Below, piece after piece: positions 1 to 64,000 of a stretch of DNA of 64,000 bases; positions within the stretch are counted from its first letter, which is position 1, and each line of letters starts with the position of its first letter. Source of the DNA: an uncultured Gammaproteobacteria bacterium. GTDB taxonomy: Bacteria; Patescibacteriota; Patescibacteriia; Patescibacteriales; UBA12465. The translations under genes were made by a program, and so were the position numbers. The stretch lies in NCBI GenBank assembly GCA_964616855.1, contig CAZTUJ010000001.1, positions 320,301 through 384,300 on the forward strand, in the 5' to 3' direction. The notes beneath the pieces were generated by a model. That model had not been told where the DNA came from and did not search any database. It worked only from the letters and a program-made list of their open reading frames with translations.

Positions 1-117
1 GTTACTTCCTCCAGTTTGAAAGGTCGCTCTATTGTGACCTGGACTGCCTACATCCCCGCTGGTGAATACCCTGGATGGGATCAACGTCCCGATGGACAAA
101 TGAATTATGGCTGGTAA
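1..117 (+). CDS. 3' end of a CDS cut by the window edge (hypothetical protein)
   Basis: Frame 1 is open from position 1 (VTSSSLKGRSIVTWTAYIPAGEYPGWDQRPDGQMNYGW) to TAA at 115-117. A hairpin terminator follows. Confidence 0.4.
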   Translation, partial: VTSSSLKGRSIVTWTAYIPAGEYPGWDQRPDGQMNYGW

Positions 118-143
118 GCTAACCAGCAAAGAATTTTTTTTAA

Positions 144-174
144 AACCTTGGAGCACGCAGTTCCAAGGTTTTTA
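144..174 (+). terminator. Intrinsic terminator
   Basis: AACCTTGGA-N9-TCCAAGGTT perfect 9-bp hairpin followed by a T-run. Confidence 0.6.
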
Positions 175-177
175 TTA

Positions 178-206
178 TTGACCAAAGAGGTCTATTATGA
201 TAATGT
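178..206 (+). promoter_or_regulatory. Sigma70-type promoter of 4-TM paralog 1
   Basis: TTGACC-N17-TAATGT. The spacer end TATTATGATAAT is shared with the paralog-2 promoter. Confidence 0.5.
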
Positions 207-256
207 TTTCTATTCTTTGACAATTGAATTTTTACTTAACCCAAATACTCATCATC

Positions 257-859
257 ATGAAAGCAGAGAGAATGTTAAGGCGCAAAGTCGCCTTTTCTTA
301 CGTTTATCTCCTTCTGGCCTTCGCCAGCGCCATCTTGCCATTTATAATGCCAACTTTCTATTCTTCCAATCTTATTTTTATTTGGATGGCAACAATTTTC
401 TACGCATTTAACTTTTACCGGGGAGCAATTTATTATCCTAAATTTTACCGGGAAAATCTTCGCCGCCGCTGGACATTTTGGAGCCCTTTTATGGATTCTT
501 CTATCTCACGCGGTTTAGTGTCAACTGTGCTGGTTATGATGTATTTTGCTTACTTCGTTTTTGTTTTATATGAAACATCACCCCTGCCGGCAATAGTGCA
601 AGATAATTTTGGCTTCTGGGTTTTGGCTTGGATAATCTTTAATATTTTATTAAATCAAGCCTCTCAAACCACTACCTGTTTTAGTTTCCGGACTGCTTAT
701 ACTGATCATCTATCCCGTGATTCCAAGGGCAGGCTTTATGAGAATCTTCATGCCAGTATTTGCTTTTATCTTCCCAAAGGAGAACCAGAGGAGAAATTTT
801 CTGCGCAGGCGGTTAAAGCCTATCTTAAATCCTTAGAAGAGGAAGCGGACAACAAGTAA
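257..859 (+). CDS. Uncharacterised 4-TM membrane protein, paralog 1 of 3
   Basis: ORF track 224..859. The ATG at 257 (MKAERMLRRKVAFSYVYLLLA) aligns with the starts of paralogs at 2432 and 3351. Four hydrophobic segments; shared motifs GAIYYPKFY, RRRW, LNQASQT, FYLPKGEPEE. Confidence 0.75.
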   Translation: MKAERMLRRKVAFSYVYLLLAFASAILPFIMPTFYSSNLIFIWMATIFYAFNFYRGAIYYPKFYRENLRRRWTFWSPFMDSSISRGLVSTVLVMMYFAYFVFVLYETSPLPAIVQDNFGFWVLAWIIFNILLNQASQTTTCFSFRTAYTDHLSRDSKGRLYENLHASICFYLPKGEPEEKFSAQAVKAYLKSLEEEADNK

Positions 860-877
860 AAAGAATTTGTACCTTTG

Positions 878-910
878 CCCCCCGGAATTAATGAAATTTC
901 GGGGTTTTTA
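878..910 (+). terminator. Intrinsic terminator (cassette copy 1)
   Basis: CCCCGGAATTAATGAAATTTCGGGG hairpin plus TTTTT. Near-identical to the hairpins at 3155 and 4097. Confidence 0.65.
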
Positions 911-1021
911 TTTGTAAAATATATTATTTTTTTGGTCTTAGCTTTTCAATATCTCAAAAATGTGTTATAATAAAAATCCATTAATAAGCTTATCTATTTT
1001 ATATAAACTAACTTTAATAAT

Positions 1022-1420
1022 ATGCAACAGAAAAAAATTGAAAAAAAATCAAAGATGATGCCGCTCGGTCTTTTGGGTGCCAGCTTGGTCGGTCTCGCCG
1101 CCGGTGCTTATTTCTTTTTCGGTCCTGGTGGTAAGAAAAACCAAAAAAATACTAAAGCTTGGGCGATTAAAATGAAAGCTGATGTCATTGAGAGCTTAGA
1201 GAAAGCCCGTGTCGTCAGCGAGCCCGCCTATCGGGCCATTATCGATGCAGTCGCGGCTAAGTATGAAAAAAAATTACAGTCCAGTCCTAAAGAAGTACAA
1301 GCTTTAGCTCAGGATTTAAAGAAGCATTGGCAGACTTTTGTGAAGCCGGAAGTAGCGGCTACTCCTTCGCCAAAATCAAAGGCTAATCCGAAAAAAACTG
1401 TGGCCAAGGCAAAAAAATAA
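1022..1420 (+). CDS. YtxH-like small membrane-anchored protein (tentative)
   Basis: N-terminal Gly/Ala-rich TM segment (LGLLGASLVGLAAGAYFFFGPGGKK) followed by a charged helical tail, as in YtxH-domain proteins. Motif-level resemblance only. Confidence 0.5.
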   Translation: MQQKKIEKKSKMMPLGLLGASLVGLAAGAYFFFGPGGKKNQKNTKAWAIKMKADVIESLEKARVVSEPAYRAIIDAVAAKYEKKLQSSPKEVQALAQDLKKHWQTFVKPEVAATPSPKSKANPKKTVAKAKK

Positions 1421-1433
1421 AATAAAAGTAAAT

Positions 1434-1463
1434 ATAAAAAAGCGGCAATTTGCCGCTTTTTTG
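1434..1463. terminator. Bidirectional intrinsic terminator between convergent genes
   Basis: A-run, AGCGGCAA-TT-TGCCGCT hairpin, then T-run. Confidence 0.65.
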
Positions 1464-1481
1464 TGAGCTTCTATCTGTTTA

Positions 1482-2201
1482 TTAAAGTGGTTCGGTAAAT
1501 AAGACACGTTTTATTTGTGTTCCATAATCTTCATTTTCCAGATAATCATGCAGAGCCCCCATGATAATTTCGTAGGGATAGCGATAATTTTCCCCGCCAC
1601 TTAAACCAGGGTCATGAGTAATAAATTCTTGACTCGCATCATCATAGCCGGTGATAACTAAGACGTGGTAGTCTGGCCCCGGGGCGCTATAGTTAGGATT
1701 GTTGAGTTTAGGGGCGTAGACCGGGGCAATAATCGGCCGATTGGCAGCCAGCTCTTCTTTAATTGCCTCTAGACTAGGATTATCAATAATATGAACATCC
1801 CAGTTTAAGTCACCACTATTAATAATCTCTTCAATTCGCTCTAAGGATTCGTCTTTCGAGGCGGGAGCAGTTTCTTTTTTAAGGGTAAAGATTTCTAAAA
1901 TTTCTTGGCGGGCTTTTTCGGCGGTCAAACTTTCGTCTTTATAAAAATTTTGAATCATCACAATCGAAGCTTCTTCACAGGCATTTTGCCAAGGCTCCTG
2001 TCAATTGCCTTCCGGCGCTTGGCTAGTAAAGGGAACGGCAATTTCCTTGTTTTCCGGTTCATCCACTTCCATTACTGGTGGCTCGGTAGTATCGGTGGTA
2101 GTACTTGTCGGTTTTTTAAGAGAAAACAAACTTAAGCCGCCCACAATCAGCAAAATCGCGATAATAGCTAAGACAATTTTATATTTATCTAGATAATACA
2201 T
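1482..2201 (-). pseudogene. Peptidase C39-like (papain-fold) protein with N-terminal TM anchor, interrupted by one in-frame TGA (2001-2003)
   Basis: ORFs 2001..2201 and 1482..1961 are in the same frame. Read-through gives ...VPFTSQAPEGN*QEPWQNACEEASIVMIQNF... The Cys motif (ACEEAS) and His motif (YHVLVITGYDD) of C39-like peptidases lie downstream of the stop; the TM anchor lies upstream. Confidence 0.6.
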
Positions 2202-2336
2202 ATTGATATTTTTTAGTTAATGATCAGTTTATTTATTGGTTGATTACTAAAAATAATCAGGTGATGGGGACTATTATTGTAGCATTTTTGGGAATTAATA
2301 GCATTTTTAAGCTTGCTAAGCCATTATTCTTTAGTA

Positions 2337-2365
2337 TTGACAAAATTCAATCATTATGATAATAT
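2337..2365 (+). promoter_or_regulatory. Sigma70-type promoter of 4-TM paralog 2
   Basis: TTGACA-N17-TAATAT. TTGACAAAATTCAAT is shared with the copy-3 promoter. Confidence 0.55.
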
Positions 2366-2431
2366 ATTATAATTCTTTACAATCAAATTTTTCATATTCA
2401 CCTTATATTCAACCAACAAAAAAGCAAAATC

Positions 2432-3145
2432 ATGGACACCGAAAAACTTTTACGGCAAAAAACCGTTATTTCGTATGCGTATCTTCTTCTGGCCTTAGCC
2501 AGTTTCTCCTTAACCTTCCTGTTGCCCGACAGTCCCTTCTATTTCATTCAGGATGGGCATATACCTTTTTCCACTTATCCCCGATACGGCGAAACGTTTT
2601 CCTTCAGGGCCTTGTTGATATGGTTGGCAGGAGTTCTCTATTTTGTCCATTTTTATTATGGGGCGTTTCACTTTCCAAGATTCTATAATGAGGCGCTGAG
2701 AGATCGTTGGTCGGATTATATTGAGGATTTTTCCTGTCTTCGTGGTTATTTTGCCACTGCCTTGGTGATACTATATTTTAGTATTATTGTTTTGATTAAG
2801 GCCGAGCCGGTGCCAGCGTTGTTAAAAAATAATTTTTGGCCATGGGTAGCTCTTTGGGTTACTATAAATGTTATTCTCAGCTTGTCTTCTCAGACCAGTT
2901 TTCTCTTTAATTTTAAGAGAACAAAAATTAATCTTTCGATTGCTGATCCCGATGGTGGCCATGAAGAGGATGAGGAAGCCTCCGTTGGCTTTTATTTACC
3001 AGATGAAGAACAGGAACACCTTTTTGCTTTAGCCGCCGCTAAAGCTTGGCTTCAGGATGTGATTACTGAGAGAGAGGCTGAGGCAGCAGAGCTTGCTAGA
3101 ATTCGTGATTTTTCCAACCAAGCTGCCGCCTTTAAGGTGAGATAG
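2432..3145 (+). CDS. Uncharacterised 4-TM membrane protein, paralog 2 of 3
   Basis: 237-aa ORF with the same motif set as 257..859 and 3351..4088, plus the C-terminal IRDFSNQAAAFK tail shared with paralog 3. Confidence 0.8.
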   Translation: MDTEKLLRQKTVISYAYLLLALASFSLTFLLPDSPFYFIQDGHIPFSTYPRYGETFSFRALLIWLAGVLYFVHFYYGAFHFPRFYNEALRDRWSDYIEDFSCLRGYFATALVILYFSIIVLIKAEPVPALLKNNFWPWVALWVTINVILSLSSQTSFLFNFKRTKINLSIADPDGGHEEDEEASVGFYLPDEEQEHLFALAAAKAWLQDVITEREAEAAELARIRDFSNQAAAFKVR

Positions 3146-3154
3146 TAATTTTTA

Positions 3155-3190
3155 CCCCGGAATTAACAAAATTCCGGGGCTTTGTTTTTT
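3155..3190 (+). terminator. Intrinsic terminator (cassette copy 2)
   Basis: CCCCGGAATT-AACAA-AATTCCGGGG perfect 10-bp hairpin followed by a T-rich run. Confidence 0.7.
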
Positions 3191-3270
3191 ATAGAGATTC
3201 TTATTCTTTTATCTTAGTTAAATAAGCCTCGTGGGGATTAATATTATTTTTAAACTTATATTCTTTAATA

Positions 3271-3299
3271 TTGACAAAATTCAATTATTATTATATTAT
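3271..3299 (+). promoter_or_regulatory. Sigma70-type promoter of 4-TM paralog 3
   Basis: TTGACA-N17-TATTAT. About 45 nt upstream is also similar to the copy-2 upstream region. Confidence 0.55.
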
Positions 3300-3350
3300 T
3301 ATTTATCAAATATTTCATTAACAATTCTACCCTCAAAACCCTTATAAATC

Positions 3351-4088
3351 ATGAAAACAAAAAGCATGTTAAGGCGTAAAGCCGCCTTTTCCTACGTGTA
3401 TCTTCTTCTGGCGATTTTTGCTGTCGCCCTACCATTCTTGTCCCAGAAAGACATTTTCTATCTTAGCTATATGGAATATGTTCCATATACCTACGGCCGA
3501 TTATTCCCGGAAATATTTTTTTCTTTCCAAATTCTTTTTCTTTGGGCTGCAGTAGTTTGTTATGCCTTCAATTTTTATAAAGGCGCAATTTATTACCCGC
3601 GCTTTTATAGGAGAAATATGCGCAATCGCTGGTCAAAATGGGAGAACTTTATTGATGGCTCTGCTGGTCGAGGTACTGTTTCCACTGTTTTAGTTTTTTT
3701 GTATTTCAGCTATTTTGTTTTTGTCTTTCCTAAAGAAGAATTGGTGCCGGCAATATTGAGAGATTACTTTTGGTTATGGGCTTTTGTCTGGATCGGTTTC
3801 AATTTTTTATTAAACCGCGCCTCTCAAACCGCCAGCTTCTTTCAGTATCGCTCGGCCATCGTTGATCCCCTCATTATTAATCCTGAGGCTAAGTATGGTA
3901 AAATTAATTTCACCGTTGGTTTCTACCTTCCCAAGGGAGAAGATGAGCATCTATTTGCCTTAAGGGCTGTTAAGGCCTATCTGAAGTGGTCAGAAGAGGA
4001 AAAGGCCGATAGGGAAAAAAATAAAATGAAAGAAGAAGCAAAAATTCGCGACTTTTCTGGCCAGGTTGTCGCCTTTAAAGAAGAGTAG
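3351..4088 (+). CDS. Uncharacterised 4-TM membrane protein, paralog 3 of 3
   Basis: 245-aa ORF. MKTKSMLRRKAAFSYVYLLLA, GAIYYPRFYRRNMRNRW, LNRASQT, GFYLPKGEDEHLFALRAVKAYLK, IRDFSGQVVAFK. Confidence 0.8.
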   Translation: MKTKSMLRRKAAFSYVYLLLAIFAVALPFLSQKDIFYLSYMEYVPYTYGRLFPEIFFSFQILFLWAAVVCYAFNFYKGAIYYPRFYRRNMRNRWSKWENFIDGSAGRGTVSTVLVFLYFSYFVFVFPKEELVPAILRDYFWLWAFVWIGFNFLLNRASQTASFFQYRSAIVDPLIINPEAKYGKINFTVGFYLPKGEDEHLFALRAVKAYLKWSEEEKADREKNKMKEEAKIRDFSGQVVAFKEE

Positions 4089-4096
4089 TACCTTGG

Positions 4097-4132
4097 CCCC
4101 GGAATTAACAAAATTCCGGGGCTTCGTTTTTT
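4097..4132 (+). terminator. Intrinsic terminator (cassette copy 3)
   Basis: Same CCCCGGAATTAACAAAATTCCGGGG hairpin as copy 2, followed by a T-run. Confidence 0.7.
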
Positions 4133-4195
4133 AAGCTCTCAGAAAAGCAAAAAGACTGGGAATCATCCACGGTCTTTTTTCGTTGGGATTTTGTT

Positions 4196-5284
4196 TTAAG
4201 CCGCCTCGTCATATATTTTTTTGAGGTCGGAGAGAATTTTCTCCTGGGTGTCGGGAATAACCCAGGAATTTTTAGCGGCGGTAAGAGCCGTTTTCATTCT
4301 TTCGTTATTGTAGTCAGGTGTTTGCCTAAATAATTCCAGGAGGGCCGACTGAACAGTGGTGCTTCTGACTGTCAGCTGTTTGAGAGCTGCTAAGTGTTGG
4401 ACGTAATTTCGTCCATTTTCTCGGTCAGCCATTGTATATTGGCCGGCAGTGAAAAGAACAGTGGCTCGTTGTCGCGTTTTCCCGGAATAGGCTTGAAGGA
4501 GGACGTTGATGGGAATCCTGGTTTTTTGATAAACCGAACTGATGGCTTGATATTCTTCGATATTCAAGGATGCCCAAGCTTTCAGATACTGATGAATGCT
4601 CCATTTCCTCGCCGTGTTATTAACCCTTGCTACTAAACGGACGATATCATAGAGAGTAATTGGTTCACCCGACTGCTTTTCATATAAAGTGAAGCGGATG
4701 GGGCAGCCCAATAGTTCAAAGGCTTTAAAGCGGTGTTGGCCGTCGATAATCCAGTATTTCCAGACACCGTCAATGATGTTGGTGTAAATCATCAGGGGAT
4801 AAGAGAGGATGCCATTTTCCCGGATGGAATCCCTAATTTCATAGACGTGGCTCCAAACAATTTTACGATTGAATTCCAGGTAGTGGAACATCGAGTAGTT
4901 GCTCGACGAGTAGATGTTGGCTGCTTTATCATAAGCATCCTCGGGGTGGTAAACTGATTCGGAGTCACTTAATTTTTTTAATTTGTTAAGGTCCAAGTCA
5001 AGAACCTTTGGGGGGAGAGATTCTAAGTCGATGCCTTTTTTTAGACATTTTTCCAGAATTTCCGTCAGGTACTCCTCTTTGAATCGCGGCAAATTTTTGA
5101 TTGCCTCTAGTCCGTTCTTTTGAATGAAGCCAGTTAGATGCCCCACTAAAAGTTGGTTTTTAGCTCCGCCTTTTTCCTTCTCAAGACTAAGATCAAGAAA
5201 GGCTGTCACTTTTTTGTCCATTTCCAAGAATTGGATGGGATGATAAACCGCTACTTCAGCGGGAATTCCTAGGTCTTTCTTCAT
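4196..5284 (-). CDS. ParB-like nuclease superfamily protein with DGQHR motif (DndB-like domain)
   Basis: 362-aa ORF. The central block ...YWIIDGQHRFKAFELLG... matches the DGQHR/ParB N-terminal domain signature. The flanking regions are unrecognised. Confidence 0.6.
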   Translation of the reverse strand: MKKDLGIPAEVAVYHPIQFLEMDKKVTAFLDLSLEKEKGGAKNQLLVGHLTGFIQKNGLEAIKNLPRFKEEYLTEILEKCLKKGIDLESLPPKVLDLDLNKLKKLSDSESVYHPEDAYDKAANIYSSSNYSMFHYLEFNRKIVWSHVYEIRDSIRENGILSYPLMIYTNIIDGVWKYWIIDGQHRFKAFELLGCPIRFTLYEKQSGEPITLYDIVRLVARVNNTARKWSIHQYLKAWASLNIEEYQAISSVYQKTRIPINVLLQAYSGKTRQRATVLFTAGQYTMADRENGRNYVQHLAALKQLTVRSTTVQSALLELFRQTPDYNNERMKTALTAAKNSWVIPDTQEKILSDLKKIYDEAA

Positions 5285-5314
5285 GTTTACAATTTTTGGT
5301 TCTTGTTGTATATT
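5285..5314 (+). promoter_or_regulatory. Candidate ECF-like promoter upstream of sigma factor 1 (weak variant)
   Basis: GTTTAC-N16-TGTATATT. Same spacing, AATTT spacer start and GTATATT end as the TGTAAC-N16-CGTATATT sites at 43.4 and 50.4 kb, but it lacks the AAC/CGT cores. Confidence 0.3.
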
Positions 5315-5391
5315 ACTATGAAATTGTCTTTTGTCAATAAAAGGCCTTTTATTTTAACTAATATTAACCCCCTAAAAATCCGTCCTTTACA

Positions 5392-6012
5392 ATGGAAACA
5401 AGCATGTCAATGTTAGACGACAGCATTTTGGTCGATTTGTACCGAAATGGAAATTTAGAGGCATTTGGCGTTGTTGTTGAACGTTATAGCCATTATGTCT
5501 TTAAAGTAGCCTACTCAATCTTGCAGGATATTCCTTTGTCAGAGGATGCTGTTCAAGATACTTTTATCAAGGCCATGATTGGTCTTCAGTCTGGTAATTA
5601 TCAAGAGAATGGAACGGTAAAATCGTGGTTAGTACAGATAGCCCATAATATCTGTATCGACTATACGCGGAAGTTAAAAAGAATTCCTATCGATTTTTCG
5701 ATTTCCAGCACAGAACCTTTTAGCCAAACTATCGCTTCTTCTCCTTTTACCACTAGCCGCCCTTTAAATCCAGAAGAGATTTTGATCAATAAAGAAGAAG
5801 GGGATAACCTTGAGATTTCGAGCGAAGAAATGTTCTCTCTTGTTAGCAAGCTTCCTGATGTACAGAAAGAAGTAATAATGTTGCGTTTTTTCCATGACTT
5901 TTCTTTTCAGGAAGTCGCGGAATATCAAGATGTCTCCATTAATACCGCCTTAGGCAGGATGAGGTACGCTTTAATTAATCTCCGCAAGAAAATAGAGGAG
6001 ACGGAGGGGTAG
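5392..6012 (+). CDS. RNA polymerase sigma factor, ECF (sigma-24) family
   Basis: Region 2 (AFGVVVERYSHYVFKVAYSIL, DAVQDTFIKA) and region 4 HTH (QKEVIMLRFFHDFSFQEVAEYQDVSINTALGRMRYAL). Confidence 0.85.
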   Translation: METSMSMLDDSILVDLYRNGNLEAFGVVVERYSHYVFKVAYSILQDIPLSEDAVQDTFIKAMIGLQSGNYQENGTVKSWLVQIAHNICIDYTRKLKRIPIDFSISSTEPFSQTIASSPFTTSRPLNPEEILINKEEGDNLEISSEEMFSLVSKLPDVQKEVIMLRFFHDFSFQEVAEYQDVSINTALGRMRYALINLRKKIEETEG

Positions 6013-6148
6013 TCAGAATTTGTTCTCTAAAAAGCCGGCAGCTGAATTGCTGGCTTTTTTAATTGCCCCCAATTCTTTTATTTCTGGATTTAGGCTATAA
6101 TTTAATCATAGCTTGTTAGTCTTTATTATCTCTAATTTTATTTATATT

Positions 6149-6541
6149 ATGCCTCATTTAAATAAGTCTTCTTATCGTATTCTTATCTTCATCGTCGGTG
6201 TCATTGCCACCATCTCTTATCGTTTAGTGATTGTTTTAAATGACTATAGCTCTTTTTGGTTAGAGGTCTCTTGGTATATCGGCACTCTGGGTTTTATCTG
6301 GTATTTCGGCCACCGCTGGTCAGTGGAGCGGCGCCGGGATAATTTGATTGAGAAATTAGATTTAACTAAAAAGATTGAAAGCCAACAACCCCTTAGTACC
6401 GAAGACCGAGAAGCTTTAGTCTATATTCTCAAGGGCTTAAGTACCAGTCTGGCGAAGTGGAATTATATTGCTATTTTTTTCTTTTCTTTTATTGCCATCA
6501 TCTACGCTATTTTTAATTATTTAGCTGCTTGGTGGCGTTAA
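6149..6541 (+). CDS. Hypothetical membrane protein
   Basis: ORF track 6113..6541. First ATG at 6149 (MPHLNKSSYRILIFIV...). Three hydrophobic segments; no recognisable family. Confidence 0.55.
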   Translation: MPHLNKSSYRILIFIVGVIATISYRLVIVLNDYSSFWLEVSWYIGTLGFIWYFGHRWSVERRRDNLIEKLDLTKKIESQQPLSTEDREALVYILKGLSTSLAKWNYIAIFFFSFIAIIYAIFNYLAAWWR

Positions 6542-6552
6542 TCAATAAATAT

Positions 6553-6861
6553 ATGAAAGAATGTTCAGCTTGCGGCATGCCGCTGACCAAAAAAGAAGAT
6601 TTCGCTTTAGGCGATGAAAATTCTTCTTTCTGCTTGTATTGTGTTAATCCCGATGGCAGTTTAAAAACTTGTGAAGAGATCTTCTTAGGCGGTGTTGAAT
6701 TTTTTCTAGGTGCTCTCGGCGGGAGCAGGGAAATGGCGGAAAAGATTACCCGCAAAAATATGCTATCTCTGCCGGCTTGGCAGGGTAAAGAATGTGAAGT
6801 ATTAAAAGGCGAGCTGGCAACAGATGAAGAATTCTCCGCTGCTATGGCTAAATTAGCTTAA
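6553..6861 (+). CDS. Zinc-ribbon domain protein
   Basis: ATG at 6553. MKECSACGMPL...SSFCLYCVNPDG has CxxC...CxxC spacing typical of putative zinc-ribbon proteins. Confidence 0.6.
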   Translation: MKECSACGMPLTKKEDFALGDENSSFCLYCVNPDGSLKTCEEIFLGGVEFFLGALGGSREMAEKITRKNMLSLPAWQGKECEVLKGELATDEEFSAAMAKLA

Positions 6862-6890
6862 CATTTATAAAAATTTAATTAATTAAATAT

Positions 6891-7235
6891 ATGTTTACTA
6901 TTTTAAAATGGATGGGCAGTGTGGCCGCCGTCCTGATCGCTGCTTATTTTTTACCCGGCGTGGTGGTGGCCGGCATCTGGAGCGCTCTGATTGTGGCTTT
7001 AGTCTTGGGTTTCTTAAATTTAACCATTAAGCCCTTGCTCGTGCTTTTAACTCTGCCTATTAACATTCTCACCCTGGGTCTTTTCACTTTTGTGATTAAT
7101 GCCTTAATGGTGCTTTTAGCTTCTAGTATTGTTAAAGGTTTTACCGTTGGTGGCTTCCTTAATGCCTTACTCTTCAGTTTAATTCTCACCGTTGTCCAAG
7201 GAGTATTTGATTTACTCTTGCAGAAAAAAGATTAA
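6891..7235 (+). CDS. Phage holin family 4 / DUF360-type membrane protein
   Basis: 114 aa with 4 TM segments. LVLGFLNLTIKPLLVLLTLPINILTLGLFTFVINALMV resembles the YvlD/DUF360 family. Confidence 0.65.
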   Translation: MFTILKWMGSVAAVLIAAYFLPGVVVAGIWSALIVALVLGFLNLTIKPLLVLLTLPINILTLGLFTFVINALMVLLASSIVKGFTVGGFLNALLFSLILTVVQGVFDLLLQKKD

Positions 7236-7252
7236 TTAAGAGTTGGAAATAT

Positions 7253-7285
7253 TAAAAAAGGCCGGGTTTTATCCGGCCTTTTTTC
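7253..7285. terminator. Bidirectional intrinsic terminator
   Basis: A-run, GGCCGG-N7-CCGGCC hairpin, T-run, between convergent genes. Confidence 0.65.
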
Positions 7286-7858
7286 TTAAAGAGCAGCTAT
7301 TTCTGCCAGCAGCAGTGCTTTTAATTTTTCATTGGTGATGATGTTGACATCTCCGAAAAATTCTTTGGCTACTACTGGTTCGCCCATCTTTTGATAGGCA
7401 ATAGCTTTGCGAGTACGTTGGAACTTATCCAACTGATAGGCAATTTGGCCTCGGGGTGTTTCTCTGGCGCTATATTCAAGCCATAGCTTCATAATTTCCG
7501 GTCCTATTGGTCCGAGTTGAGCGCAGATTTTTTGCATCGCCTTTTTTTCTTCCCGATATTTCCGTTCTTTGGTCCAGCGTTTTTCCTCCGAGCAGAGAGC
7601 GTCAGTGCGACGGTCGCCAATTTTTTTGTATTTTTCTGGCCAGTCGTGGATTTTTAGCATCAAGCTCAGTCCGGGAATTTCAAAAAGTTCTTCCGCTAGT
7701 TTTACCAGCTCATCGCTGTGTTCACCCACCGTTTCCGGATTTTTTACCTTTCGGTCTAACCAGCCGGTGCGGGGAATTTGGTAGAGGCGCTTAATAATTA
7801 GGCGCGCTTTTTGAGCATATTGAGGCTCCAGTTCTAAGGGGTAGAGGTTGTATTTCAT
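7286..7858 (-). CDS. HD-domain phosphohydrolase (YfbR-like)
   Basis: ORF track 7286..7915 starts at a TTG; the ATG at 7858 gives MKYNLYPLELEP. Motifs ETVGEHSDE and KIHDWPE are consistent with the H...HD...D metal site. Confidence 0.7.
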   Translation of the reverse strand: MKYNLYPLELEPQYAQKARLIIKRLYQIPRTGWLDRKVKNPETVGEHSDELVKLAEELFEIPGLSLMLKIHDWPEKYKKIGDRRTDALCSEEKRWTKERKYREEKKAMQKICAQLGPIGPEIMKLWLEYSARETPRGQIAYQLDKFQRTRKAIAYQKMGEPVVAKEFFGDVNIITNEKLKALLLAEIAAL

Positions 7859-7979
7859 GGTTTCATATTTTAAGGTGCAATTAATCAGATTATAATTTAT
7901 CACCTTACTTGTCAAACGGACTGTCTTTTTTGCTTATTTTTGCCTTTTTTCTCCTTTTTGCTGAAAGATAGGCATAATA

Positions 7980-8008
7980 TTGACAAAATAGCCATTTTAT
8001 TATATATT
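7980..8008 (+). promoter_or_regulatory. Sigma70-type promoter of the acyltransferase unit
   Basis: TTGACA-N17-TATATT, again starting TTGACAAAAT. Confidence 0.5.
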
Positions 8009-8142
8009 TAAAAGTTATTTGGTTATTTAACAAAGAGCAATTTAGAGGTTTTTTTGTTGGATTATTTGAGTCTCTGTTTAGGGGATTCAGATAATCCAAC
8101 AAAGACAAATAATTATATATTTAACCTTTAAATTGTTTATTT

Positions 8143-9051
8143 ATGAAGACAGAGTTAGAGAATTTTCTGGCGATGTGCCAGCGTAGTAAGTGTCAGATTG
8201 CCCCGGCAGTATTTGAAGAAACCTATAAGGCTTGTTGCCAACTCGCCCGTGATGGTGCGCAGTTGGGCATGGTAGAGCCTTTGTCCTCCAGCGTGTCGCT
8301 GGTTAATTGTCTGGCTGATAATCTTATCAGCAAAGACAGCAAATTAATTAACCACTATAATCTCCAGATTGCTCTGGATTTTATGGCCGGTGGTGGCAAC
8401 GTTTTAATGATTCAGAACCATACCTCTGGTGCTGACACCTTCGTCTGGAGGACTTTAGTGAACCGCTATTTCCGTCGCCGTCCCGCCGACGCCTTCGCTT
8501 ATATGTCGGGACATATCGTTAACATCTACCCTATGCCTCTGATTTTTGCCGGCAGCTTTCGGCGTATTCAGATTTTTTCTGAACGCTACAAGCAACTTTC
8601 TAAAGAGTTGGGGATAAGCGAAGAGGAGATGACGCAGCAGAATTGCCGCGCGCTCCGCTCCTTACTGACCTTTGTCAGGCCTGGTGGGAAATTGGTAGGA
8701 CTGTATCCGGAAGGTGGTCGTGGTTAAGGTTCTCTGAAATATGGTGACCCTAATACCGCTATTATTGCGGAAGCTCTTTCCCGGACGGGAGAATTTATGA
8801 TTTTGCCAACTTACGTGGAAGGTGCTACCTCAATTTTGCCAGTTAAGCGCAGTGACAATGAGTTTAACGACTTTTTGAAGTATCTTCGTCCCGGCCGTGC
8901 CAATATCACTTGCGGCGCCCCTTTCTACTGGTCACAAGTTGATCAGAGTAATAAAGAAAGTATTCATGCCAGCATTATGCTATCAATTGCCGCTTTGGCT
9001 CCGAATGAAGCCGCTCGCGGACCCTGGTCTTTACAGAAAATTTCAGTTTAA
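8143..9051 (+). pseudogene. PlsC-family acyltransferase interrupted by one in-frame TAA (8725-8727)
   Basis: ORFs 8143..8727 and 8797..9051 share a frame. Acyltransferase motif I NHTSGAD and motif III YPEGGRG lie before the stop. The read-through sequence (GSLKYGDPNTAIIAEAL...ILPTYVEGAT) continues the family pattern. Confidence 0.6.
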
Positions 9052-9068
9052 TCTAAACCACCTTAATC

Positions 9069-9683
9069 ATGACAAGAAAAATTTATGGCCTTGTGGGTAC
9101 ACCGCAATCGGCAAAGACGAAAATTAATGAACTTTTCCCTAAATACGGAATTGAGTTCATTAACCTAAATGCCGCCGGCAACAAGATGAGAGCGCTGGGT
9201 TCGCCTGATCGCGCTTTTTTCGACTTTATTGTCCCTGGACACCTTTTCGATGATGGCATCCGCCGCCCCTCCTATTACCTGGATATCTGTAAGTATCCGG
9301 AGAAACTGGACGACATTATGAAAAGGGAAATCCCGATCATTGAAGACTATGCCCGTGAGCAGATTGCCGCCACCACCGGCGACGTTATTCTCAGCTGGGA
9401 ATATCTGCATTTGCTTTCGCCTGAGTTTCAGTTCGATCAGGTTATCCTGCTTATCTGTCAGGATGAAGATACCTGGTTTGACCGTCTGCGTTTTCGGGCC
9501 AATGAAAGGGGCTTTCCCCGACATTTGTCTGACAGAAAGATTAAAGAAATAATCAAAGTTCACCGTTTCCGGGAAATTATTGAGGGCAGTATTGCCCGCT
9601 GGAACGAATGCCTGATCGTGGACACTTCTCCCGAAGATTTCGGGGCAGAAAATTTGGACTTTGTCCTGAGTAATAAATTGTGA
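9069..9683 (+). CDS. P-loop kinase-like protein with dephospho-CoA-kinase-like layout and a divergent Walker A
   Basis: N-terminus IYGLVGTPQSAKT has GxxxxAKT instead of GxxxxGK[ST]. Length and N-terminal layout resemble CoaE. Weak, by-eye similarity. Confidence 0.4.
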   Translation: MTRKIYGLVGTPQSAKTKINELFPKYGIEFINLNAAGNKMRALGSPDRAFFDFIVPGHLFDDGIRRPSYYLDICKYPEKLDDIMKREIPIIEDYAREQIAATTGDVILSWEYLHLLSPEFQFDQVILLICQDEDTWFDRLRFRANERGFPRHLSDRKIKEIIKVHRFREIIEGSIARWNECLIVDTSPEDFGAENLDFVLSNKL

Positions 9684-9708
9684 TTATTAATCCAAAAATT
9701 AAGCAAAC

Positions 9709-10038
9709 ATGAAACTGGAACCGATTGAATTGTCCCCGGAAAAACTGGGCTTCCTGATGGGCCTCTTCGACCTCTCGGAAGAAGAAATTACTACTGCCTG
9801 TAGCTGCACAGAGGTGAGCGATGTGCCGGAAGTTAAAAAAGTGGGAAGCGCCGAAGAAGCTTTTTCCGGTTTGGGCCAGGAAGACAATTGCCCTGCTTGC
9901 CGGGCTTTTATGAGGCAGTATATTGATTTCATGAACAGCCATGATAATTTGGCTCAAACTTATGAAAACATTTGTGACTGTGATGGTGCACCCGACGAAC
10001 GCATCCTGATTATCAGGAAAGCGGCTACTCTCAGTTAA
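9709..10038 (+). CDS. Hypothetical Cys-rich acidic protein
   Basis: 109-aa ORF co-directional with its neighbours and followed by the GCCCCCGT-N7-ACGGGGGC terminator. Contains CSC, CPAC and CDC. Preferred over the overlapping antisense ORF 9577..10158. Confidence 0.45.
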   Translation: MKLEPIELSPEKLGFLMGLFDLSEEEITTACSCTEVSDVPEVKKVGSAEEAFSGLGQEDNCPACRAFMRQYIDFMNSHDNLAQTYENICDCDGAPDERILIIRKAATLS

Positions 10039-10146
10039 CATTAACTCGTCCTTTGGAATCGCCCCCGTCTTTATTACGGGGGCTTTTCTTTTAAATTGGC
10101 TAGGGATGTAGTAAGATTGAGTTAGCTTTATCTTTATAATTATTTT

Positions 10147-10578
10147 ATGCCTTATCAAATTAGACTTCTTTGTCTTGAAGACTTATACCAGCCTTCTTTT
10201 TTTGAGACTTTATCCAATCTCCGTCCGGTCGGCGATTTAGCTCCGGCTCAGGCCGAAGAGATTTTTAAAGCCTGCCAGGCGCAGGGAATTGAAACCTATG
10301 TCGCCTGTGAGGGTGATAATATTATTGGTACCATTCGTTTGCTTTTTGAGTCTAAGTTTTATCATCCGGGTAAGCTAGCCGCCCACATTGAGGATGTCGC
10401 CACTCACGCTCAGCATCAAGGCCGAGGGGTTGGCCGAGCTTTATTAGAGCACGCTTTAGCGGTTTGTCGGGAGAAGGCTTGCTATAAGGTAATTTTAGAT
10501 TGTGACGATAAGCTCATCCCTTTTTACCAAAAGTTTGGTTTTAAAGAAGCCGGCGCTTATTTGCGTTTTGATTTCTAA
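10147..10578 (+). CDS. GNAT-family N-acetyltransferase (GNA1-like)
   Basis: Acetyl-CoA binding motif QHQGRGVGRALLEHAL and C-terminal FYQKFGFKEAG. Confidence 0.8.
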   Translation: MPYQIRLLCLEDLYQPSFFETLSNLRPVGDLAPAQAEEIFKACQAQGIETYVACEGDNIIGTIRLLFESKFYHPGKLAAHIEDVATHAQHQGRGVGRALLEHALAVCREKACYKVILDCDDKLIPFYQKFGFKEAGAYLRFDF

Positions 10579-10653
10579 AAATTTTTCTGTTTTTGATTAT
10601 TTTAAAGCCCCCTGTTTGGCAGGAGGCTTTTTTGTTGATTTTTTACTTGAATG

Positions 10654-11349
10654 TTAATTAATAACTTTTTGAGGCGAGATTAAGCCGATGACTGCATCTT
10701 TGCCGGGATAGACTTTAAAGCCGTCGCGACCAATCCAGAGGCCGCCGATTAATTCCGGCACTTGACCAGTGCCGCAGAAGAAGACTAAACGATAAATTAC
10801 TTTTTTGCTTTTTTCTCCGTTTGGAGAGGGAAGGGGTAAGTAGAAGGGCTGAAGATATAGATCTTTTGATCCATAGATAAAATTAACTATTCCACCGCGG
10901 GTAGAAAAGCTACGGTTGTGTCCGAAGTGGCGCCAGTCAGGGTGCCAAATGCGGGTAACTCCGGCAGCATTTTTAACGCAGAAAGCTTTTCCCCAGTCGA
11001 TTTTAGTTTCGTAATCGGCGGAGGAGATTTTTTGCCACAAACCCAGTTCTTCACCAAGCTGTAAATTGGTTTCAAATTTACTATCTTGCGACAGAAAAAG
11101 GCGATGTCCCAGCCAGGCGCGGTCTTCGCCCAAAAAGGATCCGCTCAGTTCTTTAATGAGCATGGCTGATTTTTGGCCATTGCCGTAGTTAAAGGGGTTG
11201 AGGTGTCCGTTGGGAGCACAGTCGATTTCAATAAAGACATGACTCTCGTTTTGGGGGCGGAGGCGATTAACCAAATTTTGGGCCTCTGTGCTCAGTTCAG
11301 AATTGATTTCCAAGATTTCATTGGAATGTGTGCAGGCATTTTTACTCAT
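10654..11349 (-). CDS. Hypothetical protein
   Basis: 231-aa ORF with an ATG start and a terminator downstream. No recognisable motif. Confidence 0.55.
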   Translation of the reverse strand: MSKNACTHSNEILEINSELSTEAQNLVNRLRPQNESHVFIEIDCAPNGHLNPFNYGNGQKSAMLIKELSGSFLGEDRAWLGHRLFLSQDSKFETNLQLGEELGLWQKISSADYETKIDWGKAFCVKNAAGVTRIWHPDWRHFGHNRSFSTRGGIVNFIYGSKDLYLQPFYLPLPSPNGEKSKKVIYRLVFFCGTGQVPELIGGLWIGRDGFKVYPGKDAVIGLISPQKVIN

Positions 11350-11671
11350 GACTAAAAAGATTTAAGGGTTAACATTCAAGGTTATTTAGTTTTAAAAAAC
11401 AAAAGGCCGGATTTTTTATCCGGCCGGCACTTATTGATATTTTTTAGATTAATCTGATTTAACAATCCTTTTTCATATCAATAAAAGCCGGCTGGCTAAA
11501 CATCCAGTTGCAAATAATATTCTGTTGGGACTTGTATGATATTTTTAACATAAAACTATTATAGCAGATATTTTAAACTTGGCAAGAGGGAAGCCCTTAT
11601 ATCTACAGCCTTTTAGCCCCTTGACGATTTTTTATCTTTGTACTACTATACTAACACACTAATACAGGTCT

Positions 11672-11989
11672 ATGAGTACTGCGCGTGAACGAAAAAATCG
11701 GGCTGATTTACTAACAGCTGTTCTCAGTTTGGCATCCTTAGCGGAGGCCGAGCGTTTTTTTCGTGATTTATGCACCCCCGAAGAGTTGCGGGCTTTATCA
11801 GAGCGCTGGCAAATTGCCGTGCTTTTAGCCGAGGGTAAGCCTTATCGAGAAATTGCCCAGAAGCTTAAAACCAGCACTACGACCGTCAGTCGTGTGGCCA
11901 CTTGGCTTAATGACGGCCTCGGCGGCTATCGTTTAGTCTTAAAGCGCCTTCATCCCCATCATTCCGTTGCTATTTCCGGGAAGGGCTGA
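11672..11989 (+). CDS. TrpR-related YerC/YecD-family DNA-binding protein
   Basis: FFRDLCTPEELRALSERWQIAVLL..GKPYREIAQKLKTSTTTVSRVATWL is typical of the YerC/YecD family. TGA stop, then a terminator. Confidence 0.75.
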   Translation: MSTARERKNRADLLTAVLSLASLAEAERFFRDLCTPEELRALSERWQIAVLLAEGKPYREIAQKLKTSTTTVSRVATWLNDGLGGYRLVLKRLHPHHSVAISGKG

Positions 11990-12062
11990 TTTTATATTAT
12001 TATTGATTTAGGCCCTTTTCGGAAACGGAGAGGGTTTTTTTATTACTTAATTTTTTATTTTT

Positions 12063-12593
12063 ATGTTTAACAAGAAAAAATTACAAATTGGTATTATTGG
12101 TTCGGCTGGAGCTTTTGATCAAGGTGATGCCGATGAGAAAATGTTGACATTGGCTAGGCGCCTGGGTGAGCTCTTGGCGCAAGCAGGAGCGGTAGTTGTT
12201 ACTGGTGGCAAGGACGGCATTATGGAAGCGGCTGCTGCTGGCGCCAAAGCGGCCGGCGGTCTCAATGTCGGCGTGGTTAGAGGACCGCAGCGCTTTACTT
12301 CTAATCCCTACATTGATATTGAAGTCATTAGCGGCATGCTTGCTGAAGGTATGGATGAGCTGACTTTAGCGCTGATGTGTGATGCCTTAATTTTGGTTGG
12401 CGGTGGCGCCGGTTCTTTGCAAGAAGTTACCTTAGCCTATAGGAATAATAAGCCGATTATTGCTTTAGCTGATTCTGGTGGTTGGGCCGAGCGCTTAGCT
12501 GGTCAGTATTTAGACGGGCGTCAGCGGGTGCGGATTGCTAGTGCTACCTCACCCGAGCAAGCGGTTAGCTTAGCTTTAGCGGCACTTACTTAG
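12063..12593 (+). CDS. TIGR00725-type LOG/DprA-like Rossmann protein
   Basis: IGIIGSAG...VVTGGKDGIMEAAAAGAKAAGG...LILVGGGAGSLQE pattern of the lysine-decarboxylase-like/LOG superfamily. Confidence 0.7.
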   Translation: MFNKKKLQIGIIGSAGAFDQGDADEKMLTLARRLGELLAQAGAVVVTGGKDGIMEAAAAGAKAAGGLNVGVVRGPQRFTSNPYIDIEVISGMLAEGMDELTLALMCDALILVGGGAGSLQEVTLAYRNNKPIIALADSGGWAERLAGQYLDGRQRVRIASATSPEQAVSLALAALT

Positions 12594-12753
12594 TTTGTTG
12601 ATTATGAATAATTATAATTTTTCCATTACTTATCAGCATCATCGCGGCTCTTTTTCGGAAGAGGCCGCTGGTTTTTGATTTTATTTTTCCAAAACGATCG
12701 GCCCTTTCCGAAAAACGGAAAGATTCGTTCGTTTAAATATAGGAGAACTAAAG

Positions 12754-13392
12754 ATGGAAAAAATTATTATTATCGACGCCCCTTTTTCTTTTACCCCTGC
12801 GGTGTTTGAAAATTATGGCTTACGGGTTGTGTCTGCTCGGCAACTAACTGAAGATTTATTGTCCTGGCAACTTTGGCAGGAGCTTGATCCTTGGCGGACA
12901 CTCCTGGTCTTCCCGGGCAATGGTGCCAATTTGTTAAGGCGAGAGATTATAGCTTTAGCCCCGACTTGGCTCCATTCTTGGCCTTATCAAGAAGCCTTGA
13001 GTGCCAAGAGACTATGGGTGCCGGGCCAGCCGCCGGAAGCCTTAGTTGGCCGTTTTGGCGATAGCGTTTATATCGGTTTGAAGCAAGTCATTGTTTTAGA
13101 TGATGTTGTTTCTTCTGGGGAGACCTGTCGCCAAGTCTATCGTCACAATTATCCCTATACCCCCGGTGCCGATTGGTTAGCTTGCACCTGGGTAGCGCAG
13201 AGAAGTGCGCGTTTGCGGGGCTTTAAGGGCTTAGAGGCCTTAGTGTGGGCAGGAACAGTCGAGCAGAGAGCCCCTATTAATTCTCTCTCTACCCTCATTG
13301 AATGCCCGGAAATCTGTCGTGTTTATGCCGAAAGAAATTTTCCGGACAGAGCCCAAGCCTTTCAGGAGATGATTGCTGCGGGCAGACTTTAA
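12754..13392 (+). CDS. Phosphoribosyltransferase-like protein
   Basis: The type-I PRTase PRPP-binding motif VIVLDDVVSSGET is present. The rest is unrecognised. Confidence 0.55.
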   Translation: MEKIIIIDAPFSFTPAVFENYGLRVVSARQLTEDLLSWQLWQELDPWRTLLVFPGNGANLLRREIIALAPTWLHSWPYQEALSAKRLWVPGQPPEALVGRFGDSVYIGLKQVIVLDDVVSSGETCRQVYRHNYPYTPGADWLACTWVAQRSARLRGFKGLEALVWAGTVEQRAPINSLSTLIECPEICRVYAERNFPDRAQAFQEMIAAGRL

Positions 13393-13495
13393 AGATTTTT
13401 CCAGACAGAGCCGTGTAATAGCGGCTCTTTTAATAATTATTGACATATTTATATATTTGTGATAATTTAGATAGTCTGTTAGTTCTTTAACAAAC

Positions 13496-13580
13496 TTAAT
13501 TTAAGTGAATTTGCTGGGTCAGCCGAGACGCTAATTGGCGTTTGGGCCGACCTAGTAATTATATGTTTCACTTAAATTAA
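13496..13580 (+). promoter_or_regulatory. Long imperfect hairpin in the 5' leader of the lipoprotein operon
   Basis: TTAATTTAAGTGAA (13496-13509) pairs perfectly with TTCACTTAAATTAA (13567-13580). The interior adds GGTCAGCC/GGCCGACC and GACGC/GCGTT helices. It lies between the TTGACA promoter (13438) and the ATG at 13588. Confidence 0.5.
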
Positions 13581-13587
13581 ATTATGT

Positions 13588-14091
13588 ATGAAGAAAAATG
13601 TGTTTTTTTTACTTTGTTTTATCTTGGCCTTGCTGGCCGCTTGCCAGCAAAAAACGCCAAAGGATAATGATTATCTTAATCCTATTGTTGACGACGACCC
13701 CTGCCTGGTGGACTCCGCTGATTTTAGAAAATTGGTTGAATATATTGAAGAAAAGGGCTCCGTGGTCTATCAAAACAATTTGCCCTGTGATTACCAATTA
13801 AATTTTCTGGACTCTGAAAAACATCGTCATGTTCTTACCACTATCCGTCGTGACATCAACGGCAATCCCGACTTAAATGGTAAAGTTAATGAGATTAGCG
13901 TTTGGATTTATCAGCAAGACTTTATGTTTTGCTATATTATCACCGCCGACCTGGTAGAACCGATGATGCAAGAAGATTTCTCCAATCCGGAGCACTTAGC
14001 CATTATGAATCTTGGCTATAATGAATTTTTAAGTAAAGTAAATAGTAGTTTAAACCCCGCAAAAAAAAGCAAAAATGAGAAAACACATTGA
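13588..14091 (+). CDS. Hypothetical lipoprotein
   Basis: Signal peptide with a lipobox-like LLAAC (MKKNVFFLLCFILALLAAC). Confidence 0.65.
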   Translation: MKKNVFFLLCFILALLAACQQKTPKDNDYLNPIVDDDPCLVDSADFRKLVEYIEEKGSVVYQNNLPCDYQLNFLDSEKHRHVLTTIRRDINGNPDLNGKVNEISVWIYQQDFMFCYIITADLVEPMMQEDFSNPEHLAIMNLGYNEFLSKVNSSLNPAKKSKNEKTH

Positions 14092-14587
14092 TTTATTGGA
14101 GGGCGAAATAATCGTCCAATTACAAAATGTGGGCCAGAGCTGGTTTGACATGATTATGGGACTGCCCCCTGACATCCGTCAGGATGATAAAGAACGTCCG
14201 GGTATTTCCGTGCTTATCCAGGAACCGGAGACAAGGAACCTGTTAAAGTTTCGCGTCGGTAAGCCGTTACCGTTAGCTGACTATTTAGCGGACGAAAAAG
14301 CGGTGCGTTCCAATTTATTGAAACACGCCTCTTCGCAAAACAGTGCTAACCCGTCTTTGTTAAGATTCCCCGGTTCGTTAACCGCCTGCTTTGATGGTGT
14401 GACCCTGCAGGCCTCCATCTCTGGGGCTAAGGGTGAAGAAGACGCCTTTATATCGGCGATGCTTTTAGCATCAGCCTTTCATAGGCCGATTGAGGCGGTA
14501 TTACGCAACATCAAAAATCTGGGCGGAGAGCTACCCGCTCAATTCTTCCAAAAAGATCACTATCTCTATATTTTATTGAATAGTTGA
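14075..14587 (+). CDS. Hypothetical protein
   Basis: 170-aa ORF overlapping the upstream stop by 17 nt (suggesting translational coupling). TGA stop followed by a terminator. Confidence 0.55.
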   Translation: MRKHIDLLEGEIIVQLQNVGQSWFDMIMGLPPDIRQDDKERPGISVLIQEPETRNLLKFRVGKPLPLADYLADEKAVRSNLLKHASSQNSANPSLLRFPGSLTACFDGVTLQASISGAKGEEDAFISAMLLASAFHRPIEAVLRNIKNLGGELPAQFFQKDHYLYILLNS

Positions 14588-14676
14588 TCTGATTCTCGTT
14601 CCTTTAAAAGATGGCCCCCAAATTGTCGGGGCCGTTTTTTTATAAAAAAAGACCGGCTGTGAGTGCCGATCTCCGG

Positions 14677-15159
14677 TTAGAAGAATCTACTGATGAGTAC
14701 GCCTGTGCCAAAAGCGGCTAGGGCGAGAATGACGGTCGCCAAGATGAAGGCTGTTAGTTTGCTTAAGACCATGATTTTTAGGCTTAACTTTAAGTCAGCA
14801 TCTTTGTCGTTGAGTTCGGCGATTTTTTTGAGAACCGCTTCATGTTTCTCTTCATTTTCCGCTGTTGATATTTCTTCCCACAACCGATAGTATTCTTGAT
14901 CCAGTCTATTATTAGTCTCAATTTTTTCCTTAAGGCTGTTAATCCAGCGATTAGTGTAATTGGGGCCGATATAAATCAAGAAAGAGACTGCTAGTAGGGA
15001 GAGGGAGGCGACAAGATTGTGAGTAAAAAAGAAAGCGGAAACTATGAGGACTAAAAAGGAGAGGCGGTAACGCACTAAAAAGTTATGTACGTTCACTATC
15101 AAATTAACCATTCTGATGCGGCCAAGGTGAATCAGCCAAATAATTTTATTGAATTCCAT
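14677..15159 (-). CDS. Hypothetical membrane protein
   Basis: ORF track 14677..15165 (GTG start); ATG at 15159. Two N-terminal TM segments, a coiled-coil middle and a C-terminal TM segment. Confidence 0.5.
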   Translation of the reverse strand: MEFNKIIWLIHLGRIRMVNLIVNVHNFLVRYRLSFLVLIVSAFFFTHNLVASLSLLAVSFLIYIGPNYTNRWINSLKEKIETNNRLDQEYYRLWEEISTAENEEKHEAVLKKIAELNDKDADLKLSLKIMVLSKLTAFILATVILALAAFGTGVLISRFF

Positions 15160-15288
15160 CGTCACTATTTTTAAAGGTTCGACTTCATTTGCTTGGGTTT
15201 AGATTACAAGATTATTAATTTTTTGTCAATATTTTAAATAAGTAAAAAAGGAAGCGAGCGGCTTCCTTTTTAAGAGGGGGGAACGGGG

Positions 15289-16008
15289 TTATAAACCCAA
15301 ACTTAGTTTTTTTTGAGCAATGAGATTGTCATACTTTTGCTCTAAGGCTTTTTTTTGCGCTTCGTATGACTGCTCATTTTTTTTGGTGGTTTCTGAGTAT
15401 TCAGCTTCATATTTCTTGTTAGCTGATTCGTAGATGCTGTAGGCTTGTTTTTCCAGAGTCACGTGATCTTTTACACCCGGGATTTTTTCGATTTTTTCGA
15501 ATTCTTCCCAACGTTTATAGCTATTTTCCCCATAAGAATTATCTTTCCAAAACTCGGCAATTACGTATTGGATAAATTCTTTAGGATGTTTTTCCGATAG
15601 CTCTTTGAGGCTTCTGTGGCGGGCGTCTTCAAAGACAAGGTAACTTTTTAAACTTTCTCTTTCCTTCTGCTTATAGGCAGACATATTGGCCTTTTCTTTC
15701 TGGGTGTAGGCATTCATTTCTGCCTTTTCTTTTTCGTTCCACATACGGACTTCATATTTCTGGAACTCCAGAAGTTTTAGTCTTTGCTCCACTGTCATGG
15801 TGTCGCAATGGGATTCAAGTTGGGATTGCAGGGCAGAGGTGAGTAATTTAATGGAGTCTCCTTTGATGGAGTCAGAAGTACGGAGGTCACTGAGGGTGGT
15901 TTCCAGTTTGGAAAATTTCTTATCATCCTGACGGTTTTCGATTATGGTCAGGATTAACAATACTGCCATTAAGGCCACGGCTGAATAGCCAAAAATTCTG
16001 TTTTTCAT
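15289..16008 (-). CDS. Hypothetical N-terminally anchored coiled-coil protein
   Basis: TM segment (YSAVALMAVLLILTII) followed by a K/E-rich helical sequence with internal repeats (EKAEMNAYTQKEKANMSAYKQKE). Confidence 0.55.
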   Translation of the reverse strand: MKNRIFGYSAVALMAVLLILTIIENRQDDKKFSKLETTLSDLRTSDSIKGDSIKLLTSALQSQLESHCDTMTVEQRLKLLEFQKYEVRMWNEKEKAEMNAYTQKEKANMSAYKQKERESLKSYLVFEDARHRSLKELSEKHPKEFIQYVIAEFWKDNSYGENSYKRWEEFEKIEKIPGVKDHVTLEKQAYSIYESANKKYEAEYSETTKKNEQSYEAQKKALEQKYDNLIAQKKLSLGL

Positions 16009-16225
16009 TTTACTTTGCTTTTGGGTTTATATTAACTTTTAAATGTTCATTACTAATGGTTAAATTATAACACTTTTTATTAATTATGTCAATGTAGGGC
16101 AGGGTATTTATTTATTATTTTATTTAAAATTAGCTAATTATTTGTTTATATCTTGACGAATTTTAGTATTAATTGTAGGGTTTAAGGAATTCTTTTAAAA
16201 TCAATCACCTTAAATCTGTATAATC

Positions 16226-16489
16226 ATGAGTCTGGAGCTAAAAATTTTCTTGTATTTCCTGATGTCAGCCCAAATGCTGGCCTGGGCCTGGTTTAGTTTC
16301 AAGGGAGGAAATCTAAACAATCAGCGCTTTTATCTTTTTAGCGCCCTGATGGCCTGCGGACAAATCGGGGCCGCCGTTGAAACCATTTTTCTTTCTGCTT
16401 GGGGGACGGCCGCCGTCCAAATCTATTTTCTGATTTTTACCATCTTCGGCTGGTATCGGCGCTATCTTCAAGCCCAGAAAAAAGGATAA
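16226..16489 (+). CDS. Small 3-TM membrane protein
   Basis: 87-aa ORF with three hydrophobic segments. No PQ motif, so not called SemiSWEET. Confidence 0.45.
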   Translation: MSLELKIFLYFLMSAQMLAWAWFSFKGGNLNNQRFYLFSALMACGQIGAAVETIFLSAWGTAAVQIYFLIFTIFGWYRRYLQAQKKG

Positions 16490-16552
16490 ACTCTGTTGCT
16501 TGCAACAAAAAAAGCCATTGGGAGACAATGGCTTTTTTCTTATCCTGTTTAT

Positions 16553-16987
16553 TTATTTTTTTAAGATATCTCTGATTTCTGTAAGGATCTTGGCTTCGGC
16601 GCTTGGTTCTGGCTCGGCTTTTACTTCTTCTTTCTTTTCTTCCTCGTGCTGGAAGCGGTTTTTGACTTTAAGGAGAATCTTGACCATCAAGAAGACGGAA
16701 GCGGCAATAATGAGGAAGTCAACGATGTTTTGCACAAAGATGCCGGCATTGAGACTGAGAGCGGCCTTGGTGACGGCACCAGCGGCATCTTTAATTTCTG
16801 GGCGCAAGATAATTTTCCAGCCGCTGAAATCATTGCCACCGGTGAGGAGGCCGACTAAGGGCATGATGATGTCGGCGACGAGCGAGGAAACAATTTTGCC
16901 GAAAGCCCCGCCGATGATAACAGCGGTAGCTAAATCAACGACGTTACCTTTAACGGCAAACTCTTTAAATTCTTTAAGTAATTTCAT
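16553..16987 (-). CDS. mscL: Large-conductance mechanosensitive channel
   Basis: MKLLKEFKEFAVKGNVVDLATAVIIGGAFGKIVSSLVADIIMPLVGLL closely matches the canonical MscL N-terminus. Confidence 0.95.
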   Translation of the reverse strand: MKLLKEFKEFAVKGNVVDLATAVIIGGAFGKIVSSLVADIIMPLVGLLTGGNDFSGWKIILRPEIKDAAGAVTKAALSLNAGIFVQNIVDFLIIAASVFLMVKILLKVKNRFQHEEEKKEEVKAEPEPSAEAKILTEIRDILKK

Positions 16988-17094
16988 ATTTTTTGATAAT
17001 TAATTGCCTTTAATTTAACATAAAAATAGTTTTTTAGGAAGCGGGAGCTGTCTTTAGGAAAATATGTTATAATATTAATATATTTTTTAGTCTT

Positions 17095-17286
17095 ATGGCC
17101 ACGCCGACACCGGCCTCTATTTCTCCTGAAGAACAAGCTTTTTTAAAGCAGACGCTGGCTGATTTTGGCGTGCGTCTGTCCTCGCTGTCGGCCCGTAAAT
17201 TGCGCTTAATTACCCGTTTCCGTCACCGTTTAGAGGAGGAGAAAATTAAGGAACTGCAAGCTGAAATTTTTGAGGATATTAAATAA
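17095..17286 (+). CDS. Small hypothetical helical protein
   Basis: 63-aa ORF ending 7 nt before the giant ORF. Predicted coiled-coil C-terminus. Confidence 0.4.
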   Translation: MATPTPASISPEEQAFLKQTLADFGVRLSSLSARKLRLITRFRHRLEEEKIKELQAEIFEDIK

Positions 17287-17293
17287 CTCATTT

Positions 17294-20200
17294 ATGTTTA
17301 AAGAAAAAAAAGAAGCAGCCGCTTCGGCGCTAGAAAATTCTGAGGCTGGGGCTGAGCGGTCGGAGTCTAGAGAGACGGTACGGCGGAGTATTAAGGAGCG
17401 TTTAGCTCATTTCTTTGGTCAAGATCAGGAAGTTGAAGACTTGGCTACCCGCACTGACTTACAGAATCAGGCAAAGCTGGCAGAGATTAAGGAGGAGATT
17501 CAATTGGAGCCGAGTTTAGCGGAGATCAATGCCGAGGCTAAAGATTTGGAAACGGAAACTTTAGCGTCTTTATCAGAAAATGGTCGGGAAAATAAGAGTG
17601 AGGAAGAGAGTTTTTATGAGCAGGAGCTTTTACCCTTGTTAAAGGTATTAGCGCCCGAGGATGGCGACTTTGCTCAATATGAAGCTTCGATTTTAAGTGA
17701 ACTCAGGCAGACGGCGGAGGCTTTGCAGGACCAGAGTGGCCGTGCTGCTGCTAGTAATGAGTTGGCAAATTTACAGGAAATGAAGTCAATTTTGTTGGCC
17801 CGTTGTCGCCAAACTGTGGTTGAACAAGAAAAATTATTAAGTTTAAGTCAGCGTAAAGAAAAAGATTTTAATTTAGATCCGCTCAAGCAAGCTAGGATTG
17901 TTTTGTTGGCTAGCGGCGATTTTTCCAATATTAATAAAGGGCGGAGTAAGTGGGATCAGTATGGTCCCGAGAAAATGCCTTCGGTCAATACTCTTTTTAG
18001 TTATCTTCGTGTTAAATATTGGTCCAGCTACTCGGCTTCGGAGCTTAGCCCTGCGGAGATTTCTCTTTTAATGAAGGCGGGAATGACCCCGGAATTTTTA
18101 AAGATGGACTTTAGCGATCAAAAGCAGTATTTTAAAGTTTTTAGTGATGAGTTTCTGCGCTTGTTTAATAAGAAGGATGAGGGATTCTCTAATAAGATAG
18201 ATTATATTTTAGAATACCAAGCCGACCCCCAGGGCTATTCTCAAGAGACCTTTCGAAAGCTTTTAGATTCTGATAAAGCTTATGCCCTCCGTAAATTTTT
18301 AAATCGTTTTGAGAAAAGTATTACCCCTGACGATGTTAAAGACTTAATTTCAAAATATAATCCCGGTTATCCTTATCATGTCCGTGATTTAATTGAAAGC
18401 GTTAATTCCTTGTCTTGGCCGGAAGAGGAAAAGGGAAAATTAGTGGATTTTATCGTTTTGCATAATTATGTTGACGTCACTAATCTGAGCGATAGAAATA
18501 ATTTTTTAGCAACTTTAAGTACGGAACAGCAGGCTAAGTATGGGCCGATTTGTGAAAATATTGCCGATTTGATTGCCGTCCCCGAACACTGGAGCCACTA
18601 TAAACCGGAAAAACTCCCCGCCGAAAAGATGGCCCAATTACGCCAACATGTTGAAAATGGCCGTCTTTCTTTTATTCGTCTTGAAGGCTATCTTGGCTAC
18701 TTTTTAGATAACGACTATGACTGGGTCTTGAGTCAGGCTAAGCGTTTTGGTCAAGAGGAGTTACTTTTACAGTTTCCAGATAAATTTCATCCCGAAGATC
18801 AGCAGCGCTTGGCGGAAAAGTTTTTAGCCGAGGGCAAGGCTGATGTTTTAGATAAAATTTTGTCCGATCGCAACGCTTGTTTTGCGAAAGATTCCCTTTC
18901 TTTAGAGGTTTATAAGCAACTGATGGCTAAGGGCTACTGCCCGCCTTTTCGTTCTTTTAGCCAGCTTGATGAAGAAGTGGTAGCTAACGCCTTGAAAAAA
19001 GATCCCATTCATCTCCTTAACGGGGAAACTTGGTATTATAATGTGCGCAAGGCCAGCCTTAATAGCGAAGAATTAGTTGAGCAAAAACAATATCAGGAAA
19101 TTGTTGCTTTTGTTGGTAGTTATTTTCCCGATGCTTCGGAGCATGTGCTATATGAGGAGCTTAAGCTTAACGCTGGCTTCGTTAAGGGAGTTGATCCGGA
19201 GGCTTTTAAAAATAAGATTAAAGCGAATACCGAAGTTTTTCGCCAACATTACCTTCAGGTCTTAAAAGAGGATGAAGTTTTATCTGATAAAGATTTATCT
19301 TGGGCAATTAATAATTTTTGTAAAAATGCTGGTTATGATTTGTATCTTCGCGACTCTGAGCAGTTGACCGCTTTTTTGGAAAACTCTCGTTTCGTACCTA
19401 AAACTTTAGGGGGAAATCGTGCTTGGTTTCGGTCGAGCACGGAAGCTCTTAATACCTTACCCAAGGAGAGGCGAAAAGAGGAAAGTGAAAACTTTAAGAA
19501 TATTTTTGACAAAGATATTGGCAATGATGTTCGTCCTAACATTGAAACACATCAGGCGGAAGCATCTTTTGATAATTTTAAATTTTTAAATCTGCGCCAT
19601 AGTTTTAAGAACGAATCTATTGATTTTTTCCGAGATTTTTTCAAGAAAGTCGGGGCTCCTCGTTCTTTATTGATTAAAACGGCATCTTTGTGGACAGAAA
19701 AGGCCTTAAGTTCGCCTGCAGACAGTGAACACTGGGCGGAAAAATTTTTAGCCTATGTCAGCGCTGCCGAGGGTGCTGTTTCTTTTCCAGAAGCGGAAAA
19801 GAAAAATCTGGACGATCTTTTTAGCGGCCCCTATCGCGATCAGTGTCTGCGCGCTTTTCAAGATGAATGGCTCTCATTTCTAAATAGTGAAGAAAAACAA
19901 TTACCCTTTCCTTTGAAGGTTGTCGCCGGTACGGTGGACGAGGCAGGGGGAGCGGGTAATTTGAAACACTTTGAGGCTTTAAGTGGTTTGGTCGGCAGAG
20001 TGGGTGATGCCTGTGATAAGGAAAAAACAGCGGCGCGCACCAAGCAGGAAATTAAGGAAATTTTGAGTAAACAAGAAGCCCGTTTCGAAAAAGATAAATG
20101 GAGTCAGAGCGACCGTTCTAATTTCTATAACCTTGCTGATGATTTAATTGCCGCCGCCCCCAGTATTTTTGCCTCCTTTGCCCCGATTTTTGAAAATTTG

Positions 20201-22072
20201 TCAGGCAAGGAAATAAAAGCTTTTTCTAAAGAGCTTTTGCCTTTATATCAAGCACAGCTAATTGTTTTACAGGATACCAATCAAAACGGAGATGCTGTTT
20301 ATAAGCCTAAAGATTTAGTTCCTTTCCGGCAGAAATTAGAATTCTTAGCGGCGAGCATGAAACTTTATCCCGAAGATAAAGTAGAAACTCTCGCTGAAGA
20401 AAAAGAGCGTTTAATTAAAGATGTCTCCGTTGGCTTCAAAGAGCGCTTTGGTTTGATGCAGTTCCCAGAAGAATTAAAGAGGGAAGACCTGCGCACTTTA
20501 CAAAATTGTGTCCGCTATATCGGTAATATCAGTCACCGCGACGCCAAGAAAGAATCAATTTTATCTTTGTTTTTAGCTTTAGAGTTAAATAAAGATTGGG
20601 TAAATTTCCGTTCCGGGAAAGAAATTGATTTTAAAAAGCATCTAAGTCCAGATAAATTAAAGTTAATTTCTAATATTTTAGAAGCGAAGAAAAACAATGT
20701 TCTCTCTTCGGAGCTTTTAGGAATTAAGGAAACTGAATTACCCGCTTTCCAAGAAATTTTACAGAGAGAAACGAAAAATAGCATGTTGGGAAATTTGGAG
20801 ACAATTGATGTCAAGCTTGGTCAGGTTAAGCGTAGTATGACTGATTTAGCCGACCCCGATGCCTATGATAATCCGATTGATAAATCTTTATTGTCTTTGC
20901 AGTCAACAGCCGGTCGGCAGGTAGGTGCGACTTTAGCCAAAACATATAATGAGCTTGAAGGCCGTCCGGTAAATTTCAGCGAAGCCGAGCGGGCTGTTCA
21001 GAAAGAGTTGGCGCAGATTTTCCGCATTTCTTCTTGGAATAAGGAGGCTGTCAAAAGTATTCAGGATCGGGCACAACCTTTTAATCTGATTAGCAATCTT
21101 TCCAAAAAGTTCGCTGAAGATAAAGTTGATGAAAATATTGAAGAACTCCAGCGCCGGCTTTTGCCGTCAGCGGCGGTTACGGCTGTTTTTAACCGTTTAG
21201 ACGAGGCTTTTAAACCTGAATCCGGCGCGCACGCTTCTTTTAAAGACTTAGAATATTTAGAGGGACTAGTGGTCAAAGAAGAGTCGCAGCTTAAGGCGGA
21301 AGAGAAGAAATTAATTCAAGACTATCTTCAGGGAATTAAGGAGAAGATGTTAGATTTGGAAAAGATTGCTCGCAGCACAGAAGAATATTTTGATAAGATT
21401 AAAAATAGTTTTGATAATTTAGAAAAAGTTGAACCAGAAAGACGTTTTAGTCCCCTAGCTAATCGTCTGCAAGAATTGGAAAAGATCGTTCATGGCACCG
21501 GTGAGGGTATGATTGTTAGCCGTGTGACCAATGACCTTAACTTTATTATTGAAAACATGCGCCAGTGTCTCGGTTGTTTGCGTAAAGAAGCAAATAATGA
21601 CACTAATCTGGCTTTTGGTGATTTTAATAAATTTTTCATGATGAGTGAGCAGGAGAAGCGTTCCGGGAGTGTGGCTGACGAAATCGTCTTTTTTGTGCCC
21701 TTGGAGACCGAGCCAGGAAAAAAAGAAATGTCTTTTGTTATGGACCGGGTCTATGGCACCAAGTCAGCCGACATTCTTTTAGCTCATAGCTTGGCTGTGT
21801 ATAAAAAATATCGTGCCCTGAAAGACAAATTTCCAGAGGCCCAGCTTTCCTTGTCGGTAACAGACGAAGCTCTTGCTAGCGCCGGGATAGACGCCACTCT
21901 TTTCAGCAAGAGAATGCAGGAGAAGCTAAATGATCCCGTTGCTTTTGAAACTTTGTCATTAGCTAAAGTTAATATACCCGCCTCCTCTTTGAGCGATAAT
22001 TATATAGAATTCGGTAGCGGAACCGCCCGTGCGAGCGGGGAGCGCACTTTTAATGGTTTAATTGTCCGTTAA
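17294..22072 (+). CDS. Giant (about 1590 aa) hypothetical cytoplasmic protein
   Basis: Uninterrupted ORF; ATG at 17294 (MFKEKKEAAAS). No signal peptide or TM segment. Acidic coiled-coil N-terminus. On visual scan I found no Walker A, HExxH or other catalytic motif. Confidence 0.8.
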   Translation: MFKEKKEAAASALENSEAGAERSESRETVRRSIKERLAHFFGQDQEVEDLATRTDLQNQAKLAEIKEEIQLEPSLAEINAEAKDLETETLASLSENGRENKSEEESFYEQELLPLLKVLAPEDGDFAQYEASILSELRQTAEALQDQSGRAAASNELANLQEMKSILLARCRQTVVEQEKLLSLSQRKEKDFNLDPLKQARIVLLASGDFSNINKGRSKWDQYGPEKMPSVNTLFSYLRVKYWSSYSASELSPAEISLLMKAGMTPEFLKMDFSDQKQYFKVFSDEFLRLFNKKDEGFSNKIDYILEYQADPQGYSQETFRKLLDSDKAYALRKFLNRFEKSITPDDVKDLISKYNPGYPYHVRDLIESVNSLSWPEEEKGKLVDFIVLHNYVDVTNLSDRNNFLATLSTEQQAKYGPICENIADLIAVPEHWSHYKPEKLPAEKMAQLRQHVENGRLSFIRLEGYLGYFLDNDYDWVLSQAKRFGQEELLLQFPDKFHPEDQQRLAEKFLAEGKADVLDKILSDRNACFAKDSLSLEVYKQLMAKGYCPPFRSFSQLDEEVVANALKKDPIHLLNGETWYYNVRKASLNSEELVEQKQYQEIVAFVGSYFPDASEHVLYEELKLNAGFVKGVDPEAFKNKIKANTEVFRQHYLQVLKEDEVLSDKDLSWAINNFCKNAGYDLYLRDSEQLTAFLENSRFVPKTLGGNRAWFRSSTEALNTLPKERRKEESENFKNIFDKDIGNDVRPNIETHQAEASFDNFKFLNLRHSFKNESIDFFRDFFKKVGAPRSLLIKTASLWTEKALSSPADSEHWAEKFLAYVSAAEGAVSFPEAEKKNLDDLFSGPYRDQCLRAFQDEWLSFLNSEEKQLPFPLKVVAGTVDEAGGAGNLKHFEALSGLVGRVGDACDKEKTAARTKQEIKEILSKQEARFEKDKWSQSDRSNFYNLADDLIAAAPSIFASFAPIFENLSGKEIKAFSKELLPLYQAQLIVLQDTNQNGDAVYKPKDLVPFRQKLEFLAASMKLYPEDKVETLAEEKERLIKDVSVGFKERFGLMQFPEELKREDLRTLQNCVRYIGNISHRDAKKESILSLFLALELNKDWVNFRSGKEIDFKKHLSPDKLKLISNILEAKKNNVLSSELLGIKETELPAFQEILQRETKNSMLGNLETIDVKLGQVKRSMTDLADPDAYDNPIDKSLLSLQSTAGRQVGATLAKTYNELEGRPVNFSEAERAVQKELAQIFRISSWNKEAVKSIQDRAQPFNLISNLSKKFAEDKVDENIEELQRRLLPSAAVTAVFNRLDEAFKPESGAHASFKDLEYLEGLVVKEESQLKAEEKKLIQDYLQGIKEKMLDLEKIARSTEEYFDKIKNSFDNLEKVEPERRFSPLANRLQELEKIVHGTGEGMIVSRVTNDLNFIIENMRQCLGCLRKEANNDTNLAFGDFNKFFMMSEQEKRSGSVADEIVFFVPLETEPGKKEMSFVMDRVYGTKSADILLAHSLAVYKKYRALKDKFPEAQLSLSVTDEALASAGIDATLFSKRMQEKLNDPVAFETLSLAKVNIPASSLSDNYIEFGSGTARASGERTFNGLIVR

Positions 22073-22163
22073 TCCCGGTATTGACAAAATAGCACTTTAT
22101 TTGTTATTCTTGACTATTGCTCTTTTTTGTAAATAATTAGTTGTATCATTAAAATCATAACAG

Positions 22164-22772
22164 ATGAAAGAAAAAATTGTTCTCCGTCCCGTAGAGGCTT
22201 ATTTCCTACTCTCTTTTGCTAAAAAAGAGACGTGGAGTATGACCAGCGCCTTGATTGCCGTCTTGGTAGAATTGTATGAACGGAATTTAATAATTCCCGA
22301 CGGTGCCGACCCTAACGCTTTGGTGGTAAACTATACCGATGCCAATCGCGATGACCTTCGCTCCTACGAGAGCGCTGCTTTAGAAGCGCTTGCTTCTCAT
22401 GATCCTGAATTTTTACACGACGCCGTTGATGACTTCAGATTTAAAAATTTTCTGCTGAAGAATGGTCTGCTCACCAAGGAACGCAAATATTTTTTATTTC
22501 TGCATTATCAGCAGACAGTTCTATCACCGGCTGGCCTGGAATTGGTAACTGGATTGCTTGAAAAAAAGCAAGCTTTGATTCTGGAAAAATCACCAGTTTT
22601 AAGTGCAGTTATGGCCTTTCCCTCGCTCAATTACAGCAATGCTTTAATTGCTTACTTTCGCGCTTATGCCATTAAAGCTGTGACCGCTGCCAATAAACGT
22701 TATGCAGATTTTATGCCGGAGCTTAATCCGTTTCAAGCCCACCTTTCCCAGCACCAATCCAACATCTTTTAA
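22164..22772 (+). CDS. Hypothetical protein (possibly GPP34/GOLPH3-like, very tentative)
   Basis: 202-aa helical ORF. The N-terminal pattern LRPVEAYFLLSF...ALIAVLVELYERNLII is vaguely GPP34-like. Confidence 0.5.
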   Translation: MKEKIVLRPVEAYFLLSFAKKETWSMTSALIAVLVELYERNLIIPDGADPNALVVNYTDANRDDLRSYESAALEALASHDPEFLHDAVDDFRFKNFLLKNGLLTKERKYFLFLHYQQTVLSPAGLELVTGLLEKKQALILEKSPVLSAVMAFPSLNYSNALIAYFRAYAIKAVTAANKRYADFMPELNPFQAHLSQHQSNIF

Positions 22773-22888
22773 GTAGTCTATCCTATTATAGGAATCTTTT
22801 GCCGCCTTGTCCCAACGAGGCGGTTTTTTTATTTTGTGTTTGGCTATAGTCTTGGTATAATTAAAATAATACTCATTAATTTATCTTT

Positions 22889-24277
22889 ATGGCTTTTAAA
22901 AAATTTCCTGACGCCCCGAAACTAAAACAGATGATTGGTCCGAGCTTTATCATCTTAGCGCTAGGCTTGGGTTCGGGCGAAATCATTCTCTGGCCTTATC
23001 TTGTCGCTAACTACGGTCTGGGCGTGGCCTGGGGGGCGGTTTTAGGTATCTCTTTTCAATTCTTTATCAACATGGAAATTGAGCGCTATGCTTTAGTAAA
23101 AGGAGAGAGTGTCTTTGTGGGGATTGCCCGCTTTTTACCAGCCGCTATTTATTGGTTTATTCTTTCTACTTTTATCGGTTTTGGCTTGCCCGGTATTGTC
23201 GCCGCCTCCGCTCAAGTTTTAGCCCAAGTCTTTGGTTTAGCGGATTTTAAATGGTTGGCTATCGGCCTTTTGTTGGCTATTGGTTTAATTTTAACTCTTG
23301 GTCGCACTATTTATAGTCTGATGGAAAAAATTACGAAAATTATTATTTTCTGCGGCGTTCCTTTTATTTTCATTTTAGCCGTCTATTTCGGTAGTCCAGA
23401 ATCATGGTCGGCCTTGGGTTCGGGCTTGATTGGTAAGGGCGAGGGCTTTTGGTTCTTGGCCCCTGGTATTGCGCTTGCCACTTTCCTCGGTGCTTTTGCC
23501 TATTCCGGCGCCGGCGGCAATCTCAATCTTACCCAGTCAATTTATGTCAAAGAAAAAGGCTACGGTATGGGTGCCTATGCCCAAAAGATTAGCGGTCTTT
23601 TTGCTACTCGCGGTCGCCAGGAAGAAATTCGTTTAGCCGGAGAAGAGTTTCAATTGAACGAGAAGAACATTAGTGCTTTTAGAAAATGGTGGCGCTTAGT
23701 TAATTTAGAGCACTTGCTGGTTTTTTGGTTGATTGGCAGCATTTCCATGGTGATGTTGATGTTTTTAGCCTATAGCACCACCTATGGTTTGTCTGGCAAC
23801 GCTCAGGGTATTAATTTTGTAATTAGTGAAGGTGCTCAGATTGCCCAACTGACCCATCCCTTCCTGGGTCTTTTCTTTTTAGTAGTGGTGGGCATTATGC
23901 TCCTTCAGACTCAGCTCGGCATTATGGATTCGACTAGCCGTATTATGTCGGAGAATGTCGCGATTGCTAAATTAAAGAAGAGCGGGGAAGCCAAGATTGC
24001 TTTATCAAAAATATATTATTTCTTTGTTTGGGCGCAGATTGCTTTCGGTGTCACTCTATTCCTTTTAGATTTCTACGAACCTAAAACTTTAATTGTCTTA
24101 GGGGCGGTTATTAATGCCTTCGCGATGCTCGTGCATGTGATTTTAGTGACTATTCTTAATCGTCGCGCTTTGGCCAAGGTTTTTCAACCTTCTTTATGGC
24201 GGAAAACTATTCTTTACATCATTATCGCCTTTTTTGCTGTCTTCAGTGTGATCGTGGCTAAGGCACAGCTATTTTAA
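22889..24277 (+). CDS. NRAMP-family divalent metal transporter
   Basis: GPSFIILALGLGSGEIILWPYL...FQFFINMEIERYALVKGE and about 11 TM segments are typical of MntH/NRAMP. Confidence 0.85.
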   Translation: MAFKKFPDAPKLKQMIGPSFIILALGLGSGEIILWPYLVANYGLGVAWGAVLGISFQFFINMEIERYALVKGESVFVGIARFLPAAIYWFILSTFIGFGLPGIVAASAQVLAQVFGLADFKWLAIGLLLAIGLILTLGRTIYSLMEKITKIIIFCGVPFIFILAVYFGSPESWSALGSGLIGKGEGFWFLAPGIALATFLGAFAYSGAGGNLNLTQSIYVKEKGYGMGAYAQKISGLFATRGRQEEIRLAGEEFQLNEKNISAFRKWWRLVNLEHLLVFWLIGSISMVMLMFLAYSTTYGLSGNAQGINFVISEGAQIAQLTHPFLGLFFLVVVGIMLLQTQLGIMDSTSRIMSENVAIAKLKKSGEAKIALSKIYYFFVWAQIAFGVTLFLLDFYEPKTLIVLGAVINAFAMLVHVILVTILNRRALAKVFQPSLWRKTILYIIIAFFAVFSVIVAKAQLF

Positions 24278-24344
24278 TTCTTGTTATCTTTTTCGACTTT
24301 AAACGTCTTATATATATTAGGGTTAATAATTAATTTATAAAATT

Positions 24345-25082
24345 ATGAAAAAAGGACAAATTTTTTTAATCGCCCTGGGTATTTTGGCGATTACTGGTGT
24401 GGCGGCGACTGCGGTCGTGATGGCTCATCAGCAGAATAATCAGGATCGCTTTTCTGTGACTGGTTCGGGCACCGTCTATGCTAAGGCTGATATTGCTAAC
24501 ATTACTGTGGGTTTGCGTACTGATGTCAAGAAGACGGCCGCCGAAGCGACTAAGGATAGTACGGATAAGATGAATGCTATTATTGTTAGCATTAAAGATT
24601 TAGGTATTGAAGAAAAGGATATTAAGACTACCGACTATTCTTTAAATCCAGTTTATAATTGGATTGACGGTAAGGGCCAGGTCCTGCAGGGCTACCAAGT
24701 TTCTCAGAATGTCAGCGTTAAGGTTAGGGATCTGGATAAAATCGGGGAGGTGATTGCTAAGACCACCGAACAGGGAGCTAATCAAATTGGTAATGTCAGT
24801 TTTACTATTGATGACGAGTATGAATTAAAAAATGAGGCCAGAGAAATGGCAATCGATAAGGCTAAAGAAAAGGCGGAGATGATGGCGGAACAGGCGGGGA
24901 TGAAATTGGGAGCAGTCAAAAGTGTTTACGAAAGCGCTGATGTTGCCTATCCCGTGCCGATGTATGCTAATGCTAAGTTAGAAATGGCAGTTGATCAGAG
25001 CGCTGGCCTTGGTGCCCCCAGCATCCAGACCGGTCAGAATGAAATCAGAGTGGAAGTGACGCTGGTGTACGAAGTTAAATAG
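24345..25082 (+). CDS. SIMPL (DUF541) domain protein, copy 1
   Basis: N-terminal TM segment, then GYQVSQNVSVKVRDLDKIGEVI..GANQIGNVSFTIDD...EAREMAIDKAKEKAE. Paralog at 46348. Confidence 0.8.
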   Translation: MKKGQIFLIALGILAITGVAATAVVMAHQQNNQDRFSVTGSGTVYAKADIANITVGLRTDVKKTAAEATKDSTDKMNAIIVSIKDLGIEEKDIKTTDYSLNPVYNWIDGKGQVLQGYQVSQNVSVKVRDLDKIGEVIAKTTEQGANQIGNVSFTIDDEYELKNEAREMAIDKAKEKAEMMAEQAGMKLGAVKSVYESADVAYPVPMYANAKLEMAVDQSAGLGAPSIQTGQNEIRVEVTLVYEVK

Positions 25083-25193
25083 GATTTAGGATTTTGGTAT
25101 ATTTTAGAAAAGGAAGGCAAAAGCCTTCCTTTTTCTTTTGCCTAAAAGAAGGAGATGGAGTAAAATTATCTTATAACTATTTAAATATAATTT

Positions 25194-27746
25194 ATGGCCT
25201 GGCAGGAATTTGCGTCGCTAGACGTTTTAGATTTATGTAAAAAATTAAAGAGCAGTTGCGAAAATGGTTTGAGTCTGGCTGAGGCTAATACCCGCCTATC
25301 CATTCACGGACGCAATCTAGTGGCCGCCAACCATGCGAGTGCTTGGCGGATTTTTCTGCGCCAGCTGTCTTCTCCTTTTATTTATTTGCTCTTAGTAGCA
25401 GTAGCCCTCTCTTTCGCTTTGAGAAACTGGGCAGAAGGTGGTATGGTCCTGTCTTTTATTGCCATTAATGCCATTCTTGGCTTTTTTCAAGAATATCGTT
25501 CTGAGCGCACCGCCAAAATGCTTTCTCAGATGATTGCTTGGCGCTCAAGGGTAATCCGTGACGGTAAAGAAGCTTTAATTCCCACCGAAGAGCTGGTGCC
25601 GGGCGATATTCTCATTTTAAATACCGGCGACAAGGTCGGAGCGGACGCGCGCCTGCTCAGCGTTCAGAATTTTAGCGTAGATGAGTCAGCTCTAACCGGG
25701 GAGTCTTTAGCCGTTTTAAAACAGGGTGAGGCTTTGCGCGGAGAGATAAAGGCTTTAAATGAAGCTAATAATTTAGTATTTGCCGGGACAGCGGTGATGG
25801 GTGGAAAAGCAACGGCTATGGTTATCAGTACGGGTAATCATACAGAATTTGGTCAGATTGCTGGCCTAGTGGCCCAAACTAAAAGGGTAAGCAGTTTTGA
25901 AGTTGGTATCAGTAAATTTTCCTCTTTTATTTTAAAATTAGTTTTGGTTACTCTCGCCTTCGTCATGCTCCTTAACTTTATTATCAAGGGCGGACAATTG
26001 GACTGGGTCGAGTTATTGATTTTTGCCATTGCTTTAGCAATTGGCGTTATTCCTGAGGCCTTGCCTTTAGTAATGACTTTTTCTTTCTCTAAAGGAGCGG
26101 CTAAACTGGCTAAGAAAAAAGTGGTGGTCAAGCGTCTGTCAGCGGTGGAAGATTTGGGTAATATTGAAATTCTTTGTTCAGATAAGACGGGGACTTTAAC
26201 AGAAAATCGTTTGGCTTTAGCAGAGCGCTTTGCCTCAACGCCTGGGATGGAAGAAGAAACTCTTCTATTTTCTCTTTTAGCTGCGGCTCCAGCTACAGAA
26301 AACCGTGATCCTTTTGACGAAGCCATCCGCTTAGCCGCCGGCAAGAGCGGTCAGCAGTGGTTGGAAAATTACCAGCTTTTGTTTGATTCTCCCTTTGACC
26401 CCAAGTACATGCGCAATAATGTTCTTGCACAAAAAGACTCTCAAGTTGTTTTTTTAGTGCGGGGAGCTTTTGAAGTAATCGCCCCGATGTGTAAGCAAGG
26501 AGATTTAGCTGGAGCGGAAGCTTGGGCTCAGGCCCAGGGCCGTTTAGGTCGGCGCGTGCTGGCGATTGCTATTAAGCCGATTAAGAAATTGAATTTTGAT
26601 GCTTTTTGCGCCCGTTTCCGCGAGGAAGAGAAGGGTTTAGAACTTAAAGGTTTAATTTCTTTTTCTGATCCGGTTAAAGCCAGTACTATTTCGGCTGTGG
26701 CTAAGGCTAAGGCGCTGGGGGTAGGAATCAAGGTTATTACCGGCGATAGTGCGGAGGTGGCAGCCGCTGTTGGTTTGGAGGTGGGTCTGTGTCAGAGCTT
26801 GGACGAAGTAATTACCGCCGCCACCTTTAATGCCTTAGATGAAGCGGGTAAAACAGCCGCCCTGGAGCGCTATAATATTTTTGCCCGAGTGGCCCCTGAT
26901 CAAAAGCACGAGATTATTCAGCGCTTACAGGCCCGCTTTAGTGTGGGCTATCTCGGTGATGGTATTAACGATGCTCCGGCGCTGAAGGCGGCTGGTGTTT
27001 CTTTGGCGGTTAATAATGCCTCTGATATTGCTCGGGAGGCGGCTGACATTATTCTTTTAGAAAATGATTTAAATATTATTATTGAAGGCATTAGGGAGGG
27101 GCGGGCAATTTTTGCTAATAGCATTAAATACATTAAAGCCACTTTAGCTTCCAACTTTGGTAATTTTTATGCGGTTGCCATCGCTTCTTTGCTGGTTGAC
27201 TATCTGCCAATGTTGCCCTTGCAGATCCTTTTACTTAATTTAGTCTCTGACTTTCCTATGATTGCGATTGCCGGTGATAATGTTGATGATGAAGAATTGC
27301 TACGGCCACGGCACTATGAAGTTCGGGATATTATTGTGGCGGCGATGGTTTTAGGTATTATTAGCACGGTGTTTGATTTTGTTTTCTTTGCCCTTTTTAG
27401 TCGGATTTCTCCCGGTGTTCTGCAAACTAACTGGTTTATTGCTAGCACCATTACCGAATTAGTCTTTATTTTTTCAATCCGTACTCGTCGCTTTTTCTTG
27501 TTTGCTAGCCGCCCCGGACGCGCTCTTTTCTGGCTTACTTTACCTGCGGCGGCTGTGGCTGTGATTATCCCTTATACTACTTTTGGTCATAATTTTTTCC
27601 ATTTTGTGTCGCCTCGACCCGTACATTTACTGTGGATTTTAGGTATTGCTGGCCTTTACCTTGTTTCCACCGAAACTTTCAAGCTTTTATACTATCGACA
27701 CAAAAAGCAAGAGAAGAAGTCTTTGTCTGTTTCCACTGCTCTTTAG
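25194..27746 (+). CDS. Cation-transporting P-type ATPase (type II/III-like)
   Basis: Motifs TGES, phosphorylation site CSDKTGTLTEN, hinge GDGINDAPALKAAGV, and 10 predicted TM segments. Confidence 0.9.
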   Translation: MAWQEFASLDVLDLCKKLKSSCENGLSLAEANTRLSIHGRNLVAANHASAWRIFLRQLSSPFIYLLLVAVALSFALRNWAEGGMVLSFIAINAILGFFQEYRSERTAKMLSQMIAWRSRVIRDGKEALIPTEELVPGDILILNTGDKVGADARLLSVQNFSVDESALTGESLAVLKQGEALRGEIKALNEANNLVFAGTAVMGGKATAMVISTGNHTEFGQIAGLVAQTKRVSSFEVGISKFSSFILKLVLVTLAFVMLLNFIIKGGQLDWVELLIFAIALAIGVIPEALPLVMTFSFSKGAAKLAKKKVVVKRLSAVEDLGNIEILCSDKTGTLTENRLALAERFASTPGMEEETLLFSLLAAAPATENRDPFDEAIRLAAGKSGQQWLENYQLLFDSPFDPKYMRNNVLAQKDSQVVFLVRGAFEVIAPMCKQGDLAGAEAWAQAQGRLGRRVLAIAIKPIKKLNFDAFCARFREEEKGLELKGLISFSDPVKASTISAVAKAKALGVGIKVITGDSAEVAAAVGLEVGLCQSLDEVITAATFNALDEAGKTAALERYNIFARVAPDQKHEIIQRLQARFSVGYLGDGINDAPALKAAGVSLAVNNASDIAREAADIILLENDLNIIIEGIREGRAIFANSIKYIKATLASNFGNFYAVAIASLLVDYLPMLPLQILLLNLVSDFPMIAIAGDNVDDEELLRPRHYEVRDIIVAAMVLGIISTVFDFVFFALFSRISPGVLQTNWFIASTITELVFIFSIRTRRFFLFASRPGRALFWLTLPAAAVAVIIPYTTFGHNFFHFVSPRPVHLLWILGIAGLYLVSTETFKLLYYRHKKQEKKSLSVSTAL

Positions 27747-27760
27747 GATTTTGGGAATAC

Positions 27761-27792
27761 AAAAACAGCCACGATCATCGTGGCTGTTTTTT
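27761..27792. terminator. Bidirectional intrinsic terminator
   Basis: A-run, CAGCCACG-N5-CGTGGCTG hairpin, then T-run. Confidence 0.65.
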
Positions 27793-27798
27793 GAAATC

Positions 27799-28374
27799 TT
27801 ATTGCAGATAGTTGATGATTTTGGTGACAATGCGGTCCAACTCTTTTTGATTATTTTCCACCTTCCTGGCACCACCGAGGAGAAAGCCCTTAGTGCTCAT
27901 ACCGCAGAAGCCGAGAGTATGCTTGAGCAGAACCTTTAGAGAGGCACTACCAGTAAAGAAGCGGGTATAGAGCAGGGGACCGCCGCTACTGGTAAAAGCG
28001 GCCGCTTTCTTGCCTTTTAGTAAACCGACAGGTAAGCCATTTTTATAGACAAAACCGAAGCCGCCAGTAAAGACGCGATCTAAAAAGCCCTTTAAGATAG
28101 CGGGCAGGTTTTGCCACCAGGTGGGGTAAATGAAAAGGAGGAAGTCGGCATTTTTAATTTGTTCCTGGAAATTTTGATTTTGCGCATTAACTTCCTTGCG
28201 TCCGGCACTATAGAGTTCGTTGTTTTTAAGGACCGGATCATAGCCGAGGGTGTAGAGGTTAATGAGGGTGCTTTCCGCGCCCTTTTCCGCTAAGGCGGCG
28301 TTAACTTGTTTTAAGAGATAGCCACAGTGACCGTCGTGGCTGGGATGAGCGTAGACAATGAGGTATTTAGACAT
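27799..28374 (-). CDS. Flavodoxin-like fold NAD(P)H dehydrogenase (quinone) family protein
   Basis: MSKYLIVYAHPSHDGHCG..., FIYPTWWQNLPAILKGFLDRVF are typical of the Flavodoxin_2/NQO family. Confidence 0.8.
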   Translation of the reverse strand: MSKYLIVYAHPSHDGHCGYLLKQVNAALAEKGAESTLINLYTLGYDPVLKNNELYSAGRKEVNAQNQNFQEQIKNADFLLFIYPTWWQNLPAILKGFLDRVFTGGFGFVYKNGLPVGLLKGKKAAAFTSSGGPLLYTRFFTGSASLKVLLKHTLGFCGMSTKGFLLGGARKVENNQKELDRIVTKIINYLQ

Positions 28375-28420
28375 AGTTTTTTACAGGAGGCTGAGGAGAA
28401 TTTTTCTCCAGAGTCTGATT

Positions 28421-28756
28421 TTATTTTTTTTGATTTCTAGTTTTATGAGCATAGCCCCATTCGGCGGCTTTTTCTAAAACTCCTTTTAGGCTTTCGCCAT
28501 AGGGAGTAATCCAGTACTCTACCTTCGGTGGCACTTGTCGATAGACTTCGCGGTGAACAATGCCGTCCTTTTCTAAAGAGCGCAATTCGCTTGCTAGCAT
28601 CTTTTGCGAAATGTCTTGCAGACTTTTTTGAAGTTCGTTAAAACGCATCTTTTTTTCTAAAAGATGCCAGAGAATCAGCGGTTTCCACTTACCACCGATA
28701 ACGGCTAAGGTCGCTTGAACCGCGCCGTGACACTTAAATTTGTTGATTTTTTCCAT
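28421..28756 (-). CDS. HxlR-family transcriptional regulator
   Basis: [64 protein letters not shown]. Confidence 0.9.
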
Positions 28757-28858
28757 ATAGTTACTTTTATGCCTGTATTATACATCATTGTATGTACTTG
28801 CGTCAATATCTGTATACTGCTATAATTCTAGCACTAATAAATTAATTTTAAAATTAAT

Positions 28859-29524
28859 ATGAAACAGACATTATTAATCGTTTTTTTAGGTCTAGGCCTT
28901 TTCACTTTGGCTGCTTGCGGTCGGGGTGATAAGGAGGCGCCAATGCCCTCAGCTGAGAATAAGGAGGCGGCCGAGCAGGAAGTTAAAGCTGATAATTCCG
29001 TGGTTGTTGATGGTAATTACCAGATCAATACGGCTGAATCTCGCTTAGCCTGGCATGGTGCGAAAATTGTGGGCAGCAGTCATACGGGCACCGCTCCCTT
29101 ACGCTCCGGTTCTTTGCAGGTTAGCGACGGCAAACTCAGCGGCGGCGAATTTGTCGTTGATCTAGCTGCTTTAAAGAGCGATGAAGGCATTGAAGGTTTA
29201 GAAAACCATCTTAAGAGCGCCGACTTCTTTGACGTCGCCACTTATCCCGAAGCAAAGTTAGTTATTACTGAAGTTAAAGATGGCGATACCGCCGGTCTTT
29301 ACCAGGTAATGGCTGATTTGACAATTAAGGGTGTAACCGCTCCGGTTTCCTTCTTAGCTAAGGTGCAGGGCGAAGGCGAAGGCTTAATCGCTACCACCGA
29401 ATTTAAGATTGATCGCACGGTTTGGGGACTACAATACGGTTCTGGTAAGTTCTTCCAGGATTTAGGAGACAAGGTTATCAGCGATGATATTGAATTTAAC
29501 GTATCTTTGAGCGCTCAGCGCTAA
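28859..29524 (+). CDS. YceI-family lipoprotein
   Basis: Lipobox LFTLAAC, then the YceI-like core (SRLAWHGAKIVGSSHTGT...ADLTIKGVTAPVSF). Confidence 0.8.
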   Translation: MKQTLLIVFLGLGLFTLAACGRGDKEAPMPSAENKEAAEQEVKADNSVVVDGNYQINTAESRLAWHGAKIVGSSHTGTAPLRSGSLQVSDGKLSGGEFVVDLAALKSDEGIEGLENHLKSADFFDVATYPEAKLVITEVKDGDTAGLYQVMADLTIKGVTAPVSFLAKVQGEGEGLIATTEFKIDRTVWGLQYGSGKFFQDLGDKVISDDIEFNVSLSAQR

Positions 29525-29662
29525 GAGTTGAAGCGAATCATTCAAGATTAGTAGATATAAAAGAGGCGTCGGAATCCGCCTCTTTTGTTTTTTAAAAAAA
29601 GACATATTTTTAATTTTTTTTTATAATTAATGTGTTTTCAATAATTTAATAAATTTAAATTT

Positions 29663-31018
29663 ATGTTTAAAAAACACGGGTTATTACTCTCCGTCCTAAC
29701 CCTGCTCTTGGCTTTACCCGCTTTTGCTCAGGCCAGCGACGGCTCTCTCTTTGTTTTTCGCCGCGGCAATGGCTATGGCGATGTGGTCGCTTTTCAGGGG
29801 CAGAATCAAGTTTTAAGTTGTGGTGAAATCTGCACGGTTGCCTTACTTGATGATTCAAATTTAAACTTCAAAGCAACGGCGCGCAGCGGCTCAGTTTTTA
29901 AGGGCTGGTCTGTTAATAAGGATAATGCTAGCTCTGAACCCCAGATTAGTAGTGGCGATTTATCAATTTCTCCTTCGGTGGGTGATACTATTATCTATGC
30001 TAAATTTGAATTAGAAAAAATTCCGGAAAATCCAGTGGTTAGTGAAGAGGATAAATTAGTGCCGAGAGTGATGTTTTGGTTTGGAAAAGTTAATCAGCAC
30101 TGGGACTTAGATAAAAAAGTTTGGGCAACTGACCCTGATGGTGGCTCTGGTGCCCGAGAGAATAAATTAGAATATTGTCTTAAGTTTTATCCGAATACGG
30201 TTAAGGTTGTAGCTTATAAGGATGAATTTACTAATACCTGGAAGAATGCCGGCAATACCGGTTCTTATATTTCCATTAAACCATCTTATCGCTGCGTCCA
30301 AAAAGACGAGTCAGTCAGTGGGGAGGATGCTTCCAATTTAGCGGAGAAGCCCAATAAAGGATCGGTTTGTTATTATTTTCCGGATCAACCTTTATGTCTG
30401 CCTTTAAGTGACCCGCGTTCAATTAGGAGCGCCTTTTCTGGAAAATTAGATACTTTCGTGAGCGAGGGGGCAGATAATAATAGTGTTAAATTAGGAGAAG
30501 GGGAGCGGGCTGCTGTCTTAAAGTCTTATTCCGCTGCTTTTTCTGAACTTCCGAAAAATGAAGAAGAATTTAATGATATTATTAAAATTAGTAACGGTCA
30601 GTGGCCGAGTCGCACCAGCGAGAGTGCGGAAAACAGAGCCAGAACCGAGTTCCAAAAGATTTACAAGCGTTTGCCTAACATGGAAAACAAGAATGATCAA
30701 GCGGCTATTACCGTAATGGCTTATGGTCTCCGTCAGAAAGCGGAAAATCGTAATTTAGCTAGTGAAGCGGCGGCCTTAAAGACCTTTAAAAATATTTATA
30801 AACAGGCGCCAGTCACTACTGAAGAATGGAATATTTTACAGGCCATTACTTATTCCGGTGCCGTCAGAGAAGCTGATAGCGATGGCGACTTGCTCTCGGA
30901 TCGTCGGGAAAAAGAGTTGGGCACTGATTTGAATAATAAAGATACGGATGGTGATGGTTATTTTGATGGTATTGAGGTGGCTAATGGCTACGATCCTTTG
31001 AAGGCAGATAAAGATTAA
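29663..31018 (+). CDS. Secreted protein with a bacterial repeat domain and C-terminal thrombospondin-type-3-like Ca-binding repeats
   Basis: Signal peptide; SCGEICTV...GSVFKGWSV (InlB-B-repeat-like); C-terminus DSDGDLLSD...NKDTDGDGYFDGIE. Confidence 0.65.
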   Translation: MFKKHGLLLSVLTLLLALPAFAQASDGSLFVFRRGNGYGDVVAFQGQNQVLSCGEICTVALLDDSNLNFKATARSGSVFKGWSVNKDNASSEPQISSGDLSISPSVGDTIIYAKFELEKIPENPVVSEEDKLVPRVMFWFGKVNQHWDLDKKVWATDPDGGSGARENKLEYCLKFYPNTVKVVAYKDEFTNTWKNAGNTGSYISIKPSYRCVQKDESVSGEDASNLAEKPNKGSVCYYFPDQPLCLPLSDPRSIRSAFSGKLDTFVSEGADNNSVKLGEGERAAVLKSYSAAFSELPKNEEEFNDIIKISNGQWPSRTSESAENRARTEFQKIYKRLPNMENKNDQAAITVMAYGLRQKAENRNLASEAAALKTFKNIYKQAPVTTEEWNILQAITYSGAVREADSDGDLLSDRREKELGTDLNNKDTDGDGYFDGIEVANGYDPLKADKD

Positions 31019-31136
31019 AAGTTTTTTTATAGAAGAGGCGGTTTTTTCCGCCTCTTTTATTTTCCTTATACTCTCTAGCTTTTTTTATATTTTTCTGTTA
31101 ATCTAAGGGGGAATTATTAAGTTTTATCTAATTACT

Positions 31137-32594
31137 ATGGCCGAAGAAGTGATTTTAAGATTCGATGAGGTGACTTTTGAATACCTCGCTAAAAAGCCGG
31201 TTCTCAAAGAGGCTAGTTTCAGTGTGCGTCGGGGTGCTAAAATTACCCTAATGGGTCAGAATGGTGCCGGTAAAAGCACAATTTTTTCTTTGATTAAAGG
31301 TGAAGCCCATCCCAAGAGCGGAAAAATTTCTTTAACCAATAATCCCAGCATCGGGGCGGCCAGTCAGACCATGGCCCGCGAACATTTGCTTTTAAGCGTG
31401 GAGGATTATTTTGCCACTGCTTTTAAGGATCGTCCCGCGAATTTACGCAGCCGTATCAGTAAAGTATTGGAAGCGGTTAATTTAGAGGCGCCTTTTGAGA
31501 AAATTGTGGGCGAACTTTCCGGTGGCCAACAGGCTCGTTTATTATTAGCTTATGCCTTAGTTCAGGACCCGGATATTCTCTTACTCGATGAGCCGACTAA
31601 CAACTTAGACAAAGAAGGCATTGACCATCTTTTGACCTTCTTAATCATGTACGATAAAACCGTCTTGGTTATTTCCCATGATGCTGACTTTTTAAATTGT
31701 TTTACCGAAGGCGTTATTTATCTTGATGTCTTCACCCATCAAGCGGAGATGTATGTTGGTGACTACTATTCAGTGGTGGAAGAAATCGGCCGGCGGATTG
31801 AAAGGGAAGTTAAGAAGAACGCTCAGTTGGAAAAGAAGATCATCGACCGCAAGGAAAAGGTAAACTTCTTTGCCCATAAGGGCGGAAAGATGCGTAAACT
31901 AGCGCAGAAGATGAAGGAAGAAACTGAAGAATTGGAAGAGAATATGGTTGATGTTCGTCGCGAAGATAAAACTATCCGCGCCTTTGAAATTCCCGTGCAA
32001 GAAGATTTGAGCGGGGAAATTATCCGTTTAGATAAAGTTCGGGTGATTAAAAAGCATGAGCCAGTATTTTGCGAAATTAATAAAGTTTTGACTCGTCGCA
32101 CTCGTTTGCTTATTACTGGTCCTAACGGTATTGGTAAGAGCACACTTTTGCGCGCTCTAGTAGGAAAGACGCAAGAAGGCTTAGTGATTGCTCCAAAGGT
32201 ACGCGTTGGCTACTATAGCCAGGATTTTTCCAATTTGCCCTATGATCAGACCGCTTATAAAGTTTTGGCCGCTGATTTAATGGAGGGCTCAGGTGAACAA
32301 GAGCTTCGTTCTCTAGCAGCTGGCTTTCTTTTAACCGGTGAAGTTTTATCTTTGCCGGTAGCGGCTTTATCGGAAGGACAAAAAGGGCTTTTAGCTTTTG
32401 CCCGTCTAGTAATGTTGAAACCGGGCGTCTTGATTTTAGATGAGCCCACCAATCATATTAATTTCCGTCACTTGCCTGTAATTGCTGAAGCTTTAAATAA
32501 TTATGAGGGGGCTATTATTATGGTTAGTCATATGAGTGAATTTGTCAGTCAGGTACGGATGGATGAAGAATTAGATTTAGGGAAATTAGTTTAG
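31137..32594 (+). CDS. ABC-F family ATPase (two ABC domains, no TM domain)
   Basis: Walker A GQNGAGKST and GPNGIGKST, signatures LSGGQQARL and LSEGQKGLL, and a charged linker between the domains. Confidence 0.9.
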   Translation: MAEEVILRFDEVTFEYLAKKPVLKEASFSVRRGAKITLMGQNGAGKSTIFSLIKGEAHPKSGKISLTNNPSIGAASQTMAREHLLLSVEDYFATAFKDRPANLRSRISKVLEAVNLEAPFEKIVGELSGGQQARLLLAYALVQDPDILLLDEPTNNLDKEGIDHLLTFLIMYDKTVLVISHDADFLNCFTEGVIYLDVFTHQAEMYVGDYYSVVEEIGRRIEREVKKNAQLEKKIIDRKEKVNFFAHKGGKMRKLAQKMKEETEELEENMVDVRREDKTIRAFEIPVQEDLSGEIIRLDKVRVIKKHEPVFCEINKVLTRRTRLLITGPNGIGKSTLLRALVGKTQEGLVIAPKVRVGYYSQDFSNLPYDQTAYKVLAADLMEGSGEQELRSLAAGFLLTGEVLSLPVAALSEGQKGLLAFARLVMLKPGVLILDEPTNHINFRHLPVIAEALNNYEGAIIMVSHMSEFVSQVRMDEELDLGKLV

Positions 32595-32648
32595 AATTTA
32601 TTTTTTGTTTTTGAAAAGCCCGCTCTCGATTATTTCGAAGGCGGGCTT

Positions 32649-33176
32649 TTAAGCAACAATTTTTCTTATTCCTAAGAAAAGAGCGTAGCTGAGGATGCTA
32701 ATGATAAAACCAAAGAGCAGACCGAAGGCGGCTAGGCCAACAATTAGGCCAAAGCTTAGGGCGCCGAAGATTCCTGTCCATTCGCCGAAAACGATACCAC
32801 AGACAACAACAAATAAGGAGGCAGCTCCTAAAGCCACTACTCCAGAAGCGAGGAGGTAGGAGAGAGTAATGATTATCAGTATTTCCACTCCGATTATCCA
32901 GGGATTAGCTTCTGGCCAAGATTTTTTTCCTGACCAGAAAAGTAGAGCAATGAAGCCGGGGAAGATGAGTAAATCCCAAAAACGGGAATAGGGGCGCGGT
33001 AAATTAAAAAATTCCGGAGAGCCGAGGGCGTAGTCATGGTTGGAGTAGAGCCGAATAGACTCAATGTTTGGCAGCTGGATAATTCCTTGTTCTTTTAAGA
33101 AATAGATAGCGGCAAAAATGATAATGCTAGTCCCGACGCTAATTGCCAGGAAAAGCTTGTTTTTCAACTTTTTCAT
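32649..33176 (-). CDS. Hypothetical polytopic membrane protein
   Basis: 175-aa ORF with 5 hydrophobic segments. Confidence 0.55.
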   Translation of the reverse strand: MKKLKNKLFLAISVGTSIIIFAAIYFLKEQGIIQLPNIESIRLYSNHDYALGSPEFFNLPRPYSRFWDLLIFPGFIALLFWSGKKSWPEANPWIIGVEILIIITLSYLLASGVVALGAASLFVVVCGIVFGEWTGIFGALSFGLIVGLAAFGLLFGFIISILSYALFLGIRKIVA

Positions 33177-33264
33177 AGCAATTTAGGGTTTTATTTGGTT
33201 ATTTTTAAAGAATATAGTATTATAATATAAAGAGTTTTGATTGTAAAGAATAAGTTTTTTCCTT

Positions 33265-33795
33265 ATGAAAAATGTGGTTGTCGCTTCCTTAAACCCGGTT
33301 AAATTAGAGGCTGCTCGCCTTAGTTTTAGTCAGGCTTTTCCTAACGAAGAGTTTATTTTTAAGGGTGTGGCCGCTCTTTCTGGGGTTCCTGATCAGCCCT
33401 TGTCTAAAGTTGAAACCCTGCAAGGAGCCCAGAATCGTTTAGTCTCCGCTCAAGCTCTTCATCCGGGGGCTGATTTCTATATCGCCTTTGAAGCCGGGAT
33501 TGAAGATAATGAGGGAGTAATGGAAGAATTTGCTTGGGTGGTAACCACGGATGGTTATAAAAGCGGAAAAGCTTGTAGTGCTTTATTTTTAGCGCCGCCA
33601 CGTTTACGCGCTTTAGTGATTGAACAGGGCTTAGAAGTGGGCGACGCTACCGATATTCTCTTTAATGAAGAAAATTCCAAACAAAAAATTGGGGCCGTTG
33701 GTCAGCTGACCAAGGGGGCAGTTACTCGCACCACCCTCTACGTCCAGCCGGGCATTCTCGCCCTTCTCCCCTTTATTCATCCGGAACTTTATTGA
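33265..33795 (+). CDS. yjjX: Inosine/xanthosine triphosphatase (YjjX/DUF84 family)
   Basis: VVVASLNPVKLEAA...SGVPDQPLS..ETLQGAQNR...ADFYIAFEAGIED is colinear with E. coli YjjX. Confidence 0.85.
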   Translation: MKNVVVASLNPVKLEAARLSFSQAFPNEEFIFKGVAALSGVPDQPLSKVETLQGAQNRLVSAQALHPGADFYIAFEAGIEDNEGVMEEFAWVVTTDGYKSGKACSALFLAPPRLRALVIEQGLEVGDATDILFNEENSKQKIGAVGQLTKGAVTRTTLYVQPGILALLPFIHPELY

Positions 33796-33914
33796 GCCGG
33801 ATTTTTTTATCTTTTTTTAGGTAAAAATATTGCTTTGACATTAAGCTAGAAAAAGACTTAGAATGATAGTATCAAATAGAATTCACTCGTTGTTTAACAT
33901 CTAAATAAACTGTT

Positions 33915-35309
33915 ATGTCTACAAACCCGTCGTCTAAAAGTGTTGCCACTGAGATTATCTCTGCTCGTACTGGCAAGAACATTGTCATGCCCGAAACCAG
34001 CGTCTTAATCGACGATCCTGAATCCGTGTCGGAATTTATTAAAGGGGGTAACCTTGTGGTTATTCTCTGGCACGTCATCATTGAACTTGATGGCCTAAAA
34101 AAATCCCGTGATGTCGGTTATGAAGCGCAAAAAGCAATTAAAAAAATCCATGCGCTTCTGCTCTCTAACGCTAATATTGTAGTAGAAAGGAAAATGAATT
34201 TTTCCAAGAATGATTTGGACAAAACTTTGCCCGACCACCGCATTATTGCTGGAGTTAATTCTGTGCTGCAGGAAAAAAATAGGCCGAAAAGTCCATATTT
34301 TGGTTATGACAAGGTTAAACTTGTCACCAATGATTATGGCATGCAAATTTTTGCCCGAGAAATTGGAGCTAAATTTAGTTTAATTGTTGAGTTCTATCAA
34401 AAAGATAGGGCTAAACTACGCAAAGAAGCCTTAATCATTCGAACTAAAAATATTCCTTTTGACCTGATCAAAAAAGATCGGGATAAAAATGAATATTATC
34501 CTCTTTCCGGCTCTGAAAGGATTCCGGAGAATGGCCCTGTAATTATTTACTCAGGCGAAGATTCTAATTGGCAGCCATATTGTGCGGCTGTGCGTCAGGG
34601 TAATAATCTGGTTTTTCTGGATTCAAGGATTAACGCTGCCGGTATCTATGCCAAGGGCAATGGCCATACCAACTGGGCACAAATTATCGCCCTCCACTTT
34701 CTCACCGATGACAAGGTTAAATGCGTCTTTTTGCAGGGCGGTGCTGGTACGGGTAAAACTATCTTGGCCCTAGCTGCTGGTTTAGACGGAAAAAGGCGTA
34801 AGCTGTATTCTCGTTTGATTGTATCGCGGCCAACCATTCCTTTAAATGAAGATGATAATCTGGGCTGGTTGCCGGGAGATATTAATCAAAAATTTTATCC
34901 TTGGCTCTTACCTATTCGGCAAAATCTGGCCATTATAAAACCGGAGAAAAAAAGCAAAGAAGCCGAAGAGGATAAAAGCGAACTGGATATCATGGCCAAA
35001 CATGGTGTAGAAATTCAGCCCCTCGCCTATATCAGGGGTTCTACTTTCAACGGAGCTTTTATCATTATCGATGAGGCTCAGAATCTCACCCGCCATCAGA
35101 TGAAAACTATTATTACTCGTGCTGGTCAAGGCACGAAGATCGTTTTTACTGGCGACCTGGGTCAGATTGATAACCCTCGTCTTACTCGCGATAATTCTGG
35201 CCTAACTCACGCTATTGCTCGCATGGGCCGCGATCGTTTGGTTGGTATTGTTAATTTTCAACAAACTGTTCGTAGCGAATTAGTTGAGTTAGCGGAGAGA
35301 GTTCTTTAA
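33915..35309 (+). CDS. PIN-domain plus PhoH-like ATPase (PhoH2/YlaK type)
   Basis: N-terminal PIN-like segment (VLIDDPESV..., DHRIIAG), then Walker A LQGGAGTGKT and the PhoH C-terminal block (IIIDEAQNLT..., VFTGDLGQID). Confidence 0.85.
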   Translation: MSTNPSSKSVATEIISARTGKNIVMPETSVLIDDPESVSEFIKGGNLVVILWHVIIELDGLKKSRDVGYEAQKAIKKIHALLLSNANIVVERKMNFSKNDLDKTLPDHRIIAGVNSVLQEKNRPKSPYFGYDKVKLVTNDYGMQIFAREIGAKFSLIVEFYQKDRAKLRKEALIIRTKNIPFDLIKKDRDKNEYYPLSGSERIPENGPVIIYSGEDSNWQPYCAAVRQGNNLVFLDSRINAAGIYAKGNGHTNWAQIIALHFLTDDKVKCVFLQGGAGTGKTILALAAGLDGKRRKLYSRLIVSRPTIPLNEDDNLGWLPGDINQKFYPWLLPIRQNLAIIKPEKKSKEAEEDKSELDIMAKHGVEIQPLAYIRGSTFNGAFIIIDEAQNLTRHQMKTIITRAGQGTKIVFTGDLGQIDNPRLTRDNSGLTHAIARMGRDRLVGIVNFQQTVRSELVELAERVL

Positions 35310-35416
35310 TCATCTAAGCGTCATTGTTTTTTGAAGAAGCGGCTTTTTTACAAAGCCGCTTTTTTCATTCCCTAAACTTATCTTTTCTGCTAAGATTTGA
35401 TTTATAACTACTTTTT

Positions 35417-36502
35417 ATGATTTTTATCTCTTTATTTGCTTTTTTAGCCTTAGTAATTTTAGGACATTATTTTGCTTGGCAGCTGTGTTTGCAAGCCTGT
35501 CCCCGCTTACGCTCTCATCGTTTTTATCTACTGGCGACATTTGTCGCCTTTACCGTTTTCTTTTTAGGGGCTTTCATGGTTTTACACCGCAGTGATAGTG
35601 CCATCTTGGCAGCTCTTTATGTCCTGAGTGCTGTCTTTTTTGGTCTCTTATCCCAATTAATGCTTTTTGGGGTCTTGGCCTGGGTTCTGCGTTTAGTTTT
35701 GGGTAGCTGTAAATATTTAAAAAGTCGACCCCTTTTATTGCCTCGTATTTTTGTGGTCATCGCTTTAGTATTTTTTGTTTTAGGAACTTATAATGCTTTT
35801 TATCCACGGGTAAAGACTATATATTTGCAAGGTTGGCCGGAAGAATTAAAAGGGAAGCGTTTTGTTCAACTTTCTGATCTACATTTGGGCGCAGTCTATC
35901 GTCCTTTTTGGCTCGAACGCGTTGTCCGTCAGACTAATGCTCTTAATCCTGACTTTGTTATTATCAGTGGCGATCTTTTTGACGGCAGTGATGAGATTTT
36001 AGCAGAGTTTGTGCCGGCCCTTAAAGATTTTTCGGCCCCAACAATTTTTGTCCCCGGTAATCACGACTATTATGTACCAGCGGGAGTGGCTAACGAAACG
36101 GCTGGCAGCGGCGGCTTGATTGTTCTTAGCGATGCCGCCCAAGAAGTTTCGGGCTTGGAAATTATTGGTTTTAATTATTTAGCCAGAGAAGACAGTAATG
36201 TGCGTCGAGAAATCCAAGGTTTACGTCCAGAAGCAGATTTAGTGAGAATTGTGGTTAATCATGTACCAGTTGATCAAGCGGAGGCTAAAAATCTTAGCGC
36301 TAAACTGCTCTTATCTGGCCATACGCACCGGGGCCAGATTTTCCCTTTTTCAGCCTTTGTCCGTCTTCTTTACGGTCCTTTTTCCTATGGCCTAGAAGAT
36401 TATGAGGGGATGACTACTAATACCAGCGCTGGTACCGGCACCTGGGGCCCACCTTTACGCACCCTCTTTCCGGGGGAGATTGTGGAATTTGTAATTGAAT
36501 AG
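35417..36502 (+). CDS. Membrane-anchored metallophosphoesterase (YkuE-like)
   Basis: Four N-terminal TM segments, then SDLHLG, GDLFDG, GNHDY, GHTHRGQ. Confidence 0.85.
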   Translation: MIFISLFAFLALVILGHYFAWQLCLQACPRLRSHRFYLLATFVAFTVFFLGAFMVLHRSDSAILAALYVLSAVFFGLLSQLMLFGVLAWVLRLVLGSCKYLKSRPLLLPRIFVVIALVFFVLGTYNAFYPRVKTIYLQGWPEELKGKRFVQLSDLHLGAVYRPFWLERVVRQTNALNPDFVIISGDLFDGSDEILAEFVPALKDFSAPTIFVPGNHDYYVPAGVANETAGSGGLIVLSDAAQEVSGLEIIGFNYLAREDSNVRREIQGLRPEADLVRIVVNHVPVDQAEAKNLSAKLLLSGHTHRGQIFPFSAFVRLLYGPFSYGLEDYEGMTTNTSAGTGTWGPPLRTLFPGEIVEFVIE

Positions 36503-36564
36503 TTTTCTCTAAAGAAAAAGACCGTTGACAATTGCCAACGGTCTTTTTTTAAAGATCGTGTTTG

Positions 36565-37545
36565 TTAGCCGGGAAAAGTGATTTTTATTTCCACAGCATT
36601 AGGAAGATTTTTAAGGGATACGCCTCCACCGTGAGCTTCCGCAATTAAGCGGATCGCGCGTGAGCCAAGGCCGTTGCCGTTTTTCTTGGTAGAGAAATTT
36701 TCTGTGAAAAGCTTTTTAATGGCTTCCTCGGAAATGTTGCCCGGATTAATAACGGCAATAGTGACAAGGCCGTTTTTCTGGCCGAAGTTAATGGTAATCT
36801 TTTCTTTTTCTAAGCCCTGTTCCTGCATCGCTTCGGCGGCATTTTTCAAAATATTGCCTAAAGCAATTTCCAGTAAATCTTCGTTGGCTATGATTTCAAA
36901 ATCGGCTCCCATCATTGGTCTTTGGAGGACCTTGATATTAGTTCCGGCTTCAAAGATTTCTTTATTCCTCCGGATGAGGTCAAAAAGATTAACTGTAGCC
37001 AAATCGATTTGGTAATCGCCTTTAGCAATTCTGCTAACGGCTAAGAAGTTGTTTCGGCCTTTGAGCATGGTGTTAGCGGAGCGCAGAGCTGTTTCGACAA
37101 ATTCAATTTTTTCGTCCCCAGGCTCAAGATCTTCTCTGATAATTTGCAGGAAGCCAATAATTCCATTTAAGGGTGTGAAGATATCATGGATAAATTGGCC
37201 CATGATTTGTTCCAGTTCTTTTTCCATCACCTTTTTAATGCCATTGGCATCATCGAGATTGCGGATGGCAACGATATAGTCCGCGGTTTCCGGAATCGGG
37301 GTGACGATGTATTCAATCGTCGAGCCTTGGAAAATACGGCGTACCGTTTGGTTAAGGACTGGCGGCCACGACGTTTCTTCTGGGTTGAGGAGGGTAAGGG
37401 CATTTTGCCCTTCGAGTTCCACTTGGGCAAAATTGCTAACAATTTTGTTTGTCCAGAGGATTTTAGACTGGGCGTCAATAATAACAATGCCTTCGGTTGA
37501 GGCTTCGTAAAGCCTTTTCAAGAATTCAATTTTTTCTTCCATCAT
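36565..37545 (-). CDS. Cytoplasmic sensor histidine kinase (PAS-HisKA-HATPase)
   Basis: H-box HDIFTPLNGIIGF, N-box NILKNAAEA, G-box GNGLGSRAIRL. No TM segment and no adjacent response regulator. Confidence 0.85.
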   Translation of the reverse strand: MMEEKIEFLKRLYEASTEGIVIIDAQSKILWTNKIVSNFAQVELEGQNALTLLNPEETSWPPVLNQTVRRIFQGSTIEYIVTPIPETADYIVAIRNLDDANGIKKVMEKELEQIMGQFIHDIFTPLNGIIGFLQIIREDLEPGDEKIEFVETALRSANTMLKGRNNFLAVSRIAKGDYQIDLATVNLFDLIRRNKEIFEAGTNIKVLQRPMMGADFEIIANEDLLEIALGNILKNAAEAMQEQGLEKEKITINFGQKNGLVTIAVINPGNISEEAIKKLFTENFSTKKNGNGLGSRAIRLIAEAHGGGVSLKNLPNAVEIKITFPG

Positions 37546-37740
37546 ATAGAGTTTTAGTGTACGAGTTTAGGGAAATAATATATCATATTTATTAATATTA
37601 GTCAATACTAGACCATTATTTCCGCTATTTTTTAAGAAATTATCGCTTTTAACCTAGTTTTTCTTGACTTTGTTCATTTTTTGTTGTGAAATAGGGCTAT
37701 CAAACAATAGTCATTTTCACCCACTAATACGGAGGTAGCC

Positions 37741-38193
37741 ATGTTGATCTTTCACAAAATTTCTTATTCGATCTTACTGATATTGGGCACCATGCTCATT
37801 ATCCTGTACTCCAAAGTAGAATTTGCCGGTAGCCCTTGGTTGCAAACAATCGCAACTTACTTAATTGCTTCACTGGCATTCTCTCTGCTAATTTATCTGC
37901 TCTTTAAAAAAACCAGAGCCGATGCTTATGCCATCTCCTTTCTGCAGCTACTTTTTCTTGGGTATCTGCTTATCTTCCTGGCCTGTATAGGCAACGTCGT
38001 GGTGCGATTTATAAACATCGTCCCCATTTTTTTCGGTTATGAGCCTTGGGTGGGAAATATTTTCCCCGGACCCTATATGTGGTTAGCGGGCTTAGCTATT
38101 ATTCCGGCGCTATTTTCTTTAGCCCTGTCTATTTATTGGGATGAAGCTAAACGAGCAGAGGACATGGTGGAAAAAACTGTCGGCATAGATTAA
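37741..38193 (+). CDS. Uncharacterised 4-TM membrane protein, family B paralog 1
   Basis: 150-aa ORF with a strong RBS (GGAGGT). The C-terminal half aligns with 38350..38784 (VPIFFGYEPW...GPYMW / VPLILGHDLW...GPWMF). Confidence 0.65.
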   Translation: MLIFHKISYSILLILGTMLIILYSKVEFAGSPWLQTIATYLIASLAFSLLIYLLFKKTRADAYAISFLQLLFLGYLLIFLACIGNVVVRFINIVPIFFGYEPWVGNIFPGPYMWLAGLAIIPALFSLALSIYWDEAKRAEDMVEKTVGID

Positions 38194-38349
38194 TCGTGAT
38201 TTAACTGTCCTTTTTTAGACTTCCCGGCAAGCTTAGCGCTACCGGGATTTTTATTATCTTGACTTTCCCTTTTTTTATTGCTGAAATTTAATTATCGTTC
38301 ACTTAAATCTAAAATTAACTAGAAGCCGTTTTAGCGGCAAGGAGGCCTC

Positions 38350-38784
38350 ATGTTTGCAAAAAGATTTTATGGCGCTGGTATCACCTTGGGTGTGGGCTAT
38401 GTTGCCTGGATGGCAATTCATTTTTCTTTAAGTCAGTGGCTACCATATTTTACGCCAGCGCTTTATTGGTCTTTGGTGGTAATAGTTATCAGTTTTCTGA
38501 TTTACTATTTTTTCCATGACAGTTTTTACCACATCCTCGGCTTGGATTTACTCACTTATTTGGAGGCAATCCATTTGTTGGTTTTTTGCTTCTGGGCTTT
38601 GAATGTCTTAGCTCAAGTCATTAACCTTGTTCCTTTAATCCTCGGACACGATCTCTGGATCCGCTACCTCCTCAGCGGTCCTTGGATGTTCGCGTGTTTC
38701 TGGTCAATTTTCATCTTAATTTTTTTAATAATGCTTCACTCCTATTGGAGCGATAATGCCTATCTCGCCAGCAGGCAGTATTAA
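38350..38784 (+). CDS. Uncharacterised 4-TM membrane protein, family B paralog 2
   Basis: 144-aa ORF with RBS AGGAGG. Similar promoter (CTTGACTT) and terminator (CGGCAAGCTT core) to paralog 1. Confidence 0.65.
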   Translation: MFAKRFYGAGITLGVGYVAWMAIHFSLSQWLPYFTPALYWSLVVIVISFLIYYFFHDSFYHILGLDLLTYLEAIHLLVFCFWALNVLAQVINLVPLILGHDLWIRYLLSGPWMFACFWSIFILIFLIMLHSYWSDNAYLASRQY

Positions 38785-38840
38785 AAAAGAGATTGTTCTT
38801 CCGCGGCAAGCTTTCAGCTTGTCGCTTTTTTTATAGCTGT

Positions 38841-38887
38841 TTGACAGAGTAAAGGGGCAATGCTATAGTATATGCGACTGAGTCGCA
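38841..38887 (+). promoter_or_regulatory. Promoter plus palindromic operator of the zur-znu-like operon
   Basis: TTGACA(38841)-N17-TATAGT(38864), then the palindrome TGCGACT-G-AGTCGCA at 38873-38887, 4 nt before the ATG. Confidence 0.55.
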
Positions 38888-38891
38888 ATAT

Positions 38892-39329
38892 ATGTCTAAA
38901 CAAGAATTAGTTAACTTAATTAAAAGTCTTCAAGCTCAGGGCTATCGCTTATCCGGTGGCCGAGAATTAGTTTTGTCAGTACTAGCCACTAGTCCGCGCC
39001 CTTTGCGGGCTTTAGATATTTTACAGGCTCCATCTTTAAAAAAAGCGGGTGTTAATCGGGCGACGGTCTATCGGTCTTTAACTTTTTTAGAAAAAATTGG
39101 AGTATTAGAAGTTTTGCGCTTAGATGGGGATGAACGCTTATATCACTTAAATCTTCATCACCACCATCATCTCGTTTGTACCGTCTGCAAGAAAATTGAA
39201 GCCGTGCACTTTTGTGATCGTCTTCGTCAAGAAGAGGCGCAGATTACTGCTAGCACCGGTTTTAAAGTCCAACGTCATGTTTTGGAATTTTACGGCCTTT
39301 GTAAAAAATGTCTAGCATCTTCAAAATAA
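38892..39329 (+). CDS. zur: Fur-family metalloregulator (Zur-like by context)
   Basis: Winged-helix N-terminus (RATVYRSLTFLEKIGVL), HHHHHLVCTVCKKIE and CKKC metal sites. Immediately upstream of the ZnuABC-like genes. Confidence 0.75.
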   Translation: MSKQELVNLIKSLQAQGYRLSGGRELVLSVLATSPRPLRALDILQAPSLKKAGVNRATVYRSLTFLEKIGVLEVLRLDGDERLYHLNLHHHHHLVCTVCKKIEAVHFCDRLRQEEAQITASTGFKVQRHVLEFYGLCKKCLASSK

Positions 39330-39353
39330 TTTTAATTGTCAATTTTTAAACAT

Positions 39354-40361
39354 ATGCCTAAACGTTTTATCTTCATGGGAATTTTTGTTCTCATTGTCGC
39401 CACCGCTTCTTGGTTGGCCGCCGCTAATTGGCAGCCTCAAAAAACTGAGGAGATTGATACTGGCGTTGAAAGTGAGAATGTTGTTGATGGTTCTGTTCCT
39501 TCAGCTAAGATCGGTGTCATTAGTAGTCTTTTCCCTTGGTACGACTTAAGCCGAGAAATCGGCGGGGACCGGGTAGAAGCAAAATTACTTTTGCCGCCAG
39601 GAGTGGAGGCTCACGCTTTTGAGCCGACTCCTAGTGACATGATTGCCTTGAGTAAAACCAAATTATTTGTTTATACCGGCGATTATATGGAGCCTTGGGC
39701 TCAAGATATTTTAGATGGTTTAGGCGGCAGTGCTCCCGCTAGTTTAGTGATTGGCCAAGATTTGGCGGTGTTAGAAGGGGTGGAGCATGAACACGAAGAA
39801 GGCGTTGAAGAAGCGGGTAAAGAGCATTCTGGTCTTGACCCTCACATTTGGCTTGACCCGATGATTATGTCAAAGGCCGCCGGTCGTTTAGCTAAGGCTT
39901 TAGCCCAATTAGATCCGGCAGGTAGCTCTTACTATAATCAGCGTTTAGAAGCCTATCAACATCGTCTGGATCAATTGGATGAAGACTATCGGCAGACTCT
40001 TACCACTTGCAAACAGAATAATTTTATTTTTGCCGGCCATTATGCTTTTGGCTATTTAGCTAGCCGCTATAATCTCAAATATGAAGCGGCTCAAGGTTTT
40101 TCTCCAGATGCAGAAAGTAGTCCTCAGCAATTGCAAGCTTTAAGTAATTTAATCAAAACCACGGGGGTAAAATATATTTTTGCGGAAGAATTAGAAAATC
40201 AACAGTTAGCAGAAGCCTTGGCTCAAGAAAATGGAGTGAAAATTTTATTACTCAACTCCGCTCACAATTTAAGTAAAGATGATTTAAAAGACGGCTTATC
40301 TTATCTCGATATCATGCGGTCTAACTTAAAGCAACTTAGCACTGGTCTCTTATGTCGCTAA
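39354..40361 (+). CDS. znuA: Metal ABC transporter substrate-binding protein (ZnuA/TroA cluster) with an acidic/His-rich loop
   Basis: ATG at 39354. DPHIWLDP hallmark. The loop EHEHEEGVEEAGKEHSG suggests zinc. Confidence 0.8.
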   Translation: MPKRFIFMGIFVLIVATASWLAAANWQPQKTEEIDTGVESENVVDGSVPSAKIGVISSLFPWYDLSREIGGDRVEAKLLLPPGVEAHAFEPTPSDMIALSKTKLFVYTGDYMEPWAQDILDGLGGSAPASLVIGQDLAVLEGVEHEHEEGVEEAGKEHSGLDPHIWLDPMIMSKAAGRLAKALAQLDPAGSSYYNQRLEAYQHRLDQLDEDYRQTLTTCKQNNFIFAGHYAFGYLASRYNLKYEAAQGFSPDAESSPQQLQALSNLIKTTGVKYIFAEELENQQLAEALAQENGVKILLLNSAHNLSKDDLKDGLSYLDIMRSNLKQLSTGLLCR

Positions 40362-41113
40362 TTGTCCGCGTCGATAATTTAAGTGTTGTCTATAATGAAA
40401 TACCGGCGGTGTCGGGGGTTTCTTTTCAGATATCCGCTGGTGATTATATCGGTCTAGCTGGTCCTAATGGTGCCGGCAAAAGCAGTTTGGTTAAGGCCTT
40501 ATTGGGTTTGACAGCGGTAAGTAGTGGAAAGATTGAATTGTTTGGGCAGGATCTAAAAGATTTTTCTCAGTGGGAAAAGATTGCTTATCTCCCCCAGAAG
40601 CATCAGCATAACTTATTATTCCCGGCCAGTGTTTTAGAGGTGGTCGTTAGTGGTTTGGCAGGCATGCCTCATATTGTCGCCGAAGAGGCTAAGGCCAGAG
40701 CTCGGCACTTGTTGCAGGATTTAGCGATAGTAGAAACGGAATCTAAACTTTTTAGTCGTCTTTCCGGTGGTCAGCAACAGCGAGTCTTGTTAGCGCGCGC
40801 TTTGATCCGGGAACCACAGCTTTTAATTCTAGACGAACCGACCACGGCTTTAGACCCACAGGTGCGGGAAAAATTCTTTGCTCTGCTCACTAAAATTAAT
40901 CAGGAAAAGGGAACAACTATTATTATGGTGACACATGATACCGCTGATATTGGTCGCTATGCGCGCTCTTTATTTTACTTAGATGAAAAGTTGATTTTCT
41001 TTGGTCCCTTCGCCGATTTTTGTCACTCTCACGCCATGGAATCTTATTTCGGTGATTTTGCCCAACATTTAATTTGCCATCAACACCTTGATCATTTGGC
41101 GGCCTCGTCTTAA
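40352..41113 (+). CDS. znuC: Metal ABC transporter ATP-binding protein
   Basis: GPNGAGKSS, LSGGQQQRVLLARAL, LILDEP. Overlaps the upstream gene by 10 nt. Confidence 0.85.
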   Translation: MSLIVRVDNLSVVYNEIPAVSGVSFQISAGDYIGLAGPNGAGKSSLVKALLGLTAVSSGKIELFGQDLKDFSQWEKIAYLPQKHQHNLLFPASVLEVVVSGLAGMPHIVAEEAKARARHLLQDLAIVETESKLFSRLSGGQQQRVLLARALIREPQLLILDEPTTALDPQVREKFFALLTKINQEKGTTIIMVTHDTADIGRYARSLFYLDEKLIFFGPFADFCHSHAMESYFGDFAQHLICHQHLDHLAASS

Positions 41114-41117
41114 TCTT

Positions 41118-41927
41118 ATGGAATTTTTAAGCTTCTTCCAATATAGTTTCTTACTCCGAGCTTTAATTGCCGGTTCTTTGATTGCGGTTTTAGCCGGTGT
41201 CCTCGGGGTATTTTTAGTTTTAAGGAAACTATCTTTAATTGGCGACGGTTTGGCTCATGTTAGTTTCGGCGGTGTTGCTCTTGGTTTGCTTTTTGGTATT
41301 TATCCTTTTTATGTATCTTTACCCTTAACTATCATCGCTTCTTTTTTTATTTTCAAGCTCAGTCATCGAGCTCGAATTTACGGTGATGCCGCTATTGGTA
41401 TTGTCTCGGCCGTGGGAGTGGCTGGTGGTGTGGTGATTGCCAGTTTGGCTCATGGTTTTAATGTTGATCTCTTTTCCTATCTCTTTGGTAGTTTGTTAGC
41501 GGTGAAAAGCAGTGAAATCTATTTTCTTATTCTCTTAGTCCTATTAACTCTGGCTTTTCTTATTTACTATTATCGCCCTTTATTTGCCCTGGCCTTTGAT
41601 GAGGTGTCCGCGCGGGCAATGGGGGTAAAAGTCGCTTGGCTTAACAGCGTTCTCTTAGTCTTAAGTGCTTTAACGGTAGCAGTAGCGGTAAAGGCGGTGG
41701 GGGTAATGTTAGTTTCTGCCCTTCTGATTTTACCAGCTGCCGCCGCGTTGCAGAATGCAAAAAATTTCCGTTGGGCTTTAGCCGGAGCCGCTCTTTTTGC
41801 TTTAGCAGCTGTTTGGCTAGGGCTGCTAGCTGCTCTCAATTTTGACCTCCCCGCTGGCGCTAGTATTGTTTTAGCCGGCTTTTTCCTCTTTCTTGGCGCC
41901 TATGCTTTTGCCCGTTTTCGCTCTTAA
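41118..41927 (+). CDS. znuB: Metal ABC transporter permease (ABC-3 family)
   Basis: ATG at 41118 (MEFLSFFQYSFLLRALIAG...). About 8 TM segments, typical of ZnuB/MntB permeases. Confidence 0.8.
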   Translation: MEFLSFFQYSFLLRALIAGSLIAVLAGVLGVFLVLRKLSLIGDGLAHVSFGGVALGLLFGIYPFYVSLPLTIIASFFIFKLSHRARIYGDAAIGIVSAVGVAGGVVIASLAHGFNVDLFSYLFGSLLAVKSSEIYFLILLVLLTLAFLIYYYRPLFALAFDEVSARAMGVKVAWLNSVLLVLSALTVAVAVKAVGVMLVSALLILPAAAALQNAKNFRWALAGAALFALAAVWLGLLAALNFDLPAGASIVLAGFFLFLGAYAFARFRS

Positions 41928-41975
41928 AATTTTTTCAAATTATTTAAATAAAAAAAGGAAGCAAAGTGCTTCCTT

Positions 41976-43154
41976 TTATAGTCCCTTTTTCCAAATGAAG
42001 GGGGCAAGCATAATCAAGAGTAGTCCTGAGCTGGTCCAGGCGAGGTTGATGGAATAGTGGCTACCGAGCCAGCCACTGCCGAGCAGTCCGAGAAATGCCC
42101 CGGCGTGGACTCCCATCGATTCTAAGGAGAGCATGGTCGCCCGGTTTTCTTGCTGGAGGCGGCGGTTCATGGCCGCTTTTTTTAAAGGGCCAAAGAGACC
42201 GCGACCAAGTTCGTGGACAAGGAAAAAAAGCAGGGCGGGTAAGAAGATGGCGGCTTGGCCGCTGAAAATCATCATCAAGCCAGTGAGCGCAAAAGCAAGC
42301 GCTAAGCCTTGACCTTCATGGCCTTGTTTCTTCGCTACCAAGGGGGCTAAACGGGCGCCTAGAGCGATAGCCAGGGCTACGCCACTAAAGATGAGCCCCA
42401 GACTCCACATCGGCATTTTAAAGCCTTCGCGGAAGAATAGGGTCCACTGCATGTTGAGCGCTTGGACGCTCATGGCGAGAACGGTACTAATAGCAACTAG
42501 ACGCAAGAAAGCGGGATTGCTTTTGCCTTGCTGCCAACTAGTTTGAGCTGTTTGGCGCAGGGGCGCCAAGGAAAAACGAAGGCGTTGGCGTTGAAAATAT
42601 GGTTCGCGTATCAAGCTGAAAGCAGTCAGTGCCGCTAAGAGCATGCCGGTACCACTAAAGAGCCAGGGCAGGGCGAGATTGTGGCCACCAAGCAGAGCAC
42701 CGGCAAAACTACCGATGATTATCCCAGCTTGTTTGTAATGCTCTTCTTGGCGAAAGATTTTTTCCAAAGAGATTTTACTTTCTTGCCAGCGCAGGGAGTC
42801 AACAATCCAAGCTTCTAAAGCTCCGGAAATTAAGGTATAGCCGAAGGCACCAATAATTTCGGCGGCGATGAAGGCCAGGAGATGGTCGCTGAAGAAGTAG
42901 ACATAGAAGGACAGGCCCCAAGCAATGCAACCGAAAATGATAGAGCGGCGACGGCCAAAGCTATCAGCAAAGGCACCGGTAGGCACTTCTAAGATGAAGA
43001 CGCTGAACATGAAGGCGGCATTAATCAAACTCATCTCCAAGATGCTAATTCCTTTTCCCGCTAAAAAGAGTTGATAGGTGGTGAAAAAGAAAGCCGGAGC
43101 CGCGGTTAGCAGAAAGGACATAATTTTAAAGGTACGGAGGAGTGAGGTTCTCAT
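41976..43154 (-). CDS. MFS transporter
   Basis: 392 aa with 12 predicted TM segments. The loop motif ADSFGRRRS is in the MFS signature position. Confidence 0.8.
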   Translation of the reverse strand: MRTSLLRTFKIMSFLLTAAPAFFFTTYQLFLAGKGISILEMSLINAAFMFSVFILEVPTGAFADSFGRRRSIIFGCIAWGLSFYVYFFSDHLLAFIAAEIIGAFGYTLISGALEAWIVDSLRWQESKISLEKIFRQEEHYKQAGIIIGSFAGALLGGHNLALPWLFSGTGMLLAALTAFSLIREPYFQRQRLRFSLAPLRQTAQTSWQQGKSNPAFLRLVAISTVLAMSVQALNMQWTLFFREGFKMPMWSLGLIFSGVALAIALGARLAPLVAKKQGHEGQGLALAFALTGLMMIFSGQAAIFLPALLFFLVHELGRGLFGPLKKAAMNRRLQQENRATMLSLESMGVHAGAFLGLLGSGWLGSHYSINLAWTSSGLLLIMLAPFIWKKGL

Positions 43155-43183
43155 AGATTTAGGTTTTTAGGGTTAAAAGGATA

Positions 43184-43223
43184 TTAATAAAAAATCTCGG
43201 CCCTGATTCCGTCAGGCCGAGAT
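43184..43223 (-). terminator. Intrinsic terminator inside the MFS leader
   Basis: Minus strand ATCTCGGCC-N12-GGCCGAGAT followed by TTTTTTATT. It ends about 30 nt upstream of the MFS ATG. Confidence 0.7.
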
Positions 43224-43400
43224 TTCGCTGTTGTTTTTTGATTGGCGCTTCTAAATAATTACTTAGAAGGCCAGGCATTTACCTAACAGTCCCATTCGGC
43301 CCCAGGGGTCGTTCATACCGACAAAAGCCCGGTCACAGGTGATCGGCTTAAGAGAGTTGAGGTTGTGGTACTGTTTTAGTAAATGCATATCTTTATTGTC
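43224..43400 (-). ncRNA. Candidate structured leader RNA / sRNA (unclassified)
   Basis: ORF-free and about 50% G+C by hand count. A 16-bp closing helix (43275-43293 with 43367-43386) encloses 73 nt. A second hairpin lies at 43248-43269. An ECF-type promoter lies upstream and a terminator downstream. Confidence 0.4.
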
Positions 43401-43406
43401 TATATA

Positions 43407-43436
43407 AATATACGGGAATTACGCCAAATTGTTACA
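43407..43436 (-). promoter_or_regulatory. ECF-type promoter TGTAAC-N16-CGTATATT
   Basis: Minus strand: TGTAAC at 43436-43431, exactly 16 nt of spacer, CGTATATT at 43414-43407. Confidence 0.55.
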
Positions 43437-43496
43437 TTTTGCCAAGAAAAAACCCCGACTCAATGAGTGCGGGGCGAAAACGAGAAAACAGGGTTT

Positions 43497-43826
43497 TTAG
43501 ATAGCGGCGGACAGCTCCATCACTGATTCCAGTTCTTTTTCAATCTGGAGTTGATGGAAGCGCAGAATAGTGGGGTCAGCATTTAGCTGGAGCTGGGGCA
43601 ATAATTTTTGCCATTCTTCTCCAAACTTTTTGGCGCGGTTGGCATGGAAAGATTTATCTTTGCGAGAAGCCTGTTTGTAACAACTGGCAACGCTTTTGGC
43701 TCCTTCCAGGATCCAGCCAAGAATTGTCTGACAATTTTCTTCGGTCGGCGAATTTAACAATTGCCTACTAAGGCGAAATAATTCCGCCACCGGTTCGGTC
43801 TGCTTTTGATTTTTGCTTTTGTCCAT
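43497..43826 (-). CDS. Hypothetical protein
   Basis: 109-aa helical ORF followed on the minus strand by the CCCCGCAC...GTCGGGG terminator at about 43447-43480. Confidence 0.55.
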   Translation of the reverse strand: MDKSKNQKQTEPVAELFRLSRQLLNSPTEENCQTILGWILEGAKSVASCYKQASRKDKSFHANRAKKFGEEWQKLLPQLQLNADPTILRFHQLQIEKELESVMELSAAI

Positions 43827-43938
43827 TACGTATATTTTTTTAATGAATGTTCTTATTTAAGTACAAAAATAATATTTTGTCAAGTAGGGCCTAGGTCTTG
43901 ACCTAAATAAATTTTTGCGTATCTGCTATAATCACCTT

Positions 43939-44403
43939 ATGATTAATATTACTCTCTTAGCCGTGGGGACCTTGAAAAATAAGGCTCTGCAGGCTCTAGC
44001 TCAAGACTACACTAAAAGAATCAGCCCCTATGCTCGTCTACGTTTAGTAGAAATTCCGGCGGCGGCTTTTGGTAAGAAGGATAAGAAGCAAGCAAAAAAC
44101 TTAGAAAAAGAGGCCTTAGAAAAAGTTTTGCACAGATATGAAAAAGAAGATATTTTTCTTTTAGCAGAAAATGGCCGTCTTTTTGCTTCTTTGGCTTTTG
44201 CCGATTTTTTAGGAGAGCGTGATGGTGGCAATTTAGTGTTGGTAGTTGGTGGTGCTTTAGGTTGGTCACCGGAGTTCTTGGAAAAATATCCAGCCATCTC
44301 CTTGTCAGCCTTAACTTTTCCTCATGAACTAGCACGAGTGATTCTCCTAGAACAACTCTATCGGGGCTTATTAATAAAGGCCGGTAAAGAATATCATTAT
44401 TAG
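43939..44403 (+). CDS. rlmH: 23S rRNA (pseudouridine1915-N3)-methyltransferase
   Basis: ATG at 43939 (MINITLLAVGTLKNK). C-terminus GGALGWSPEF...SLSALTFPHELARVILLEQLYRG..I..GKEYH matches the RlmH SPOUT family. Confidence 0.9.
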   Translation: MINITLLAVGTLKNKALQALAQDYTKRISPYARLRLVEIPAAAFGKKDKKQAKNLEKEALEKVLHRYEKEDIFLLAENGRLFASLAFADFLGERDGGNLVLVVGGALGWSPEFLEKYPAISLSALTFPHELARVILLEQLYRGLLIKAGKEYHY

Positions 44404-44441
44404 AAGAGATTTGGTATAATATTAATATCAAATTAATTATT

Positions 44442-45131
44442 ATGCCTGCTAAAAAGCAAAGTATCATCACTTTTGATAAAAATCAGCGCCGTCTTACTTG
44501 GACAATGTTATTTTTAACGGTAGCGGCTGCTATTTTTCTTTTTATTCTCTCCTATCGTTTGCGTCGTTTAGAGCCTTTGCCCTTACCGACGCCAGCCGCG
44601 GTTATTCCCGCTTTATTTCAAGGTGAAACTTTTAGCGAAACGGCTTTACTAGAATTGCCGGCTTTAGCCACGTCCGGAGAAACTTCTTTTCTAGCTTCGC
44701 CTGATGCCAGCCGCTTTGCTTATGTTTTAAAAACAGAAGCAAAGCAGCAGCTAGTCTTAGATGAAAGCGCTGGACCCTTAGTGGACAAAATTACCTTTTG
44801 GTCATTTTCTCCCGACTCTAAACATTTTGCTTATACTGTTAAAGAGGGTAGCAAGGAATGGGCAATTGTTGATGGCGTGGCTGGAACTCATTATGATTGG
44901 ATTTTTAATCCCCGCTTCTTTACTCCTAATAGTGCTTATTTCGTCTATAAGGCGCGGGTGAGCGGCGGTAAAGATATTTTAGTAGTTAATGGTCGGGAAA
45001 CTCGTCCTTATGACCGTATTTATGAACCGATTATTTCGCCAGAAAAAGATACTTTAATTTTCTTTGCCCGCGATGGTCAGCAGTTATGGCGAGGAGAAGT
45101 TCCTCTGCGGGCAATATCAGCAGCAGAATAA
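44442..45131 (+). CDS. TM-anchored hypothetical protein with a repeated beta-propeller-like motif
   Basis: One TM segment (LFLTVAAAIFLFILS). Repeated F(A/V)Y..K......V(V/L)(D/N)G....YD.I units. Confidence 0.55.
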   Translation: MPAKKQSIITFDKNQRRLTWTMLFLTVAAAIFLFILSYRLRRLEPLPLPTPAAVIPALFQGETFSETALLELPALATSGETSFLASPDASRFAYVLKTEAKQQLVLDESAGPLVDKITFWSFSPDSKHFAYTVKEGSKEWAIVDGVAGTHYDWIFNPRFFTPNSAYFVYKARVSGGKDILVVNGRETRPYDRIYEPIISPEKDTLIFFARDGQQLWRGEVPLRAISAAE

Positions 45132-45165
45132 GTAAAAAGCCTTCTGGGAAGAAGGCTTTTATGGG

Positions 45166-45321
45166 TTAGGAGGAGGGCACTTGCGTGAGCAAATCTCGGA
45201 TGATCGTTAGGATCTTCACTAAGATTTCGCTGGCAAGAGCGCTCGCATCGGGGGGCATGGCCCATCTCAGGACTAAGAGGAGTATTAAGACTCCTAAAAA
45301 TCCGCTAAATTCTTTAAACAT
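45166..45321 (-). CDS. Unannotated 51-codon small membrane protein
   Basis: My own translation: MFKEFSGFLGVLILLLVLRWAMPPDASALASEILVKILTIIRDLLTQVPSS, with an ATG start and TAA stop followed by a bidirectional terminator (45133-45160). It is below the ORF-track size cut-off. Confidence 0.45.
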   Translation of the reverse strand: MFKEFSGFLGVLILLLVLRWAMPPDASALASEILVKILTIIRDLLTQVPSS

Positions 45322-45484
45322 AAATTTTAAAAATTAATGTTTATAGAAGAGGGGACTAAAGAGTGACGACCTCTTAGCCTGTCGCTTTGTTCTTTTTGAC
45401 AAAGCGCCCTCCCGTTCCTTGACGGCAAAGTTTCTGCCAGCAAAGAGCGGGAGTGTTGGGAAATGCCTGTTAAAGTACTGTTTT
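45322..45484 (-). ncRNA. Candidate structured 5' leader RNA (unclassified)
   Basis: ORF-free and about 50% G+C. Helices CTCCCG/CGGGAG (45448-45453 with 45409-45414) enclosing GGCA/TGCC, CGCTTTGT/ACAAAGCG (45383-45390 with 45399-45406), and AGAGG/CCTCT. Confidence 0.35.
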
Positions 45485-45490
45485 ACGTTA

Positions 45491-45520
45491 ATCATACGTA
45501 TTTTTACCTATTTTGTTACA
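45491..45520 (-). promoter_or_regulatory. ECF-type promoter TGTAAC-N16-CGTATGAT
   Basis: Minus strand: TGTAAC at 45520-45515, a 16-nt spacer, CGTATGAT at 45498-45491. Confidence 0.5.
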
Positions 45521-45562
45521 CTTTTAAGTCATTGTCGTCTATTTAATAAGCAGTTTTAATCT

Positions 45563-46300
45563 ATGCCTAAAATCAGCTTTAAAAATGATCGCCGTTTAGG
45601 ACTACTTTTTAGCCAAGCGGCTAAACCGGCTAAGGCGGAGATTTTGAACCGTTTTTTTAAGACTGGCCCGGGACAATATGGCGAAGGGGATAAATTTTTA
45701 GGTCTCAGTGTGCCTTTTGTCCGCTCTTTAGCCGCTAGTTATGCCGATGCTTCGGATGCTTTAGTGGAGGAGCTTTTATATCACCCCTATCATGAAGTCC
45801 GTTTGCTCGGAGTCTTGTTGATGGTCCGCCGCTACGAGCGGGCCAAGACAGATAAGGAAAAAGCGGCCGCGCTCAAGTTCTACCTCAATCATCGTTTTGC
45901 TCTTAATAATTGGGACTTAGTCGATTTATCGGTCTATAAGGTCTGGGGTGACTACCTCCTGCGTCATCCGCAGGAACGTGCTCAGTTATATCGTTTTGCT
46001 GCCTCTAGTAATCTTTGGGAGCGGCGGATGGCGGTGGTAGCGACCATGGCTTTAATTAAGGCAGGCGAATTTAAAGAGATTCTCAAGTTGAGTCAGATGT
46101 TGCTTAAAGATAAACACGATTTAATGCATAAGGCAGTCGGTTGGATGCTTCGGGAAATGGGCAAAAAAGATCAGGCGGTGTTGATTAAATTTTTAAATCA
46201 ATTCGGCCCGCACTTGCCGCGGACTAGTTTGCGTTATGCGATTGAAAGATTGCCGGAAGCTTGGCGGCAAGACTATTTAAAAATAAAAATAATTAAATAG
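45563..46300 (+). CDS. DNA alkylation repair protein (AlkD-like HEAT-repeat glycosylase family)
   Basis: FFKTGPGQYGEGDKFLGLSVP, NNWDLVDLS, LWERRMAVVAT, HKAVGWMLRE are typical of the DNA_alkylation family. Confidence 0.8.
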   Translation: MPKISFKNDRRLGLLFSQAAKPAKAEILNRFFKTGPGQYGEGDKFLGLSVPFVRSLAASYADASDALVEELLYHPYHEVRLLGVLLMVRRYERAKTDKEKAAALKFYLNHRFALNNWDLVDLSVYKVWGDYLLRHPQERAQLYRFAASSNLWERRMAVVATMALIKAGEFKEILKLSQMLLKDKHDLMHKAVGWMLREMGKKDQAVLIKFLNQFGPHLPRTSLRYAIERLPEAWRQDYLKIKIIK

Positions 46301-46347
46301 GGTGCTGGCGGGAAATACTTATATTTCCTCGATCCACCCTCAAATAT

Positions 46348-47115
46348 ATGTCCGATAGTAATTTTTTCAAAATTGAAAGTGGGACTAAAGCCAAGGCCGT
46401 CGTGTTAATTGTCGGCATGGTCTTGCTCGCTACGGTTGTGAGTTTTGCTATTCTACGCGATCGTATTACTAATACCCAATATCGCCAAGTGACTGTTACC
46501 GGCCAGGGTCGCGTTGCCTATCAACCGGATTTAGCGGTCATTAATTTAGGGGTGCAGATTGATAAGGCGGCTAAGGCAGAAGAGGCTTTAAATCAGCTCA
46601 ATGCTCGGGTTAATAAGATTATGGCGGCGGTAATTGCTGAAGGCGTCTTAGCTGAAGATATTAGCACCCAAAATTATAATCTCTACGCTCAGTATGATTA
46701 CAAAGATAATATCTCGGTAGTGTCCGGCTATAATGCTAATCAGCAGCTGTCTATTAAGGTCAAAGAATATGATAGTAATCCAGAGAGATTGAATAAGGTG
46801 ATTGCCGCTGCCTCTAAAGCTGGCGCCAATCAGATTAACAGTCTTTCTTTTGATGCTTCTAATATCAATGACTTAAAACAGCAAGCCCGGATTTTAGCTT
46901 TGCAGGATGCTAAAGACAAGAGTGCTTCTTTAGCTTCGGCCGCGGGCGTGAAGATTAAGAATATTGCCGGCTGGTGGGAGAACGTCGTCCAGTCGCCCTA
47001 CGTTGGTGGCTACGGCGGCGCCGAAAAGGGAATGGTGGCTGATTATTCGGCCCAGACTCCGAGCGGTAGCCGGGAAGTAGTGATTGAAGTCGGGGTAAAT
47101 TATAATATTAAGTAA
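46348..47115 (+). CDS. SIMPL (DUF541) domain protein, copy 2
   Basis: TM anchor plus GYNANQQLSIKVKEYD...GANQINSLSFDASN...QARILALQDAKDKS. Paralog of 24345..25082. Confidence 0.8.
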   Translation: MSDSNFFKIESGTKAKAVVLIVGMVLLATVVSFAILRDRITNTQYRQVTVTGQGRVAYQPDLAVINLGVQIDKAAKAEEALNQLNARVNKIMAAVIAEGVLAEDISTQNYNLYAQYDYKDNISVVSGYNANQQLSIKVKEYDSNPERLNKVIAAASKAGANQINSLSFDASNINDLKQQARILALQDAKDKSASLASAAGVKIKNIAGWWENVVQSPYVGGYGGAEKGMVADYSAQTPSGSREVVIEVGVNYNIK

Positions 47116-47289
47116 AAGTTTGAGAGATCAAAGAAAAAGAAGCCGCTATAACAGCGGCTTCTTTTGTAATTACCCCTCTGAGTTACTATTGACTAAATAT
47201 CAATTTTATTTTATGATTATTAGTTCGTCATAAATCGTAAATTACAATTTAAATTAAAAACAATCCTAACCTTCAAACACATCTTTATC

Positions 47290-48165
47290 ATGAAAAATCA
47301 CCGTTTAATTGTTGTTATTATCGCTTTAGTACCCGTCCTGCTATTTGGTCAGGAAAAAAAGAGTTCCTGGGAGCCATCCGTATATTCGGGTAGCGGATAT
47401 ATGTCTGATAATTCCGGTGACGGAATTTACACCTACGCTCAATTGGGAGCGATGAACAAGGTAAATAATCACCGCGCCGGCGCTTTTGCCAGCTTTGTCT
47501 GGGTAGATGTTAATTTCAACAACTACACCTATCAGGCTAAAGAATGGGCGGCTGGTTTTTCCTACGATACCTGGGGTAAGGTTAGTGACACCCGGAGTGC
47601 TAGTTTCTGGATTAGTCCCAGCCTTAAAATCTTCAATGATTATGGCTTAGACCACGCCAGCGGTACGGAAGCCTGGCAAAATGACTATGGTTGCCATATC
47701 AGCACGGGCGCTAATCTTAATGATAAGCGCAATCGTTGGTTTGGCAGTTATAAGTTGGCCGCTCAATTCCAAACTCCGTTTTGGTCAAAACGTACCGGCA
47801 CCTGGATTGATGATGGCGGTTATTTATCCGATCGGGTAAATTTTAAAGCGGTTAATAAAACCTACTTTAAAACCCAGTTCGAATCAACTGTTAAAAAAAT
47901 TGTCTTGCCCAAGCTACAACTGGAGCCAAAGTTGGTAGTTGCCTATCTTTATGATGGTGGCAGCCAAAACAGCATGTATGAGGGCGGCACCGGGGTAGCT
48001 ATTTCCTTTGTTAAAGGTGACCGCTATTTTGAAGTCGGTAGCATTCAGTATCGTGCCCGTTTCGGCGTTGAGATGAAAAATCGCTTTGATTTAATTGAGC
48101 TTAATTTAGATTTTATCAATTTAGGTCGCTTGATTTTTCCCGATAAAAAAAGCGCAAATAAATAG
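47290..48165 (+). CDS. Secreted protein with a beta-barrel-like alternating-strand pattern
   Basis: Signal peptide (LIVVIIALVPVLLFGQ), then about 12 short amphipathic aromatic-rich segments (AFASFVWVDVNF, WAAGFSYDTWG, YKLAAQFQTPF, KLVVAYLYDG, GVAISFVKG, VGSIQYRARFG). Confidence 0.55.
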   Translation: MKNHRLIVVIIALVPVLLFGQEKKSSWEPSVYSGSGYMSDNSGDGIYTYAQLGAMNKVNNHRAGAFASFVWVDVNFNNYTYQAKEWAAGFSYDTWGKVSDTRSASFWISPSLKIFNDYGLDHASGTEAWQNDYGCHISTGANLNDKRNRWFGSYKLAAQFQTPFWSKRTGTWIDDGGYLSDRVNFKAVNKTYFKTQFESTVKKIVLPKLQLEPKLVVAYLYDGGSQNSMYEGGTGVAISFVKGDRYFEVGSIQYRARFGVEMKNRFDLIELNLDFINLGRLIFPDKKSANK

Positions 48166-48468
48166 CGCTCAACTCGTTCTTTAAAAAGTCTGCTTTTTCT
48201 AAAAGCAGACTTTTTAATTTGTCAACTGTTTTCTGATGCGGAAGAGCTTGTGTTTATTGGCATTGTTTTTATTATGTGCTATAATATCCTTATAAACAGG
48301 GAACAATAATTTTAGGCTTAAATTTTACCTAGTAAATACAGGCTTGAAATCAATTTATCTTCTTGTTTATAAGTATTTATTTTTTTTAAATATTTTTAAT
48401 CGGCTCACTTGTTACGCCGACAGGCCTCTGCGCTTGTTGCTTCGTAATAAAGGCCCCATGCAAAGCGT

Positions 48469-48750
48469 ATGTCAAAAATGACTAAGGCGCAGTTTGTCGC
48501 CACCATGTCTGAAACGACCGGCTTAAGCAAGAAGGATGTTAACGCTTTCTTCGAAGCTATGACCGCCCTTGTTTACAAGGAAGTTAAAAAGAGCGGCGAA
48601 TGCTTAGTTCCCGGTTTTGGTAAATTGGTGAAAGCCAAGAGAAAAGCTCGTGAAGGCCGCAACCCTGCGACTGGCGAAACCATCAAGATCCCGGCTAAGA
48701 CCGTGGTTAAGTTCCGCTTAGCCAAGGCTGTGAAGGACGCCGTGTTATAA
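48469..48750 (+). CDS. hup: HU-family nucleoid-associated DNA-binding protein
   Basis: LSKKDVNAFFEAMTALV..., GFGKLVKAKRKAREGRNPATGETIKIPAKTVVKFRLAKAVKD. Confidence 0.9.
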   Translation: MSKMTKAQFVATMSETTGLSKKDVNAFFEAMTALVYKEVKKSGECLVPGFGKLVKAKRKAREGRNPATGETIKIPAKTVVKFRLAKAVKDAVL

Positions 48751-48910
48751 TCGGTAAATTGTTTCTCTCTCTATAGTGAAAAAGCACCTACGGAATCAGG
48801 TGCTTTTTCTATATCAGTAATGGGTACGGTTTAAGTATCATTATATTTATAAAACAAAGGACCACCATCAAGGTGGTCATTTGTTTGCTTGTCTGTCCTT
48901 AGCGGAGGCC

Positions 48911-49192
48911 TTAGGCTTCCGTTTGAGGCTTTATAGTCGTCGGTCGAGGCCAGTATTGGCCGAGTCCGAAGTCCATGAGTTTGTTTTTCAGCTTGGTGTT
49001 GCGCTGGAGATAGGCAATGAGAGAGGCTAGATCAATTTGATAGCGGTTGTTGATGACCTTGAATTTAAGGCCGCTGTCTGCCTTCAGGGCTCGGCGAATG
49101 GTTTTGTCTTTGACACCACCAAGCTTGGCGGCCTCAGAAACTGAGAGCCAAATCGGGTTTTTAATATTTAATATTTTGGGGCTACTAAACAT
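48911..49192 (-). CDS. Small helix-turn-helix DNA-binding protein (excisionase/MerR-type HTH)
   Basis: WLSVSEAAKLGGVKDKTIRRALKA is an HTH_17-like motif. Two palindromic operators lie in its leader. Confidence 0.65.
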   Translation of the reverse strand: MFSSPKILNIKNPIWLSVSEAAKLGGVKDKTIRRALKADSGLKFKVINNRYQIDLASLIAYLQRNTKLKNKLMDFGLGQYWPRPTTIKPQTEA

Positions 49193-49202
49193 TTATTTGC
49201 TA

Positions 49203-49230
49203 TTTAAGTCTAGAAAAATATAGACTTAAA
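49203..49230. promoter_or_regulatory. Palindromic operator copy 1 (TAAGTCTA-N8-TAGACTTA core)
   Basis: TTTAAGTCTA-GAAAAATA-TAGACTTAAA with perfect 10-bp arms, 11 nt upstream of the HTH gene start. Confidence 0.6.
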
Positions 49231-49263
49231 TAATAAATTATTTTAATAAAAGCTTCTTTTAAA

Positions 49264-49293
49264 TTTTAAGTCTATTACATAATAGACTTAAAA
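49264..49293. promoter_or_regulatory. Palindromic operator copy 2
   Basis: TTTTAAGTCTATT-ACAT-AATAGACTTAAAA with perfect 13-bp arms and the same core and core spacing as copy 1. Confidence 0.6.
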
Positions 49294-49309
49294 TGAGATT
49301 ATCAGCTTG

Positions 49310-49338
49310 ATAGTAGCAATAAAAAATAAAATCGTCAA
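49310..49338 (-). promoter_or_regulatory. Sigma70-type promoter of the HTH gene
   Basis: Minus strand TTGACG (49338-49333)-N17-TACTAT (49315-49310). Both operators lie downstream of it. Confidence 0.45.
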
Positions 49339-49572
49339 GAGCCAGGCTTAGACGAGATGAAGAAGAGAAGTGACGATTAGGCTTGAAAGCCGTCTATTAA
49401 TTAGCCGCTATAAATAGTGCCACAAGAAGATAAAGGGGACCTCTAGCGTATTAAAAAAAGGGGATAAATTATAAATCTTCTAATTTGCTTTTTTAAGCCT
49501 TTATGCTAGAATAAGAAGGTAAAATTTTGCTTTTAATAGAGAGGGCTTTGTCCCTTATTTTTGATTATTATC

Positions 49573-50160
49573 ATGACCGCTAATCTGGTTAAAAAATTCA
49601 AAGAGAAGCAATTACTGCAACAGCTCAAGAGTCACGACAAAGAAGCTTTTATCAAGGTCTACGATGAGTATGTCCAAGATATCTACCGCTTCGTGTATTT
49701 TAAGGTAGGTAAAGAAGAGGAATCGCAAGACCTTACTTCCATGATTTTTCTCAAGGCTTGGAACTATATCCAGGCCAACTCTTTAAGCGACAGTAAAACT
49801 CTGCGGGCTTTAGTCTATAAGATTGCCCGGACTTCCATTATTGATCACTATCGCGAAAGCAGTAGTAAGCTGGAAATTTCTTTAGATGATGAAAATCATC
49901 CGGTGGAAATAATCGATGACAAGCAAGACTTGGCTAAGGACTTAGACCAAGCGGCTGATCTGGCTTTAATTCGCAAGCAATTACCTTTATTAAAAGAAGA
50001 GTATCGTGAAGTCATTGTTTTGCGTTTTGTTAATGATTTGAGTCTGGAAGAAATTGCGGCGGTAACCGGTAAGAGCCGAGGTAATATCCGCGTCATCTTA
50101 CACCGGGCCTTAGCGGCCTTAAAAGAGATGGTAGAAGAAGAGGCGAAAGGGAAGAAGTAA
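49573..50160 (+). CDS. RNA polymerase sigma factor, ECF/sigma-70 group 4 family
   Basis: ATG at 49573. Region 2 (EAFIKVYDEYVQDIYRFVYFKV) and region 4 (REVIVLRFVNDLSLEEIAAVTGKSRGNIRVILHRAL). Confidence 0.85.
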   Translation: MTANLVKKFKEKQLLQQLKSHDKEAFIKVYDEYVQDIYRFVYFKVGKEEESQDLTSMIFLKAWNYIQANSLSDSKTLRALVYKIARTSIIDHYRESSSKLEISLDDENHPVEIIDDKQDLAKDLDQAADLALIRKQLPLLKEEYREVIVLRFVNDLSLEEIAAVTGKSRGNIRVILHRALAALKEMVEEEAKGKK

Positions 50161-50183
50161 ATATTAATAATATTTTAGATATA

Positions 50184-50214
50184 AAATAAGCACCCCTAGG
50201 GGTGCTTATTTGTT
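50184..50214 (+). terminator. Intrinsic terminator after the sigma gene
   Basis: AATAAGCACCCC-TA-GGGGTGCTTATT palindromic hairpin followed by TTG/T-rich sequence. Confidence 0.7.
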
Positions 50215-50338
50215 GATAATCATTTCGGGATTAGACAGCCTTGACTATTATATTTTGGCATTTATTTTTTAGCCGTCAAATTGAAAAAGGTATAAATTAA
50301 TCAGTAATTATTATTGTATAAATAAGCTAAAATTCAAT

Positions 50339-50364
50339 ATAAGTCTAGATATACCTAGACTTAT
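50339..50364. promoter_or_regulatory. Palindromic operator copy 3
   Basis: ATAAGTCTAG-ATATAC-CTAGACTTAT with the same TAAGTCTA-N8-TAGACTTA core. Its centre is about 70 nt upstream of the ECF-type -35 element at 50419. Confidence 0.55.
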
Positions 50365-50418
50365 CTCTAAAAAATTAAATAAAGTGTAATAAAGACGGGC
50401 TATTTATGGCTTAAGTAC

Positions 50419-50448
50419 TGTAACAATTCGGACCTTTCTCCGTATATT
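50419..50448 (+). promoter_or_regulatory. ECF-type promoter TGTAAC-N16-CGTATATT
   Basis: TGTAAC at 50419-50424, a 16-nt spacer, CGTATATT at 50441-50448. The ORF's ATG is at 50456. Confidence 0.55.
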
Positions 50449-50455
50449 ATGGCGT

Positions 50456-51247
50456 ATGACTGACCACAACTTTATCAAACAATTAAAAGGACTGAAAACA
50501 ATGAACCCGGAAGCTGCTTGGTTAAAGAGCAACCGGGAGATTTTGTTATCCCAAATCGCCAACTCTGGCGCTAAGGAATTGTCTAACTGGCGGCGCTTAG
50601 TTATTGACTTGCGCAGCTTTACTCAGACTCTTTCCCAGCCCGCCTTGGCCTTAGGTTCACTCCTTCTGCTTTTCATTGGCGCTAGCGTCTTCGGACACTT
50701 AGCCTTTAACCGAACCAAGCCGAATGAATCCTTATATATCGCTCGTATCATTTCCGAGAAGGCTAAATTGAATACTATCTTTGATTCTCAAGAAAGAGAA
50801 AAGTTGGAAGCGCAGTTTGCTGCTAATCACGCTGAAGCTATCACCGAAATTTTAGCTGAGACCGTTATCGACGAATCCAATCAAGATCAGGTAGCGATGT
50901 TGAATGAAAAGTTTAACCATGAAGTTGATACCATGCGTGCTAAGATTGCCGCTACGAAACCGGCCCCTACTCCAGCTGAAACCGTTGCCACTCCGACCCC
51001 TAGCTCTGAAGAAGATTTAGTGGTTGCCGGCAATGGTAAGGAAGAAGATGGTTTGCAGTTAGAAATTAAAGATGATGGCAATGACGCTGTCGTTACCGCT
51101 ACTAATACCACGGAAGTTAAGCTTGAAGTCAGCCCCGTGAGCAAGGCTCCGGAAGAAATTTTAGAAGAAGCGAAAACTTTGTTTGATAATAAAGAGTACG
51201 ATAGCGCTTTGGATAAGCTTAAAGAAGTGAAGGAGCTGATTAAATAA
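50456..51247 (+). CDS. Single-pass membrane protein next to the ECF sigma (DUF5667-like / possible anti-sigma partner)
   Basis: 263-aa ORF with one TM segment (ALALGSLLLLFIGASVFGHLAF), a helical extracytoplasmic part and a T/P/E-rich tail. No HxxxCxxC zinc anti-sigma motif. The family call is from memory only. Confidence 0.6.
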   Translation: MTDHNFIKQLKGLKTMNPEAAWLKSNREILLSQIANSGAKELSNWRRLVIDLRSFTQTLSQPALALGSLLLLFIGASVFGHLAFNRTKPNESLYIARIISEKAKLNTIFDSQEREKLEAQFAANHAEAITEILAETVIDESNQDQVAMLNEKFNHEVDTMRAKIAATKPAPTPAETVATPTPSSEEDLVVAGNGKEEDGLQLEIKDDGNDAVVTATNTTEVKLEVSPVSKAPEEILEEAKTLFDNKEYDSALDKLKEVKELIK

Positions 51248-51886
51248 TCAGCCCTTTGGTCCGGTCGCCCGTATTTATTAGTTTGTCTCTGCAGTCGATG
51301 CCTTTTTAGAAGATCAGATTCCTGCATTCTTCCGATCTGGATTGTACTCGGAGATAAATTAATAAATCCCGGCGAACTCCGACGGCCGTGGATTTATCTA
51401 CAACCGCCGGAATAGCCCGGATAGCGGACCTAGTCAAGGTCGAATCCCATTAAGGGGAGGGTTACGCTCATTATAAATTAGAATGTTCTCCGGATAGATT
51501 TCCTTTGTTTCTGTACTGAAGGTGCTTCCAAGTTTTTTCTTGGGAGGGGCTAAGTCTGCAGGCGGACGAAAGGGAAAGTTCCCGTAGATTGATTAAGCTT
51601 TTCTCCAGCCTCGGCTAACACGCTTTGCCGGCTGGCAGTTCTTAATCGTTTTGTCAGTCCTTAAAAAGCTTGCTTCAACCGATGTGTTGGTGGAGCGGGA
51701 TTCCGATCAATCTATAAAATACTTTCCTCTTAAGTCTGAAAGCGGCGGTGCTCTCCTCAAATTAAAACCGAGCGGCACCCGTAAGAGCAGGACAGAAGAA
51801 TCCACTTGGAGAACTGAACCTCATCATTTATCAACTTGTTCTCACTACTATTGTGCGGACAGCTGTGAATGATTTAATTATTACTT
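51248..51886 (+). ncRNA. Candidate large structured RNA or long 5' UTR of the S-layer-like gene (unclassified)
   Basis: About 640 nt with no credible ORF in any frame, yet 42-57% G+C per 60-nt line (hand count). Multiple local helices, for example AGATAAAT/ATTTATCT, CCAGCC/GGCTGG, CTTCCAAG/CTTGGGAG. Confidence 0.35.
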
Positions 51887-54800
51887 ATGAAAAAATTACG
51901 CAAATTCTTAACCGTCAGCGTAATGGTATTATCTATCATCGCCATGAGCGGCTTGACTGTGAACACAGCCAGCGCTGCTGCCCAGGCCGGTGATTTGATT
52001 AAGATGGATGGCTTGTCCTCTGTCTACTACCTTGGCAATGATGGTAAGAGATATGTTTTCCCGAGCGAATCCGTGTACTTCTCTTGGTATCAGGATTTCA
52101 GCAGCGTGGTAACCATCCCCGCTTCTGAATTGCAGTCCTATCCTTTAGGCTCCAATGTGACCATGAGACCGGGCACCAAGCTCGTGAAGATTACTACTGA
52201 TCCTTCCGTTTACGCTGTTACTCCTAATGGCGTTTTACGCAAGATCGCTAGCGAATCCGATGCAATCACCCTCTATGGCACCAATTGGGCTAAGATGGTT
52301 GTTGACGTCGCTGACGCTTTCTTCACCAACTACACTGTTGGCACTCCTTTAACTTCTGGCACTTACCCTGCTGGTACTTTGTTAAAGAATGCTAACAATG
52401 CTAGCGTTTACTACTTTGACGGCACCAACTATCGCATGATTGCGAGCGAAGCTGCTTTCAATGCCAATCGTTTCTCCTTCAGCAACGTGATCACCACCGG
52501 CATGACTTTGTCTGCTTCTGGTAACAGCGTTACTGCTAAAGAAGATATTTCCAGCCCGACTGGTGGCGTTGGTACTGTAATCACTGGCTCCGGTTTAACC
52601 GTAGCTTTGTCTGCGGCTACCCCGGCTTCCATGAACATCCCGACCGGCTCCCCGGCTAACTTCTTTGCTTTTAATTTAACCGCTGCCAATGATGGCGCTG
52701 TTAACGTTTCTAGCTTGAAGTTAACTGCTTATGAATTGGGTACTGCTGCTAACATTGATGACGTTACCATTTTTGATAACGGCGTTAAGGTTGGTACCTC
52801 TAAGAATATCAATTCTGACAAGGAAGCAGTTTTTGCTTTTGCTAACCCGATTTATGTAGCTGCTGGTACCACCAAGACTTTAACCGTCAAGGCTACCACT
52901 GCCGCTGCTGGTGACTATGCTTTAGGTATTGCCAAGGCTGCTGATATCACTGCCACCGCTGCTACCGTTTCCGGTTCATTCCCGGTTCGCGGTAATAAGA
53001 TGTCTGCTGTTGTCTCTAGCAATGTTGGTACTTTAGCAATGAGCTCTGTTGATACTACTGATTCCACCGTTGATTTCGGTGAGGATGACGTGTTATTAGC
53101 TAGCTTCAATTTAACTGCTAACAATGAAGATGCCTTAGTTACCTCCATGAAGTTCAAGAATGGCAGCACCAATGTTGACGGTATCATCTCCAATTTGAAG
53201 ATGTTAATCGACGGCACTGAAGTTGCTTCTGGTACTTATGCTGATAGCTATGCTACTTTCTCTTTGAATAACTTCAAGGTAGAAAAGGGTGATTCTGTTA
53301 CCGTGGAAGTCCGCGGCGACATGGGCACCACCAATGTCGGCGACAAGGTGACCCTTTACTTAAAGGATCGTGCTGATATCGCTGCCATCGGTGCAACTTA
53401 TGGCTATGATTTACAGTTAGATACTACCAGCTTCCAGAGACTCGACACCGTTACCGAAGGTATGACTTTGACTTTAGCTGCTAGCGACTTCACCCTCGAT
53501 GCTGATAAGGCTGCTACTCCGGCTAAGGATATCAAGGCTGGCGACAATGACGTTGTCTTAGCTACCATCAAGATGAAATCCAATGGCGAAAATGCCACTT
53601 TGGAAGAAATCACTGGTGCTGGCAACTTCACCATCGTTGGTACTGCTTTATTAGTTGACGAAGTGAAGAATGTCCGCATGATTGATGTCACTTCTGGCGC
53701 TACTTATGATTTAGATGCTACTTTCAGCACTGATCATTATGAATTGACTTTGTCTGATGAAATCTCCTTCACTAAGGGTGTGACCAAGACTTTCGTAGTT
53801 AAAGCTGACATCGACGATCTCGCCGATGCTAACGATACCTTGAAAGTTCACTTAGAAGCCGACGGCATGAAAGTGACCGGCGATGTTTCTAACTCTTCTA
53901 TCACTGATATTACCCCGAGCCAAATCGATGGTTCTATCATGACCGTGAAGGATGCTTCTTTATCTTGGAACGTCACCAACTTAACCGCTAAGACTGTGGT
54001 TACTGGTGCTTCTAACATTGAAGTTTATCAGGCTAAATTGAAGGCGGGTGCGGCTGATGGCGTGAAACTTAACTCTTTGAAGTTAAGCACCACTGCTAAC
54101 AACGCTACCAATTTCACCGACAACAACATCACCAAGCTTGACCTTTATATTAATGGTCAGTTAGTGAAGTCTGTTTCCAATAACATTGTTGAAGCTGTTA
54201 ACGGAGTTTCTGTTGGTACTATTACCTTCAATTCTTTATCCAGCAACACCATCAATGCTAACCAGGAAGTTGACTTAGTAGTGAAAGCTACTTTCTCTTC
54301 CAGCTTCTCCGGTGCTAATACCTTTGCTTTACAGGTCGCTCAGGAAGCCGATATCAATGCGAAATCTGTGACCGGTAACAAGGTTGTTGACATCACTGGT
54401 GGTATCACTGGTGGTGCTCGCACCATCACCTTGGCTACTATGGGTACTTTGAAGGTTGAATTATTAACCTCCGATACCAATGCTAGCCAGGATCAGTACG
54501 TTTTGGCCGGTGCTACTTCTGCTTCCAAATATTTGGGCGAATTGAAGTTCACCACCGCCAATGAGCCGGTTAAGGTCAAGACTTTGACTTTGACTTCTCT
54601 TGCCAACGACACCAGCTCTGACATTAAAGAAGTTAGATTGGTGAAGGCTGACGGCACTGTTGTTGCTTCTAAGACTGTTGAAGCTGACGGCGATGTAGTA
54701 TTTGACACCTTCGATGTTACTTTCGATGCTGACAAATCTACCTCTCTCTTCATTTCTACCTTAGCTAGAGGTATTAATGTTGACGGCGATGCCACTGCTA

Positions 54801-55459
54801 CTGCTACCCAGGGTCATGCTATTCAGTATAACCTCGGTGCAGGTGCGGCTATCACTGCTGAAGGTGTCAACTCTGGTGAAGCTATCACTATGATTGCCAA
54901 TGATAATGGTACTTTAATTGCCGGCGAATGGGATGATGACAGCTCTACTAAGACTCACACCATCACTGCCGTTAAGTTAAACTCCGTTGTTAACGCGATG
55001 ACCAATGGCACCTTATCTTCTGGTCGCCAGGATATCGCTAAGTACACTTTGACCTTCGAACATGGTAACAACCGCGATGCTAACAATGATGCTTACAAGG
55101 CTCAGTTAGATTATCTCGCTTTAACCATTAACCAGAGCGGTGCTACAACCACCAATTTGACCTTGAAGGTTGACGGTACTACCCGCGAAGTTGCGGATTC
55201 TGCCTCTGCTGGCGTCTGGACTTCTACGGAATTACAGCATGTCACCACTGGTCTCTTGAATCTTGCTAAGGTTGATGACGTTGTGACTTTAGTTGTTTCT
55301 GCTGATATCGCTATCGATACTCAGGCCAACAACTACAGCGTTCAGACCGTTATCAGCGACTTAAATGGCGCTGGTGGTAACGATTCTATCCGCCACAACA
55401 GCTTGACGAACATGTACTTACCGTACACCTCCGTCACTGGTGCGAACTTGACCAACTAA
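51887..55459 (+). CDS. Large secreted surface (S-layer-like) protein
   Basis: Sec signal peptide (LSIIAMSGLTVNTASAAAQA). Thr/Val/Ala/Asn-rich, Cys-free. Three short N-terminal SVYY...G..R.I.SE repeats, then 6-7 divergent beta-rich modules of about 115-125 aa. Codon usage is visibly biased. Confidence 0.75.
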   Translation: MKKLRKFLTVSVMVLSIIAMSGLTVNTASAAAQAGDLIKMDGLSSVYYLGNDGKRYVFPSESVYFSWYQDFSSVVTIPASELQSYPLGSNVTMRPGTKLVKITTDPSVYAVTPNGVLRKIASESDAITLYGTNWAKMVVDVADAFFTNYTVGTPLTSGTYPAGTLLKNANNASVYYFDGTNYRMIASEAAFNANRFSFSNVITTGMTLSASGNSVTAKEDISSPTGGVGTVITGSGLTVALSAATPASMNIPTGSPANFFAFNLTAANDGAVNVSSLKLTAYELGTAANIDDVTIFDNGVKVGTSKNINSDKEAVFAFANPIYVAAGTTKTLTVKATTAAAGDYALGIAKAADITATAATVSGSFPVRGNKMSAVVSSNVGTLAMSSVDTTDSTVDFGEDDVLLASFNLTANNEDALVTSMKFKNGSTNVDGIISNLKMLIDGTEVASGTYADSYATFSLNNFKVEKGDSVTVEVRGDMGTTNVGDKVTLYLKDRADIAAIGATYGYDLQLDTTSFQRLDTVTEGMTLTLAASDFTLDADKAATPAKDIKAGDNDVVLATIKMKSNGENATLEEITGAGNFTIVGTALLVDEVKNVRMIDVTSGATYDLDATFSTDHYELTLSDEISFTKGVTKTFVVKADIDDLADANDTLKVHLEADGMKVTGDVSNSSITDITPSQIDGSIMTVKDASLSWNVTNLTAKTVVTGASNIEVYQAKLKAGAADGVKLNSLKLSTTANNATNFTDNNITKLDLYINGQLVKSVSNNIVEAVNGVSVGTITFNSLSSNTINANQEVDLVVKATFSSSFSGANTFALQVAQEADINAKSVTGNKVVDITGGITGGARTITLATMGTLKVELLTSDTNASQDQYVLAGATSASKYLGELKFTTANEPVKVKTLTLTSLANDTSSDIKEVRLVKADGTVVASKTVEADGDVVFDTFDVTFDADKSTSLFISTLARGINVDGDATATATQGHAIQYNLGAGAAITAEGVNSGEAITMIANDNGTLIAGEWDDDSSTKTHTITAVKLNSVVNAMTNGTLSSGRQDIAKYTLTFEHGNNRDANNDAYKAQLDYLALTINQSGATTTNLTLKVDGTTREVADSASAGVWTSTELQHVTTGLLNLAKVDDVVTLVVSADIAIDTQANNYSVQTVISDLNGAGGNDSIRHNSLTNMYLPYTSVTGANLTN

Positions 55460-55695
55460 GTTTACTTAGTAATTCAAGTGGTTCCTCAGTTTTCCTTAAA
55501 AGCTGAGTAGCAATAAGAGCCCGCGCAAGCGGGCTCTTTTGTTTTCTTTATTATCTTTGTTTAGGGGGCGGAGAAGAGTAAATAAAGACTTAAGAATTAT
55601 CTTAATTAAGGGTTATTACTTATCCACAGCCCCCGCTCTTGCCTTTCGGTTTAGTTTCGGGTATAATATTATTATTAATAAATAAGCCTGAAAAT

Positions 55696-56307
55696 ATGAG
55701 CATTTTAACGAAGAAGCAGAAAGAAGTCTTTGACTTCATTTCCAACTACGAAGGGGAAAAGGGCTACGCCCCCTCACTCTCAGAGATTGGAGAAGCAATT
55801 GGCGCCTCGGCTGTTTCTACCGTCCATGAGCATGTGGCTCACCTTATCCGCAAAGGCTTACTGAAAAGAGTGAAGGGAGCGGCTAGGAGTCTAGAACTAG
55901 CCCGTCTCAAGATGGGGGCGGTAATGCCCATTCCTTTAGTCGGTTCTATTGCTTGCGGTGAGCCCCTAGAAGCCATCGAGGAGAGCGGGGAAATGATTGC
56001 GGTAGCCGAAGACAGTCGTTATCAATCAGGTGAACTCTACGCCTTAAAGGCTAAGGGTGATTCCATGATTGAAGAGGGAATCTTCAGCGGTGACTTCCTG
56101 ATTATTAAAAAGCAGTCCTGGGCCACTGACGGTGACACCGTCGTCGCCATTATCGATGATAACGAAGCGACTTTGAAGAAGTTTTATAAAGAAAAAGGCA
56201 GAATTAGACTCCAGCCAGCCAACTCCGCCTATGAGCCCATTTTCCGCCAAGAGGTGGAAGTCAGAGGTATTGTCGTTAAAGTTATTCGGGACTTAGTTCA
56301 TGCTTAA
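55696..56307 (+). CDS. lexA: LexA repressor (S24 peptidase)
   Basis: ATG at 55696. LTKKQKEVFDFI...GYAPSLSEIGEAIG (winged HTH), the AL/KAKGDSM cleavage/Ser region, and TLKKF with the catalytic Lys. Confidence 0.9.
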   Translation: MSILTKKQKEVFDFISNYEGEKGYAPSLSEIGEAIGASAVSTVHEHVAHLIRKGLLKRVKGAARSLELARLKMGAVMPIPLVGSIACGEPLEAIEESGEMIAVAEDSRYQSGELYALKAKGDSMIEEGIFSGDFLIIKKQSWATDGDTVVAIIDDNEATLKKFYKEKGRIRLQPANSAYEPIFRQEVEVRGIVVKVIRDLVHA

Positions 56308-56337
56308 TTTTTACTAATTTTTTTAAACAACAAACAT

Positions 56338-56475
56338 ATGATGAACTCAATTTTCTCCGCTAAAAAAAAGCTAGTCTACCGCCTCAGCCGCGATACTTCT
56401 CGTGATCGCAAAATCTGGCGTAATAAGTATGACAAGCTAATGCGTTCTCGCCCTGTTCTGATCTGGGCGAGATAA
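56338..56475 (+). CDS. Unannotated 45-codon basic small protein
   Basis: My own translation: MMNSIFSAKKKLVYRLSRDTSRDRKIWRNKYDKLMRSRPVLIWAR. Starts 31 nt after lexA and is followed by the GACCCGCC-N6-GGCGGGTTTTTT terminator. Confidence 0.35.
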   Translation: MMNSIFSAKKKLVYRLSRDTSRDRKIWRNKYDKLMRSRPVLIWAR

Positions 56476-56541
56476 GGCAAGACCCGCCCTTACCGGCGGG
56501 TTTTTTGTTGGGATGATTATTAGTCATTTCTCCTTTTTTAA

Positions 56542-57120
56542 AAAAATAAAAAAGCTTTTCCCCTTTATCATGAAGTCCATCTGACGGCCGTAGATAAAGC
56601 CGGTAATCGTAGTAGTGTTAAACAAGCTTTTAGCGTTCAAGCGCCGAACACCCCTATTATTAATCATTACCCTTCTGATTTATCTTCGGAGGAAGCCTTT
56701 GTTTTAAGCGGGCAGGCCTTACCTTCTTCTCTGGTGCAGATTAATTTAAACCGGGCTGGCGGTTTGCAGTATGTTTATATTGTCCCCACTAATGAAAGTG
56801 GGCACTTTATTTTTATCTTAGAACGCATGATTCCTGGCTCTTATCAATTTAATGTTCAGTCTTTAGATGCAAATGGCCTCACTCCTGCTACTACTAACTT
56901 TAGGTTCTCAGTGCAAACTTCTTTTAACTATTGGCCCTGGTTATTACTCATTCTTATCATCTCCGTATCGATAAATATTTTTGTTTTAATTCATCACCTT
57001 TTGAGCCGCTGTCGTTTATTTAAAAGATCAGTGACCCCAGTTGGCCTATTTGCTCGCTTCCGTAAGAAGGTTAAAAAGCGCCAAACGCTTAGTAGCAAGA
57101 TTAAAAAGAGAGGTTTTTAG
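56542..57120 (+). pseudogene. 5'-truncated remnant of a surface protein gene (Ig-like domain plus C-terminal TM anchor)
   Basis: The frame is open from 56542 with no ATG. The ORF track starts at a GTG (56734), but the upstream in-frame sequence ...HLTAVDKAGNRSSVKQAFSVQAPNTPIINHYPSDLSSEEAFVLSGQALPSS reads like coding sequence. Confidence 0.45.
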
Positions 57121-57194
57121 GCCAACTTCATTTTTAGGAAGATTTGTGCTATAATATCTTTTACCCTTAATTAAGAGGGAATAATAATAATTAT

Positions 57195-57716
57195 ATGACT
57201 GAAAAGATAAAAAACATCTTAAATGAACAGATTATGGAGGAAATGTATTCCGCTAATCTGTATTTAGCTTTAGCGGGACGCTTGGAATCTTGGAATTTGA
57301 AAGGCATGGCTAACTGGATGCATATTCAGGCCAAGGAAGAGAATAATCATGCCCTCGGTTTTTTCTTTTTCCTGTTAGAGCGTGGGGAAGAGCCAATTAT
57401 TAGTGCTTTGGCTCAGCCAGATTTGAGTGGCGTTAATGATGCGGCTGCGGTGTTTGCCGCTTCCTTAAAGCATGAGAAGCACGTCACTGCCCGCATTAAC
57501 GCTATTTATGAGTTGGCTCAGGCGGAGAAAGATTATGCTCTCGAGTCCTTTGTCCGCTGGTATATTGACGAACAGGTAGAAGAAGAAGCTAGTGCTAATG
57601 AAATCAGCGAAAAGGTGAAGCTGATTGGCGCTCAAGGCCCAGCCCTTTATATGCTGGACCAAGAATTAGCCGCCCGCACCTATACCGAATTTATCCCCGG
57701 CAAAAGCGCGGCTTAA
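57195..57716 (+). CDS. Ferritin (non-heme, Ftn type)
   Basis: LNEQIMEEMYSANLYLALA...WMHIQAKEENNHALGFFFFL is the ferroxidase-centre E...ExxH pattern. Confidence 0.9.
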   Translation: MTEKIKNILNEQIMEEMYSANLYLALAGRLESWNLKGMANWMHIQAKEENNHALGFFFFLLERGEEPIISALAQPDLSGVNDAAAVFAASLKHEKHVTARINAIYELAQAEKDYALESFVRWYIDEQVEEEASANEISEKVKLIGAQGPALYMLDQELAARTYTEFIPGKSAA

Positions 57717-57732
57717 TCTCAAGAAGAATATT

Positions 57733-57761
57733 AAAAACCCGGAGAAATTCCGGGTTTTTTG
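57733..57761 (+). terminator. Intrinsic terminator (left copy of a duplicated hairpin)
   Basis: AAAAACCCGGAGAAATTCCGGGTTTTTTG. Confidence 0.7.
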
Positions 57762-57849
57762 TTAGCTCCAATTTGGTCTTTATAATTATTTTATCTTAAA
57801 TTCAAGGGTGTCTTGGATATAATAGTCTAGCATAAATATAATTGACTAC

Positions 57850-57865
57850 ATATCATATATGATAT
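57850..57865. promoter_or_regulatory. Perfect 16-nt palindrome overlapping the toxin start codon
   Basis: ATATCATATATGATAT. The ATG at 57859 lies inside it and a TATAAT is found about 15 nt upstream. Likely the TA autoregulation operator. Confidence 0.45.
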
Positions 57866-58218
57866 ATAATGAAGAGTATAAAATTAAGTTTTATAAAGAT
57901 CCTCAAAATGGCCAAGAACCAGTAGCTGATTATATTTGTGGTCTAGAAGAAAAAGAACGGAATAAAGTTAATAAGTATTTAGAGTTTCTTCGCTTAAATC
58001 GAGGGTGCCTAGACGAGCCCTATAGCCGTCACCTTCAGGGCAAAATTAGGGAGTTAAGAGTTGATTTTGTTAATAATTATCATCGCATCATTTATTTTAC
58101 CTATTTTGATAAGACTATTATTCTGTTACATGCTTTTTTAAAAAAGAGTCAGAAAACCCCCAACAAAGAAAAGAGTATAGCTTATAATCGCTATCTTAAA
58201 ATAATTAATAAAAATTAA
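57859..58218 (+). CDS. Type II toxin, RelE/ParE superfamily (Gp49/HigB-like)
   Basis: 119 aa. KIRELRVDFVNNYHRIIYFTYFDKTIILLHAFLKKSQKTP is typical of Gp49-like toxins. Ends 4 nt before the XRE antitoxin. Confidence 0.75.
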   Translation: MIYNEEYKIKFYKDPQNGQEPVADYICGLEEKERNKVNKYLEFLRLNRGCLDEPYSRHLQGKIRELRVDFVNNYHRIIYFTYFDKTIILLHAFLKKSQKTPNKEKSIAYNRYLKIINKN

Positions 58219-58222
58219 AGAT

Positions 58223-58528
58223 ATGTCACTGGCTAAAAAAAATAATCCTTATATTGGTAGTGATTTCTCTGACTATCTGGCCAAAGAGTTAAAGAATCCG
58301 CGTAATCGAGCGCTATTTGATGAATATGGCCGTCAGTTAGAAATCGCTTATCAAATTCTTCAATTACGCAAGCGTAAGCGCATGAGTCAGAAATTACTGG
58401 CTAAAAAAATTGGCAGCACCCAAAGTAATGTTGCTAGAATGGAAGGTGGCAATCAGAATTTTACCATCAGTCTTTTAGACAAAGTAGCGACTGCCCTGGG
58501 CGCGGAGCTAAGCATTAAAATTTCTTAA
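58223..58528 (+). CDS. Type II antitoxin, XRE-family HTH (HigA-like)
   Basis: MSQKLLAKKIGSTQSNVARMEGGNQNFTISLLDKVATALGAEL. Confidence 0.8.
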   Translation: MSLAKKNNPYIGSDFSDYLAKELKNPRNRALFDEYGRQLEIAYQILQLRKRKRMSQKLLAKKIGSTQSNVARMEGGNQNFTISLLDKVATALGAELSIKIS

Positions 58529-58534
58529 AATAAT

Positions 58535-58563
58535 AAAAACCCGGATAAGTTCCGGGTTTTTTG
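58535..58563 (+). terminator. Intrinsic terminator (right copy of the duplicated hairpin)
   Basis: AAAAACCCGGATAAGTTCCGGGTTTTTTG, 27/29 identical to 57733-57761. Confidence 0.7.
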
Positions 58564-58654
58564 AAGTTTAAGTGTTTATCTTTCACCTGTTGTTGTTTTT
58601 CCCTTGCTATTATATAATAATCTTAGCTATTTTATTTTATAAACTATTATTCTT

Positions 58655-60913
58655 ATGCCCGCTAAAATCTATCAACGCATCTTGCAGGCCGGCGTCCTTC
58701 TTTCTCTGGGCGTCATTTTATTACTCTTTTCCAATCTTTTATTCCCCTACATCTCCTCTAAGCAGCTGAGCTTTAATATTTTGATAGAGCTTTTGCTGCC
58801 TTTTTGGTTAATTCTGGTATGGAAGTTTCCGAGCTTTCGCCCCCAGCGCTCTTTAATTACTTGGGGGCTCCTTGCCTACTTAGCCGCAATTTTAATCTCT
58901 GCTTTTACTGGTGTTGATTTCAACTTGAGTTTTTGGGGTGATATTGAACGCTTGCTCGGTTTTTTCCATATTACCCATTTCTTCTTTTTCTATCTCTACC
59001 TAGTGACGGTCTTTCGCGAAAAAACAGATTGGTATATTTTGTTAGGTGCTTCTGTGCTCTTAGCGGTGATTGAAGCAATTATTGTTATCAGCGGCGCGGC
59101 TATCGGTACTATTGGTAATACCGCCTACGTGAGTGGCTACATGCTTTTTAATCTTTATTTTGCTGTTCTTTTGCTTTTAAAGACGCCTTGGCGTTGGCAA
59201 GCGCCTTTTTATGTGGGCATCATCTTGATGCTGATTGCTTTTTTTAAGGCCGATACTTCCGGGGCGGTTTTAGGTTTGTTTGCCAGCCTTCTCTTTCTTT
59301 TATTTTTATTTGGCTTCTTTGCGACCGCTAAGCGCGTCCGACGCGGTTCTATCGCTGTTTTTGTGGTTGGTATTTTATTAATTGTCGCTCTTTTTTCTCA
59401 GTATAATCAGCCTTGGTTTCAGAGTAATGATTTTCTTAAAGACTTGAGTGTTAACAAGCCTAGTTTTCAGACTCGGCGCTTGTCTTGGGAGGGAGCAGCG
59501 CGTGACTTCCATCTTCATCCTTGGCTGGGGACCGGCTTTGGTAACTACGCCATTATTTTCGACCGGCAGTTTGACCCGACTTTCTTCAACTATGCTTTAA
59601 CTGAAACTTATTTTGATCGGGCCCATAATAATCTTATCGATATTGTTTCCACTACCGGCATCGTTGGACTTCTAACTTATTTAAGCATCTTTGCCTTTGC
59701 TATCAGGGAATGGTTGCGAGCCTTGCGTCTTTCTGGTGCTCGCATCCAAGTTGATTCTGGCGGCAAGCGAGTCATCTCTTTATTGGTTTTAGCCGCTCTT
59801 TTAGCCGCCTATTTTATTCAGAATCTGGCAGTCTTTGACTCTTTGGCTACCTATATGGGTTTGATGATAGCCTTAGCTTATTTAGTTTTCTTAGCGCATG
59901 AAGCAAGGGCGGAGAAAATTGAGCAAAATCAAGAAGAGGAAGCGGAAAAAGAGGTAACTTTATCAGCCACTAAAGAGTTCAGTGTTTTCGGTATTATTTT
60001 TGTGGCGGTCCTTTTTGTAATTTTAGCTTTTAATATCCGTCCTTGGATGATGTTAAATCGCGTTATCGTTGCTTACAGTCAGATGGCGGCTGGCAATGCT
60101 TCTAGTAGCTTTTTAGCTTATCGTCAGGCTTTCGCTTTAAATACTCCGCTAGATCGCGATGGTCGCACTATTTTAGTAAATACCATTATCAATAATCCTA
60201 CTATTTTTACCTATCTGCCGGCGAGCAGTATTGATGAAAGTATTAAATATTCGTTAGCGATGATGGAAAAAAATCTCAAATACAATCCCGTTGATAGTTT
60301 AGCCCAAATGCAAGCGGCTCAACTTTATGATATTGCCTCTCGTTATTATTCCGAACAACCGGCTAGTTTTAAGACTTATTCTGATAAAGCATTAGCCGCG
60401 GCGGAACAAGCGGTCGCTTCTAGCCCCCGTCGTGTTCCTACTTATTTTGTACTCGCTCAAATTCAAGCTAATCGCGGTGATTTAGCTAAAGCGGAGTCAG
60501 CCTTTCTGGCCGCTCAAGCCCTTCTTCCTAACTATCCAGAAACTCCTTGTCAGTTGGCTAATTATTATGCTTTGAAAAGTGATGCTCGTTTTCAGGAAAA
60601 CCTAGATCGTTGTTTAGATTTTCAAGGTAATAGTGTCTCACCGGCGACTTTAGAAAAAGGTTTGAAATATTATCAAGATAATAATAAAACGGAGTATCTT
60701 TTGCGGGCTTATCGTCTCTTGGCGGCTAGAGGTAGTGAAGATCCTTTACTCTATGTTAATTTAGCTAAAGCGGAATTAGCGTCCGGTAATTTGGAAGCCG
60801 CTTTAGATGCGGCGGTGAAAGCTGCTGACATTGATCCCACTTTAAGGCCGGCTGTTCAAGCCTTCCTGCAAAGTATTCAAAATACCACTACGCCAACCAG
60901 TACGGAAGAATAG
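58655..60913 (+). CDS. O-antigen ligase/polymerase-like membrane protein with a C-terminal TPR domain
   Basis: About 12 TM segments and a Wzy_C-like loop (HPWLGTGFGNY...RAHNNLIDIVSTTGIVGL), then a helical-repeat C-terminus (LAQIQANRGDLAKAESAF...). Confidence 0.7.
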   Translation: MPAKIYQRILQAGVLLSLGVILLLFSNLLFPYISSKQLSFNILIELLLPFWLILVWKFPSFRPQRSLITWGLLAYLAAILISAFTGVDFNLSFWGDIERLLGFFHITHFFFFYLYLVTVFREKTDWYILLGASVLLAVIEAIIVISGAAIGTIGNTAYVSGYMLFNLYFAVLLLLKTPWRWQAPFYVGIILMLIAFFKADTSGAVLGLFASLLFLLFLFGFFATAKRVRRGSIAVFVVGILLIVALFSQYNQPWFQSNDFLKDLSVNKPSFQTRRLSWEGAARDFHLHPWLGTGFGNYAIIFDRQFDPTFFNYALTETYFDRAHNNLIDIVSTTGIVGLLTYLSIFAFAIREWLRALRLSGARIQVDSGGKRVISLLVLAALLAAYFIQNLAVFDSLATYMGLMIALAYLVFLAHEARAEKIEQNQEEEAEKEVTLSATKEFSVFGIIFVAVLFVILAFNIRPWMMLNRVIVAYSQMAAGNASSSFLAYRQAFALNTPLDRDGRTILVNTIINNPTIFTYLPASSIDESIKYSLAMMEKNLKYNPVDSLAQMQAAQLYDIASRYYSEQPASFKTYSDKALAAAEQAVASSPRRVPTYFVLAQIQANRGDLAKAESAFLAAQALLPNYPETPCQLANYYALKSDARFQENLDRCLDFQGNSVSPATLEKGLKYYQDNNKTEYLLRAYRLLAARGSEDPLLYVNLAKAELASGNLEAALDAAVKAADIDPTLRPAVQAFLQSIQNTTTPTSTEE

Positions 60914-61039
60914 ATTCAATAGATTAATTGATAAAAAACGCTCTGCTGTTGGGGCCTTTTTTTGTATAATTATAACTTATTAATTTTACAATAAAAAAAA
61001 GGAAGCATTACTGCTTCCTGGGTATTCTTTTGCGGTGTC

Positions 61040-61282
61040 TTAGGCTATATCTTCCTGCTCTTTTTTTTCCGCTTCTCTGCGGAGATGAGGTCTTACGACC
61101 GCAAAGTATGATATAGCAACAAAGAGAAGAACAAATATGGGGCAGGCGACGCTCCAGTCAAGGCTTTTTTCTGCTACCTGGTAATCTGCCCCTCCTGCGG
61201 AGCCAATTTTTCCAAGATAAATTGTTTCGGAACAAGCGGAGAGACTGGCCGCCATAATTAGGAAAAATACGATTTTTTTCAT
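61040..61282 (-). CDS. Small lipoprotein with a C-terminal TM segment
   Basis: MKKIVFFLIMAASLSAC lipobox. Confidence 0.55.
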   Translation of the reverse strand: MKKIVFFLIMAASLSACSETIYLGKIGSAGGADYQVAEKSLDWSVACPIFVLLFVAISYFAVVRPHLRREAEKKEQEDIA

Positions 61283-61393
61283 TTCTTTGCTTTTTTGGTA
61301 AATAACTATAAATACATTTCGATGGCTTTATTTTAACATTTTATATATAATTTGTCAATATATGTAGTTTTTTAGTCAAATCTTCTTTAACAT

Positions 61394-61422
61394 TTGATTT
61401 TTTTCGGTTTTTTTAGTACGAT
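61394..61422 (+). promoter_or_regulatory. Sigma70-type promoter of rnpB
   Basis: TTGATT-N17-TACGAT places the transcription start about 61428, at the 5' end of the P1 helix. Confidence 0.4.
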
Positions 61423-61427
61423 AGAGG

Positions 61428-61804
61428 TGTTAATCGGGGCAAGTAAGCGGCCGCTTTTTTGCGCTATATGGCGTTAAAAAGAGGAAAGTCCGGACTTCTT
61501 AAAAAAGGCAGCGGGTAATGCCCGCCAAGAGTAATCTTAGGGAAAGTGCCACAGAGACGATACTATTTTATTCTTCGGAATAGAAGAAAGGTGAAAAGTT
61601 GCCTGGTACCCTTCGGGGTTACAGGCTTCGGCCGCCGGTAACGGCGTGTTCGCGGTAAACCCTGCCTGAAGCAAGAGCAAAGCCTGATAGAACGCTTGCG
61701 TTTTATTTGGTAAAAAGTAGCTCGCTTGACCTGACCGGCAACGGTTAGGCTAGATAAATGGCCGCTCCCGACAGAATCCGGCTTATCGCTTGCCCCTCTT
61801 AACC
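61428..61804 (+). ncRNA. rnpB: RNase P RNA, bacterial type A (ends +/- 10 nt)
   Basis: Universal P4 strands GAGGAAAGTCCGGAC (61481-61495) and ACAGAATCCGGCTTATCG (about 61771-61788). GGGTAATGCCCGCC and GGGAAAGTGCCACAGA blocks. P1 pairing GGGGCAAG/CTTGCCCC. Confidence 0.9.
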
Positions 61805-61857
61805 TTGTTTTTAACTCCTGCAAGTTGGCTTCAGCCTGCTTAAGGATTGATATTAAT

Positions 61858-63273
61858 ATGAAAAAACCGGAACTATTTTTTAGTTTCTTGCTCGTGCCTT
61901 TAGACTATGCGCTTTTGCTCTTAGCGGCAGTTTCCGCTTATCATCTGCGTTTTTCTAGTTTCTCTACGGAAATCAGGCCAGTAATTTTTAGCTTGCCTTT
62001 TGATCGCTATTTTGAGCTGTCGCTGGTAATCGCTTTAGCCTGGCTTTTGCTTTTTGCTTTTGCGGGTATGTATCGCATCCGTCGCCCCGCTAATGTCGCT
62101 CGGGAATTAGCCCGGGTTATTTTGGCTTGTTCCACGGGTCTGGCTTTAATTGCCATTTTTATCTTTTTCCGCCGGGAATTATTCGATTCTCGTTTCATTG
62201 TTATTGCTGCTTGGCTGCTTTCAATCATCTATGTCAGCATTGGCCATCTCTTTATTCGTTATTTACGTCGTCGTCTTTTTCGTTTTGGCGTAGGCATCCG
62301 TCATTTAGTTCTAGTGGGAAACAGTAAGACCACAGATAAGCTCTTGTCTGAATTTGCGGTTAATTCTCATTGGGGCTACAGCGTGGTTAAGCGTTTGCGT
62401 GATTTTTCTCTAGAAAGTGTCCAGGAATTGATGGAAATCATGCAAACTAATCAAGTAGACGAAATCATGCAGAGTGATCCTAATTTAAGTAAAGCGGAGG
62501 CCTTGCGTTTATATGACTTTGCCGCTGAACATCATTTGGTCTATAAATATGTAGCCGATCTTTTAGAGGTTAAGGTTCTGCGCACCGAAGTGAGTGATTT
62601 AGCCGGCATTCCCATTGTGGAAGTAAAAAAGACTACTTTGGATGGCTGGGGGCGTATTTTAAAAAGAATTGTGGATATCGTTGGTTCCAGCATTTTGATT
62701 ATTTTGTTTTCACCAGTCTTATTGCTAGTGGCTTTAGCGGTAAAACTTGACTCCCGCGGTCCGATATTTTTTTCCCGGCGAGATGACGGCAGTTTAGTGA
62801 CTCGCGTGGGCGAAGGTGGTCGGCCTTTTAGTTATTTTAAGTTTCGCTCTATGATTGTTAATTCCGACAGCATGCGTTATAAGGAGTTAGCGGATCGGAA
62901 TTTACGCACTGACGGTCCTTTGGTAAAGATCCAAGATGACCCCCGGGTGACCAGAGTGGGTAAAATTATTCGCCGCTGGTCTTTAGATGAATTGCCGGAA
63001 TTATTTTTAGTCTTTATCGGTAAGATGAGCTTAGTTGGCCCCCGTCCCCATTTGCCGGAAGAGGTGGCCAAATATGAGCATCATCACCGCAAGACTTTAA
63101 CCATTAAGCCGGGTATTACCGGGATGGCTCAGATTTCCGGACGCAGCGACCTGCTTTTTGAAGAAGAGGTAAAACTGGATGTTTATTATTTAGAAAATTG
63201 GTCTTTATTGCTCGATATCTCCATCCTCTTCAAAACCCCTTTGGCGGTTTTGAAGCATCGGGAGGCGGAATAA
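61858..63273 (+). CDS. Polyprenyl-phosphate glycosyl-1-phosphate transferase (bacterial sugar transferase, WbaP/EpsL-like)
   Basis: ATG at 61858. Five N-terminal TM segments and the C-terminal hallmark RWSLDELPELFLVFIGKMSLVGPRP...PGITGMAQISGR. Confidence 0.85.
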   Translation: MKKPELFFSFLLVPLDYALLLLAAVSAYHLRFSSFSTEIRPVIFSLPFDRYFELSLVIALAWLLLFAFAGMYRIRRPANVARELARVILACSTGLALIAIFIFFRRELFDSRFIVIAAWLLSIIYVSIGHLFIRYLRRRLFRFGVGIRHLVLVGNSKTTDKLLSEFAVNSHWGYSVVKRLRDFSLESVQELMEIMQTNQVDEIMQSDPNLSKAEALRLYDFAAEHHLVYKYVADLLEVKVLRTEVSDLAGIPIVEVKKTTLDGWGRILKRIVDIVGSSILIILFSPVLLLVALAVKLDSRGPIFFSRRDDGSLVTRVGEGGRPFSYFKFRSMIVNSDSMRYKELADRNLRTDGPLVKIQDDPRVTRVGKIIRRWSLDELPELFLVFIGKMSLVGPRPHLPEEVAKYEHHHRKTLTIKPGITGMAQISGRSDLLFEEEVKLDVYYLENWSLLLDISILFKTPLAVLKHREAE

Positions 63274-63324
63274 TAATTAAAAGCAGGTGGCGGTTTCCGG
63301 ACCACTGTCCGCTCTTAACTTAAC

Positions 63325-64000
63325 ATGAAAGTTGCTTTAATCCACGACCACCTTGCCCAAGAGGGCGGGGCGGAAAAAGTTTTAAAAATCTTGGCAGAAA
63401 TGTTTCCGGAGGCACCAATCTACACGCTTCTTTACGAGAAGAAAAATGTAGATAAAAATTTTGCCGGCCGACACATTGAGACCTCAATTATTCAGAGGTT
63501 ACCCGGTGGCGTCCGCCACTATAAGTGGTATCTTTTTTTCATGCCGATGGCGGTTGAATTTTTTGACTTGCGTAATTTTGATTTAGTAATTTCTGATGCC
63601 AGTGCTTTTGCTAAAGGTGTTATCACTTCTCCTGAGACTGTGCATATCTGCTATTGTCATACGCCCACTCGTTATCTTTGGAGCGATGCCCATCAGTATT
63701 TAAATGAACTTAAATATAATAAATGGGTAAAGAAAATTATTTCTTTAACTCTCGGCCGTCTGCGTCTTTGGGATTTTGTCGCCGCTCAGCGAGTTGATCA
63801 CTTTATTGCTAATTCGGCCACCGTCCAAAAACGAATTATTAAATACTACCGCCGTGATTCCAAAATTATTTATCCGCCGGTAGAGACAGAAAAATTTAAG
63901 ATTAGTGATTTGAGCCGACAGAGTCGATCCGAGCGCTATTTTCTCCTTGGTTGTCGTTTGGCACCCTATAAGCGGGTGGATATTGTGGTTCAAGCTTTTA
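63325..64000 (+). CDS. Glycosyltransferase family 4-like protein (5' part, runs off the window)
   Basis: My own translation from the ATG at 63325: MKVALIHDHLAQEGGAEKVLKILAEMFPEAPIYTLL... The frame is open to the window end. The N-terminal pattern is typical of GT4 enzymes. Confidence 0.7.
   Translation, partial: MKVALIHDHLAQEGGAEKVLKILAEMFPEAPIYTLLYEKKNVDKNFAGRHIETSIIQRLPGGVRHYKWYLFFMPMAVEFFDLRNFDLVISDASAFAKGVITSPETVHICYCHTPTRYLWSDAHQYLNELKYNKWVKKIISLTLGRLRLWDFVAAQRVDHFIANSATVQKRIIKYYRRDSKIIYPPVETEKFKISDLSRQSRSERYFLLGCRLAPYKRVDIVVQAF

Follow-up and report, generated by a model that had tools for sequence, protein, structure and literature searches.

How does a transporter gene come to be transcribed when an intrinsic terminator stands in front of it and no sigma-70-like promoter is found between the two? 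The question is raised by an MFS gene at positions 41976–43154 (minus strand) of the window, the whole 64,000-nucleotide stretch of DNA analysed here. The gene, whose ATG at position 43154 is where the original prediction had placed it, encodes a 392-aa MFS_1 transporter (Pfam, E = 1.6e-19). The closest solved structure to the protein is NorA, and its best NCBIfam matches, Tet(40), TetA(P), HP1165 and DHA3, are weak, all of them far below the curated cut-offs; judged by its sequence, the transporter is probably of the drug/H+ antiporter type. The most likely answer is that a leader mini-gene, whose RNA can adopt mutually exclusive folds, serves as a translation-sensing on/off switch for the transporter gene downstream. 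We favour, with reasonable confidence, a ribosome-mediated (leader-peptide) transcription attenuator that would gate the MFS gene, with an ECF-sigma-type promoter in front. Attenuators of this type are well known, and the family found here is most likely an undescribed one, from the little-studied CPR (Patescibacteria).

On its upstream side, the element is bordered by the intrinsic terminator of a 109-aa gene (CCCCG...CGGGG with a U-run, 43446–43474, minus strand, read directly), a hairpin and T-run that has an equivalent in all relatives and that appears to insulate the element from transcription arriving from upstream; the 109-aa protein has no match in Pfam. The promoter follows at 43409–43436 (minus strand) and consists of TGTAACA (−35, with an AAC core), 15 nt and CGTATA (−10, with a CGT core). 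The minus-strand arrangement proposed earlier, TGTAAC-N16, is thereby confirmed as TGTAAC(A)-N15/16-CGTATA at 43436–43409. AAC in the −35 element and CGT in the −10 element are the signature of ECF promoters (PMC5758882), and the spacing agrees with the expected length of about 16–17 nt. The motif is unlike the canonical TTGACA/TATAAT promoters elsewhere in the window; in its strict form it occurs there in 3 copies with identical spacing (43436, 45519 and 50419) against 0 expected, and it is kept in 13 relatives as well as in a more divergent locus, L018. From CGTATA, the transcription start is inferred to lie about 7 nt further on, at ~43403 ± 3.

The earlier reading of this promoter as ECF-type gains from the position of the other two copies, one of which lies beside an ECF sigma/DUF5667 gene pair and the other before a third small gene. 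The sigma factor gene (49561–50160, plus strand) matches Pfam Sigma70_r2, Sigma70_r4 and Sigma70_ECF, exceeds the cut-off of the NCBIfam superfamily TIGR02937 and resembles the BldN, SigM, SigW and SigX families. Downstream of it, within 50419–51247 (plus strand), a copy of the promoter motif (50419–50446) precedes a 263-aa DUF5667-like gene (50456–51247), which scores 21 bits against DUF5667, below the cut-off of 27, and whose product may be an anti-sigma-type partner. Because the motif recurs beside this gene pair, the leader promoter is probably ECF-dependent, and the sigma factor of the window is, on sequence grounds, probably its cognate factor. A gene for a 51-aa TM protein (45321–45166) has a promoter of the same type.

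The region downstream of the promoter had been described as free of ORFs. This is incorrect, as a 41-codon ATG ORF with a TAA stop (MHLLKQYHNLNSLKPITCDRAFVGMNDPWGRMGLLGKCLAF; 43263–43388, minus strand) is kept in all relatives, while the G+C contrast reported along with it stands, at ~49% over 43263–43388 compared with 13–16% at 49.2 kb. The relatives with this leader ORF, which are every relative fetched, comprise 13 Falkowbacteria-like loci, two other Parcubacteria and one Moranbacteria genome, with L017, L018 and L019 as the divergent loci used beyond the Falkowbacteria set. The diverse loci were reached via the MFS protein; a metagenome scan with the terminator pattern gave one close relative only, L005. 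Across 17 loci, a leader ORF of 37–50 codons is conserved upstream of the orthologous MFS gene. The Falkowbacteria-type ORF has 39–43 codons and an invariant ATATG start 18–21 nt past the −10 element (13/13 distinct loci), and the homologous ORFs in L017, L018 and L019 have 49, 37 and 50 codons. No in-frame stop occurs over 37–49 codons in 12 lineages, whereas each off-frame has 3.0 on average; every gap in the ORF alignment is a multiple of three, dN/dS of close pairs is 0.16–0.43 and gene callers have called the ORF independently in several assemblies. From signs of this kind we infer that the ORF is translated, but the AACCCTAAA-like motif that is common before genes of this genome is absent from it, which counts against an attenuator.

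In relatives, the leader peptide carries the motif ..Q.HN....PIT.D[RC]G.F...GR..LL.R.IAP, and in most of them a Pro codon precedes the stop. The first part of the ORF, hereafter segment 1, is where codons for Gln, His and Asn are concentrated; inspection of its sequence found neither a recognised arrest motif nor one regulatory codon repeated in a run, which counts against an attenuator. Part of the conservation of the peptide, at PITxDRG, coincides with an RNA hairpin, labelled P2 below, and may come from RNA rather than protein constraint. The 41-aa peptide has no match in Pfam, and profile searches of 5.8 billion proteins returned 2 and then 8 proteins, ‘hypothetical’ wherever the source named them; the leader-peptide family is rare, or rarely called. 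A 53-aa ORF at 45495–45334 was considered as a paralogous leader and rejected, its ATG overlapping the −10 element and its frame being broken in relatives. This ORF and the 41-aa leader have the nucleotide string AAAACAGTAC (peptide KQY) in common.

A conserved peptide under mild purifying selection, with its own promoter and a strong terminator, could also be read as a stand-alone small-protein gene, of which the 41-aa peptide is the product (for example, an ECF-regulon stress peptide) and the hairpin the terminator, with the MFS gene transcribed independently or by constitutive leak-through; the 51-aa TM protein gene, another small gene of the window, shares the promoter type, which speaks for this reading. 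We regard this reading as unlikely. It leaves unexplained why the ORF and the MFS gene stay linked in four different genomic contexts, and further observations that it leaves unexplained are noted below, where the pairings between the two ends of the ORF and the terminator are described.

The terminator itself, located at 43189–43225 (minus strand), has the form AAAUCUCGGCCUGA-CGGAA-UCAGGGCCGAGAUUU followed by U6. As claimed originally, it is an intrinsic terminator, with a 13–15 bp stem that contains one bulged G (−20.3 kcal/mol) and the U6 tract within 43225–43189; a simple terminator scan did not pick up this hairpin, probably because the bulged stem falls outside the pattern of the scan. 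All relatives conserve a terminator in this place, downstream of the leader ORF and ahead of the MFS gene, and it is almost invariant among them, with 98% of positions paired and one pair that swaps between GC, AU and GU. Whereas identity in the flanking genes is only 59–69%, the 5′ arm and loop of the terminator hardly vary, as is expected if the arm must pair with two partners.

Between the terminator and the MFS ATG, a gap of 34 nt, a scan for one promoter type gave no sigma-70-like match, in line with the promoterless gap proposed before. The gap measures 18–67 nt in 14 Falkowbacteria-type loci, 28 nt in L018 and 100 nt in L017, and the consensus scan, again of one promoter type, found no conserved sigma-70-like match in the gaps of relatives. 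For a stand-alone small-protein gene, this is a difficulty, as no promoter for an independent MFS gene is found and the gap in L014 is just 18 nt. What the gap does contain is AACCCTAAAA (43165–43174, minus strand), a putative translation-initiation signal of the MFS gene. A list of upstream sequences, for ORFs with 150 aa or more, shows the motif at a distance of 8–20 nt ahead of numerous start codons of the genome, and it likely has that role here. A conserved CTAAAA before the MFS ATG was considered as the −10 box of a leaderless mRNA and set aside: the same AACCCTAAA-like motif precedes many genes, once with the upstream region inside the preceding ORF, and a general initiation signal is therefore more likely. 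The argument that the transporter would be transcribed by read-through of the terminator holds, with the addition of an antiterminator that is longer than first proposed and conserved.

The RNA that leads up to the terminator is strongly structured. The whole 226-nt RNA folds with −72.5 kcal/mol (z = −5.1), and 0/200 shuffles fold as well. Its MFE fold pairs transcript positions 18–46 (43386–43358) with 100–129 (43304–43275), in agreement with the end-to-end pairing noticed earlier. In this helix, labelled P1 and assigned the role of anti-antiterminator, ORF codons ~2–12 pair with codons ~26–38. Segment 1 is its 5′ strand in the MFE folds (43358–43386, minus strand), which spans from the G of the AUG to about codon 10 and includes AACAGU. 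Cognate P1 duplexes are more stable than non-cognate ones (−17.0 versus −11.0 kcal/mol, Wilcoxon p = 0.0005), the cognate partner being better in 11/11 tested lineages, and the P1 core contains compensatory changes. Such covariation between the 5′ and 3′ parts of the ORF would have no explanation in a gene whose only product is a small protein. Against the attenuator, the z-scores of P1 in single sequences relative to shuffles are modest, from −0.6 to −4.5.

Two smaller hairpins accompany P1. P2 (43326–43348, minus strand, RNAalifold consensus) lies inside the ORF, over the PITCDRA codons, and is followed by a conserved U-rich tract; it is 90.8% paired, with 4/7 pairs altered on both sides, and may be an RNA-polymerase pause hairpin. 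For P1, P2 and the terminator taken together, 91% of positions are paired as opposed to 27–50% with slid partners, and 9 pairs change on both sides compared with 4.0 ± 1.2 in shuffled data (0/500 reach 9). P3 (43244–43273, minus strand, fold prediction) is formed by CUUCUAAG/UUUAGAAG, the 7-bp hairpin of the original prediction, found within 43273–43244 and extended by GGC/GCC. The stop codon of the leader (43265–43263) sits in the 5′ arm of P3, and P3 in turn is the apical part of the antiterminator stem-loop. A local hairpin encloses the stop codon in 14/14 Falkowbacteria-type sequences, with a sequence that differs between lineages.

The 3′ strand of P1 has a second possible partner. Segment 2 (43275–43308, minus strand), made up of ORF codons ~27–38 with GGCCGA and ACUGUU, pairs either with segment 1, as P1, or with segment 3 and the terminator 5′ arm, as the antiterminator, the 3′ strand of which (segment 3; 43208–43233, minus strand) comprises CAACAG, the terminator 5′ arm AAAUCUCGGCCUGA and the loop CGGA. 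The terminator loop takes part through UUCCG paired with CGGAA. An antiterminator had been suggested between GGCCGAAT in the core and the terminator 5′ arm; this pairing survives within the longer, conserved helix, but its exact 8-nt form is not conserved. The 8-nt element GGCCGAAU changes from CGA to GGG in L004 and L005, and was replaced as a candidate by the wider pairing of segments 2 and 3. In these two relatives, the closest ones, GGCCGA has become GGCGGG, and it is only through G-U pairs that the wider pairing is retained, a point against the attenuator.

Support for the antiterminator comes from comparisons of its energy with background windows and from the divergent loci L017, L018 and L019. 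In the window, the duplex has −17.6 to −21.0 kcal/mol, depending on the windows used, and in 16/16 loci a duplex of −20 to −32 kcal/mol forms, always with ORF codons ~25–40. It falls in the lowest 5% of background windows from the organism’s own MFS gene in 12/14 loci and lies well below the own-gene background in 15/17. The antiterminator energy is reached by 0 of about 100 MFS-gene windows and 0/300 whole-locus windows in L018 and by 0/103 background windows in L019. Among the L017 windows, it is reached by 0.7% of the 301 from the whole locus and by none of the roughly 100 from the MFS gene. L018 has a terminator of unrelated sequence (GGAGCCAUC) together with an ORF segment that matches it (GAUGGUUCUC), and its cognate antiterminator has −32.1 kcal/mol, compared with −11.7 and −14.4 for crosses with the window; this is the compensation of a whole helix. 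A fixed-register column test finds 76% of antiterminator cells paired versus 31–46% with a slid partner, and within the Falkowbacteria set the same test detects no column-level covariation, while complementarity is conserved. A stand-alone small-protein gene gives no account of this complementarity between the 3′ third of the ORF and the terminator arm and loop, which is present in every lineage, L018 included.

A third reading concerns the RNA itself. With a promoter and a terminator of its own, the element is a discrete unit whose default product would be the terminated RNA, and the terminator loop and stem are unusually conserved, so a transcript of ~215 nt, possibly together with its peptide, might act on other targets as a trans-acting or dual-function sRNA. 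Such action is described for the trp attenuator RNA rnTrpL and its peptide peTrpL, and attenuator-derived sRNAs have a precedent (PMC7968998). We give this possibility a low probability: the conservation of the terminator loop is already explained by its role in the antiterminator, and the sRNA reading is compatible with the attenuator model, hence no exclusive alternative to it.

Least probable is a metabolite- or ion-sensing riboswitch or a protein-binding leader, with P1, P2 and P3 as the aptamer, a ligand that stabilises P1 or the antiterminator and an incidental ORF. In its favour are the strong structure of the RNA (z = −5.1), the covariation of helices P1 and P2 and an expression platform, made up of terminator and antiterminator, of the kind used by riboswitches. 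Against it stand signs of translation, namely stops that are absent from one frame specifically, indels of 3n length only and an ORF length conserved at about 40–50% nucleotide divergence. Beyond the codons, there are no invariant unpaired nucleotides as in ligand pockets, no Rfam family matches, and the core sequence turns over almost completely (Falkowbacteria, L017/L019, L018) although ORF and pairing logic are both retained. Rfam covariance models bear out the earlier inspection by eye, which had matched the core to none of T-box, ykkC/guanidine, fluoride and preQ1; at the gathering threshold the whole window yields RNase P only, and 43000–43600 at E ≤ 10 yields noise only. The ligand-binding riboswitch first put forward as a candidate is thus unlikely, the core being a conserved, translated-looking ORF and the geometry that of a leader-peptide attenuator.

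How would a leader-peptide attenuator work at this locus? The evidence computed in silico consists of the conserved ORF, three pairings and a structural switch that occurs once segment 1 is masked. In the unmasked RNA of the window, 27 P1 pairs form and 0/10 bases of the terminator 5′ arm are in the antiterminator; once codons 1–13 are masked, 9/10 are. The same masking pairs the terminator 5′ arm with the 3′ third of the ORF in 15/16 nascent transcripts. Counting against the attenuator, the antiterminator is already the MFE structure of the unmasked RNA in 10/16 truncated transcripts, so that the choice between the folds would need to be made kinetically. Masking the stop codon, to mimic a ribosome positioned there, led to no consistent outcome in equilibrium folding.

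In the mechanism that we propose, transcription would begin about 7 nt past CGTATA, and the 41-codon ORF about 15 nt further on. The transcript would then choose among three mutually exclusive pairings: P1, an antiterminator that encloses P3, and the terminator AAAUCUCGGCCUGA/UCAGGGCCGAGAUUU with U6. The antiterminator would join codons ~26–38 with the CAACAG box and the terminator 5′ arm and loop. A leader without a ribosome would form P1 and then the terminator, giving a transcript of ~215 nt and no MFS mRNA. Smooth translation to the stop would place the ribosome inside P3, in the middle of the antiterminator, and the terminator would again form. A ribosome stalled in the first third of the ORF, by contrast, would cover segment 1 and leave segment 2 free; the emerging 5′ arm of the terminator would be captured by the free segment 2, and RNA polymerase would continue into the MFS gene.

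As the inducing signal, our guess is translation stress, for example a ribosome-targeting antibiotic, favoured because of the stress-type promoter and the resemblance of the MFS protein to drug/H+ antiporters. Alternatives are starvation for a particular aminoacyl-tRNA, suggested by the Gln, His and Asn codons of segment 1, or ligand-dependent arrest of the nascent peptide. The ribosome of CPR bacteria is unusual and protein-depleted. A more elaborate version of the attenuator, which we consider speculative and doubtful, would make the 41-aa leader (…PITxDRGxF…GR.ELL.R.IAP-stop) a sensory arrest peptide for an antibiotic or transporter substrate in the exit tunnel of the CPR ribosome, with the ECF sigma factor as a second input for envelope stress; the result would be a two-input AND gate conserved in Falkowbacteria, Moranbacteria and other Parcubacteria, of which the abundant terminated RNA or its peptide might also act in trans.

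CPR/Patescibacteria are uncultivated and have tiny genomes; to our knowledge, almost nothing has been established about their gene regulation, and few cis-regulatory RNAs have been described from them. Full-text literature searches for attenuators or leader peptides in CPR/Patescibacteria returned nothing, and we found no published description of this element. The element would be a clean, conserved and computationally well-supported case of translation-coupled transcription attenuation in CPR, and would imply that transcription and translation are coupled in these bacteria. It is experimentally tractable, and could help to identify the substrate that the MFS transporter exports or imports and the stimulus of the ECF sigma/DUF5667 pair. 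More generally, a ‘hypothetical’ ORF of 37–50 codons in front of a transporter gene in a metagenome bin need not be annotation noise; it can be a regulatory leader.

Among known systems, the trp, his, leu and thr attenuators operate by 1:2, 2:3 and 3:4 pairing, in which segment 2 becomes free to form the antiterminator when the ribosome stalls on segment 1, and termination follows either no translation or complete translation of the leader. The element described here shares their alternative-pairing logic, but its segment 1 is without tandem regulatory codons, its ORF covers both segments 1 and 2, and the gene it would regulate encodes a transporter, as opposed to the biosynthetic operons of those attenuators. 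TnaC and SpeFL are ligand-sensing arrest peptides, with proven stalling and Rho-dependent termination. Like them, the family here combines a conserved leader peptide sequence with putative control of downstream transcription, and most members end in Pro-stop, as does TnaC; unlike them, it has an intrinsic terminator, and arrest is here pure conjecture.

In mefAL-mefA and msrDL-msrD, the experimentally established attenuators of the macrolide efflux (MEGA) element, a stalled ribosome blocks formation of the terminator (PMC10314930). As in mefAL-mefA, a leader peptide and a Rho-independent terminator lie upstream of an MFS gene, there the efflux gene mefA (PMC10314930). Those leaders have 6–8 codons and macrolide-arrest motifs (+x+, MYLIFM), whereas the leader here has 41 codons and no recognised arrest motif, and where the terminator is unwound directly in those systems, the proposed action of the ribosome here runs via the P1/antiterminator relay.

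The leader ORF bmrB has 54 codons. In Bacillus subtilis, bmrB-bmrCD is an experimentally established, ribosome-mediated transcriptional attenuation system of a multidrug exporter, whose induction needs translation of the leader (PMC4191407). The exporter there is an ABC transporter behind an AbrB-controlled promoter, and here an MFS transporter behind an ECF-type promoter; there is no sequence similarity between the two. The bmrB terminator is contained in the ORF, whereas here the ORF ends in a separate hairpin, about 37 nt from the base of the terminator stem and 40 nt before its TCTCGG core. Common to both are a long leader ORF, here of 37–50 codons, directly before a transporter of the drug-exporter type, and an anti-antiterminator, antiterminator and terminator that overlap with the small ORF (PMC4191407).

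The minus-strand leader of the MFS_1 transporter gene starts behind the stop codon and terminator of an upstream 109-aa gene (43474-43446), with a promoter, TGTAACA-N15-CGTATA, at 43436-43409, both read directly in the sequence. Downstream lie a 41-codon ORF with an ATG start, identified by ORF calling (43388-43263) within a G+C-richer stretch, a hairpin 3′ of that stretch, a very strong terminator hairpin with a U6 tract (43225-43189) and, 34 nt past the terminator, the ATG of the 392-aa transporter (43154), all on the minus strand. The 226-nt RNA has a fold energy of −72.5 kcal/mol (z = −5.1 relative to dinucleotide-shuffled sequences). The original prediction had rightly noted the G+C contrast (49% versus 13-16% at 49.2 kb), and the ends of the stretch do pair as it proposed, forming the helix here called P1, but its description of the stretch as ORF-free was wrong. 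Because the ORF, the pairings and the switch behaviour are the defining anatomy of a ribosome-mediated (leader-peptide) transcription attenuator, we consider this to be the probable function of the element with respect to the MFS gene.

A search with the MFS protein recovered 13 distinct loci, named Candidatus Falkowbacteria or unclassified CPR MAGs, with MFS genes 59-94% identical and the same synteny; the terminator used as a DNA scan query added one further close relative. In every Falkowbacteria-type locus the upstream terminator is present together with TGTAAC-N-CGTATA; 18-21 nt after CGTATA comes an invariant ATATG, and there is an ORF of 39-43 codons with a hairpin, P3, enclosing its stop codon (14 of 14 sequences). 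The terminator is near-invariant (AAUCUCGrCCy.ACGGAAUCAGGryCGAGAU followed by U6-8) and lies 18-67 nt from the MFS ATG. Three MFS genes that are less closely related (39-46% identity) and lie in unrelated genomic contexts also have a small ORF and a terminator directly upstream, the ORF being 49 codons long in L017 (a Parcubacteria bin), 37 in L018 and 50 in L019/L020 (Moranbacteria GW2011_GWF2_34_56). L018 combines an identical TGTAACA-N15-CGTATA promoter with a completely different terminator sequence.

Across these loci the leader ORF looks translated, judging by its pattern of sequence change. The peptides are alignable (..Q.HN....PIT.D[RC]G.F.VY..GR.ELL.R.IAP), alignment gaps within the ORF are all 3 or 6 nt, and 12 independent lineages show no in-frame stops over 37-49 codons, versus a mean of 3.0 over the same span in the other two frames. 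In the five pairs close enough to be unsaturated, dN/dS is 0.16-0.43. Gene calls from different pipelines include the ORF in several assemblies, as a 'hypothetical protein' wherever the source named it. Pro-stop (…IAP followed by the stop), a context that slows translation termination, ends 10 of the 13 Falkowbacteria-type peptides (L001, L002, L006, L007, L009, L010, L012, L013, L014 and L015), and the peptide encoded in the window terminates in …LAF. The peptide matched no Pfam family and, in agreement with the original failure to assign a known class, no Rfam family matched at the element; the sole Rfam match in the window is a full-length bacterial RNase P class A RNA (61435-61801, plus strand, 233.5 bits).

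P1, the anti-antiterminator helix, pairs ORF codons ~2-12 (segment 1) with codons ~26-38 (segment 2). In each of the 11 lineages examined, cognate P1 duplexes beat non-cognate ones (−17.0 versus −11.0 kcal/mol, p = 0.0005), and the AACAGY/RCUGUU core has compensatory variants, among them AACAACAC/GUGUUGUU in L007 and ACAUG/CAUGU in L010 and L015. Together, P1, the hairpin P2 inside the ORF and the terminator form an 'off' structure that is 91% paired (slid controls, 27-50%) with both-side changes at 9 pairs, a number reached by none of 500 shuffles (4.0 ± 1.2). P2 itself covaries, and a U-rich tract comes after it; we infer that it may be a pause site synchronising the ribosome with RNA polymerase.

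The 3′ third of the ORF is also complementary to a CAACAG-like box and the 5′ arm of the terminator, often taking in the terminator loop (UUCCG with CGGAA). This antiterminator has an energy of −20 to −32 kcal/mol in 16 of 16 loci and, in 12 of 14, ranks within the bottom 5% of windows taken from the locus's own MFS gene; in L017, L018 and L019 it lies below all of ~100 such windows each, and whole-locus background windows reach it in 0.7% of 301 cases for L017 and 0 of 300 for L018. L018 has neither partner in its Falkowbacteria form, but its two are complementary to each other (cognate, −32.1 kcal/mol; crosses, −11.7 and −14.4). In a fixed-register column test the antiterminator is 76% paired, versus 31-46% when slid, with no column covariation, and the terminator is 98% paired with a GC/AU/GU swap at one pair. 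The GGCCGAAU antiterminator originally proposed survives as part of this longer pairing, but the closest relatives do not preserve the 8-mer exactly. By eye, a GCUGUyGUUCUUUaAAA motif is conserved 15-20 nt past the U-tract in most relatives (L001, L002, L006, L007, L009, L013 and L015) and is missing or shorter in the lineage to which the window belongs. The GCUGU within it could base-pair with an ACAGC box immediately 5′ of the terminator, seemingly with compensation in L010, L013 and L014 (by eye), and might shape the read-through mRNA.

P1, antiterminator and terminator are, as modelled, three mutually exclusive pairings. When nascent transcripts were folded without the terminator 3′ arm, the free RNA of the window formed P1 with 27 pairs and engaged 0 of 10 terminator arm bases; with codons 1-13 blocked, 9 of the 10 paired with the ORF 3′ third, and of the 16 loci, 15 adopted the antiterminator when masked. 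Without a ribosome, the leader would form P1 and then the terminator, yielding a transcript of ~215 nt. A ribosome at the stop codon would occupy the apex of the would-be antiterminator, again giving termination, and one that stalls within the ORF's first third would cover segment 1, freeing segment 2 to capture the terminator arm and permit read-through. A stand-alone small-protein gene is an unlikely reading, as it leaves unexplained both the conserved dual complementarity and the linkage to MFS genes in four different genomic contexts. That the RNA is trans-acting or dual-function in addition to being an attenuator we regard as somewhat less likely still. A ligand-binding riboswitch is very improbable, as neither the coding signatures nor the primary-sequence turnover fits it.

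The window has three copies of the promoter TGTAACA-N15-CGTAT[AG], all with the same spacing. Besides the copy before the leader ORF, one (50419-50446, plus) lies downstream of an ECF sigma factor gene (49561-50160, plus), across a 258-nt AT-rich gap, and directly before a 263-aa gene (50456-51247, plus) that weakly matches DUF5667 and whose product is possibly an anti-sigma partner. With a start ~10 nt past the −10 element, this gene would have an mRNA almost without a leader. The original ECF reading is supported: the promoter carries AAC/CGT, the signature of ECF promoters (PMC5758882), has a copy beside an ECF sigma gene and is unlike the TTGACA/TATAAT promoters before other window genes. 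ECF-dependent initiation is well supported, though indirectly. The attenuator and the ECF input appear to be separable layers, since L017 and L019 drive the module from sigma-70-type promoters (TTGACA-N17-TAAAAn). A palindrome, AAGTCTA-N8-TAGACTT, flanks the ECF sigma gene in very AT-rich spacers (49206-49227, 49268-49289 and 50341-50362) and nowhere else in the window; its copies could be terminator-like hairpins or operator sites.

The third promoter copy, TGTAACA-N15-CGTATG (45519-45492, minus), precedes a leader of ~170 nt, in which a conserved 18-bp hairpin is accompanied by two smaller ones, then a conserved 51-aa membrane protein gene (45321-45166, minus) and a terminator, an arrangement (45166-45519) conserved in seven relatives. 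Six of the 22 consensus pairs show compensatory changes; the leader contains no conserved ORF and matches nothing in Rfam. We regard it as a new cis-regulatory RNA candidate of the same regulon as the MFS leader.

A consensus scan found no conserved sigma-70-like promoter between the leader stop codon and the MFS ATG, in line with the original remark on the gap from terminator to ATG, which is as short as 18 nt in L014. The conserved CTAAAA before this ATG belongs to a AACCCTAAA-like motif that precedes many window genes and is probably a general initiation signal. Window-wide, an AACC(C)TnAAA-like motif stands 8-20 nt before many start codons, for example at 43165-43174 (minus) and upstream of ORFs starting at 3351, 5392, 8143, 10654, 14075, 14677, 32649 and 47290. 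Canonical GGAGG is rare there, and a TATAAT box precedes the ATG of several other genes at varying distance (~6 nt at 43939). Taken together, these features suggest that this organism uses a non-canonical initiation signal and often makes leaderless mRNAs.

The transporter looks like a drug/H+ antiporter, although on weak similarities: its hits to Tet(40), TetA(P) and DHA3 score well under the cut-offs, and NorA is the closest solved structure. A ZnuA/ABC_tran/ABC-3 metal-uptake operon (39336-41927, plus) converges on the MFS 3′ end, in a neighbourhood kept in most relatives, and might point to a substrate connected with metals. Mechanistically the class is a textbook one; the leader family is unannotated, in neither Rfam nor Pfam, and full-text literature searches returned no description of attenuators in CPR/Patescibacteria. 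Our preferred guess for the inducing signal is translation stress or ribosome-targeting antibiotics, given the resemblance to drug/H+ antiporters, the stress-type promoter and the existence of experimentally established analogues, namely bmrB-bmrCD (PMC4191407) and mefAL-mefA and msrDL-msrD (PMC10314930).

Follow-up and report, generated by a model that had tools for sequence, protein, structure and literature searches.

A probable ECF sigma factor promoter upstream of a DUF5667-like, putative anti-sigma gene in a Patescibacterium

The locus described here lies within a 64-kb stretch of DNA that was analysed as a whole (64,000 nucleotides, the window). At the centre of the locus is a short ECF-type promoter motif, which stands between an ECF sigma factor gene and the gene of a DUF5667-like membrane protein. 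The features of the locus are, from 5' to 3':

49485-49512, + strand: TTGCTT-N16-TAGAAT, a housekeeping-type promoter for the sigma gene, whose TAGAAT has a TG one base (c) before it (extended -10)
49541-49563, + strand: terminator-like hairpin and T-run in the leader of the sigma mRNA, conserved, 10 nt before the ATG
49573-50160, + strand: ECF sigma factor gene (195 aa), assigned from family and structure matches and the presumed reader of the motif
50188-50215, + strand: hairpin resembling an intrinsic terminator, 3' of the sigma gene and flanked by an A-run and, on the opposite side, a T-run
50340-50363, no strand assigned: palindrome TAAGTCTA-N8-TAGACTTA, 76 nt upstream of the -35 element, the third copy of an operator-like site
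50419-50424, + strand: -35 element TGTAAC, preceded by TAC in the window as against a conserved AAC in relatives
50425-50440, + strand: 16-nt spacer between TGTAAC and the -10 block
50441-50449, + strand: -10 region CGTATATTA (consensus CGTATAYTA)
50454-50456, + strand: predicted transcription start, with +1 at the A of the 50456 ATG and -1 at T50455
50456-51247, + strand: gene of a DUF5667-like single-pass membrane protein of 263 aa, a putative anti-sigma factor from a weak DUF5667 match and synteny
51263-51870, + strand: conserved structured RNA of ~600 nt in the spacer that separates the DUF5667-like and surface-protein genes
51887-55459, + strand: gene of a 1190-aa secreted protein ('S-layer-like') whose N-terminus is signal-peptide-like on direct reading

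The sigma factor encoded at 49573-50160 contains the Pfam domains Sigma70_r2, r4, and r4_2 and lacks r3, the arrangement of an ECF (group 4) sigma factor, and scores 87.2 bits against NCBIfam TIGR02937 (cut-off 42.9). Its top NCBIfam model is TIGR02952, the BldN family, at 115.8 bits and below the threshold of 206.45. This alignment starts at residue 14 of the 195-aa protein, which has no long N-terminal extension. Among solved structures the best match is BldN (6dxo_A), followed by SigW (5wuq_A, E = 1e-14). A second ECF-like sigma gene is present in the window at 5392-6012. A literature search found no paper on ECF sigma factors in Parcubacteria or Patescibacteria and, to our knowledge, almost nothing about transcription control in Patescibacteria is known experimentally.

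The motif was first noted in three places with an identical 16-nt spacing, and this count is exact. TGTAAC-N16-CGTAT matches the window at 50419-50445 (+), 43436-43410 (-), and 45520-45494 (-) and nowhere else. The chance frequency of the motif was estimated from 100 dinucleotide-preserving shuffles of the window, which gave a mean of 0.01 matches with no shuffle reaching three. A position weight matrix built from 58 motif sites in relatives (threshold 12 bits) likewise found only three sites in the window, at 36.3, 31.9, and 21.3 bits. It revealed no additional window sites, and none upstream of the surface-protein gene or of the second sigma gene, while one of 10 shuffled windows held any match, at 17 bits. 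An AAC-containing -35 element and a CGT-containing -10 element, ~16–17 nt apart, are found at the three window sites and at the 58 sites in relatives. The 50419 site of the window lacks the T-tract, reading AATTC after AAC-A, and the other two sites read AATTT and AAAAT, as against TTTT in relatives.

The motif was compared across 63 related loci, with ~12 kb around the sigma gene covered per relative; 48 of these are close relatives whose sigma proteins are 56–96% identical to that of the window. Of the 48, 46 have TGTAAC-N16-CGTA in the interval that separates the sigma and DUF5667-like genes, and the two loci without it end before the orthologous position. The search pattern fixed TGTAAC and CGTA and left all other positions free. 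Among these free positions, conservation was seen in the AAC 5' of the motif, at positions 8–11 (TTTT) and 27–31 (TAYTA), at G34, at 36 (a purine), and at T37 and A38. Within the 46 orthologous sites, four of the five TAYTA positions and T37 are invariant, A38 is present in 43, and T occupies positions 8–11 in 35–39. The upstream flank and the spacer are low in information (~0.1–0.4 bits per position). The resulting consensus, AAC-TGTAAC-R-TTTT-N11-CGTATAYTA, has the same combination of AACnTTTT, with a T-tract by the -35 element, and a CGTA -10 element as B. subtilis ECF promoters (PMC5758882). A pyrimidine-purine step at -1/+1 is in turn enriched at ECF start sites (PMC7776599). The initial proposal of an ECF-type promoter is supported by orthologous loci, which keep both blocks (AAC and CGT) at a 16-nt spacing, and by the positions that the pattern left free.

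The placement of the motif ties it to the adjoining sigma gene. The TAA within TGTAAC serves as the stop codon of the sigma gene in 23 of the 46 relatives, meaning that the entire 32-nt intergenic stretch is promoter in these loci. Distant relatives with sigma proteins 44–49% identical to that of the window (L049, L051, L053, L055, and L056) carry TGTAAC-N16-CGT[A/C] directly upstream of the sigma gene, which is the position of classical autoregulation and links the motif to this sigma family. L050, also distant, has the motif between the sigma and DUF genes, and no motif site was found in L052 and L054. From this comparison it is very likely that 50419-50449 is a genuine promoter and that the adjoining ECF sigma factor reads it, with synteny pointing to the 49573-50160 protein as its reader.

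The sigma gene itself appears to be under different control. Its TTGCTT / TGnTAGAAT promoter is conserved in almost all close relatives, and neither the window nor the 46 close relatives have an ECF motif 5' of this gene. ECF groups without autoregulation are known (PMC7826278), so that the missing autoregulation does not exclude an ECF-type promoter at 50419.

The gap between the two genes in the window contains the hairpin AAGCACCCCTAGGGGTGCTT (50188-50207) followed by ATTTGTTG. The strong terminator described here in the first-pass annotation is indeed present as a hairpin with a T-run, and RNAfold predicts a 10-bp stem; at 50159-50217 Rfam gives only sub-threshold terminator-like matches. 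This terminator and the 258-nt gap are specific to the lineage of the window, most relatives having no gap at all, and judged across these loci they are a derived state. The hairpin makes it plausible that the sigma and DUF genes are separate transcription units in this lineage, as had been suggested. The arrangement is not unprecedented, as BldN and RsbN are wired likewise. Several relatives carry differing gene cassettes inserted just 5' of the motif, at the terminator hairpin. In L001 this is a 1.1-kb Fic cassette, and the hairpin is duplicated.

The -10 region can also be read as a sigma-70-like hexamer. In a sigma-70 consensus scan all three window sites score 9/12 (GTAACA-17-TATATT at the 50419 site), and TATAYT is a good -10 hexamer which, if transcription starts at the ATG, lies at -13 to -8, near the canonical place. 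Housekeeping polymerase could therefore use the 50419 promoter, and the motif may be a housekeeping-sigma promoter with an unusual -35 element (GTAACA-N17-TATAYT); its conservation would then be due solely to its driving the DUF5667-like gene. This is improbable, as TTGnnn and TGnTAnnAT are what genuine housekeeping promoters of these loci carry, and those in the window look canonical, an example being the TTGGCA-17-TATAAT, with a TG marked before it, 5' of the HU gene. All 58 sites of the close relatives read TGTAAC and none has a TTG variant; as the search pattern fixed these letters, it is the near-universal presence at the orthologous position that counts. AACnTTTT and CGT are also features of ECF promoters (PMC5758882), and in distant relatives it is the ECF sigma gene that the motif precedes.

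With two ECF-type sigma genes in the window, the motif might instead be an ECF-type promoter read by the 5392-6012 sigma factor, or by both. Overlapping promoter recognition is documented for the ECF sigma factors of B. subtilis, which favours this reading (PMC5758882). It is nevertheless unlikely to hold, given that in >50 genomes the motif and the 49573-type sigma gene are physically linked, and that the motif overlaps the stop codon of this gene in the 23 relatives noted above and precedes the gene in the distant relatives, while no motif lies near the 5392-6012 gene. A conserved HTH_17 gene adjoining the sigma gene and the varied cassettes immediately 5' of the motif could suggest that the motif is bound by a transcription factor, such as the syntenic HTH_17 product, or serves recombination at the adjacent insertion hotspot rather than acting as a promoter, but this is very improbable, as the motif halves are unrelated in sequence and form neither palindrome nor direct repeat, the locus has a separate and clearly palindromic operator candidate (TTAAGTCTA-N8-TAGACTTAA), the motif keeps an exact distance from the start codon and a sense orientation 5' of three different genes, and the cassettes insert at the terminator hairpin and not at the motif.

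For a promoter at 50419 the position of the start codon is informative. The 8-mer CGTATATT (50441-50448) is separated by 7 nt from the ORF ATG at 50456, a proximity at which the message should be without a leader. In 35 of 46 relatives the ATG lies exactly 37 nt after the motif start, at motif position 38, and the N-terminal peptide read from it is conserved; the remaining 11 have leaders of 12–28 nt. In mapped ECF promoters of B. subtilis the T-tract lies at -30 to -26 (PMC5758882), which places +1 at motif position 38. The first-pass annotation had offered two possibilities, a leaderless mRNA or translation from the ATG at 50501, which has AAGGA 9 nt upstream. The former is favoured by the fixed ATG position and the conserved peptide. 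The latter was rejected, as Met at 50501 is not conserved and orthologues mostly have Ile there. Shine-Dalgarno sequences are rare in this genome (about 4 of 64 genes), so their absence at 50456 says little by itself. Together the evidence points to a leaderless mRNA of the DUF5667-like gene that would begin at 50456. Public gene calls in the nearest relatives begin at the downstream Met, and the analysis offers 50456 as the corrected start codon for this gene. A short ORF at 50449 (ATGGCGTATGA) was set aside as trivial.

The DUF5667-like gene follows the sigma gene in all relatives. Its product in the window is a weak match to DUF5667 (PF18915), with 21 bits against a cut-off of 27. Weak matches were also found in 12 of 13 orthologues, and some homologues have a precomputed PF18915 assignment. 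An AlphaFold2 model shows three N-terminal helices, a TM helix, and a helical ectodomain (pLDDT 63). A Foldseek search of the PDB with this model returned nothing below E = 0.5; given the moderate confidence of the model and the lack of a match, the fold is uninformative on function. A profile of the N-terminal half matched no PDB sequence, those of solved anti-sigma factors included. No anti-sigma Pfam family was matched by the window protein or its orthologues, and the class I or zinc-binding anti-sigma domain (HxxxCxxC) was not detected; residues 1–60 of the window protein contain no Cys. A literature search found no paper mentioning DUF5667. Taking its position and its predicted architecture, which has the topology of a single-pass anti-sigma factor, this protein would most likely be the anti-sigma partner of the sigma factor.

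The two other motif sites lie on the opposite strand, each upstream of a leader and a gene:

43410-43436, - strand: second ECF-type site, upstream of a ~250-nt leader and the MFS transporter gene at 43154-41976
45494-45520, - strand: third ECF-type site, upstream of a ~160-nt leader and the gene of a 51-aa membrane protein at 45321-45166

The leader of the MFS transporter gene contains a conserved terminator at 43224-43189, and a terminator follows the 51-aa membrane protein gene at 45160-45135. The 45520 site is kept together with the 51-aa membrane protein gene in 9 to 10 relatives, and the 43436 site with the MFS transporter gene in two (L003 and L005); with ~12 kb available per relative, these counts give a picture of the regulon biased toward genes near the sigma gene. 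The small regulon proposed at the outset finds support in this conservation of both sites with their downstream genes.

Downstream of the DUF5667-like gene, no terminator had been seen after 51247, and a closer look found none up to the surface-protein gene. The 640-nt spacer before that gene also contains no conserved sigma-70 promoter. With neither element in the spacer, co-transcription of the DUF and surface-protein genes is plausible, and the transcript from the 50419 promoter may plausibly run on into the latter. The gene of the 1190-aa protein is syntenic in all relatives, including distant ones, and its product has no Pfam or NCBIfam match. Searches of Rfam 15 at gathering and permissive thresholds gave no match for the 51263-51870 RNA, and around the motif and in the three leaders they returned no more than sub-threshold, terminator-like matches.

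The explanation favoured here, with a probability of roughly 0.8, takes 50419-50449 as a promoter for the 49573-50160 sigma factor, giving a leaderless DUF mRNA and a sigma-driven inhibitor together with a small regulon. RNA polymerase carrying this ECF sigma factor would recognise 50419-50449 and start transcription at the A of the ATG at 50456 or at most 2 nt away, producing a leaderless DUF5667-like mRNA. The sigma gene would be driven by its own housekeeping-type promoter without autoregulation. Once active, the sigma factor would direct synthesis of its own inhibitor, the DUF5667-like anti-sigma candidate, establishing negative feedback. It would also activate at least two further units, those of the 51-aa membrane protein and the MFS transporter. 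The DUF transcript would probably extend through the ~600-nt structured RNA into the large gene of the secreted surface protein.

A more far-reaching version of the downstream arrangement is tentative and more doubtful than the switch itself. One sigma-dependent unit could comprise the ECF promoter, the leaderless gene of the anti-sigma candidate, the ~600-nt structured RNA, and the 1190-aa gene. The RNA might then be a structured element of a new class that determines how much surface protein is made relative to the anti-sigma factor, and the leaderless design would mean that the anti-sigma factor is produced efficiently from sigma-dependent transcripts only. If true, this ratio would be set by RNA processing, stabilisation, or signal sensing, and the locus would encode a dedicated cell-surface sigma circuit in a candidate-phyla-radiation bacterium.

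It is well supported that the locus represents a fairly ordinary kind of bacterial switch, found here in a little-studied group (Patescibacteria, Falkowbacteria-like). For this group it offers a concrete pairing of sigma factor and promoter, and a small predicted regulon comprising an anti-sigma candidate, a small membrane protein, an MFS transporter, and possibly the main surface protein. The pair is also a potential orthogonal expression part in E. coli, for which the source organism would not need to be cultured.

The closest known wiring is that of BldN and RsbN in Streptomyces. There, rsbN is transcribed from a promoter of its own that BldN targets directly, giving a sigma/anti-sigma pair on separate promoters (PMC6101532). 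BldN is the best family-level match of the 49573-50160 sigma factor (TIGR02952, 6dxo_A), and in both systems the anti-sigma gene, putative here, lies directly 3' of the sigma gene with its own promoter targeted by the sigma factor. At the sequence level this wiring appears as an ECF motif 5' of the DUF gene, a sigma-70 promoter 5' of the sigma gene, and a terminator hairpin between the genes. The sigma gene is on a separate promoter under another regulator, the anti-sigma factor (here the candidate) is a single-pass membrane protein with a short three-helix N-terminal domain, and the regulon encodes cell-surface proteins. Members of the BldN family (ECF121 in the Casas-Pastor classification) have an N-terminal extension that is processed from a pro-protein (PMC7826278). 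In contrast, the window sigma factor has no long pro-sequence and falls well below the TIGR02952 cut-off (115.8 vs. 206.45 bits). The DUF5667-like protein has no detectable sequence or fold similarity to RsbN, and the host is a Patescibacterium and not an actinomycete. The predicted leaderless anti-sigma mRNA and the overlap of the -35 element with the sigma stop codon are features of the present family of loci.

The promoters of B. subtilis sigma-W/X/V (tGAAACnTTTt-N-CGTA/CGTC; PMC5758882) share with the motif an AAC -35 element, a T-tract one base after AAC (in the consensus of the relatives), a CGTA -10 element, and 16 nt from AAC to CGT. Among solved structures, SigW also ranks second in similarity to the sigma factor. 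They differ in having TGAAAC where the motif has TGTAAC, and the -10 conservation here extends to CGTATAYTA. Sigma-W/X/V promoters also autoregulate co-transcribed sigma/anti-sigma operons, whereas the sigma gene here has no motif upstream.

An adjoining sigma gene and membrane anti-sigma candidate is also the arrangement of classical autoregulated operons, and the five distant relatives with the motif upstream of the sigma gene share its placement in such operons. Well-known examples are rpoE-rseA in E. coli and sigW-rsiW in B. subtilis. The window and the 46 close relatives differ from these in having the ECF promoter between the genes and a housekeeping-type promoter on the sigma gene, and the DUF5667-like protein differs in its lack of a detectable class I anti-sigma domain or zinc-binding motif. 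Across the compared loci, the ECF promoter has apparently moved from a place 5' of the sigma gene into the interval between this gene and that of the anti-sigma candidate. Such a shift would change the circuit from combined positive and negative feedback to negative feedback only.

Leaderless mRNAs are common in Actinobacteria, Deinococcus, and archaea. The DUF gene resembles these in its predicted start at the A of the ATG, at a fixed distance from the promoter, and in its lack of a Shine-Dalgarno sequence. Upstream of this promoter, the palindrome is found 76–77 nt from the motif in nine loci, the window included. Two more copies flank the start of the HTH_17 gene, which is conserved, syntenic, and next to the sigma gene.

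A probable ECF-type promoter stands in front of the DUF5667-like gene (50456-51247, +), downstream of the sigma gene.

49573-50160 (+), ECF-type sigma factor gene
50419-50424 (+), TGTAAC, the -35 hexamer
50441-50448 (+), CGTATATT, the -10 region, separated from TGTAAC by a 16-nt spacer and followed after 7 nt by the ATG at 50456

A pattern search of the 64-kb window for TGTAAC-N16-CGTAT found exactly three matches, at 50419(+), 43436(-) and 45520(-). Dinucleotide-preserving shuffles of the window gave a mean of 0.01, and 0/100 contained three. This bears out the triplet with identical 16-nt spacing described in the first-pass annotation. A position matrix derived from 58 sites of related loci scores these three and no other site in the window. 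The motif finding is real, and its interpretation as an ECF promoter is supported.

A search using one genome per species recovered sigma-factor relatives at 63 loci, nearly all from Patescibacteria or Candidatus Falkowbacteria MAGs. The gene order HU, HTH_17 (opposite strand), sigma, DUF5667-like, long spacer and large secreted protein is kept throughout. Of the 48 loci nearest to that of the window, whose sigma proteins are 56-96% identical to its own, 46 have an exact TGTAAC-N16-CGTA between the sigma and DUF5667-like genes, and the other two stop short of that position. The search pattern fixed TGTAAC and CGTA. Among the positions it left free, close relatives conserve AAC 5' of TGTAAC, R then TTTT on its 3' side, TAYTA 3' of CGTA, a G at 34, a purine at 36, a T at 37 without exception and an A at 38 (counted from the first T of TGTAAC). 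The 5' flank and the greater part of the spacer show no conservation. The described form of B. subtilis ECF promoters is AACnTTTT with a CGTA -10 (PMC5758882), and ECF start sites are enriched for a pyrimidine-purine pair at -1/+1 (PMC7776599).

The DUF5667-like gene is predicted to start on a leaderless or near-leaderless mRNA on several grounds. Its ATG lies exactly 37 nt from the first base of the motif in the window and in 35/46 relatives, the peptide MTDxxLIxKLxxLK... encoded from the equivalent of ATG 50456 is conserved, and the T-tract of mapped B. subtilis ECF promoters lies at -30 to -26 (PMC5758882), which would place +1 at position 38, the A of the ATG. Leaders of 12-28 nt lacking a Shine-Dalgarno occur in 11 relatives. 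Across the window, Shine-Dalgarno-like sequences precede only ~4/64 long ORFs and AT-rich regions lie upstream of most genes; given this rarity, the leaderless argument rests on the fixed distance and not on a missing Shine-Dalgarno. The first-pass annotation had offered either a leaderless start at 50456 or initiation at ATG 50501. The former is favoured by the constant offset, whereas most orthologues have Ile at the residue equivalent to 50501. In public databases, the predicted genes of the nearest relatives (P0001, P0002, P0004 and P0005) begin at the downstream Met and cover only 94% of the protein, so the conserved start is missed.

The sigma gene was previously said to end in a terminator, and a hairpin with a T-rich run is indeed present. 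Here Rfam gives only sub-threshold matches to terminator-like models.

50188-50215 (+), hairpin AAGCACCCCTAGGGGTGCTT with T-rich run, 3' of the sigma gene, found by folding
50340-50363, palindrome TTAAGTCTA-N8-TAGACTTAA, third copy, 76-77 nt 5' of the ECF -35
49205-49228 and 49267-49290, two further copies 62 bp apart, flanking the HTH_17 gene start

The intervening gap (50161-50418; 258 nt, 26% GC) with its terminator is a derived state of the window's clade. In 23/46 close relatives (L013, L017, L019-L023 and others) the TAA within TG-TAA-C doubles as the stop codon of the sigma gene; with the stop inside the -35 hexamer, the 32-nt gap to the next ATG is wholly promoter. The junction is an insertion hotspot, where other clade members have different cassettes: Fic, DUF3800-like, AbiE-like, NYN-like and HigBA-like. 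In L001 (3834-5200) a 1.1-kb Fic cassette has one copy of a duplicated terminator hairpin on each side. The paired palindromes at the HTH_17 gene start occur in nearly all loci, and the copy 76-77 nt from the ECF -35, a feature of the window's clade, in nine, including the window. This hints that another regulator may act on both promoters. The palindrome looks like an operator, one that the HTH_17 protein might bind.

Upstream of the sigma gene, the textbook autoregulatory position, no ECF motif was found in the window or close relatives.

49485-49512 (+), extended -10 housekeeping promoter of the sigma gene, TTGCTT-N16-TGnTAGAAT, conserved in close relatives
49541-49563 (+), conserved terminator-like hairpin and T-run in the sigma leader, 10 nt 5' of the ATG
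5392-6012, second ECF-like sigma gene

Sigma synthesis may be subject to attenuation at the leader hairpin. In five of the distant relatives covered (L049, L051, L053, L055 and L056; sigma 44-49% identical) the motif, in a CGTA or CGTC version, immediately precedes the sigma gene itself; in L050 it lies between the sigma and DUF genes, and no site was found in L052 or L054. ECF groups without autoregulation are known (PMC7826278). The locus is a new, uncharacterised ECF sigma and promoter member in a poorly studied phylum, unusual in its relocated promoter and predicted compact leaderless design. The sigma encoded at 49573-50160 is the presumed reader of the motif, and the DUF5667-like protein its putative anti-sigma partner.

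The 263-aa partner matches DUF5667 only below threshold, and its public homologues are all annotated as hypothetical. The AlphaFold2 model (46 sequences, pLDDT 63) has three N-terminal helices, one TM helix and a three-helix ectodomain, with a disordered linker leading to a helical hairpin at the C-terminus. Neither Foldseek with this model against PDB structures nor a profile scan of PDB sequences gave a significant hit, and the putative anti-sigma role is suggested by predicted topology and invariable synteny.

Among family models the sigma fits BldN (TIGR02952) best, and among solved structures BldN (6dxo_A) and SigW (5wuq_A) match it best. In Streptomyces, rsbN adjoins bldN and is transcribed from a promoter of its own that depends on BldN, whereas bldN has a separate transcript. 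The RsbN protein spans the membrane once, its anti-sigma domain consists of three helices, and the regulon codes for surface sheath proteins (PMC6101532). The wiring predicted here from sequence is the same. BldN family membership is not supported, as the sigma scores below the family cut-off and lacks a pro-sequence, and its partner has no similarity to RsbN.

Downstream, the spacer before the gene for the 1190-aa secreted surface protein (51887-55459, +) is 420-680 nt long in nearly all relatives. Between 51247 and 51887 neither a terminator nor a conserved sigma-70 promoter was found, and the surface-protein gene could plausibly be co-transcribed from the ECF promoter. A large conserved structured RNA stands out as the most unusual feature nearby.

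51263-51870 (+), ~600-nt structured RNA with compensatory base-pair changes, ~40 genomes

Compensatory changes affect 22/106 predicted pairs in 12 close loci, and 10/21 pairs in the closing helix of the 5' domain across 31 loci. The core block GCGGGATTCCGA lies ~65 nt upstream of the surface-protein gene even in the distant L049 and L056. The RNA has no match in Rfam 15.

The remaining two sites also precede leaders.

45520 (-), site followed by a ~160-nt leader that carries conserved hairpins and by the 51-aa gene
45321-45166 (-), 51-aa membrane protein gene with its own terminator
43436 (-), site upstream of a ~250-nt leader, then the MFS gene (43154-41976)
43224-43189 (-), strong, conserved intrinsic terminator ending the MFS leader

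The small regulon sketched earlier gains support from both: the 45520-type promoter is paired with the 51-aa gene in 9 to 10 relatives, and the promoter-leader-MFS arrangement is kept in L003 and L005. This view covers ~12 kb per relative around the sigma gene and is biased toward nearby members. Hairpins of the 45483-45322 (-) leader are conserved in ~10 relatives. The MFS leader (43400-43155, -) matches nothing in Rfam and may be a riboswitch or an attenuator. The window carries an RNase P RNA, and a search for tRNA genes gave none.

61435-61801, RNase P RNA

Follow-up and report, generated by a model that had tools for sequence, protein, structure and literature searches.

Our analysis identifies a new structured RNA family, without a match in Rfam, in a 639-nt stretch of DNA that lies between the gene of a putative anti-sigma partner and that of a 1190-aa secreted protein. 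Covariation and gene order across related loci show that this segment (51248-51886 of the 64,000-nt stretch of DNA analysed, hereafter the window) carries a conserved plus-strand RNA structure, strictly linked in cis to the surface-protein gene. Our favoured reading, held with moderate confidence and based on comparative sequence evidence, is that the segment forms a very long, multi-domain 5' leader that stabilises the mRNA of the surface protein and probably switches its expression. An earlier, sequence-only reading of the window had left three options side by side without choosing among them, namely a long structured 5' UTR, an independent large ncRNA and a fully decayed gene. The first is now the best supported, the second is weakened and the third is rejected.

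The contig belongs to the Patescibacteria and is Falkowbacteria-like, with its closest protein homologues in MAGs of Falkowbacteria, Parcubacteria and Patescibacteria; the same proteins are also present on one JGI metagenome contig. Patescibacteria (the candidate phyla radiation, CPR) are ultra-small bacteria that live attached to other cells, and they have tiny genomes with short, AT-rich spacers. The segment is flanked upstream by a DUF5667-like sigma-partner gene and downstream by the 1190-aa gene (Table 1). The DUF5667 gene is found 5' of the RNA in every locus or contig with enough upstream room, and the ECF sigma gene, whose top NCBIfam match is the BldN family with a score under the cutoff, is syntenic in nearly all related loci. 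The order HU, HTH, sigma, DUF5667 protein, ORF-free gap of 400-690 nt and surface protein is kept in nearly all of them.

The sequence-only reading had singled out this segment as ORF-free and G+C-rich, and both descriptions hold. Its G+C content is coding-like, at 0.435-0.485 compared with 0.245-0.31 in the spacers at 48100-48400, 49100-49400 and 50200-50500, and it folds strongly on the plus strand (minimum free energy z = -6.6, and -4.2 on the minus strand, relative to dinucleotide shuffles). The sole ORF of at least 60 aa inside it is indeed the TTG ORF at 51651-51872 (73 aa), while a minus-strand ORF (50887-51327) overlaps just its first 80 nt. The argument that the TTG ORF has no ribosome-binding site proved uninformative and was dropped, since 48 of the 54 genes in the window are without any Shine-Dalgarno (SD) motif. 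Among 44 non-redundant homologous leaders no ORF is conserved, the longest one varying in strand and position with a median of 53 aa, and six-frame translations of the segment matched no Pfam family.

The impression that no known RNA family is present was likewise borne out by Rfam 15. At the gathering threshold the whole window yielded only RNase P (61435-61801), and no family, including OLE, GOLLD, ROOL, HEARO and raiA, reaches that threshold in the segment. At E<=10 the region 50900-52200 gave two chance snoRNA-like matches of ~14 bits, and nine related loci gave tRNAs only. ARAGORN found no tRNA or tmRNA in the segment, and full-text literature searches found no description of this RNA.

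The segment is well conserved beyond the genome analysed. By blastn, its nearest relative is 93% identical and nine further genomes share 72-79% nucleotide identity over 470-640 nt. The surface proteins of these nine are only 37-55% identical; their sigma-partner proteins share ~52-65% amino acid identity and their sigma factors 76-89%, so that the conservation of the RNA tracks organismal relatedness. At the nucleotide level, conservation of the leader equals that of the sigma and HU coding sequences and greatly exceeds that of the ordinary spacer between the sigma and anti-sigma genes.

The linkage to the surface-protein gene is equally consistent. We retrieved 80 species-level genome loci, working with an alignment of 46 surface-protein homologues (A1), and built a covariance model (R1) from the conserved core of the RNA, D2. 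This model matches 72 of the 80 species genomes and the window, in all cases on the plus strand and immediately 5' of the surface gene, with only three stray weak matches in 0.93 Mb. In addition, a protein-independent DNA pattern made of two invariant core blocks, AGCTTTTCTCCA-N65-95-GCGGGATTCCGA, was scanned over metagenome contigs and matched 114 of them, once each; wherever at least ~280 nt lie downstream, the surface gene follows on the same strand, with its ATG 101-208 nt past the core. There is one copy of the element per locus and one in the window, and it was never seen apart from the surface gene in ~1.6 Mb of related DNA (194 loci), in the window or among the 114 pattern matches. Its length, ~620 nt here and 450-690 nt in relatives, falls into two classes, one of 450-550 nt, which is the majority, and one of 625-690 nt, to which the window belongs. 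In the most distant relatives D2 alone persists, D1a and D3 being no longer detectable by sequence. The retention of an ordered RNA of this size before a single gene, in 72 of the 80 species genomes sampled, implies that its function is important.

Read from its 5' end, the predicted RNA consists of D1a, D1b, a single-stranded linker and a long-range helix (LR) that encloses V1 and D2, followed by D3, an AU-rich spacer and the AUG (Table 1). In the covarying helices G.U pairs number 334 and A.C pairs 48, a bias that identifies the plus strand as the folded RNA strand.

Table 1. Predicted elements of the RNA and its neighbourhood, in order along the window
Feature	Position	Strand	Basis or remark
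ECF-type sigma factor gene	49561-50160	+	Pfam Sigma70_r2/r4/ECF; neighbourhood member, outside the RNA
DUF5667-like membrane protein, putative anti-sigma partner	50456-51247	+	weak DUF5667 match
Putative sigma-70-like promoter TAAAGA-17-AATAAT, overlapping the stop codon	51220-51248	+	inferred from weak AT-rich consensus matches
D1a, long 5' hairpin (~110 nt)	basal stem 51265-51289 : 51351-51375	+	inverted repeat I1; covariation
D1x, extra hairpin	51379-51410	+	only in the long, window-type subgroup
D1b, small three-way junction	51423-51468	+	covariation
Conserved single-stranded linker (C)AUUAUAAAUUAGAAU	51469-51484	+	sequence conservation
LR helix, 5' strand GUUCUCCGG	51485-51493	+	pairs with 51806-51814
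V1, variable-sequence rod	51494-51583	+	shape recurs in relatives
D2, conserved core	51584-51715	+	covariation; covariance model R1
P1 of D2	51584-93 : 51706-15	+	covariation
Invariant UUAAGCUUUUCUCCA	51593-51607	+	D2 alignment
P2 of D2	CCAGCC 51605-10 : GGCUGG 51630-35	+	covariation
Alternative partner of GGCUGG	GUCAGUC 51653-59	+	covariation
Invariant or nearly invariant GCGGGAUUCCGA	51695-51706	+	holds a CGG/CCG mini-hairpin
V2, variable A-rich linker	51716-51805	+	poorly conserved
LR helix, 3' strand UUGGAGAAC	51806-51814	+	pairs with 51485-51493
D3, start-proximal hairpin, conserved loop CUACUAUUG	51824-51872	+	covariation
AU-rich spacer UUUAAUUAUUACUU, AUG at 51887 and invariant post-AUG stretch AAAAAAUUACGC	51873-51901	+	no SD, like the rest of the genome
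1190-aa secreted protein with Ig-like beta-sandwich domains, candidate major surface or S-layer protein	51887-55459	+	signal peptide, prediction
Intrinsic terminator ending the leader and gene unit	55515-55548	+	10-bp stem with 7 G-C pairs, then a U tract

The first hairpin, D1a, is 95% paired compared with 40-44% in slid controls, a comparison that, like the shuffles and permuted partners also used here, corrects for phylogeny only in part. Ten of its 22 predicted pairs show compensatory changes among 46 sequences (for example GC:33/AU:13 and GC:33/CG:13), and its apical part, GAAGAU..., is conserved. The sequence-only reading had placed other helices at its 3' side: AGATAAAT/ATTTATCT and AAATCC/GGATTT do exist, as inverted repeats I4 and I5, but they do not covary and they compete with the supported D1a stem. 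These helices (51352-51399) were rejected, as two relatives, L027 and L030, alter the 3' strand of D1a without a matching change downstream. In the extra hairpin of the long subgroup, D1x, alifold on 11 sequences pairs 51379-85 with 51404-10 and 51388-92 with 51397-401, and one pair varies (GC:5/UA:3/AU:2). In D1b, AGCG/CGCU closes the hairpins GACC..GGUC and UCCC..GGGA; pairing reaches 94% and 88%, with compensatory changes at 4 and 6 pairs, and the junction contains a conserved GGUCGA. The linker that follows carries a CCUUAUAAA-type (UUAUAAA-type) motif, conserved in both subgroups.

The two ends of the core are joined by LR, whose strands stay complementary in 49 distinct leaders despite more than 20 sequence variants, such as UUCAAUUC/GAAUUGAA, UUCGAUUC/GAAUCGAA, UUCAGUCC/GGACUGAA and AAUAUUUUUCG/CGAAAGAUAUU. 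Uninterrupted helices average 8.39 nt, compared with 6.40 +/- 0.19 with permuted partners (0/500). A scan for pseudoknots by mutual covariation of single columns gave mostly phylogenetic noise, except for the lead to LR. Two other long-range pairings were considered. One, which was rejected, joined the invariant CUUUUCUCC to the purine-rich GGAGAA before D3; this purine stretch pairs instead with the strand after D1b, which is LR. The other, a mere candidate proposed by RNAalifold, would join UUAUAA (51471-76) to the start codon region; its two sides are near-invariant, variants such as UUAGAA and UUACUA are uncompensated and the slid controls are high.

Inside the LR helix, V1 is unalignable in sequence among relatives, and yet all ten close relatives examined fold it as one long rod (z = -0.8 to -3.2). 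The CTTCCAAG/CTTGGGAG helix that had been noticed at 51524-51547 is the tip of this rod, which recurs with unrelated sequence in these 10/10 relatives; the rod hairpin at that position is CUUCCAAG/CUUGGGAG. The neighbouring GGGA/TCCC (51572-51583) exists as described, but relatives do not conserve its 5' half. On the 3' side of the core, D3 has 16 pairs, 11 of them compensatory in 60 sequences (for example AU:29/GC:17/CG:4 and GC:26/AU:16/CG:12). The twelve nucleotides after the AUG (AAAAAAUUACGC) are invariant in 60 leaders, where ATGAARAA was the filter by which the leaders were selected and only TTACGC is independent of it.

D2 is a conserved, covarying domain of putative ligand-binding type with invariant unpaired motifs. 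In an alignment of 41 sequences (A3), 98.5% of its cells are paired, compared with 16-45% in slid controls; on the alignment derived from the covariance model, which leans towards its model, the figure is 96.3% and 17 of 23 pairs are compensatory. P1 covaries at four positions in the former and at seven in the latter. The CCAGCC/GGCTGG helix of the sequence-only reading (51605-51635) is real, covaries and corresponds to P2. The same GGCUGG strand can also pair with a second conserved partner further downstream: P2 is 98.3% paired and the alternative helix 95.1%, with slid controls at 16-45%. Where GGCUGG changes (GACUGG, AGCUGG), one or both partners are altered to match, and for both helices the two strands of one sequence are more complementary to each other than permuted partners are (z = 5.2 and 7.3, 76 sequences). 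Distant variants of D2 are equally ambiguous, with repeated GCUUAU/AUAAGC strands. These two mutually exclusive helices, behind which stand few independent substitution events, suggest a conformational switch.

It would be tempting to see the P2 hairpin and the U-rich tail after it (51625-51648) as a terminator; this candidate was rejected, as it occurs in the long subgroup only and the tail reads AACUU... in most relatives. As in riboswitches, a conserved folded domain lies in the leader, with GGCUGG pairing with either of two conserved partners. Unlike riboswitches, D2 has no attached terminator or SD-sequestering helix: no conserved terminator follows it, the SD-less start region is 170-250 nt away, and the RNA goes with a single gene family and not with a metabolic regulon.

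The signals around the segment bear on where its transcript begins and ends. The best -10-like hexamers (TAAAAT, AATAAT) of 58 distinct relatives cluster 28-33 nt 5' of a TTAGTTT anchor, in the last codons of the upstream gene, and a stricter promoter scan found none on the plus strand within 51248-51886. Between the DUF5667 stop codon and D1a there are 17 nt in the window; in several relatives this codon sits directly against the D1a stem. In three loci (L117, L147 and L158) a terminator-like hairpin stands between the upstream gene and D1a. From the hexamer cluster, the abutting stop codon and these upstream terminators, we infer that a promoter overlaps the final part of the DUF5667 gene and that the transcript begins a few nucleotides 5' of D1a, whose stem would start at most ~10 nt after the predicted transcription start. 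Within 51248-51886 there is no canonical intrinsic terminator, one weak match only. Many contigs of 4.0 kb carry just the leader (after D1a) and the gene; contig ends were rejected as a proxy for transcript ends, as they vary, coincide with inverted repeats and may be assembly breaks.

A long structured 5' UTR fits these observations well. The element lies on the same strand as the surface gene and directly upstream of it, at a constrained distance from the ATG; conservation runs through the start codon, no terminator intervenes and a canonical one follows the gene. It is on these features that the reading as a 5' leader rests. The transcript would arise from a promoter embedded in the final codons of the sigma-partner gene, a few nucleotides 5' of D1a. 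By analogy with the mRNAs of other S-layer and outer-membrane proteins, the 5'-terminal hairpin and the compact fold may protect the mRNA from 5'-end-dependent decay. The invariant unpaired nucleotides of D2, and the ability of GGCUGG to pair with either partner, lead us to propose that D2 is a putative binding site or switch for a factor (protein, ligand or ribosome) that tunes expression. Finally, in this genome, where SD sequences are not used, D3 and the AU-rich spacer would present the start codon.

We could also speculate, more tentatively, that the LR-closed core (~330 nt here and ~250 nt in most relatives) is a new, Patescibacteria-specific RNA switch or RNP scaffold, or else an excised stable RNA; we see this as possible but on balance doubtful. 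As a switch, the core would sense a signal, for example envelope or host-contact status, and so set the production of the main surface protein. If this were true, the RNA would be among the very few non-universal structured RNAs in bacteria that exceed 400 nt.

An autonomous or excised ncRNA, comprising either the LR-closed core (~51485-51814, with V1, D2 and V2) or the whole element and acting in trans or as an RNP, is the strongest rival, one that we regard as unlikely. It would be separately transcribed or cut from the leader, and kept beside the surface gene by co-regulation. A covarying long-range helix joins the ends of the core, a feature of many stable ncRNAs, so that the core might be excised as a unit; D2 contains long unpaired motifs that are invariant and by itself reaches the most distant relatives, and the size and conservation of the element resemble those of the large orphan bacterial ncRNAs. 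Conserved unpaired stretches and a self-closed core are, indeed, met more typically in autonomous ncRNAs than in stabiliser UTRs. However, no terminator follows D2, V2 or D3 in a genome that uses strong ones (a processed 3' end is possible), the ATG lies at a short, constrained distance, conservation continues through D3 and the start codon, and none of the loci, pattern matches or the window holds the element away from the surface gene.

The next alternative differs from the leader reading only in the transcription start site. Here the segment would be an intercistronic processing or stability element within a sigma, anti-sigma and surface-protein operon, transcribed from an ECF-sigma promoter and processed at D1a to give a stable 5' end, and production of the surface protein would thereby be coupled to the sigma/anti-sigma circuit. 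The anti-sigma stop codon directly adjoins D1a in many loci and leaves no intergenic room for a promoter, the 17-nt gap in the window holds no terminator, and the order of sigma gene, anti-sigma gene, RNA and surface gene is kept in nearly all loci. Nevertheless, in L117, L147 and L158 the hairpin before D1a means that the leader must be capable of an independent start, and the -10-like hexamers stand at a fixed distance from D1a; we consider this arrangement improbable.

Far less probable still is a regulatory region that acts as DNA, with tandem promoters and operators, and not as RNA. S-layer genes are often served by at least two promoters (PMC3666127), and AT-rich, TATAAA-like motifs do occur after D1b and D2; but the helices are preserved by compensatory changes, the excess of G.U over A.C is sensible only for one transcribed strand, and the variable regions keep their shape and not their sequence. 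A fully decayed protein-coding gene, to which the coding-like G+C and the 73-aa TTG ORF might have pointed, can be set aside with near certainty, given a nucleotide identity of 72-79% where the sigma-partner proteins have ~52-65% amino acid identity, the lack of a conserved ORF in 44 leaders and of Pfam similarity in six-frame translations, invariant runs of 12-15 nt (up to ~30 nt in the closest relatives) without 3-nt periodicity, and purifying selection with compensatory, RNA-type covariation over more than 150 loci.

Our leader reading can be set beside known structured leaders. In Lactobacillus, S-layer mRNAs owe half-lives of 14-15 min to their long structured 5' UTRs (PMC3666127). Like the UTLS of slpA in L. 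acidophilus and L. crispatus, the present element lies directly before a large secreted surface-protein gene, is strongly folded and has a hairpin near its predicted 5' end. In contrast, at 450-690 nt it is several times longer, has at least five covarying modules, a long-range closing helix and invariant unpaired motifs, and is conserved over 72 of the 80 species genomes instead of a few species; there is no sequence or Rfam relationship between the two. In its size, its predicted closed multi-domain fold and its invariant core with alternative helices, it thus goes beyond the known S-layer leaders.

The ompA mRNA of Escherichia coli, which also encodes an abundant envelope protein, has a 5' UTR of ~130 nt with two simple hairpins, and its 5'-terminal stem-loop protects against 5'-end-dependent RNases. 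A stable hairpin a few nucleotides from the inferred 5' end is common to both RNAs, while in the present one several further conserved domains follow that hairpin. In its length of hundreds of nucleotides, its many helices, strong covariation and invariant unpaired nucleotides, the element resembles OLE, GOLLD, ROOL, HEARO and raiA, and like those large orphan RNAs it was spotted as an ORF-free spacer, long and rich in G+C, within an AT-rich genome. It differs from them in matching no Rfam 15 family, in its cis-linkage to one gene family and in its continuity with the start codon. Large structured RNAs are rare, and most of those known have repaid study.

The protein encoded downstream has more than 1000 homologues in Patescibacteria, and in related genomes the linked protein is likewise secreted, ~1200 aa long and built of Ig-like repeats. 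It matches no Pfam or NCBIfam family, and a PDB search was uninformative. Its AlphaFold2 model (pLDDT 84) is all-beta, with a mixed domain at the N-terminus and, after it, a series of Ig-like beta-sandwich domains, and a Foldseek search with this predicted structure, made to check the S-layer label, returned only generic Ig-like repeats. From this model the 1190-aa protein is plausibly a major surface or S-layer protein.

To our knowledge, almost nothing is known about regulation in Patescibacteria, and an RNA tied to the gene of their probable main surface protein offers a handle on how that protein is controlled. The element could also serve as a 5' element for expression tools in these bacteria and as a target for structure probing or cryo-EM. 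Moreover, AGCTTTTCTCCA...GCGGGATTCCGA is a sequence marker that finds this locus in metagenomes.

Distant variants of the leader's core domain (D2), lying some 100-250 nt before the surface-protein gene (L034, L041, L072, L013, L010, L029, L059 and L073), have the P3 region replaced by a hairpin with a conserved CCCAUG loop, and in these same variants repeated GCUUAU/AUAAGC strands permit alternative pairings. In the long subgroup of leaders (625-690 nt), to which the window belongs, the invariant AAGCUUUU of D2 is a perfect complement of AAAAGCUU, 61 nt downstream; in the short subgroup (450-550 nt), just 4 bp of this complementarity remain. Judged from sequence complementarity, AAGCUUUU:AAAAGCUU is a possible further alternative pairing in D2.

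Coordinates of the features discussed here
Feature	Position	Strand	Remarks
ECF sigma factor gene	49561-50160	+	
146-aa ATG ORF	50887-51327	-	overlaps the DUF5667-like gene's 3' end in antisense, extending 80 nt into the leader
AAGCUUUU	51595-51602		D2
AAAAGCUU	51664-51671		D2
Start region of the surface-protein gene	51887-51901		
Surface-protein gene	51887-55459	+	
Bacterial RNase P RNA class A	61435-61801	+	Rfam match, 233.5 bits, full-length

The genome is essentially Shine-Dalgarno-free, as 48 of the 54 long ORFs in the window carry no GGAG-like motif at -20 to -4; AU-rich sequence lies upstream of the ORFs without such a signal. At the start of the surface-protein gene, the synonymous sites of codons 4 and 5 (UUACGC) are invariant in all 60 aligned leaders, which hints that this region is under RNA-level constraint. 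Codons 2 and 3 (AAAAAA) are nearly fully invariant in the same 60 leaders, which were picked with an ATGAARAA filter, so that TTACGC is the only independent evidence.

Across the 80 species-level loci, the surface protein has diverged far more rapidly than the products of the neighbouring genes: between one of these loci (L018) and the window, amino acid identity is 45% for the surface protein against 89% for the sigma factor. Its N-terminal ~250 residues keep an identity of 60-90%, and together these patterns suggest that the distal domains are under diversifying selection or are exchanged. The top NCBIfam match of the ECF sigma factor is the BldN family, with a score under the family cutoff. 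BldN controls surface-sheath proteins in Streptomyces, and we regard this likeness as a lead to the reason that a sigma/anti-sigma pair adjoins the surface-protein gene. The low-complexity, Ser/Leu-rich ORF on the minus strand is probably spurious.

Many JGI contigs of ~4.0 kb consist of exactly the leader downstream of D1a, its 5' hairpin, plus the surface-protein gene (whole contigs L088, L093, L126, L145, L160, L103, L111, L124, L119 and L087). They end 1-60 nt past the surface-protein stop codon, short of the terminator, and may be transcript-derived or reflect assembly breaks at hairpins. Several of the 80 species-level loci have the typical Patescibacteria arrangement but come from records titled 'uncultured Gammaproteobacteria', 'Bacillota bacterium', 'Halanaerobium sp.' or 'Nanoarchaeia archaeon', probably because the contigs were mislabelled or mis-binned. 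When the whole window was searched at the gathering threshold, RNase P RNA was the sole Rfam match.
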